A stretch of DNA of 25,738 nt from a virus (Duplodnaviria; Caudoviricetes). A model generated the notes under the pieces. That model worked only from the letters and a program-made list of their open reading frames with translations, did not search any database and was not told the DNA's origin. A program made the position numbers and the translations under genes. Location: positions 1-25,738 of the IMG/VR virus record IMGVR_UViG_3300037851_000480; one strand, written 5' to 3'. Below, piece by piece: positions 1 through 25,738 of the stretch (position 1 is the stretch's first letter; each line of letters opens with the position of its first letter).

Positions 1-249
1 GAGCAGGCATTCAGGAGAGCCGGCTGGACGATATGCGATGTTCATGCATGCGGAGAGAATGCGCCCGATCTTTTTGTGTCCAAGCGCGGATGCACGATAG
101 CGATAGAGTGCAAAACCGGAAAGCGTTTGCGGGAAGATCATCAGATTCACTGGGCTGATATGTGGCAGGGGAGCTATCTGTGGGGTAGTGATCCACTGGT
201 GCTGGTTGAGAGGGCGGAGGGAATACTGGATGGAAAGCAGCCATTGTGA
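1..249 (+). CDS. VRR-NUC / PD-(D/E)xK endonuclease, 5' truncated by window edge
   Basis: Not in ORF track. Frame 1 reads EQAFRRAGWTICDVHACGENAPDLFVSKRGCTIAIECKTGKRLREDHQIHWADMWQG...QPL*. The PD...ExK...Q..W pattern is typical of phage VRR-NUC proteins. Confidence 0.8.
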   Translation, partial: EQAFRRAGWTICDVHACGENAPDLFVSKRGCTIAIECKTGKRLREDHQIHWADMWQGSYLWGSDPLVLVERAEGILDGKQPL

Positions 250-430
250 TTTCAAGCGCTGGGAAGCGATTTGCATGATGTACATCCCTATCCAGTCAGT
301 CTGGTGGGCATGGGACAGGGATATTAGGTGGGTAGTAACCACAGGAGAGACACCAGAAGAGGCTCTCTGTGTACTGCGTGAGAGGTTGGCTTCGCTGGGT
401 GATGATGCACCGGAATGGGTGAAGGCGTAG
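230..430 (+). CDS. Small HicB-like (RNase H-type fold) protein
   Basis: GGAGG at 216-220 before ATG 230. VTTGETPEEALCVLRERL resembles the HicB motif TQGET.EEA...REA. Confidence 0.5.
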   Translation: MESSHCDFKRWEAICMMYIPIQSVWWAWDRDIRWVVTTGETPEEALCVLRERLASLGDDAPEWVKA

Positions 431-472
431 TGGTAGTATCCGCCGGCCAGCCTGTGGGCGGAAAGTGGTGAC

Positions 473-512
473 TGGTATGATAATCGCTAATGGGGAGCGC
501 TGGCCCTCCCCA
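473..512 (+). promoter_or_regulatory. Putative extended -10 promoter plus leader hairpin
   Basis: TGgTATGAT in the 431-534 intergenic region. Stem TGGGGAG (491-497) / CTCCCCA (506-512). RBS AGGAG at 522-526. Confidence 0.4.
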
Positions 513-534
513 ATCACACACAGGAGATTAAAAA

Positions 535-735
535 ATGACATCTGGAATAATTACTGAGTGCTGGCGAGTAAAATGCATTAACTGCGGGCAAATCGTGACT
601 GAGGAAACGATTGACTTCCTGTATGCAGTGCTGGTGGCCGATGGATGGGAAGATCACGGCAACGGGTATGAATGCCCGATGTGCAGCTTTGCAAGTGACA
701 ACGACATTGACGATAGTGAGGTGAGTTATGCCTGA
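535..735 (+). CDS. Small Zn-ribbon protein
   Basis: CINC...GW...CPMC; good RBS; acidic tail. Confidence 0.7.
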   Translation: MTSGIITECWRVKCINCGQIVTEETIDFLYAVLVADGWEDHGNGYECPMCSFASDNDIDDSEVSYA

Positions 736-1030
736 GGTATCGCCAGAGTACAAAAAACGCATTGTGGAAAAACTTGGTTTTGCGCCTGTTGACTGCCTGC
801 ATGAAAAAAAATATCATAATGGTTGTTGTCGTTTTCTGTCTCTCTGTGTTGAGCGGCAGCAATCCGGCGATTGCGTCATGTGCGAACTGTCGGATGATGA
901 GGCGGATATAGACAGATACAGAATCATAGAGGGGCAAAAAGACATTTATGAGGAATACTGGGGGTACAAAGCCAGAGACGAGTACGATCCGTTTGAGGGA
1001 ATAATTCGGGAGCTTCCACAATGGGATTAG
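728..1030 (+). CDS. Cys-rich hypothetical protein
   Basis: GAGGTG RBS; 8-nt overlap with the upstream gene; C.H...CC...C...CVMC. Confidence 0.65.
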   Translation: MPEVSPEYKKRIVEKLGFAPVDCLHEKKYHNGCCRFLSLCVERQQSGDCVMCELSDDEADIDRYRIIEGQKDIYEEYWGYKARDEYDPFEGIIRELPQWD

Positions 1031-1032
1031 CT

Positions 1033-1875
1033 ATGGAACTTCCACAGGAGTTTTGCCGTCCGCAGATAGTACGCTCATGGCTTGAAGCTGGATGCCCATC
1101 ATTCAGCGATTGGGCGATTCAGGTTAGCCACGAACTGACACGCAAATTTCGCAGGCCTGTTCAGGTATCGAACAGAACACTTTTAGGCAGGACACAAAGG
1201 GAGCTAAAAAGCATGGGAAAGACGATCAGCCAGTATCGGTATGAGGTAAAAGAGATCAAAAAACCAGCACCACCAGCAGCTCCAAAACCACTTCGCATGG
1301 AGGCTGCTGTTTTCGATATCGAGACACTGGATTTTGAAACCTGCGGATATGAGGGCTCGCTGCTGGTAACGTGCATACTGGATATGCATGCTGACGAGCC
1401 TGAAATTTACGCGATCAGATTTGAAGATCATGGTGATGATCGTGCACTGCTAACTGAGGTTATTGATGCGCTTGGCCAGTACCAGTTTCTGATTGGTCAT
1501 AATATTGCCTCTTTTGATTTCAACTGGCTGATGTCCCGGCTGATGTATCATGGTATGGACACGCCCCATGCGTGGGAGTATTTCGACACCTATCAGGTTG
1601 CTAAAACACTCGCCATCAAAAGCGGACGTAAGAGTCTGGCATTTTTAGGAGATTTTTTCAGGATTGACAGTTCAGTAAACGAGAAAACGGCGATTTATCC
1701 TACTTCGTGGTCTATGGCCAGGAGCCCAAACGAAACAGAGTTTGGCACCATGATCGCTAACTGCGTCGATCACTGTGTCAAGGATGTTAAGCGCAATCGC
1801 GATCTGTTCTGGGCGATGTATCCGTATGCGATGAGGACTGGATCGCAGCCGTGGAAGATCACAAAATGGCGATGA
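1033..1875 (+). CDS. DEDD/DnaQ-like (RNase H-like) 3'-5' exonuclease with N-terminal extension
   Basis: ExoI VFDIET, ExoII LIGHNIASFDFNWL, YFDTY and ExoIII HCVKDV. Start 1033 preferred; 1021 is an alternative. Confidence 0.85.
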   Translation: MELPQEFCRPQIVRSWLEAGCPSFSDWAIQVSHELTRKFRRPVQVSNRTLLGRTQRELKSMGKTISQYRYEVKEIKKPAPPAAPKPLRMEAAVFDIETLDFETCGYEGSLLVTCILDMHADEPEIYAIRFEDHGDDRALLTEVIDALGQYQFLIGHNIASFDFNWLMSRLMYHGMDTPHAWEYFDTYQVAKTLAIKSGRKSLAFLGDFFRIDSSVNEKTAIYPTSWSMARSPNETEFGTMIANCVDHCVKDVKRNRDLFWAMYPYAMRTGSQPWKITKWR

Positions 1876-2027
1876 TCTGGCTATCGCCAAACAATGAATT
1901 CCCCGGTCCCCGTGGTGGGTGGGAAAGCTGTGTTTTACCAGCAAACATCGAGCATTACGTCAATTACCTCCTGTGTTTTTTAGCTGTGTGGTGGGCCACT
2001 CCTGACGACGGAGGGTACGAGCAGTGA
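1872..2027 (+). CDS. 51-aa hypothetical protein (below ORF-track cutoff)
   Basis: MIWLSPNNEFPGPRGGWESCVLPANIEHYVNYLLCFLAVWWATPDDGGYEQ*. ATGA overlap with the exonuclease stop and GTGA overlap with the next start, so coupled on both sides. Confidence 0.6.
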   Translation: MIWLSPNNEFPGPRGGWESCVLPANIEHYVNYLLCFLAVWWATPDDGGYEQ

Positions 2028-2332
2028 ATCTATCTAATTTCCGATATGGTGATATAGTGCGCTTTGACAATGGCCGACCTGGCGGTGGATGGTGCACTGT
2101 CTGGTATGTCGCCTGCTCAGGGAAAATTGTCATTGTTGTTGATGGGCTGGGTGGAATTAAGTACCCCTTGTTTGTCGATCAGAGGAACCTTCATTTTGAG
2201 GCGCGCGGTAATGGCGCGGGAATGCCGTCATGGGCGCGCGATGAGGCAACAATACGTAAGAGCAAAAAAACCGGCACAATCCCCCGTGATTTTCAGAACA
2301 GATTGTTACATCATAAACCCGCACGAGTATAG
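2024..2332 (+). CDS. Hypothetical protein (possible SH3-like N-terminus)
   Basis: GGAGGG RBS, GTG start; begins FRYGDIVRF. Confidence 0.6.
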   Translation: MNLSNFRYGDIVRFDNGRPGGGWCTVWYVACSGKIVIVVDGLGGIKYPLFVDQRNLHFEARGNGAGMPSWARDEATIRKSKKTGTIPRDFQNRLLHHKPARV

Positions 2333-2350
2333 AATCGGTAGTATGCTATA

Positions 2351-2596
2351 ATGAATACAAATATCAGTGCTATTGCGTATGTTGTGTACAGCACACTGTG
2401 CGAGATTGGAAAACCATCTGGCAGTGAGAAGCTGGATATTGAGCTGCTGTACAATGGGTACGATCTGAGCAGGCGAACAATTCAACGCAGGCTTTCGGAG
2501 CTTGAGAATGCCGGACTTGTATACAGGCCATCACAGCGCTCTGGGGCCGGGACACTGTGGGCGATAACTGAGAGAAAAACAGAGTATGAGCGATAG
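2351..2596 (+). CDS. Winged helix-turn-helix protein (HrcA/NrpR-type N-terminal domain)
   Basis: KPSGSEKL....GYDLSRRTIQRRLSELENAGLVYR matches the wHTH pattern. Confidence 0.75.
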   Translation: MNTNISAIAYVVYSTLCEIGKPSGSEKLDIELLYNGYDLSRRTIQRRLSELENAGLVYRPSQRSGAGTLWAITERKTEYER

Positions 2597-2780
2597 CAAA
2601 TCAGCATATACGATTGAGTTTCAATGTACAGTAGAGAAGGTTACAACACTGGCAGATGGCGGCTTACGTGTCAGCTTCGATTTACCAGAGGATGCCATAG
2701 CCGAGGCAGCGTTGCTGATGGAATGTAAACGAAACGCGATTGTGCTATTTTGCTCTCTGGCTACTGAAAAACAGGGGTAG
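2586..2780 (+). CDS. Hypothetical phage protein
   Basis: F..TVEKVTTLADGGLRVSFDLPE beta-rich core; overlaps the upstream gene and abuts TerS. Confidence 0.7.
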   Translation: MSDSKSAYTIEFQCTVEKVTTLADGGLRVSFDLPEDAIAEAALLMECKRNAIVLFCSLATEKQG

Positions 2781-2783
2781 AAC

Positions 2784-3155
2784 ATGGCATGGCAGAAGGG
2801 ACAGAGCGGAAATCCAAAAGGTCGGCCACGCAAGCAGCGTGCTCTGACTGAGATATTGACGCGCGAATCGAATAAAACCGAAAACGGGATTTCGCACAAA
2901 AAGAAGCTGGCATATATGATGTGGCAGCTGGCGCGCTATGGATATGTGGAGTTTGATGACGGCGAACACCAGAGAGTGCTGCGCGTTCAGGACGTGCAGG
3001 AATGGTCAAACGCAGTGAAGTGGATTTACCAGCATATCGATGGAAGCACCCCCGCGCTTGGAATCCCCGGCGAGGAATCCGTTAGAAAAATCATAGTCGA
3101 GTATGTGGATACACTCCACGATGATGCAGATACAGATGAGCGACGTAACGATTAG
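2784..3155 (+). CDS. Putative terminase small subunit (DUF5681-type)
   Basis: N-terminal WQKGQSGNPKGRP motif; directly upstream of TerL. Confidence 0.75.
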   Translation: MAWQKGQSGNPKGRPRKQRALTEILTRESNKTENGISHKKKLAYMMWQLARYGYVEFDDGEHQRVLRVQDVQEWSNAVKWIYQHIDGSTPALGIPGEESVRKIIVEYVDTLHDDADTDERRND

Positions 3156-4377
3156 CATCCCACGTCCTCACGTACATCAGCAAGAGGTTCTATCGTCACC
3201 TTCACGCTTCAAGATAGTGGCGTGTGGCAGGCGATGGGGGAAAACGACGCTCGGAACTATCATTGCTGCCCAGAGCGTAATTGAAGGCAGGGACGGGTGG
3301 TGGATAACTCCAACATACGCAGCGAGCATGGAGGTTTGGCGCATACTCAAATCAGTTTTATCCCCGATCATCAAGGGCAAAAACGAAACAGAGCGGCGCA
3401 TAGAGGCGATAACGGGTGGCAGCATCACAATCAAGTCAGCAGACAGTGAGGCGGGACTTCGAGGGGCTGGTCTTAATTTTCTTGTTCTGGACGAGGCGGC
3501 AATGATTGACGAGCAGATATGGCAAGCGGCGTTACGTCCAACTCTATCAGATAAGCGTGGCTCTGCTCTGTTGTTATCAACACCGCGTGGCCGCAACTGG
3601 TTTTACCGGATGTACTTGCGTGGTGCATCTGGAGAACTGGACTATCAAAGCTGGAGATTTCCAACGTCTACCAGCCCAACGGTGACACATGAGGAAATTG
3701 AGGCGGCACGAAACGAATTACCAGAAAACATTTTTCATCAGGAGTATCTGGCAGAGTTTACAGAGGATGGCGGCACGGTATTCAGAAATGTTCGTGACAG
3801 GATCAATCTGAGCGCTGAACATTCTCCAATACTCGATTCGGTCTATGTGATGGGAGTTGACTGGGCACAGATAAATGACTGGACAGTTCTGACTGTCATG
3901 AATGCGATTAACAATCAGGTAGTGGATATACAGCGATTCAATCAGGTGTCATGGCATGTACAACGAAACAGAATCTCTGCACTGGCGGATAAGTGGGGAG
4001 TTTGCTCAATACTGGCAGAACTGAACAGCATAGGAAGCCCCAATGTCGAGCAGCTGCAAAACGAGGGTCTGCCAGTTGTTGGATTTGAAACAACCTCGGA
4101 CAGCAAAAACAAATTGATACAATCACTGGTGTTAGCGTTCGAGCGCGGGACAATCGGGATACTGGATGACGATATTCTGCTGAACGAGCTTGACAGTTTC
4201 GAGGCAACCCGGCTTCCATCCGGGAAGTGGAGATACAGCGCACCATCCGGGACGCATGATGACATGGTGATGTCGCTCGCTCTGGCGCACTGGTGCGCAG
4301 TGTCAGGGATAGGGGGTACTGGAAATGGGGAGATCAGATACAGCCAACCATACACATTCAGCAATTCGCCTTATTAG
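3136..4377 (+). CDS. terL: Terminase large subunit
   Basis: Walker A GRRWGKT, Walker B FLVLDEAA, motif C LLSTP, nuclease motifs GVDWAQ..D and HDDMVMSL. Start 3136 preferred. Confidence 0.95.
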   Translation: MSDVTISIPRPHVHQQEVLSSPSRFKIVACGRRWGKTTLGTIIAAQSVIEGRDGWWITPTYAASMEVWRILKSVLSPIIKGKNETERRIEAITGGSITIKSADSEAGLRGAGLNFLVLDEAAMIDEQIWQAALRPTLSDKRGSALLLSTPRGRNWFYRMYLRGASGELDYQSWRFPTSTSPTVTHEEIEAARNELPENIFHQEYLAEFTEDGGTVFRNVRDRINLSAEHSPILDSVYVMGVDWAQINDWTVLTVMNAINNQVVDIQRFNQVSWHVQRNRISALADKWGVCSILAELNSIGSPNVEQLQNEGLPVVGFETTSDSKNKLIQSLVLAFERGTIGILDDDILLNELDSFEATRLPSGKWRYSAPSGTHDDMVMSLALAHWCAVSGIGGTGNGEIRYSQPYTFSNSPY

Positions 4378-4528
4378 CGATTTGCTTGGGATAGCGATAA
4401 CGCATGACGAATGGGAAAGCATGGGCGAGTTTAAGGGGGCAGTTTTATACCCTGACGACAACGATAAAAGCTGGTTACAAAAACAAAAAGAACAGGACAT
4501 GGAGATATGGCGCAGAGGAAAACGATAA
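4325..4528 (+). CDS. Possible small hypothetical protein between TerL and portal
   Basis: Fills a 130-nt gap; start uncertain (4325 or 4421). Confidence 0.35.
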   Translation: MGRSDTANHTHSAIRLISDLLGIAITHDEWESMGEFKGAVLYPDDNDKSWLQKQKEQDMEIWRRGKR

Positions 4529-6102
4529 TCAGGAAAATTTTTGATTGGCTGTGGGGTACTGATGAGCCGACAAAAATCGACGGCGGGATTTACGACGGTG
4601 GAACGATAGACCCACAGCGTAACACCATCATGGATGGGGTGATGTATACGACACCTCCAGTTATGCCCAGCGTGATCAGGAGCGCATCTCCTGCCGTTCA
4701 GCGCGCATTCATGGAGGCGAGCGACCCGTTTCGTGCACAGATGGGAACGCCATATTCCACAGGCAGTAACTTTTTGGAGATTGGCTATTCCGATCCACTT
4801 TGCGAGTGGGATTACAGCACACGCAGGTACATACTGGAGCAGTGCCACCTTGCGTGGGAAAGAAACCCACTTGCGAAGTCGGCGATACAAACAATCAGAA
4901 TGTTCACCGTGCAGAACGGCTTTTCTATCAACTATCGCAATAATCAGGTGAAGGATATTCTGGAAGGTTTTATCGATGATGAGCAGAACAACGTCGCCGC
5001 CAATGACAAGGCATTTCTGGAGACACTGCTCATCGATGGTGAATTGTTCTTGCGAAAGGCACGCTCTGGTGGCCGTCTGGTGATTGCCCCAATTCCAGCG
5101 TGGGGGATACGCGAGATACAGTGCAACCCCAGCAATGTGCATGATATTTATCAATATCATTATTTACTGACAACGAACGACGGTGTGAATACAACTGTCA
5201 CTCACGATGAATGGATACCTGTGGAGGATATACTGCACGCAGCCATCAACCGCCTGCCATACGAACAGCGTGGGCGGCCAGACATTTTTAATGTTCTGCC
5301 GTGGCTGCGGGCGTACAAAAATTGGATCGAAGACCGGGCACGACAGAATGCTTTCCGGGGTGCGATCTACGATGTAACCGTGCAGACTAACAATGCCAGT
5401 CATCTCGCCGCCGTTCTGTCGCGATACAGAAAGCCCATGATGTCGGGAACTGTGAACGTACACTCAGACAAAGAACAATTCTCTGTTATGCCGCAGGACG
5501 TCCGCGCTGGTGACGCTGCTGAGGATGGACGCCAGATAAAACTCATGTCGGCGGTCGGAATGGGGCTGCCTGAATACTTTTTGTCTGACGGCAGTAACGC
5601 GAATCTGGCCAGTGCAACTGCGCAGCAGCTGCCAGCGCTGCGCAGGTTTGGAGAGTATCAGGACATCATGAAAGAGTGTGTTTGGATGCCCATCCTGCGC
5701 GAGCAAATTGCTGTTGCGATTGATGCCGGCATGTTACCTGAGTATGTTGAGGAGCAGCGAGCGGATGGTACGCCTGTTGCCGGCGCTGAGCCAATTGACG
5801 CAATGGATGCATTCGACATCATATACCCGGAGCTTGAGGGTACAGACCCGGCAGCGCTGCTCAACTCTCTGATGATGGCAGTGAACGCAGGACTGATCAG
5901 TGAGCAGACTGCGACAGGCCTGATGCCGTGGCCGGTTGACTACGCAGTTGAGCAGGAGCGCATTGAGGCTGAGCGTCAGGGCTCGCTGGGCAGCATGCAG
6001 AATTTTCCTGTACCGCCTGCCCAGCCCGAAGGCCCGGAGCAGCCAGATGATGAACAAACGGGAACGAGCGATGTTGACATAGACGATCAGGATGATGACT
6101 AA
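4507..6102 (+). CDS. Portal protein
   Basis: Position after TerL; 531 aa; LLIDGELF, RGRPD, GLPEYFLSDGSNANLASA portal-like motifs; GGAG RBS. Confidence 0.9.
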   Translation: MAQRKTIIRKIFDWLWGTDEPTKIDGGIYDGGTIDPQRNTIMDGVMYTTPPVMPSVIRSASPAVQRAFMEASDPFRAQMGTPYSTGSNFLEIGYSDPLCEWDYSTRRYILEQCHLAWERNPLAKSAIQTIRMFTVQNGFSINYRNNQVKDILEGFIDDEQNNVAANDKAFLETLLIDGELFLRKARSGGRLVIAPIPAWGIREIQCNPSNVHDIYQYHYLLTTNDGVNTTVTHDEWIPVEDILHAAINRLPYEQRGRPDIFNVLPWLRAYKNWIEDRARQNAFRGAIYDVTVQTNNASHLAAVLSRYRKPMMSGTVNVHSDKEQFSVMPQDVRAGDAAEDGRQIKLMSAVGMGLPEYFLSDGSNANLASATAQQLPALRRFGEYQDIMKECVWMPILREQIAVAIDAGMLPEYVEEQRADGTPVAGAEPIDAMDAFDIIYPELEGTDPAALLNSLMMAVNAGLISEQTATGLMPWPVDYAVEQERIEAERQGSLGSMQNFPVPPAQPEGPEQPDDEQTGTSDVDIDDQDDD

Positions 6103-7088
6103 TGCCCAGCGTAAAGGCCAACATGTGGGCTGGCGACCGATACGTTCAGGGGCATATATATGCGCTGGAGAACTGGGCGATCAAACAACTGTATGAGGAG
6201 TACAGACGCGCATACTACTCGATGTCTGCTACGCTCGCGCAGGCGAACGACCAGTATCGTTTCGGGAGCAACGAAAAGTGGAGTGCGTCAGACCCAACAT
6301 TTCGACAGCGTACAGAGTATCTGATGGGTCAAATCAGCATGGAGATGGGGCGGCTAACCAGCAACACGGCCGAGATTACTCTCGATGCTGCCATGCAGGC
6401 ATTCTACTCATCATACGCTGGGAAAAACTGGGTAGCATCTATGGCTGCTGGCGACAGGCTAAAGATGCCCATCCTTCCCAGAGAGCTTGTACAGGCGCAG
6501 ATTCTCGCCCCTTACGAGGGTGGAACTTTCATAGACAGATTTTACGCTAATCGCGGCGGGTTTGAGGATGGGCTACGGCGCAGTCTCGTACAAAGCCAGA
6601 TTTTAGGTGAGGGTATCGACAAGGCGTCAAAACGCATAGCTGAGGAACTGGGGATAAATCTGTCTGCTCGTGGTGCAGTTCCCGGACGGCGCGCGATGAG
6701 TAATGCTGCCAGAGTTGAGATGATCGCCAGGACAGAAATAATCAGAGCATCAAACAACGCAGCGCAGGTTGTGATGGAAAACAACAGGGATGTTCTTGAC
6801 GGGTGGTATCTGGGATTAGCGTATGATGATCGCACATGCGATATATGTGTACGTGCCAATGCGAACGACAGAGTGTACAAAATTGGTTCTGGACCACAGC
6901 CACCGCTGCACCCTAATTGCCGATGCACGCCTGTTCCTGTCGTGAGTGATAGCGACATCAGGGATAAAATTGTAGGTAGGCCACCAACGTTTAATGAGTG
7001 GGCATCCAGTAACGGGACTTTGGCGCAGTATGGGCGTTGGTTGACAACGTACACAAAACGCTCAGAATCGCCACCTAAGAAGCAGTGA
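6102..7088 (+). CDS. Head morphogenesis protein (SPP1 gp7 / Mu gpF family)
   Basis: IARTE, DDRTCDIC, PPLHPNCRC. Confidence 0.92.
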   Translation: MPSVKANMWAGDRYVQGHIYALENWAIKQLYEEYRRAYYSMSATLAQANDQYRFGSNEKWSASDPTFRQRTEYLMGQISMEMGRLTSNTAEITLDAAMQAFYSSYAGKNWVASMAAGDRLKMPILPRELVQAQILAPYEGGTFIDRFYANRGGFEDGLRRSLVQSQILGEGIDKASKRIAEELGINLSARGAVPGRRAMSNAARVEMIARTEIIRASNNAAQVVMENNRDVLDGWYLGLAYDDRTCDICVRANANDRVYKIGSGPQPPLHPNCRCTPVPVVSDSDIRDKIVGRPPTFNEWASSNGTLAQYGRWLTTYTKRSESPPKKQ

Positions 7089-7095
7089 GGATAAA

Positions 7096-7293
7096 ATGAC
7101 GGAACTTTATTACCTTCGGCTACAGTGTGATTTTTGTCTGAACGTTAGTCCTGAGATATACGAATATGCAGAATCACCCCACGGGTGGGTTACGCATGAG
7201 TATATAGACGATCAGGGAAAAGACATACTGGATTTTTGTTGTGACGATCATAAAAAGAAATGGATTGCCGAAAATGTTAATTCATCAGCTTAG
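7096..7293 (+). CDS. Small Zn-binding protein (treble-clef/TRASH-like)
   Basis: LRLQCDFC...PHGW...FCCDDH; GAGG RBS. Confidence 0.7.
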   Translation: MTELYYLRLQCDFCLNVSPEIYEYAESPHGWVTHEYIDDQGKDILDFCCDDHKKKWIAENVNSSA

Positions 7294-7504
7294 ATTAAAA
7301 TGTGAAGTTTGCGAGGCGATTAGCGATCCCCTGACTGATTCGTCGTGGAAGTACACGTCGCTGGTGATCGCTCCTAATGCGAAATATCCCGATGGGTGGA
7401 TCGCAAAGACAGTCATGTTTCCTCCTCAGGTTGTGCATTTTTGCAGCGAAAAACATCTGGGGCAGTGGGCGAGAAAGAACAAAGATGTTGTATTTACCGC
7501 ATGA
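7274..7504 (+). CDS. Small Zn-binding protein, paralogue of upstream gene
   Basis: LRLKCEVC...PDGW...FCSEKH. Confidence 0.7.
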   Translation: MLIHQLRLKCEVCEAISDPLTDSSWKYTSLVIAPNAKYPDGWIAKTVMFPPQVVHFCSEKHLGQWARKNKDVVFTA

Positions 7505-7820
7505 AGTTGCATGGATTTTGCTGGTTTGCGTTCCTATTGCGTATGGCCTGGGATGGCTGGCGGGAATGCGCAAGGGTGTTGAGATTGTTGTCCGACATTA
7601 TCTCTACGAGCGACGTGCTGTCGAAAAGCCACTTCCTGACGCAGTTAGTGAGATGATAGAGGAAGTACGAGCAGAGCAGCAGGAGAAAACGCAGAACGCC
7701 GACAGGATAGACCCTGCGTATTTCAAGTGGCTTCGCAAGTTCAAGATGAGGGACAGCGCCGAGGCGCGCTCGCTGTATAAAAACAAAGAGTACAGGAAGG
7801 GTCTTGGCGGCGATGGATAA
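7485..7820 (+). CDS. Membrane-anchored hypothetical protein
   Basis: N-terminal hydrophobic helix VAWILLVCVPIAYGLGWLAG followed by a charged helical region. Confidence 0.65.
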   Translation: MLYLPHEVAWILLVCVPIAYGLGWLAGMRKGVEIVVRHYLYERRAVEKPLPDAVSEMIEEVRAEQQEKTQNADRIDPAYFKWLRKFKMRDSAEARSLYKNKEYRKGLGGDG

Positions 7821-8016
7821 AAAAGTAAAAGATAACTTAGAGAAATATCCTCCCGGATCGTATCGAGCCGGCGTTCATGGGTGCACCTGTCCGGTGCTTG
7901 ATAACCACTATGGCGATGGGGCATACATAAATCAAGATGGCGATAAAATGTACTATATCAGTGCAGACTGTGAACTGCATATCTGCCCAGCCGTCGATGA
8001 CGCGGAACAGGAATAA
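7813..8016 (+). CDS. Small Cys/His phage protein
   Basis: PGS..A...GCTCPVLDN..G.G...Y.I...C.LH; likely a metal-binding domain. Confidence 0.7.
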   Translation: MDKKVKDNLEKYPPGSYRAGVHGCTCPVLDNHYGDGAYINQDGDKMYYISADCELHICPAVDDAEQE

Positions 8017-8050
8017 CCAGACCATTTTTTATTTGATAATGTGAGGTATC

Positions 8051-8680
8051 ATGAAAATTTTGTGCTACCACAGAGTAACAGAAGATGTTGATAAAAGCGA
8101 TCCGTACTCAATCTCCAGGTACGATCTGGAGATAAAGCTATCGCGATATTTGCACAGGGGGAAGACTATTGGAACCTGCGCAGACGTTGTGAATGGTCGG
8201 GTCGATATAGGTCTGTCTTTTGACGATGGAACAAACGACTTTTTTACGACAGCCGCTCCGCTACTTGAGCAGATGGGATTATCCGCTACCGTGTTTGTGG
8301 TTACCAGCAATGCCGGAAGTTTTGCAGCATGGATAGAAAGCAGCGGGCAATTTCTGATGGATTGGCGAGAGATATGCGATCTACACAGGCGCGGCTTCGA
8401 AATTGGTAGCCACAGCTGCTATCATCGTGTGTTGCCAGCACTGGAAACAGGCAACATCATAAGTGAAATTAACTCTAGCTTTAACAAAATTCTACGTGAA
8501 ACTGAGTGTGCCCCGCTTGGGTTTGCATATCCATACGGGATTTTTGATGACAATGTCATGGATTATGTGATGAGCAAATACAGCTATGCTGTTGCTGGCA
8601 GCGATGGAATCAAGCACTGCAGCTATGCGATCCAACGGGAGGTATATAAGCAGGATGAATCCACGCGATCTATGCGATAG
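8051..8680 (+). CDS. Polysaccharide deacetylase (CE4/NodB, IcaB/PgaB-like)
   Basis: ILCYHRV, LSFDDG, ATVFVVT, MDW.EI..L...GFEIGSHSCYH, FAYPYG; GAGGT RBS; no signal peptide. Confidence 0.92.
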   Translation: MKILCYHRVTEDVDKSDPYSISRYDLEIKLSRYLHRGKTIGTCADVVNGRVDIGLSFDDGTNDFFTTAAPLLEQMGLSATVFVVTSNAGSFAAWIESSGQFLMDWREICDLHRRGFEIGSHSCYHRVLPALETGNIISEINSSFNKILRETECAPLGFAYPYGIFDDNVMDYVMSKYSYAVAGSDGIKHCSYAIQREVYKQDESTRSMR

Positions 8681-8870
8681 GTTCGCAAACAACACTGGAT
8701 GGCACCTGATCACGAACGCGAGCGGTTTGTATGCAGAGAGCGAACAGGGGACACTATTGTTCAGGCTGTCGACCACCAGTCCCGGAATGCTGGATTTTTA
8801 TGACAAAAAAACCCATCGCTATGTTCAGATAGCCGTTAATACACTGACAGAAATTACGAGAATGCGTTGA
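8655..8870 (+). CDS. Small hypothetical protein (possibly zinc-less Com-like)
   Basis: ATG at 8655. GTLLFRL.....GMLDFYDKKTHRYVQI parallels the spacing of Com-type Zn ribbons, without the Cys residues. Confidence 0.55.
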   Translation: MNPRDLCDRFANNTGWHLITNASGLYAESEQGTLLFRLSTTSPGMLDFYDKKTHRYVQIAVNTLTEITRMR

Positions 8871-8876
8871 TTTACG

Positions 8877-8908
8877 TGCTATAATAACGATATAGCTAGT
8901 GCCATAGT
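8877..8908 (+). promoter_or_regulatory. Extended -10 promoter and GTGCC tandem-repeat leader
   Basis: TGcTATAAT at 8877-8885; TAGTGCCATAGTGCC at 8897-8911. Confidence 0.7.
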
Positions 8909-8929
8909 GCCCCCGTAAGGGGGCTTTTT
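8909..8929 (+). terminator. Intrinsic terminator/attenuator before the protease-capsid operon
   Basis: GCCCCC-GTAA-GGGGGC followed by TTTTT. Confidence 0.8.
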
Positions 8930-8944
8930 ATTGGAGGGTGTATA

Positions 8945-10210
8945 TTGCCGTACAAAATAGTTCAGCGCGACGGAAAATATCTGGTTTACAAAATCGATGC
9001 AGAAGAGAATGCCATTGGCGATCCTCTGGGTGAGCACGACACAGAGGAAGAGGCGCAAAAGCAGATCGCTGCTTTGTATGCGTCAGAAAAAGCTGAGCAG
9101 GAAGAGCAGACCGAGAGCGTGAAACCTGACGCTCCGAAGAAAACCCGCACAGGGTACCTGTGCGAGATTACTGCACTGTCAGAAGCCACGATGGACGCGG
9201 ATAATAAGCGCGTTCGTGTTACGCTCATCAGGCCAGGCTGGTCGGCGAATAATCGCTATTATGGACAGCCTATGTTAGCGAGAGCGGCCAGTATGTTTGA
9301 AAATGCGAAAGCCTATTTCGATCATCCCAGCAAGGCCGAAAGCAAAGACAGACCAGAACGCTCGGTGCGTGACATTGCGGGATGGTACAGCGATGTTAGG
9401 TCTGAATCCGATGGGCGTATCACAGCAGATTTGAATATCATTGCTGATAGTGCGATTCCGCTGATAAATGCAGCAATCACGCGAAACTCGAATCTAGCCG
9501 GACTGTCGATAAACGCTATCGGCATAACCACGATGGGAGAGGCTGACGGGAAAAAGGGTGTAATTGTTGAGAGCATCGAAGAGGTAAAGTCGGGCGATAT
9601 AGTCACTACGCCAGCAGCAGGTGGAAAGTTCGAAGAGCTTCTCAATGCCAGCGTGAGTGATGGGATTGATATTATAAAAGCGATGCCAATGGCGGAGCTA
9701 ATCGAGAATTTACGCGACGCAAGGCAGGATGTCATGAAAGCGCTACAAAAGGAATGGAAGGTGGCGCGTGATAGTGATGCGCTGAGGACTGCGCGCGAGG
9801 AAGTGAAGAAACTGGGTGACGCTGAGAAAAAACTAAATCAGCAGAATCGGACATTGCAGGAGGCACTCGACAGAGCCAACGCTGAGCTGGTCGAGTTAAA
9901 ACGCCAGGCGAATGTCGACAGAATGCTCGAAACATCAAAGCTGCCCAAATCATGGAGGGACGCATTACGTGTGCAGATGTTGCAAGCACAACCTGATGGA
10001 TTAGCCGCGCTGCTGGAAGCGGAAACTAAAAAATATGAGACTATGAGGCCAGCGATTTCAATCGTTGGCGCTGGAGCTAATGTGACGAATACCACATTGC
10101 CGGCGGCGCGGTTTAATCCCATTGCAGCAGCACTTGGCGCAACAGATAGTAATGCGATCTACAACAACTTTGAAGAATATATGAAGTCAAAGATTAAGGA
10201 GAGTAAATAA
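8945..10210 (+). CDS. Prohead protease-scaffold fusion
   Basis: GGAGGG RBS, TTG start. Assemblin-fold motifs S.NNRYY, YFDHP, GLSINA.G, DIVTTPAAGG; C-terminal coiled coil; upstream of capsid. Confidence 0.85.
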   Translation: MPYKIVQRDGKYLVYKIDAEENAIGDPLGEHDTEEEAQKQIAALYASEKAEQEEQTESVKPDAPKKTRTGYLCEITALSEATMDADNKRVRVTLIRPGWSANNRYYGQPMLARAASMFENAKAYFDHPSKAESKDRPERSVRDIAGWYSDVRSESDGRITADLNIIADSAIPLINAAITRNSNLAGLSINAIGITTMGEADGKKGVIVESIEEVKSGDIVTTPAAGGKFEELLNASVSDGIDIIKAMPMAELIENLRDARQDVMKALQKEWKVARDSDALRTAREEVKKLGDAEKKLNQQNRTLQEALDRANAELVELKRQANVDRMLETSKLPKSWRDALRVQMLQAQPDGLAALLEAETKKYETMRPAISIVGAGANVTNTTLPAARFNPIAAALGATDSNAIYNNFEEYMKSKIKESK

Positions 10211-10758
10211 TGGCTAACACAGCAAATGACGCGGTTTTAGCTGCTGTAGCGTATGATGACGCAGTAATTTTTATGTCAGCATCAGGCACACAGACGATCA
10301 CTCGTGGTGACTGGATACTGGCAAGTGCAAGCTGGGCACTCAATGGCGGCAGTGGAGCAATCGGTTCTCCGGCCTATCGTGTATCGGCGCTTGGTATTGC
10401 GCTCGAAAACAATCCGACCTACAACTCCGTTGGGGTTGCAGTAAACAACAGCGGATTCAGCATCGCTCGACGTGGTGTTATGCGAGTATCAGCAGGAAAC
10501 TCTGGCACCGCTCGTACTATCCCTGTAGGAACATATGTATTTCCACAAGGGACTGGCAGCGGGATTGTTGGTCAGACCGGGCGAACTGGTGTTGGTGTGT
10601 CATGGTTGACAGCGCCCCCAGTGTCTATATCTGGCAACCCAACAGGTGCTATGGCATCGGGTGTTGCAATCGTTATCGCTCACCCGGTTGGTGGCGATAG
10701 TGGTATCGGCCAGTTGGACATCGTGTTTAATCTGGCTACTAATGCTCCGTGGTTATAG
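10210..10758 (+). CDS. Capsid decoration/cement protein
   Basis: Gly/Ala/Ser-rich beta protein between scaffold and capsid; I.RGD...LGIALE...ARRGV pattern. Confidence 0.7.
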   Translation: MANTANDAVLAAVAYDDAVIFMSASGTQTITRGDWILASASWALNGGSGAIGSPAYRVSALGIALENNPTYNSVGVAVNNSGFSIARRGVMRVSAGNSGTARTIPVGTYVFPQGTGSGIVGQTGRTGVGVSWLTAPPVSISGNPTGAMASGVAIVIAHPVGGDSGIGQLDIVFNLATNAPWL

Positions 10759-10770
10759 GGGGATAAAAAA

Positions 10771-11844
10771 ATGTTAGACAAAACAAAGGTTATTGAGATA
10801 ATTGACCCTGTAGCGCAGGAGATAAAAGAGACTGTTATCGACCAGAGCGCGAAGCCTGTTTCTACTGAGCCGAATCCGTTCAACACATACAAAAACACTG
10901 CCGGCCAGCGGATGACACTGTCTGAGGTCGCAGCACTTACAACGTCACAGTTTCCATCGCTTCTGAAGGACGGCCTTCGTCCTATCCTTTATGAGACCTA
11001 TGCGAACTTCCCGTCAACATGGCAGTTGTGGGCAGATCAGATGCAGTCTGATAAGCCGTATGAGGACTGGCTCGAATTTGACAAGATGGGGATTGCTCCC
11101 CTTGTTCCTGAGGGAGATGCCTATCCACACGTCAAGGTCGATTTTGACAGGACGGTGCAGATCAAGAATAACAAGTACGGGTTCATTCTGCCCATCACAA
11201 AAGAGATGATCCGCTTCGATCGTGTAAACATGATCCGGCAGCTAATCTCTGATCTGGGCCCGACGCTCGCTTACACTAAGGAGCAAAAGGCCTATGACGT
11301 GATCACTACTACTGCAAACTATGATCGCGCAACTACAGACTGCGCAGCGGGGGCAGTAAACTACTCGTCAACAGCGTTCAGCGCGACGGGTGTTATCACT
11401 GCACTAAATGTTCTGCGCACTCAGTGGGAAGCCACATCAGGGCGTTATCTGGGAGTTATGCCAGACACATTGATTTGTGGCCCTCAGCTGGAATACTATG
11501 CCAAGCAGCTGCTGCTCGCCGATCTGGTTGTGCGCCAGCATGGCAACACGAGCGCTGAGGTCATCGGAACCGGGCAGGAGAATCCACTTCGTCCGTATTT
11601 CAAGCAGATCATTGTTTCGCCTTTCATGCAGTCAACAGCATGGGTGGTAATGGAGGCCAAGAAGGCCGTGGTTGTACAGAACGTCGAGGGGCCGGAAATC
11701 ATTCAGGCAACTATGACAGGAGACAATTACAACTATCTCAACTACGATGTGCTGGAATACAGGATCAGCGAGTGGTTTGGCGTAGGGATGCTGAACTCAC
11801 GCTTTGCGTACTACTCAACAGGTGGAACTCCTGCGGTAACGTAG
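10771..11844 (+). CDS. Major capsid protein (Mu gpT-like, HK97 fold)
   Basis: TSQFPSLL, KYG....ITKEMI..D, PDTLICGPQLE..AKQLL; size and position fit. Confidence 0.9.
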   Translation: MLDKTKVIEIIDPVAQEIKETVIDQSAKPVSTEPNPFNTYKNTAGQRMTLSEVAALTTSQFPSLLKDGLRPILYETYANFPSTWQLWADQMQSDKPYEDWLEFDKMGIAPLVPEGDAYPHVKVDFDRTVQIKNNKYGFILPITKEMIRFDRVNMIRQLISDLGPTLAYTKEQKAYDVITTTANYDRATTDCAAGAVNYSSTAFSATGVITALNVLRTQWEATSGRYLGVMPDTLICGPQLEYYAKQLLLADLVVRQHGNTSAEVIGTGQENPLRPYFKQIIVSPFMQSTAWVVMEAKKAVVVQNVEGPEIIQATMTGDNYNYLNYDVLEYRISEWFGVGMLNSRFAYYSTGGTPAVT

Positions 11845-11870
11845 TAACATCCTAAAACTGAATAGAATAA

Positions 11871-11894
11871 GGTGGGGGTGAAATATCCCCCACC
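11871..11894. terminator. GC-rich hairpin after capsid gene
   Basis: GGTGGGGG (11871-78) / CCCCCACC (11887-94). No U-tract on the + strand, so it may be a stabiliser or weak terminator. Confidence 0.55.
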
Positions 11895-11912
11895 AAAATA
11901 CACGAGGAAACT

Positions 11913-12374
11913 ATGACATACACAAAAGAAGAAGCTCACAAGTACGCGACATTTCTATACGAGCTGAACGAGGAATTGCACAAGCTCGACCCGAAAGCGA
12001 TTCGAGTGATTGATGGATTGCGTGAAGCACTCAGGCAGGGTGTTGTGGAAATGTTTGTCGGATTGCCGCAGCGAGTTGAGCCTGAGCAGTGGTTCAACAG
12101 CGCTCACCGTTCGGTATGGGCATCGCAAATTGTTGAGATGTACAATCGATACTATCACTCACCAAGTGCCGATGACAGGATCGCGGAGCTTGAGATTGCA
12201 GTATCAACGCTAACAGCAAAACTAAACGAAGCTGCTCGCGTGACTGAAGAGCATGAGCAGGAGCCGGCGGCAGAAGAAGAGCAGGTGGCCACAGCTGCTC
12301 CTGAAGATGATAAAGAAGAATCTAAAGAGCCTGATGTAGCAGGGGAAGCGGAAGAGACCGGATCGGAGGAATGA
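11913..12374 (+). CDS. Hypothetical protein with coiled coil and acidic tail
   Basis: GAGG RBS; Glu-rich C-terminus. Confidence 0.75.
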   Translation: MTYTKEEAHKYATFLYELNEELHKLDPKAIRVIDGLREALRQGVVEMFVGLPQRVEPEQWFNSAHRSVWASQIVEMYNRYYHSPSADDRIAELEIAVSTLTAKLNEAARVTEEHEQEPAAEEEQVATAAPEDDKEESKEPDVAGEAEETGSEE

Positions 12375-12745
12375 TGGTTCACGTTTACAGTGACGACGAT
12401 AAAGCGGGATGGATCATGAGTGGCGTGTCTGCTCAGGGGACTGCTACTACCGCAATTGATGCACGCGCAACTGTTGGAAATTTTACGGTTGATTGGTCTG
12501 CATCGGGGAATGGGCCATCAGGTGGAGCGAGCGCAATTTTTACGATACTTCACTCTCCGATTTCTGGCTGGTGGAAAACGGTCAGCACGATTACTGCTGC
12601 GGCTGCCGCCGGAACGAGCGCGCAAGGGCACATCATGTATACAGGATACCCTGGATATTTGACTTGCAGAGTTGATAAACTGTACAGCGCAGCCATGTCC
12701 GGTACTGGCAGCGTCTACATCTATTTCAGATCGGTGTATATCTAA
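12371..12745 (+). CDS. Beta-rich putative virion protein
   Basis: ATGA coupling, GGAGG RBS; Ser/Gly/Ala/Thr-rich. Confidence 0.7.
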   Translation: MMVHVYSDDDKAGWIMSGVSAQGTATTAIDARATVGNFTVDWSASGNGPSGGASAIFTILHSPISGWWKTVSTITAAAAAGTSAQGHIMYTGYPGYLTCRVDKLYSAAMSGTGSVYIYFRSVYI

Positions 12746-13288
12746 ATGGCACTAACGACTGGTGAGCAGGTCAGGTTGCTGATACAGGATCAGTTTAGAT
12801 ATGATACTGAAACTATCGTTGGTGATGGCACAGCGTCCGCTTTTAAGCTCAGGCAAGGACTTCCGCATTCTCAGTTATCTGCCAGTTCTACGGCGATGGT
12901 TGCAACCACAGCAGGGTGGAGTGCCACAGGCGCAACCATCGATCATAGATATGGGCGCGTGATCTTCTCTGGAGTTATCAGTGCCAACAGCGCTGTAAAT
13001 GTCGGGTACTATTGGAGTGTATTTTCTGAGGATGAGATTGGTCATTACACGGCGATAGCTGGCAGCGTTAATGGCGCAGCGAGAGAGGCCATCAGGGCAT
13101 TGATGGTCAACTATGCGAAGCGCGGGAAATGGGCTGCTCCCGACGGCAGCAACTATGATGACACGATGGCAATGCAAAATCTGAAAACCATCTACGATGA
13201 TCTGGTAAGTGAGGATTTGGGGTCTGATAGCGCGCCTGAGGGTGGGGCTGCCAACTGGCCGGAAGAGCAGACATACTGGGGGTACTGA
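12746..13288 (+). CDS. Putative head-tail adaptor with inserted beta domain
   Basis: QVRLLIQD...FSEDEI...AAREAIRAL connector-like helices flank a GDGTASAFKL beta insert; position fits. Confidence 0.7.
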   Translation: MALTTGEQVRLLIQDQFRYDTETIVGDGTASAFKLRQGLPHSQLSASSTAMVATTAGWSATGATIDHRYGRVIFSGVISANSAVNVGYYWSVFSEDEIGHYTAIAGSVNGAAREAIRALMVNYAKRGKWAAPDGSNYDDTMAMQNLKTIYDDLVSEDLGSDSAPEGGAANWPEEQTYWGY

Positions 13289-13290
13289 CA

Positions 13291-13671
13291 GTGGGACGTT
13301 CTGATTTTGGCAGGATAGTGCAGCAGCACCGTGGGATAGCTGATAACGTGGGAGATACAGCGATATGGCGCAGACATATTGGTGCTGCTTCTGTTAGCGA
13401 TATGGCACGTGCAGCTGGTGATGATGGTGCATCTACCTATTTCGAGCAAACGTGTACAGGGTTGTTCAGAACTGTTGTTTTTGGTGAGCAGCTGGTCAAT
13501 GGTGGACAGGTGGTTGCAGGGGATGTCGTCGCTACCATTGTTGATGCAGTACCATCCCAAAATGATGAAATTGTGTGGCGTGGAACAACATACAGAGTAG
13601 AGAGTGACACGCTACCCCAGCAAATTATGGGCGCTAGCGGATACAGGCTATTGTTGCGCAGGGGTCAATAG
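13291..13671 (+). CDS. Putative head-closure (stopper) protein
   Basis: PSQNDEIVWRGTTYRV (D.I.W.G..Y.V) motif; follows the adaptor. Confidence 0.7.
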   Translation: MGRSDFGRIVQQHRGIADNVGDTAIWRRHIGAASVSDMARAAGDDGASTYFEQTCTGLFRTVVFGEQLVNGGQVVAGDVVATIVDAVPSQNDEIVWRGTTYRVESDTLPQQIMGASGYRLLLRRGQ

Positions 13672-13700
13672 CCTGTCGCTATCCGGCTTGTTCGCATGTT

Positions 13701-13732
13701 ATAACTACAGTGAAAACTGTAGTTATTTTTTT
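13701..13732 (+). terminator. Intrinsic terminator overlapping a possible promoter
   Basis: Perfect 11-bp stem ATAACTACAGT-GAAA-ACTGTAGTTAT plus T-run; TGtTATAAC at 13697-13705. Confidence 0.7.
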
Positions 13733-13742
13733 GTGAGGTGGT

Positions 13743-15143
13743 ATGGAAATATTAACAAAAGAAGACGGTACAAAGTACAAAATCGCCTGGGTCGGGGACA
13801 TCGTTACGCCATCCGGGTTTGGGCGAATTGGTAACGAGGTATGCCGGCGATTGGTGATGAGAGGATGGGACATCATTGCGGCGAGTTACCAGTGGGGCGG
13901 GTATCCGTGGGCTGATCCCGCCGCGTTCCCATATAAGATTTTTCCTCTGGGCGGACGTGAGCCATTTGGTAATCTGGCAGGATGGATAGCTCAAGAGAAT
14001 CCTGACATCGTTATTAGCTGTCAGGACTTTCCGTACGCAGAGACTATCTACAACAATCTCCGTATCGACTGGTCAACAAAATTGATGGTTGTAATCACAC
14101 CGATTGATGGTGTGCCAATACATCCAAACTGGCTGGCACTGGTCGATGACGTTGATGCTACGATGGTTATATCTGAGTTTGGGGTTGAGGCGATGCGCAT
14201 GGCTGGAAAACAGGTACACCTGCTGCATCCAGCTACAAACTCCAACGAGTTTTACCCAGCAGACAGCAAAGAAGAAGTTTTTTCTGTGAGAGAAAAAATT
14301 GGCATGCCCAGGGATGCGTTTGTAGTTGGATCGTTTATGATGAATCAGGGCAGAAAAGCAATTCCAGATGTGATCGAACTGTTCTACGAATTCTCTCGCG
14401 ACAAAAAAAACACATTCCTGTATCTGGATATGGATAAAACATCCCCCGCTGGATGGGACATCCCCAGTGTGATCAAGCAGATGAACGCCGATCCATCCAA
14501 ACTACTTTTTAAGGGGGATGCGTTCAAAGTCGGAATGACATCATTGCGTGACAGGTATCTGTTGTGTGATGTCACGTGTCAGCTAGCCCATAGAGAGGGT
14601 TTTGGGCTTCCGAACATTGAAAGCCAGGCGTGTAAACTACCCGTGATGGTGCTGGACTGGTGCAGTGGCAGCGAGATAGCTGGCGAAGAGCGCGGTATAC
14701 TGGTTCGTCGCATCGATTACATGACACGAGGTACATGGGGAGGAGCAAGAGACGCATTCCCTGACATGAGAGACGCGCTCGCGAAACTGAATGCTGTTTA
14801 TTATGATGCGGATTTGCGACAGAAGTTAGGGAACAATGGGTACAAATACGCTACCAGCTACACATGGGACATGGCGGCTGACAGTTTAGAGACTGTCATC
14901 AAAAATGCGATAAAGTTACGAAAAAGTGAAACAAAACAGAAAAACGAGGGAAATATATATGTGCCAGGAACAGGGCTCGCAGACGAAGGGGATAGTCGTG
15001 CCACTAGAGGCTACACTTCCACCCCCACCAACGCTGTCGATTGTCGTTCCGTATTACAGGAGCTTACCACAGCTGATCAAGCTGCTTCAGTCGATGATCA
15101 ACACAGTGGCGATGGACAGGACACAGATAATCGTACAGGATGA
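13743..15143 (+). CDS. Glycosyltransferase, GT4-like (GT-B)
   Basis: SGFGRI, NQGRKAIP, EGFGLPNIESQACKLPV (E-x7-E), YTWD; GAGGTG RBS. Confidence 0.93.
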   Translation: MEILTKEDGTKYKIAWVGDIVTPSGFGRIGNEVCRRLVMRGWDIIAASYQWGGYPWADPAAFPYKIFPLGGREPFGNLAGWIAQENPDIVISCQDFPYAETIYNNLRIDWSTKLMVVITPIDGVPIHPNWLALVDDVDATMVISEFGVEAMRMAGKQVHLLHPATNSNEFYPADSKEEVFSVREKIGMPRDAFVVGSFMMNQGRKAIPDVIELFYEFSRDKKNTFLYLDMDKTSPAGWDIPSVIKQMNADPSKLLFKGDAFKVGMTSLRDRYLLCDVTCQLAHREGFGLPNIESQACKLPVMVLDWCSGSEIAGEERGILVRRIDYMTRGTWGGARDAFPDMRDALAKLNAVYYDADLRQKLGNNGYKYATSYTWDMAADSLETVIKNAIKLRKSETKQKNEGNIYVPGTGLADEGDSRATRGYTSTPTNAVDCRSVLQELTTADQAASVDDQHSGDGQDTDNRTG

Positions 15144-15783
15144 CTGTACCCCTGAGCATGATATACGCGATCTGCTGCGAGGGCCATTTACTATCAATCG
15201 CAATGCCGAAAATATCGGGTTTGCTGGAAATTGCAATGCAGGCGCTCAATTTGCAGACGGTGAGTGTATATGTTTTCTGAATCAGGACATAGCAGCGATT
15301 AACACCGGTTGGGCCGATTATATGCTGATGGTACTGGCAACAGACGAGAGTGCTGGGATAGTTGGTCCAAAACTGCTATTTCCAAACAATAGCATTCAGT
15401 CTGCTGGCGGTTTGTTTGATGGTAACAAGGGGCCTTTTCACAGGTATCTTGGATGGGCCGATCCAGATGACAGGCGCATCAATAAGCTGGAAAAAGTGTC
15501 GTGGCTAACAGGTGCTTGCATTATGATGAGAACAGCGGAATTTCATGCACTGGGCGGCTTCGATGAGGGGTATACTGGCGGGTATTTTGAGGATGTTGAT
15601 CTGTGTATGCGAGTAAAGCATGAGATCAAAAAACATATCTGGTATCAACCTGCTTCCCACCTGTATCATGATGCAGGCTCGACAGGTGGAAATAAAAATT
15701 TTATGAAAAACAGCATACGGTTCCACCAGAAGTGGGACAGCCAGATTGTGCCAGATACTCATGTTGTATGGGTCAATTACTAA
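14959..15783 (+). CDS. Glycosyltransferase, GT2 (WbbL/rhamnosyltransferase-like)
   Basis: LSIVVP, IIVQDDCT, N.GFAGNCNAG, FLNQD, WLTGAC, GGFDE.Y...YFEDVDLC.R; GAGGG RBS before ATG 14959. Confidence 0.93.
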   Translation: MCQEQGSQTKGIVVPLEATLPPPPTLSIVVPYYRSLPQLIKLLQSMINTVAMDRTQIIVQDDCTPEHDIRDLLRGPFTINRNAENIGFAGNCNAGAQFADGECICFLNQDIAAINTGWADYMLMVLATDESAGIVGPKLLFPNNSIQSAGGLFDGNKGPFHRYLGWADPDDRRINKLEKVSWLTGACIMMRTAEFHALGGFDEGYTGGYFEDVDLCMRVKHEIKKHIWYQPASHLYHDAGSTGGNKNFMKNSIRFHQKWDSQIVPDTHVVWVNY

Positions 15784-16658
15784 TGGACACAAAAAAAATA
15801 CTACTGCTGCAGACACTCTATCCTGTTTGTAGTGGGCGATATATGTACGATGCTTTTGAGCGGTTGGGTCACGATGTACGTGCTGCCGGAGATCGTGATG
15901 AGATAAAAAATCGGATATGGGGAATGCGGGTAAACGCGCGGCACATCTGGAATCCAAAGCGCCTTGAGGAGGGATGGTTCCCTGATCTTGTGCTGGTAAT
16001 GGATTCGTTCACGATGATAAAAAACAGGCTGTCCTGCGCGACCGCAGTTTATGGCGTAGATAATCACGTCTCACGCTATTTTTATGATGATGGAATCCGG
16101 TATGATCATTATTTTTTTGCGCACCATGACGGCCCGGCTATGCCAGTTTCAGAGATAGGGGCAATCTGGTTACCATGTGCATACGATGAGAGATTTTTTT
16201 GCAGCACTGACAGGAGCATCGAAGAACGCCCCTTTGACTTTGGGTTTAATGGGGTACTGTATCATAATCGAGCGCAGCTGATTGATGACATCCGTGATAG
16301 TGGGCATAGCGTATTATCAACGACGGGGTTATTGTATGGCGAGTACAACGCAGTAATGGGGTTGTGTAAAGTTGGGCTGTGCCTGAGCGTTAATGGCGAT
16401 CTGGCAATCCGGGTTTTTGAAAACATGGCGTCAGGGTGCGTAGTAATGACAGATGCAACAAAAGACCTTGAGCGTCTGGGCGCTCGTGACGGCGAGGAGT
16501 TTATTGGGTTTGATGGTACGATTTACGATTTGATTAAAAAGTACGATTCGATGTCAGAAAGCGATCTGGTGCGTATACAAAAAAACTCAGAACGATGGGT
16601 AAAAAATCACACATGGACACACAGAGCGCAACGGATACTGGAGGTAGTTTTTGGGTAA
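15783..16658 (+). CDS. Glycosyltransferase, CgeB/YkvP-like (Glyco_trans_1_2)
   Basis: WLPCAYDE, FDFGFNG.L...R, RVFENMASG.VVMTD, HTW.HRA..IL; TAATG coupling. Confidence 0.85.
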   Translation: MDTKKILLLQTLYPVCSGRYMYDAFERLGHDVRAAGDRDEIKNRIWGMRVNARHIWNPKRLEEGWFPDLVLVMDSFTMIKNRLSCATAVYGVDNHVSRYFYDDGIRYDHYFFAHHDGPAMPVSEIGAIWLPCAYDERFFCSTDRSIEERPFDFGFNGVLYHNRAQLIDDIRDSGHSVLSTTGLLYGEYNAVMGLCKVGLCLSVNGDLAIRVFENMASGCVVMTDATKDLERLGARDGEEFIGFDGTIYDLIKKYDSMSESDLVRIQKNSERWVKNHTWTHRAQRILEVVFG

Positions 16659-17439
16659 AAAAATCTACCTGTCTGCCAGTTCGTGGCCGGGTGACCCTGC
16701 ACGGTATTTGATGAGAGCGTTTAAGCAGATTGGTCACGAACTGGCGATCAAATACTGGGAGTCTGACCTGATAGTCAACTCGTGCAACAAATACGCAGTA
16801 TCATCAAGATGTCCAGAATGTGCATACATTCTGGATAGTATGCAGTACGATTTTTCTGATAGCGCGTATGAGTACATAAAAATGGGTTATTCCAGACCAG
16901 TGTATTTTGTCGATAGCCGCGATGTAACCAGCGAGAATCATAAATGGCTGCCATACGCCTATGATGAACAGCTTCATGGTTTTGGTTACGCATATGATGA
17001 GCGTCCGTTTGCCGTGGTGCTGTATGGGCAGATAAATGATAAACGACAGAAAGTGCTGGATGAGGTAAAAAAAATAACACATGTTGCGACCGGGTATGGC
17101 GACCATATTCTTTACAGCACGTGCTATAAAGCGGCAAAAATCAGCCTGTGCCAGTCTCGCTGCGGTAATCTGGACAGCAGGTTTTTTGAGAGTATGGCAA
17201 TGGGCGCTGTGGTGGTGGCGGACAGGAGAGCGGATATAGACGCACTTGGTTTTATCGATGGCGTCGATTATCTGGGATACGATACACCAGATGAGGCGGC
17301 GGATTGTGTCGAGCGGCTGTTGTCATTCCCGTCGCTTGCAAAATCACTGCAAGCTCACGCTTTGCAGTCAGTGAAACCTCACTCGTGGACTGCACGAGTG
17401 CAAAAAATATTGGAGGATTTTGGGTTATGCGAGGATTGA
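16651..17439 (+). CDS. Glycosyltransferase, CgeB/YkvP-like (paralogue)
   Basis: WLPYAYDE, RFFESMAMG.VVVAD, HSW.ARV.KIL; GGAGGT RBS with TTG start. Confidence 0.85.
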   Translation: MGKKIYLSASSWPGDPARYLMRAFKQIGHELAIKYWESDLIVNSCNKYAVSSRCPECAYILDSMQYDFSDSAYEYIKMGYSRPVYFVDSRDVTSENHKWLPYAYDEQLHGFGYAYDERPFAVVLYGQINDKRQKVLDEVKKITHVATGYGDHILYSTCYKAAKISLCQSRCGNLDSRFFESMAMGAVVVADRRADIDALGFIDGVDYLGYDTPDEAADCVERLLSFPSLAKSLQAHALQSVKPHSWTARVQKILEDFGLCED

Positions 17440-18173
17440 ATTTAGGATGTGGCAGGATACAGTTTCCAGTAGCTCCAGATGCACCTTATATCTGGCATCT
17501 GCGAAAATACCTTAATGAGTATTGCCCGACAGCTCACGATTTTGACGCAGAGTGGATAAATGCAGATCGAAATCAAATTGACGGGGTAGATGTGCAGGTT
17601 GACCTGTTCACATATCCGTGGATTCTGGATGGCGACCGTCCAGCGAGAGACAATTCGTTTGACGTGATATGGGCAAGTCACATTATTGAGCATATACCCC
17701 ACAGGGCTGAGTACAACCAGTACGCGGATTACAACCTAAAGCGAGCAGGCTCGGTTGATGGCTGGTATGCATTTTTTTATGAGGTATGGCGATTGTTGAA
17801 ACCGGATGGCATTGTACATCTGGTTTGCCCAAGTGCTTTCAGCGCCAGCGCAGTAGCCGATCCATCGCACTGCCGGTATATTTTACCAGAATCATTCAGC
17901 TACTTTAGACCTAATTTATCAGACCCATTCGATTATGGGATTGGTTATGCTTTTGACGCAATCAACAACGCAGAGGTTCGGCTGGTAAAAGAGGCGGAAG
18001 AAAAGTACAAAGAGTATGACGATATGTATCTCGCATATCTCAATGCGGAAGGCGAGCAAAAAAAAGAGTTATATGCTATTACAAAGCAGAAAAATCAAGA
18101 AATGATTAAGTATATGAATCGTCATATTAACTGCATCGAGGAATTGTACCTTGCGATGAAGCCAGTTAAGTGA
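17427..18173 (+). CDS. Class I SAM-dependent methyltransferase
   Basis: LNLGCG, WINAD, FDVIWASHIIEHI, EVWRLLKPDG, DPSH; GGAGG RBS before ATG 17427. Confidence 0.9.
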   Translation: MRGLNLGCGRIQFPVAPDAPYIWHLRKYLNEYCPTAHDFDAEWINADRNQIDGVDVQVDLFTYPWILDGDRPARDNSFDVIWASHIIEHIPHRAEYNQYADYNLKRAGSVDGWYAFFYEVWRLLKPDGIVHLVCPSAFSASAVADPSHCRYILPESFSYFRPNLSDPFDYGIGYAFDAINNAEVRLVKEAEEKYKEYDDMYLAYLNAEGEQKKELYAITKQKNQEMIKYMNRHINCIEELYLAMKPVK

Positions 18174-18183
18174 AAATCGAGGG

Positions 18184-18196
18184 TATAATTAGGTTA
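18184..18196 (+). promoter_or_regulatory. Putative -10 box giving a leaderless tail-module transcript
   Basis: TATAAT at 18184-18189, then 6 nt, then ATG 18196; no well-spaced SD. Confidence 0.5.
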
Positions 18197-18609
18197 TGCA
18201 AATATCTCTGGAGATTGATGATAACGGGCTAAAAGAGCGCCTTTCAAAAGCAACACCGGAAACAAAGCGCAAAGCGTGGGCGAAAATGCGCACAGTATCG
18301 TTTGCGATGGCTGAGCGTGTGAAGATGTGGCTGCTTCTGTCTGTAGACACTGGACGCGCGCGGTCGTCGTGGGGAATATGGACTAACGATCTGGTCAAAC
18401 CAAACCCTGACGCCAGCAGCGAGGATGCGGTTTACATAGAAGACGAAGCGAACATGAAAATCACGCAGGGCACAAACGTTGAGTATGTTCTCGATCTGGA
18501 AGAGGGCAGCAGCCAGCGCATGCCCGGTGGCGGAATTTCTGTGGCTGCTCAGGTGGCGGCAGATTTAATCGTAAAAGAGATTGGTGAGCTACTGGACGAG
18601 GTGATTTAA
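18196..18609 (+). CDS. HK97 gp10-like tail completion protein
   Basis: VDTGRARSSW and GTNVEY...LEEGS. Confidence 0.85.
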   Translation: MQISLEIDDNGLKERLSKATPETKRKAWAKMRTVSFAMAERVKMWLLLSVDTGRARSSWGIWTNDLVKPNPDASSEDAVYIEDEANMKITQGTNVEYVLDLEEGSSQRMPGGGISVAAQVAADLIVKEIGELLDEVI

Positions 18610-19139
18610 TGGCATTCAGCGCTCAGTATGGAGATTATAACGTACAGGCGAGTTTTAACAACTGGTTCGTTACTCGTGTGACTGCTAATGGCACTCCAGC
18701 ATGGATGCCCAGCGCGCGCGTTGTTTTCGATTACGGCACAGAGAAACCTCTGTTTTCTGGTTATAGTGGTCATGCATTCAGCGTAACGCACTTTGAGAGC
18801 AATGTTATGGAACCGTATCAGGGGCGTAATGTTGACAACGGGAGTTTAGGCCATACAAGGCGCGGAATGGTTGAGATTGATGTATGGATAAATAAAAATG
18901 TGGCCGGGAGTCTGTCAGTAGCGCGAATGAGGCAAGCGTGCGATATGGTGTCACGTCTGCTGACATCAGCGCGATCTGTGCCAATTTCTGATTTTTACTC
19001 ATCTACTGCTAATCCGCCGTCCCTGTCCGCTTCGATCAGGCTGCATGAATTTTCAATGACAAATCCGATTCCAGATGTTAATCCAGATGTTATCAGAACG
19101 AGGTTCGTAATCCCATACACATGGGTTTATCGCTCGTAA
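18609..19139 (+). CDS. Putative tail terminator protein
   Basis: Position between gp10-like and tube genes; G.VEIDVW beta strand; size. Confidence 0.6.
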   Translation: MAFSAQYGDYNVQASFNNWFVTRVTANGTPAWMPSARVVFDYGTEKPLFSGYSGHAFSVTHFESNVMEPYQGRNVDNGSLGHTRRGMVEIDVWINKNVAGSLSVARMRQACDMVSRLLTSARSVPISDFYSSTANPPSLSASIRLHEFSMTNPIPDVNPDVIRTRFVIPYTWVYRS

Positions 19140-19142
19140 CGA

Positions 19143-19167
19143 TGTTATAATATGAGTAGTGCCATGT
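19143..19167 (+). promoter_or_regulatory. Extended -10 promoter and GTGCC tandem-repeat leader (second copy)
   Basis: TGtTATAAT at 19143-19151; TAGTGCCATGTGCC at 19157-19170. Confidence 0.7.
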
Positions 19168-19197
19168 GCCCGATTTTATTCGGGCTTTATTTTTTTT
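19168..19197 (+). terminator. Intrinsic terminator/attenuator before the tail tube gene
   Basis: GCCCGA-TTTTAT-TCGGGC followed by TTTATTTTTTTT. Confidence 0.8.
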
Positions 19198-19212
19198 CTA
19201 CAGGAGTGAGTT

Positions 19213-19704
19213 ATGCCAGAGCGGGAAGCAAGAGTTTTTGCAGAGGGTAGTTTGAGATGGGCGCAGGCGAGCGGCAGCGGGTTGTCATGGGCAACCGCCA
19301 GCGCAGCGGCCACAGGTCTACTCGGTTTTGTACAGGCCGGTATGTCTATAAACAGTGCGCGTGACATGCTCGCGGTTTATGATCGTGGCCTACCGAGCCA
19401 TCATAAATGGATGCAGTCGACCATGCCTGAGGTGACATTCACGTTTTTGCAGGCAGTGACCGCCAGTATGCCACCACTAGCGCCAACTGCCAGCGGCGCT
19501 AGCGTTCCTATGTTGCATTTTGAGATGAAACACGACATCGACGAAATACCGGGCAGCGCGCACTTCTGGCAGTTTGTTGGGGGTGTTTGTCTGTCGAACG
19601 GATTTACAGAAAACCGGGAAGGCAATACCATCCAGCAGACCTGGCGTTTTCTGTCATACACGGGGCCCACGGCTAGCGGATATTTGGCGACCGGCGGCCA
19701 GTAA
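19213..19704 (+). CDS. Putative major tail (tube) protein
   Basis: Position, own promoter and AGGAG RBS, 163 aa, beta-rich. Confidence 0.65.
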   Translation: MPEREARVFAEGSLRWAQASGSGLSWATASAAATGLLGFVQAGMSINSARDMLAVYDRGLPSHHKWMQSTMPEVTFTFLQAVTASMPPLAPTASGASVPMLHFEMKHDIDEIPGSAHFWQFVGGVCLSNGFTENREGNTIQQTWRFLSYTGPTASGYLATGGQ

Positions 19705-19716
19705 AGGGGGCTGCCA

Positions 19717-20124
19717 ATGGCAGAGGTATTTACGTGGGCTGAGGGGAGCGCCTACTTTTGGAGTGGAAATTCCAGCACGTCGGCGCGTCTCTCGTTTGCT
19801 CGCAACGCGACTGTTGCTACAACAGTATCACGATACAGATACCGCGTTCCCTACGCATCGACATGGACGTACATCGAAATTGACAGGGGCGCGGATTTGT
19901 CGATCTCGCAGGGTTTCAGCGATAAATCGCTGCTGAATTACCACCAGAATGCTGCTGGTGGGGTAGTTCACTGCCATATCAAAAATGTGGTTGGCACAAC
20001 AGGGACAAGTGGCGGAATTTTTCTTTGGACAGGTGAAATCAAGAGCCTGTCGGTTGGTGGCGGGGATGGCTCTGAGATGGCTGTCTCTCTCGCGGCCCAT
20101 TTCGACAACTGGAGCGCATACTAG
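19717..20124 (+). CDS. Second tail-tube-like protein
   Basis: N-terminus FTWAEGSAYFWSG resembles VFAEGSLRWAQ of the upstream gene; beta-rich. Confidence 0.5.
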   Translation: MAEVFTWAEGSAYFWSGNSSTSARLSFARNATVATTVSRYRYRVPYASTWTYIEIDRGADLSISQGFSDKSLLNYHQNAAGGVVHCHIKNVVGTTGTSGGIFLWTGEIKSLSVGGGDGSEMAVSLAAHFDNWSAY

Positions 20125-21435
20125 ATGAACAAGCTGATCAGAGTTGTCCTGTCACTAGTCAGTGATCAGTTCTCCAGCGGGATACAGAGCGCGATATCGA
20201 GCCTATCCGGCTTTGGCAATATTGTCTCGGGGCTGCGAGATGGCTTCTTGATGCTGAAAGGCGCGGCAACGGCGGTCTGGGATACATTTATTAAGGGCGC
20301 TATTGATGAGGAACGCCTAATCAGACAGATGGGAATTCTGGCAGGAAGCAGCGAAAAAGGCGCTGCACTTGTCGAGCGACTTGATAAATGGATCGTGCAG
20401 ACTGGGGTTGATGGGGCTGATGCTGAAGCCGCTTTCAGTGATCTGGCTGTTGGTATCAAAGCTGCAACCGGAGAGCTTGACCCTGATCAGCTTTTCAAGT
20501 ACATGGAGATCATCGAGAGTCTGGCTCTCGCAACCGGGAAAACTGCCTCGGATTTAGCGCGTCCAGTCATGCGCGCGATAACTGGAGATGTTGAGCAGCT
20601 AGCGAGAGCACTGGGGATCAACAAAGAGAGACTGGCTCAGCTATCACCAGAGTTTGCAAAAATGATGGACAGCGCTACTCAGGCGGGCGAGGCGCAACTC
20701 GGAGCAGTTACGAGACTGGCAGGTCGCAGTGAGCAGGTAGCAGGTGATGCGCTCAAGGCGCTGGAGGAGATTACTGCTGGTCTGACTGGTGGTCAGGATG
20801 TGCTGTCTGATTTTGGCGATAGTACTGAAGCCGAGTTAAACAGGGCTAAGCAGAACTGGGATGATTTTACCGAATTGGTTGGAGAACAATTTTTACCGAT
20901 CATCACTGACGCGCTGCGAGAAATAAACAAATGGATAGAAGAGCATCCAGAGGAAATCAAGCAGTTTATTGAGGCGTTCGGGAATTTCTCAGCCACACAG
21001 TGGGAGCGATTCGCTGATGCACTTTCTCGTGTTGACTGGGAAAAGATCGCAGACGTGATGCTGCTTATGGTCGAGGTTCTCGACAAAATGACGAATGCTG
21101 AATGGAAACTTCCGGGGGAAGATTTGTACGGCCTGTCGGCGGGACAGCTCGGAGCTATGGCTGCTACGGAGGGCAAAGCGCTAGAAAGCCAGTATAATGG
21201 ACAGCTCGGAGATGTGTCGACTGCGGCGCAGCTTGGAGGTTTAGGAAATTCTGCTGCCATGAAGGCGGGCTGGCAGCTTGGAGGTTGGATTGCGTCTAAT
21301 ATCAAGATCACTTTCGGGATTGATGAAGAGGGCCAGCTAAACGTAAAAAAGATCGCTGAGGACAAGGCGACAGACGCAATTGGTGCGGTTATCGAGAATA
21401 TGACAGAGCAGCATAGCAAAAAGGGCATGAGGTAG
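20125..21435 (+). CDS. Tape measure protein (short, 436 aa)
   Basis: Ala-rich helical protein; DQFSSGI, GDVEQLARALGI, GEQFLPII...L..I..WIEEHPE TMP-like motifs. Confidence 0.85.
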   Translation: MNKLIRVVLSLVSDQFSSGIQSAISSLSGFGNIVSGLRDGFLMLKGAATAVWDTFIKGAIDEERLIRQMGILAGSSEKGAALVERLDKWIVQTGVDGADAEAAFSDLAVGIKAATGELDPDQLFKYMEIIESLALATGKTASDLARPVMRAITGDVEQLARALGINKERLAQLSPEFAKMMDSATQAGEAQLGAVTRLAGRSEQVAGDALKALEEITAGLTGGQDVLSDFGDSTEAELNRAKQNWDDFTELVGEQFLPIITDALREINKWIEEHPEEIKQFIEAFGNFSATQWERFADALSRVDWEKIADVMLLMVEVLDKMTNAEWKLPGEDLYGLSAGQLGAMAATEGKALESQYNGQLGDVSTAAQLGGLGNSAAMKAGWQLGGWIASNIKITFGIDEEGQLNVKKIAEDKATDAIGAVIENMTEQHSKKGMR

Positions 21436-21437
21436 TC

Positions 21438-21785
21438 ATGGGCAGTTTTAGCATCAATGGAACTTTCAGTGCGTGCTATGATCCTGATATGGAGTCATGG
21501 GACGGTACTCCTGTGGTGGGCGCATTCGTTGGTGGGCGTCCGATCCGTCAAGGGTGGCCATCCTGTACGCTGCGTTTTCCTCCGCTTCCCAGCGCAGGCT
21601 TTAATGAACTGGTATCACGGTACGAGGCAAATAAAAGCTCGCAAACCAGCGGGAATGTTCCAGCGGTCAGCGGCTATGGATTTCGCGCATGCAGTGCATA
21701 TTTTGAAGAGCCGCATCTGGGCGGGTTCGACGGTGGTTTTGCGCTTGGAGTAACAATGAGGGTTTCGAGGATTGGCTGGTACTAA
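21438..21785 (+). CDS. Putative distal tail protein
   Basis: Small beta protein immediately after the TMP; GAGG RBS. Confidence 0.55.
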   Translation: MGSFSINGTFSACYDPDMESWDGTPVVGAFVGGRPIRQGWPSCTLRFPPLPSAGFNELVSRYEANKSSQTSGNVPAVSGYGFRACSAYFEEPHLGGFDGGFALGVTMRVSRIGWY

Positions 21786-23875
21786 TGGCTCTTTCTGCAC
21801 AGCAACTAACATACCTGAAAACATGCGACCAGCGATTTAAGGCGTCCGTTGCATTGTTTCCTGCCTACTCCCCAACCATCACCACCCCCACCCCCGGAGC
21901 TGGAACACTGCTAAACCATAAACCAATCCCCATGGTGTCGCCGCGCTACAGCGTTGTTGATAACAGTGGGTCGATAACATTGTATGCAACAGACAGCTAT
22001 AATCGTGGCGGCGAGTATGTTGGAAATAGCAACATCGCATGGGCTAATACAGGTGGTAGTGGCACTCTGGTAGATAACGCAGACGGCACGGCGACATACA
22101 CTGCACCTGCATCTGGTTCTGGAACAAACCTGATCACTATGACAGCATCAAACGACTATGGCGACAAAGATGCTAAAGTGTATGTTGCATACCCTAAAAG
22201 TGCATACGATGCTATCGCAGCTGAGATAGCGAGTATGTCAGGCAGTGTTGAGCAAAAAGGGTGGACTGTGACACTGAGAGTGCGCGGTGATACGAGCGCA
22301 TTCGAGATAGGCAAAATTGTCCTGTTGCACATCGATGATACGTGGTCTGGAACAACAAGTACTTTTGGTGGATATAAGTACGCTGAGGGTGTTTTTTGTG
22401 GTTACATCACAGACATGCAGTATTTTGAATCATGGGATGGGCAGCGATGGCTGGGCATAGAAGCACAATCTAGCTGGTGGAAACTCGATCAGATTCAGAT
22501 CGCGGAAACATACTGGGGAAGAACGAAAGCGACCGGGCGCTATTATCGCAGTGATTTTGTTCCCGTAGACGCTGCGTGGAAATTTGTCAACGATATAACC
22601 GATTTCACTAGTAGGCATAACGTAACGCTGTTTTACGACACAAATGTCATTGACGATTTGATCATAGGAAAAAGCGCTGATGGCTATACCAGCCTGGCGA
22701 CCATCATTGAGGATTTGATGGGGCGTGGCCTTGCGATTGCATACACTGACAGGTACTCCAGTCTGATGTGCATCCCTGATCCAGATGTCAGGAGTGCTGA
22801 ATGGTGGGGAACTCCAGAGCCTATGTTTGATTCATCTGGAGATGGCGCGCTGACTGAGCAGTTTTGTTTTAGCTATGAGATACAGAGACATCATACACCC
22901 AATGTCAAAAAGCTATCGTTGATAGCATACGATAGCAGTAAACTTGGGCTATGGGCAGTCAGCCAGGCGAGCGCTGGTTCGCCCGGCAGTGAGAGTGCCA
23001 TTAAGGGCCTTTTATGTGATGATGTGTTACAACTGGTTGCGTGGGCAAAAGAGAAGCGGGCGCAGATGAATAAGCCGTGGCATATCCGCGCCGACATCCC
23101 TCTCAATCACGTAGTTGATATATGCAGTCCGGTTGATGTTGATTTTACCAACCCGCTGTTAGCCGGTGGACTAACTGCTGCCGGTCTGGCATGGGTTGAG
23201 TCAATCAGCTATCGGCCAACCACCGATGGAAAGTGGCGCGGGCAGTGGGTTCTGGCTAAAAACACTCAGAGCGATACAGGACTCTCTGGCGAAATCACGG
23301 GATGGGGCGGAACGGGGCAATGGGGAAGCAGGAGCGGTATCACCGGAATCGATCTTGAAAACACAGGAGGATGGACTGCGCCAAGTCAGGGTAGCTCGAC
23401 GTGGTATCATCTATTTAATTTTATAAACTCAGGTTATGGAGGTTGGAGCGCTCAAACTGATATAAACTACCACACCTCAGGCTACGCTGGCAGCTATCAA
23501 TCCGGCTATGGCTGGAGCGCTATGAGGGTCTGGAGCACAGATGATAATCGGTGGGACTGGTGGATTGACATATACCAGCCTATCAGCCCGCGGACGATCA
23601 CGGGAATGCGATTCTGGATAAGTGCAGGTGGCGGCGATTCGCTCGGTTTTATCGTACACTCAGAGCAGGATATGGTGGATACAAGCGGAATCAACTTTGT
23701 ACAAACGTCTCCGCTTACGCCAGGTGTCAGTATCCAGAGTGCAGCAACGTCGTATGAAAACGTAAGCGGATTAACAATTGGTTTTGCATGTTATGAGCCG
23801 CCCAGCGCGGTCGATGGGCCACGGATTTACAGTGCAGCGTTTGGTGGATATGGAGCCGATCCATTTTCGGGGTAA
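21785..23875 (+). CDS. Putative tail hub/tip protein with Ig-like N-terminal and aromatic-rich C-terminal domains
   Basis: GTLVDNADGTATYTAPASG Ig/PKD-like segment; VFCGYITD hub-like motif; Trp/Gly-rich C-terminus. Confidence 0.65.
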   Translation: MALSAQQLTYLKTCDQRFKASVALFPAYSPTITTPTPGAGTLLNHKPIPMVSPRYSVVDNSGSITLYATDSYNRGGEYVGNSNIAWANTGGSGTLVDNADGTATYTAPASGSGTNLITMTASNDYGDKDAKVYVAYPKSAYDAIAAEIASMSGSVEQKGWTVTLRVRGDTSAFEIGKIVLLHIDDTWSGTTSTFGGYKYAEGVFCGYITDMQYFESWDGQRWLGIEAQSSWWKLDQIQIAETYWGRTKATGRYYRSDFVPVDAAWKFVNDITDFTSRHNVTLFYDTNVIDDLIIGKSADGYTSLATIIEDLMGRGLAIAYTDRYSSLMCIPDPDVRSAEWWGTPEPMFDSSGDGALTEQFCFSYEIQRHHTPNVKKLSLIAYDSSKLGLWAVSQASAGSPGSESAIKGLLCDDVLQLVAWAKEKRAQMNKPWHIRADIPLNHVVDICSPVDVDFTNPLLAGGLTAAGLAWVESISYRPTTDGKWRGQWVLAKNTQSDTGLSGEITGWGGTGQWGSRSGITGIDLENTGGWTAPSQGSSTWYHLFNFINSGYGGWSAQTDINYHTSGYAGSYQSGYGWSAMRVWSTDDNRWDWWIDIYQPISPRTITGMRFWISAGGGDSLGFIVHSEQDMVDTSGINFVQTSPLTPGVSIQSAATSYENVSGLTIGFACYEPPSAVDGPRIYSAAFGGYGADPFSG

Positions 23876-23878
23876 TTT

Positions 23879-25738
23879 ATGGCAAATTACGATCTTGATA
23901 ATCTGGCAGCAAAATTAGGAGACCATATTGACGCAAAGGCCGCTTCAATGTGGCCCGGCACTACGTTACTACAGGTCATCGATGCCTCTGATCAGATTGC
24001 TCAGGGTTATGTCTGGTGCGATCTGGCTAGCACAGTTGTCAGGTGTTATGTACCAAATGGCATCAAGCTGGACGCGGGGCAGGTCATATATGCTCTACCT
24101 GTCAATTCGGGAACCGACAGCGAGTATGTCTGTCTGGGTGTTTCGTGGAATGGCACAGATAACAGTCGATTTCCACGTATGGTTGCTGAGAGCATAGAAA
24201 AACCTGACGGAACGCCTATCGGTGGAGGAAGCGGAACAGTAACCAGCGTAGGTATAAGCGCATCTCCGGCAAGTGTTTTTGGTGTGAGTGATTCTCCAGT
24301 GACTAGCAGCGGAACTATTGCACTATCGATGGACAACCAGAACGCTAATGTTGTGTTAGCAGGCCCATCCAGTGGAGCCGCCGCGGAGCCAGCATTCAGA
24401 GCGCTGGCGGCTGCGGATATACCAACCAGCTTGCCATCGCTGGATCATAACTCGTTGACCAATCTGGATACTGGTGATGTGCATACCCAGTACATTCTAA
24501 AATCGCTGTTTGAAGCGAACACGTTGCTAAAAGCGGACGCGGACAACACGCCAGAGGCACTTACTATCGCAGAGAGCAGCATAGTTGGCAGGCTGACTGG
24601 CGGAGAAATTGGCAGCCTGACAGGAGCGCAAGCGGCCACGCTCTTACCTGATGTGGTTGGTGATTCTGGCAGCGGCGGAACCAGTGGACTAGTTCCGGCT
24701 CCGGGGGCAGGGGATGCAGCAGATGGAAAGTTTCTTAAGGCCAGCGGGGAATGGGCTGTTCCCCCATCCTCATCGGGAAGTGCTGGTGGTGATGCATTAG
24801 AAGCTCGCCTAACACTTGAGACTGGCGTTGCAGTTAGCGTAACCGCTCAAACTGCAAAGACAACGGTGTACCTGACACCATATCACGGTAATTTTATCAG
24901 TGTTTATGATGGGGATTCGTGGTCACAACTGGAACTAACGAGCGACATCAGTATAAAATTAACAGACTCACAGACAGGAACAACAACAAATGGCAATGCT
25001 CAGATAACTGGTCTGACTGACACCAGCCAGCTCATCGCCGGAATGCTGGTATCCGGTACTGGCGTGGCGGCGAATTCAACGATCAGCAGCATCGATAGCG
25101 CGACTGCGGTAACCCTGAATAACAACTGCACGGCAAGCGGAACGGTTACCATCACTTTCAAGGTCGCAGCAAATAAAAATTTAGATATTTTTGCAGAAGA
25201 TTCCAGCGGGCTTGTTTTGTCGATGGTAGCGTGGACAAACGACACCACCAGAGCAACCGCTATTGCATTACAGGATGGTCGATATGTTCTGAGTGGAAGC
25301 GAGACCAAGCGGTACTGCGGGACTGTGCGCACCACGTCCACTGACGGTCAGACCGAGATTACATCATCAAATTGTTTGTTGTTTAACGCAAAAAACAGAG
25401 TGCAAAAAAGGCTATTTTGCACAGATTCTACTTCTCAGTGGACATACACAACAGCTACGCACAGAGCAGCTAATAATAACACGACAGTAGGTACAGGGCG
25501 TGTAGCATTTGTTGTTGGTATAAATGACATGCCGGTATCGGCAACAAATGTAAGTGGAGCAGCGAATAACTCTGCGGTCGTACTCGCGATTGGTGGCATT
25601 GGTATAGACAGTACATCAGTAAACAGTTCTACGGTAAGTCATGGATACGGAGTCTTAAACACAGCAGGGTTATACTCAACTATACTGTCCATATACCATG
25701 CGTTTACTGGAATCGGTTACCATTATATACAGCGTCTC
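23879..25738 (+). CDS. Tail spike/fibre protein, 3' truncated
   Basis: Not in ORF track. 620 open codons from ATG 23879 (MANYDLDNLAAKL...) to the window end; fibre motifs GTVTSVG, SPVTSSGTI, AGP.SG..A.P.FRAL.A.DIP, GLVPAP.AG....FL...G.W. Confidence 0.85.
   Translation, partial: MANYDLDNLAAKLGDHIDAKAASMWPGTTLLQVIDASDQIAQGYVWCDLASTVVRCYVPNGIKLDAGQVIYALPVNSGTDSEYVCLGVSWNGTDNSRFPRMVAESIEKPDGTPIGGGSGTVTSVGISASPASVFGVSDSPVTSSGTIALSMDNQNANVVLAGPSSGAAAEPAFRALAAADIPTSLPSLDHNSLTNLDTGDVHTQYILKSLFEANTLLKADADNTPEALTIAESSIVGRLTGGEIGSLTGAQAATLLPDVVGDSGSGGTSGLVPAPGAGDAADGKFLKASGEWAVPPSSSGSAGGDALEARLTLETGVAVSVTAQTAKTTVYLTPYHGNFISVYDGDSWSQLELTSDISIKLTDSQTGTTTNGNAQITGLTDTSQLIAGMLVSGTGVAANSTISSIDSATAVTLNNNCTASGTVTITFKVAANKNLDIFAEDSSGLVLSMVAWTNDTTRATAIALQDGRYVLSGSETKRYCGTVRTTSTDGQTEITSSNCLLFNAKNRVQKRLFCTDSTSQWTYTTATHRAANNNTTVGTGRVAFVVGINDMPVSATNVSGAANNSAVVLAIGGIGIDSTSVNSSTVSHGYGVLNTAGLYSTILSIYHAFTGIGYHYIQRL

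Follow-up and report, generated by a model that had tools for sequence, protein, structure and literature searches.

Background

In the literature searched, virion glycosylation by phage-encoded enzymes has been experimentally reported for mycobacteriophages only. For cluster O mycobacteriophages it had already been proposed that glycosyltransferases (GTs) and a methyltransferase (MTase) produce a methylated capsid glycan (excerpts of PMC4351075), and one MTase and three GTs of this cluster are described as modifying both capsid and tail tube (excerpts of PMC11600133, citing Freeman 2023). The modification has been placed at the C-termini of the virion proteins, with no greater precision in excerpts of PMC12619734. 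Two other systems share elements with these enzymes. In the chlorovirus pathway (PBCV-1 A064R and A061L; NY-2A B736L/A546L) soluble virus-encoded GTs build a capsid glycan that is methyl-capped by A064R, a GT-GT-MTase fusion protein (excerpts of PMC9614988). For the Bacillus spore crust, a surface-shell protein with a threonine in an exposed loop has been proposed as the glycosylation substrate of CgeB, a cytoplasmic GT, and CgeB with UDP-glucose gave a slight gel shift of CgeA (excerpts of PMC13577073).

In this work we have analyzed a GT-MTase cassette in 25,738 nt of tailed-phage DNA (IMG/VR record IMGVR_UViG_3300037851_000480; hereafter the window), whose host is probably a member of the Anaerolineae (Chloroflexota). 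A literature search found no description of this cassette family. We propose, with a probability of roughly 70%, that the cassette O-glycosylates virion proteins in the cytoplasm late in infection, the glycan being methyl-capped; in this proposal the acceptor, the sugars and the timing are inferred.

Organization of the cassette

The first-pass annotation, made from the sequence alone, described overlapping genes for a GT4, a GT2, two CgeB/YkvP-like GTs and a SAM methyltransferase, wedged between head-closure and gp10-like genes. Pfam and PHROG matches and the coordinates bear out both the composition and the location of the block:

13291..13671, + strand, left flank, head-closure protein Hc1 (phrog_161, E 3e-6)
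13697..13733, + strand, extended -10-like motif TGTTATAAC that overlaps a palindrome of 11 pairs followed by a T run; lies just 5′ of GT4
13743..15143, + strand, GT4-type (GT-B) glycosyltransferase, 466 aa, core gene (PF00534, E 2e-8; phrog_2170, E 9e-26)
14959..15783, + strand, GT2 (GT-A) glycosyltransferase, 274 aa, core gene (PF00535, E 8e-11)
15783..16658, + strand, CgA, PF13524 (CgeB/YkvP-like) GT-B glycosyltransferase, 291 aa, near-core gene (PF13524, E 1e-11)
16651..17439, + strand, CgB, second PF13524 glycosyltransferase, 262 aa, TTG start, accessory paralog (PF13524, E 5e-14)
17427..18173, + strand, class I SAM-dependent methyltransferase (MTase), 248 aa, core gene (PF08241, E 6e-6; phrog_22502)
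18196..18609, + strand, right flank, Neck1/tail-completion protein (phrog_169, E 2e-6; phrog_5, E 4e-4)

The five cassette ORFs, all on the + strand, overlap successively by 185, 1, 8 and 13 nt as read from the sequence, the final ~60 codons of GT4 being shared with GT2 in a different frame. A GT4-GT2 frameshift fusion was rejected as the reason for the 185-nt overlap, since GT2 has its own ATG preceded by a ribosome-binding-like GAGGG and the distance between the two genes varies in relatives (-284 to +1214 nt). At the other end of the cassette the MTase stop codon overlaps the Neck1 start or lies within 5 nt of it in 21/29 loci, with start codons called heuristically. The absence of an evident transmembrane helix, noted at first pass, agrees with a Kyte-Doolittle scan (a hydropathy measure, not a dedicated transmembrane or signal-peptide predictor) in which the highest 19-residue means of the cassette proteins were 0.89-1.48 and none of 100 ORFs from relatives exceeded 1.9. 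The statement that the window holds no sugar-synthesis genes also stands, as no such Pfam family was found among its 30 scanned proteins.

The element at 13697..13733 is a candidate promoter, operator or attenuator. The pattern TGYTATAAY, picked after it had been seen in the window, occurs exactly four times in the window (0.66 expected), preceding the modules for terminase, capsid, GT and tube. The palindrome with its T run could break the coupling between cassette and head genes; a crude test found no such combination before GT4 in 29 relatives.

Conservation of the cassette in related phages

The head-closure/Neck1 site was compared in 29 deduplicated loci from divergent, uncultured relatives, among which 28 carry GT4-GT2-PF13524-MTase. 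GT4, GT2 and MTase are present at the site in all 29 and CgA in 28, the exception being L042 with another GT4 in its place. The second PF13524 copy was found in 0/29 relatives, CgB being seen in the window only, so that the initial emphasis on two CgeB-like enzymes has to be abandoned. When the search was seeded with the adaptor, all 32 loci spanning the interval contained GT4 and GT2, as did 24/24 spanning loci in a tube-seeded search; both reverse searches used alignments derived from cassette-bearing loci, and only two of six new adaptor contigs spanned the interval. The MTase is missing from one contig (L018/L164/L208), and the constant part of the cassette is GT4 plus GT2. The flanking genes, taken at first pass to be normally adjacent, are never so in this lineage.

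The enzymes have mean pairwise identities of 0.39-0.48, the structural proteins of 0.32-0.50. The enzyme distances correlate with those of portal, scaffold, adaptor and head-closure proteins (0.46-0.73) and poorly with those of the capsid protein (0.18-0.30), which also follows most other genes poorly. Judged by synteny and by these distances, the cassette is an old lineage-wide fixture that diverges like structural genes, and not the recent insertion that the word wedge had implied. Lineage-specific variation includes a CgA-MTase fusion in L029 and L034, probably a single event since the two are sister rows in the tree, and genes for B12-dependent radical SAM proteins 3′ of the MTase in L008, L012 and L060.

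Fourteen of the 15 records searched for partner genes (see below) are estimated to be incomplete, the complete one being G414. ORFs were picked greedily for a Pfam scan of six relatives (281 ORFs), and shadow ORFs displaced some true genes. With the capsid alignment as query, a search of 401 genomes retrieved 36 distant homologs and, from the family itself, only the member already known (G001). The closest cellular homologs of GT4 (L098, L100, L130 and L131; 34-35% identity) include two labelled Anaerolineales/Anaerolineaceae and are encoded immediately 3′ of genes for DUF3352 proteins whose N-termini resemble signal peptides; a literature search on DUF3352 returned nothing. A quick tree places these homologs inside the phage clade, so that they may be derived.

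Motifs and predicted folds of the enzymes

GT4 exceeds the PF00534 cut-off (34 bits against 26.4), and the residues E285-x7-E293 and N201-Q-G-R-K205 are invariant across 50 aligned homologs; the domain and the E-x7-E motif together place it among retaining GTs. Its profile matches BshA and chlorovirus B736L (positions 12-396, E 5e-8). In GT2 the residues D61 D62, N108-Q-D110 and E211 D212 are invariant in 27 sequences, and the best NCBIfam match is MftF, far under the cut-off. CgA and CgB score 45 and 53 bits with PF13524 (cut-off 25). CgA, for which NCBIfam gave no match, combines this domain with a predicted GT-B fold (pLDDT 92) and thereby qualifies as CgeB/YkvP-like; CgB retains all 14 columns that are invariant among the aligned CgA sequences and has CgA orthologs as its best matches (26-28% identity). 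The MTase contains an LNLGCG motif and invariant H85 E88 H89 P91 H92 and P146 H148 R150, and it lacks the catalytic motifs of DNA methylases. No match to CgA or MTase was obtained by tblastn against cultured phages.

The models were compared by VIA-align wide searches, which inform on fold only. CgA aligned with PimA at Z 20.9 (rmsd 3.4, 273 aligned) and with T4 DNA alpha-glucosyltransferase at Z 20.3, the latter sharing the top places with PimA and BshA. The MTase model (pLDDT 93) has a class I fold with a best Z of 13.8 (rmsd 5.5, 169 aligned) and matched generic class I enzymes only; no glycan-specific MTase was among its best 50 fold matches, which excludes nothing. As far as predicted models go, neither fold reveals the acceptor, in the case of CgA because the DNA-modifying enzyme ties with PimA and BshA. 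The nearest solved relatives of GT4 and CgA (BshA, MshA and PimA) act on small molecules or lipids.

Relation to described systems

The closest analogs are Corndog gp35-38 and Che8 gp108-110, which likewise comprise several soluble GTs and a methyltransferase (excerpts of PMC11600133, PMC12619734, PMC10877033 and PMC4351075); the Corndog set, an MTase with three GTs, also lies within the structural operon, and the acceptors proposed in these sources, capsid and tail tube near their C-termini, resemble the candidates described below. The enzymes differ: TylF-type MTase, GT2-like and GT25-like proteins in Corndog/Che8, as against GT4, GT2, PF13524 and Methyltransf_11-type proteins here, with no GT25 or TylF family found in the window. 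The cassette GT2 profile (A5) gave only remote matches to gp37 and gp109 (E ~2e-6 and 6e-6, in a search of 35 sequences), and profiles A1, A6 and A7 gave no meaningful match to Corndog gp35-38 or Che8 gp108-110. The sites are also distinct (head-closure/Neck1 here rather than portal/protease), as probably are the hosts, Chloroflexota as opposed to mycobacteria. By analogy, the best reading is that the cassette works like the Corndog/Che8 systems with mostly non-orthologous enzymes.

The chloroviruses offer a second parallel, with soluble GTs, a GT-MTase fusion and the kind of methyl cap proposed here (excerpts of PMC9614988). The GT4 profile matches B736L, whose acceptor is unproven, over nearly its full length; A064R was not matched in the cassette profile searches, and the chloroviruses differ in being eukaryotic giant viruses with an N-linked glycan. 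The likeness to CgeB, shared by two cassette genes, is at the level of the PF13524 domain, which spans just the C-terminal ~105 residues. No cgeA-like partner was seen here, and the activity of CgeB itself is weakly shown (excerpts of PMC13577073).

Among cultured phages, three of the five matched (S-CBS4, phiPsal1 and Mae-JY09) carry a homologous GT4 with a GT2-like neighbor inside the head-neck module (profile E 1e-41 to 4e-26, 23-26% identity). Their sites differ, they have no separate PF13524 gene, and they encode an MTase of another subfamily or, in Mae-JY09, an epimerase; the records state no function for these blocks.

Candidate acceptor proteins

Three products of the window were considered as putative acceptors:

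10210..10758, + strand, Gly/Ser/Thr-rich protein encoded between protease/scaffold and capsid genes (no family match)
10771..11844, + strand, major capsid protein (PF25209) with a Ser/Thr-rich C-terminal tail, last ~11 residues
19213..19704, + strand, A[ST]G-rich tail-tube-fold protein (Atlas model matching tail-tube clusters, TM 0.60-0.75)

The capsid tail is the leading candidate on sequence grounds. It is kept in 29 family sequences, with a mean of 5.7 Ser plus Thr in the last 12 residues (range 3-7), and missing from 20 distant homologs (mean 0.75, range 0-3), among whose 121 scanned neighbors no GT was found. These 20 control capsids are mostly longer proteins of the protease-capsid type and look related; as they are not independent, the computed Mann-Whitney p-value means little and was discarded. 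The capsid tails of cultured phages with a distant GT4 are poorer in Ser plus Thr (1-4 of 12) than those described here. In Corndog and Che8 the terminal serine of capsid and tube proteins reportedly bears the glycan. Their capsid and tube proteins end in Ser in 4/4 cases, unlike those of the window (Thr in the capsid, Gln in the tube); in the family the final residue varies and the Ser/Thr tract precedes it.

The tail-tube-fold protein may be a second acceptor. The product of 10210..10758, present in 27/29 loci with 13.7 A[ST]G per 1000 aa, is by its position likely to be a head decoration protein and is a further candidate. N-x-S/T and D-S/T-x sequons showed only modest enrichment in virion proteins. 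Isoelectric point was dropped as a discriminator, the medians being 5.4-6.0 and the terminase likewise 5.5.

Proposed function and alternatives

Under the preferred reading the cassette genes would be expressed together with the head and tail genes late in infection. The first sugar would be attached to Ser/Thr of exposed unstructured segments, foremost the capsid tail, probably by GT4 or GT2, as these form the constant pair. The remaining GTs would lengthen the chain from host NDP-sugars, with CgB adding an extra residue specific to the window; the MTase would O-methylate the sugar placed by the PF13524 enzyme and terminate the chain, and the finished coat would serve to mask or hydrate the virion.

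The enzymes might instead modify, from the cytoplasmic side and via host export, a glycoconjugate of the host surface (a glycoprotein, a glycolipid or a lipid-linked precursor), e.g. blocking superinfection or re-adsorption of progeny. We consider this unlikely, even if all four enzyme families are frequent in envelope clusters, the cellular GT4 homologs adjoin secreted-type DUF3352 proteins, one relative carries a provirus classification and the cassette may have its own promoter. It has no membrane partner. GtrA (PF04138) was found in 0/5 records (positive control 8/14), tyrosine integrase in 0/15, of which 14 are estimated incomplete, and resolvase in 0/5 (both with positive controls). Its fixed order and slow divergence are not those of serotype-conversion morons, and the nesting of the cellular homologs in the phage clade of the quick tree makes them look derived. 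We regard it as quite improbable that the enzymes serve counter-defence or metabolism by making or modifying either a soluble glycoside or an intracellular host protein, with their place in the late operon only setting the timing. The substrates of BshA, MshA and PimA, the sub-threshold MftF match of GT2 and the radical SAM genes following the MTase would fit such a role, which leaves the fixed neck-gene site, the Neck1 overlap and the family-specific Ser/Thr capsid tail unexplained.

Very unlikely, in our view, is that the phage DNA is hypermodified before packaging by attachment of a methylated oligosaccharide. Phage GTs are described as adding mono- to trisaccharides to 5hmC, with some clusters near structural genes (excerpts of bioRxiv 10.1101/2023.12.21.572611), and the tie of CgA with T4 alpha-glucosyltransferase would suit this, as would the C5-methylase matches in 3/15 records (two over the cut-off) and the DUF5131 and Mom-like genes of relatives. 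The known pathways require a hydroxylated base from ThyS-like/5mYOX enzymes, usually clustered with the GTs according to excerpts of the same preprint and of PMC13326640. ThyA-like proteins (PF00303) were found in 0/15 records including G414 (positive control 10/14) and ThyX (PF02511) in 0/5, again including G414 (positive control 5/14). No oxygenase occurred among the scanned cassette inserts (74 proteins in all) and the MTase lacks DNA-methylase motifs for catalysis; TET/JBP oxygenase (PF12851) gave 0/15, with an equally blank control. In G414, the complete relative, nothing matched thymidylate synthase, C5-methylase, GtrA or integrase, which weakens the DNA and serotype-conversion readings alike. 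An epimerase over the cut-off was found in none of the 15 records.

Glycosylation of the virion, already suggested at first pass, remains the best-supported reading: the soluble enzymes have a fixed place in the morphogenesis operon and are tightly coupled to Neck1, no DNA-hydroxylation or Gtr partners were found, and Corndog provides a precedent; the wedge and the emphasis on two CgeB-like enzymes were the parts of that suggestion which did not survive. It is possible, although we hold it doubtful, that O-glycosylation of the particle is obligatory throughout a deep family of tailed phages of Chloroflexota. The GT4/GT2/CgeB-like/MTase line would read co-occurring Ser/Thr motifs on the capsid (C-terminal tail of the SSSTTAPT type) and on decoration, adaptor and tube proteins (A[ST]G), giving a full methylated coat with lineage-specific tailoring by an extra GT or a B12 radical SAM protein, and a host lineage would have captured GT4 for its own secreted proteins.

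Conclusions

With a candidate acceptor peptide and four soluble enzymes named, the proposal is testable without culture of the host, and it might yield a compact toolkit for cytoplasmic protein O-glycosylation. If virion glycosylation is the true function, the cassette would represent a second, mostly non-orthologous core enzyme set kept throughout a deep phage family; glycan-coated particles would then be an old and repeated trait of tailed phages rather than an actinobacterial oddity, and many phage GTs now classed as host-directed auxiliary genes may target the virion.

Organization of the cassette

The 25,738-base virus record (G000) covers the morphogenesis half of a tailed phage, with genes for terminase, portal, Mu-F-like protein, protease/scaffold, capsid, adaptor (assigned by position only), head closure, Neck1, a tube-fold protein and tape measure. 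Between head closure and Neck1 five enzyme genes, all above the Pfam cut-off, overlap one another:

13291-13671, head closure, left flank of the cassette
13743-15143, + strand, GT4 glycosyltransferase (GT)
14959-15783, + strand, GT2
15783-16658, + strand, PF13524 (CgeB/YkvP-like) GT, CgA
16651-17439, + strand, second PF13524 GT, CgB
17427-18173, + strand, SAM methyltransferase (MTase)
18196-18609, Neck1, right flank of the cassette

The enzymes are soluble, as no hydrophobic segment was found in them (maximum 19-residue mean of 1.48 in the window; 0 of 100 ORFs from relatives above 1.9), which bears out the first-pass annotation that they have no evident TM helix. Their catalytic-type motifs are invariant in alignments of 25-50 sequences, and confident models show a GT-B fold for CgA and a class I fold for MTase.

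Outside the conserved cassette, between the Mu-F-like and protease/scaffold genes, the window encodes a polysaccharide deacetylase (PF01522, E 2e-19; 8051-8680, + strand), found in 0 of 29 relatives, which could tailor N-acetyl sugars or act on a host glycan. Two short tandem genes (19213-20124), the first with a tube fold, precede a short tape measure of 436 aa (region 20125-25738). For the tape measure and the tail-tip genes, the sole match is the contig of one relative, L001, so the tail end was swapped while neck and cassette were kept.

Conservation across relatives

The cassette is a fixture of the phage family. A GT4 search gave 378 homologs out of 4,836 candidates, and the GT4 profile gave 41 viral, 80 metagenome and 26 genome loci. 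Among these and one further locus, the head-closure/Neck1 interval is spanned by 49, reduced to 27 by deduplication at >=85% GT4 identity; two from an adaptor search made 29. The synteny check proposed in the first-pass annotation held for GT4, GT2 and MTase (29/29) and for CgA (28/29; in locus L042 another GT4 replaces it), and failed for the second PF13524 gene (0/29). One contig removed as redundant (L018/L079/L164/L208) is devoid of MTase, and in two sister loci CgA is fused to MTase.

Selection bias was checked by searches seeded with structural proteins. GT4 and GT2 were present in 32/32 spanning loci of the adaptor search (32 of 42 loci) and 24/24 of the tube search (24 of 30); among the ten non-spanning adaptor loci GT4 is visible in six and four end <=751 nt from the adaptor. 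Some bias remains, because the seed proteins were themselves drawn from loci with the cassette and just two new spanning contigs were added. Cassette enzymes have diverged about as far as structural genes (mean identity 0.39-0.48 versus 0.32-0.50); enzyme distances track those of portal, scaffold, adaptor and head closure (0.46-0.73) and weakly those of capsid (0.18-0.30).

Variable inserts are mostly small ORFs of no known family and homing endonucleases. In three loci of one subclade a B12-binding radical SAM gene follows MTase:

L008:9385-10665
L012:13621-14883
L060:14666-16942

The L060 copy contains Hint and LAGLIDADG domains, which probably mark an intein. A proteasome-subunit-like gene (PF00227; L044:9425-9985) is inserted immediately 5' of GT4, and tube-protein paralogs have moved into the head module, between portal and the Mu-F-like gene or right after the latter (L010:2640-3101, L196, L204:6128-7012).

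Candidate expression signals and probable host

With heuristic starts, the MTase stop overlaps the Neck1 start or is <=5 nt from it in 21/29 loci, and GT4 starts <=31 nt from the head-closure stop in 9/27. The motif TGYTATAAY, picked after inspection, occurs four times in the window against 0.66 expected (0/100 shuffles reach four), at 2344, 8877, 13697 and 19143, all on the + strand, preceding the terminase, capsid, GT and tube modules. A hairpin and T run lie downstream at the capsid, GT and tube sites, and sites 8877 and 19143 share a downstream motif of ~15 nt. These sites are candidate late promoters with attenuators; they would fit shared late control of the modules, but could also allow the cassette to be controlled separately.

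The phage host is likely a member of Anaerolineae. One GT4 homolog carries this label, and MAGs of Anaerolineae, Chloroflexi and Phycisphaerales include contigs with the cassette, although such binning may be noise. Four apparently chromosomal GT4 copies (L131:5259-11104, L100, L130, L098), two of them in Anaerolineales/Anaerolineaceae genomes, sit on a long branch nested inside the phage clade in a quick tree; in their genomes they lie 3' of one or two DUF3352 genes whose products begin with a signal-peptide-like segment. Capture of a phage GT4 by the host is possible. The literature search found no mention of DUF3352.

Candidate substrates of the enzymes

Serotype conversion of the Gtr type requires membrane partners and usually lysogeny. 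One relative's record is classed as a provirus, but GtrA (0/5 relatives), integrase (0/15) and resolvase (0/5) were not found. Glycosylation of phage DNA requires a hydroxylated base, supplied by a ThyS-like or 5mYOX enzyme whose gene usually lies close to that of the GT (bioRxiv 10.1101/2023.12.21.572611; PMC13326640). Such partners were sought in 15 relatives, of which G414 (66.8 kb, with terminal repeats) is the only one estimated to be complete: ThyA matched in 0/15 and ThyX in 0/5, while a C5-methylase matched in three of 15 (two above cut-off), but not in G414. A TET search gave no match, but neither did its control. The fold of CgA does not point to one type of acceptor, since T4 alpha-glucosyltransferase is as close to it as PimA and BshA are (Z 20.3-20.9, rmsd 3.3-3.5, 269-279 aligned). 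Three of six relatives scanned carry DUF5131 genes (L239:1942-2739, L240:14075-14812, L243:2426-3151), two also with MT-A70 methylases.

We favour late cytoplasmic O-glycosylation of virion proteins, with a probability of about 0.7. Priming of Ser/Thr on exposed segments would fall to GT4 or GT2; the remaining GTs would extend the chain and MTase would cap the residue contributed by the PF13524 enzyme, as suggested by the CgA-MTase fusion and as the chlorovirus PBCV-1 protein A064R does (PMC9614988). In this model the enzyme classes, their solubility, the synteny and the coupling are observed, and the acceptor, the sugars, the order of steps and the timing are inferred. Neither an epimerase above cut-off (15 relative records) nor sugar-synthesis families (281 ORFs from six relatives) were found, so the donors are probably NDP-sugars of the host. 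The GT2 profile matches polypeptide GalNAc-transferases (E 1e-11, positions 4-237), perhaps through a resemblance common to GT-A enzymes in general.

In the capsid proteins of the family, a conserved tail rich in S/T extends beyond the last conserved motif and is a candidate acceptor, with a mean S+T in the last 12 residues of 5.7 (29 family sequences) and 5.0 (66 of 72 database homologs, those long enough to score). Twenty distant homologs from genomes of G001's class end at the motif (mean 0.75), with no GT family among 121 neighbouring ORFs scanned; these controls appear mutually related and some of their contigs are short. Cultured phages with a distant GT4 have no such tail, which counts against generality. 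One control element (L274:7273-11611) combines integrase, reverse transcriptase and an Mtd-like gene, like a diversity-generating retroelement. In the decoration, adaptor and tube families the pattern [ST]A[ST]G reaches 2.8-9.5 per 1000 residues, versus <=0.2 in portal, scaffold and cassette enzymes; since virion beta-proteins are commonly rich in S/T/G anyway, the pattern is treated as a lead to further acceptors.

Comparison with known systems

In mycobacteriophage Corndog, three GT genes and one for an O-methyltransferase sit between those for portal and protease, and it was suggested in 2015 that their products decorate the capsid with methyl and glycan groups (PMC4351075); later papers, citing Freeman 2023, state that these enzymes modify both capsid and tail tube and do so at the C-termini (PMC11600133, PMC12619734, PMC10877033). 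Those enzymes are TylF, GT2-like and GT25-like, of which only GT2 is remotely similar to ours, and the terminal-Ser pattern of the mycobacteriophage system is missing here; the cassette is therefore not a member of the Corndog-type system. CgeB offers a weak protein-acceptor precedent for PF13524 (PMC13577073). Phages S-CBS4, phiPsal1 and Mae-JY09 have a homologous GT4 block within their head-neck module, unlike TJE1 and S-EIV1. Mangrove phage GX15bay (L235:13126-18249) has six annotated GTs and a methyltransferase directly 5' of terminase. The literature search found no description of this cassette family. If virion proteins are the acceptors, the cassette would resemble Corndog in its mode of working and would represent a different enzyme set for an already reported kind of virion glycosylation.
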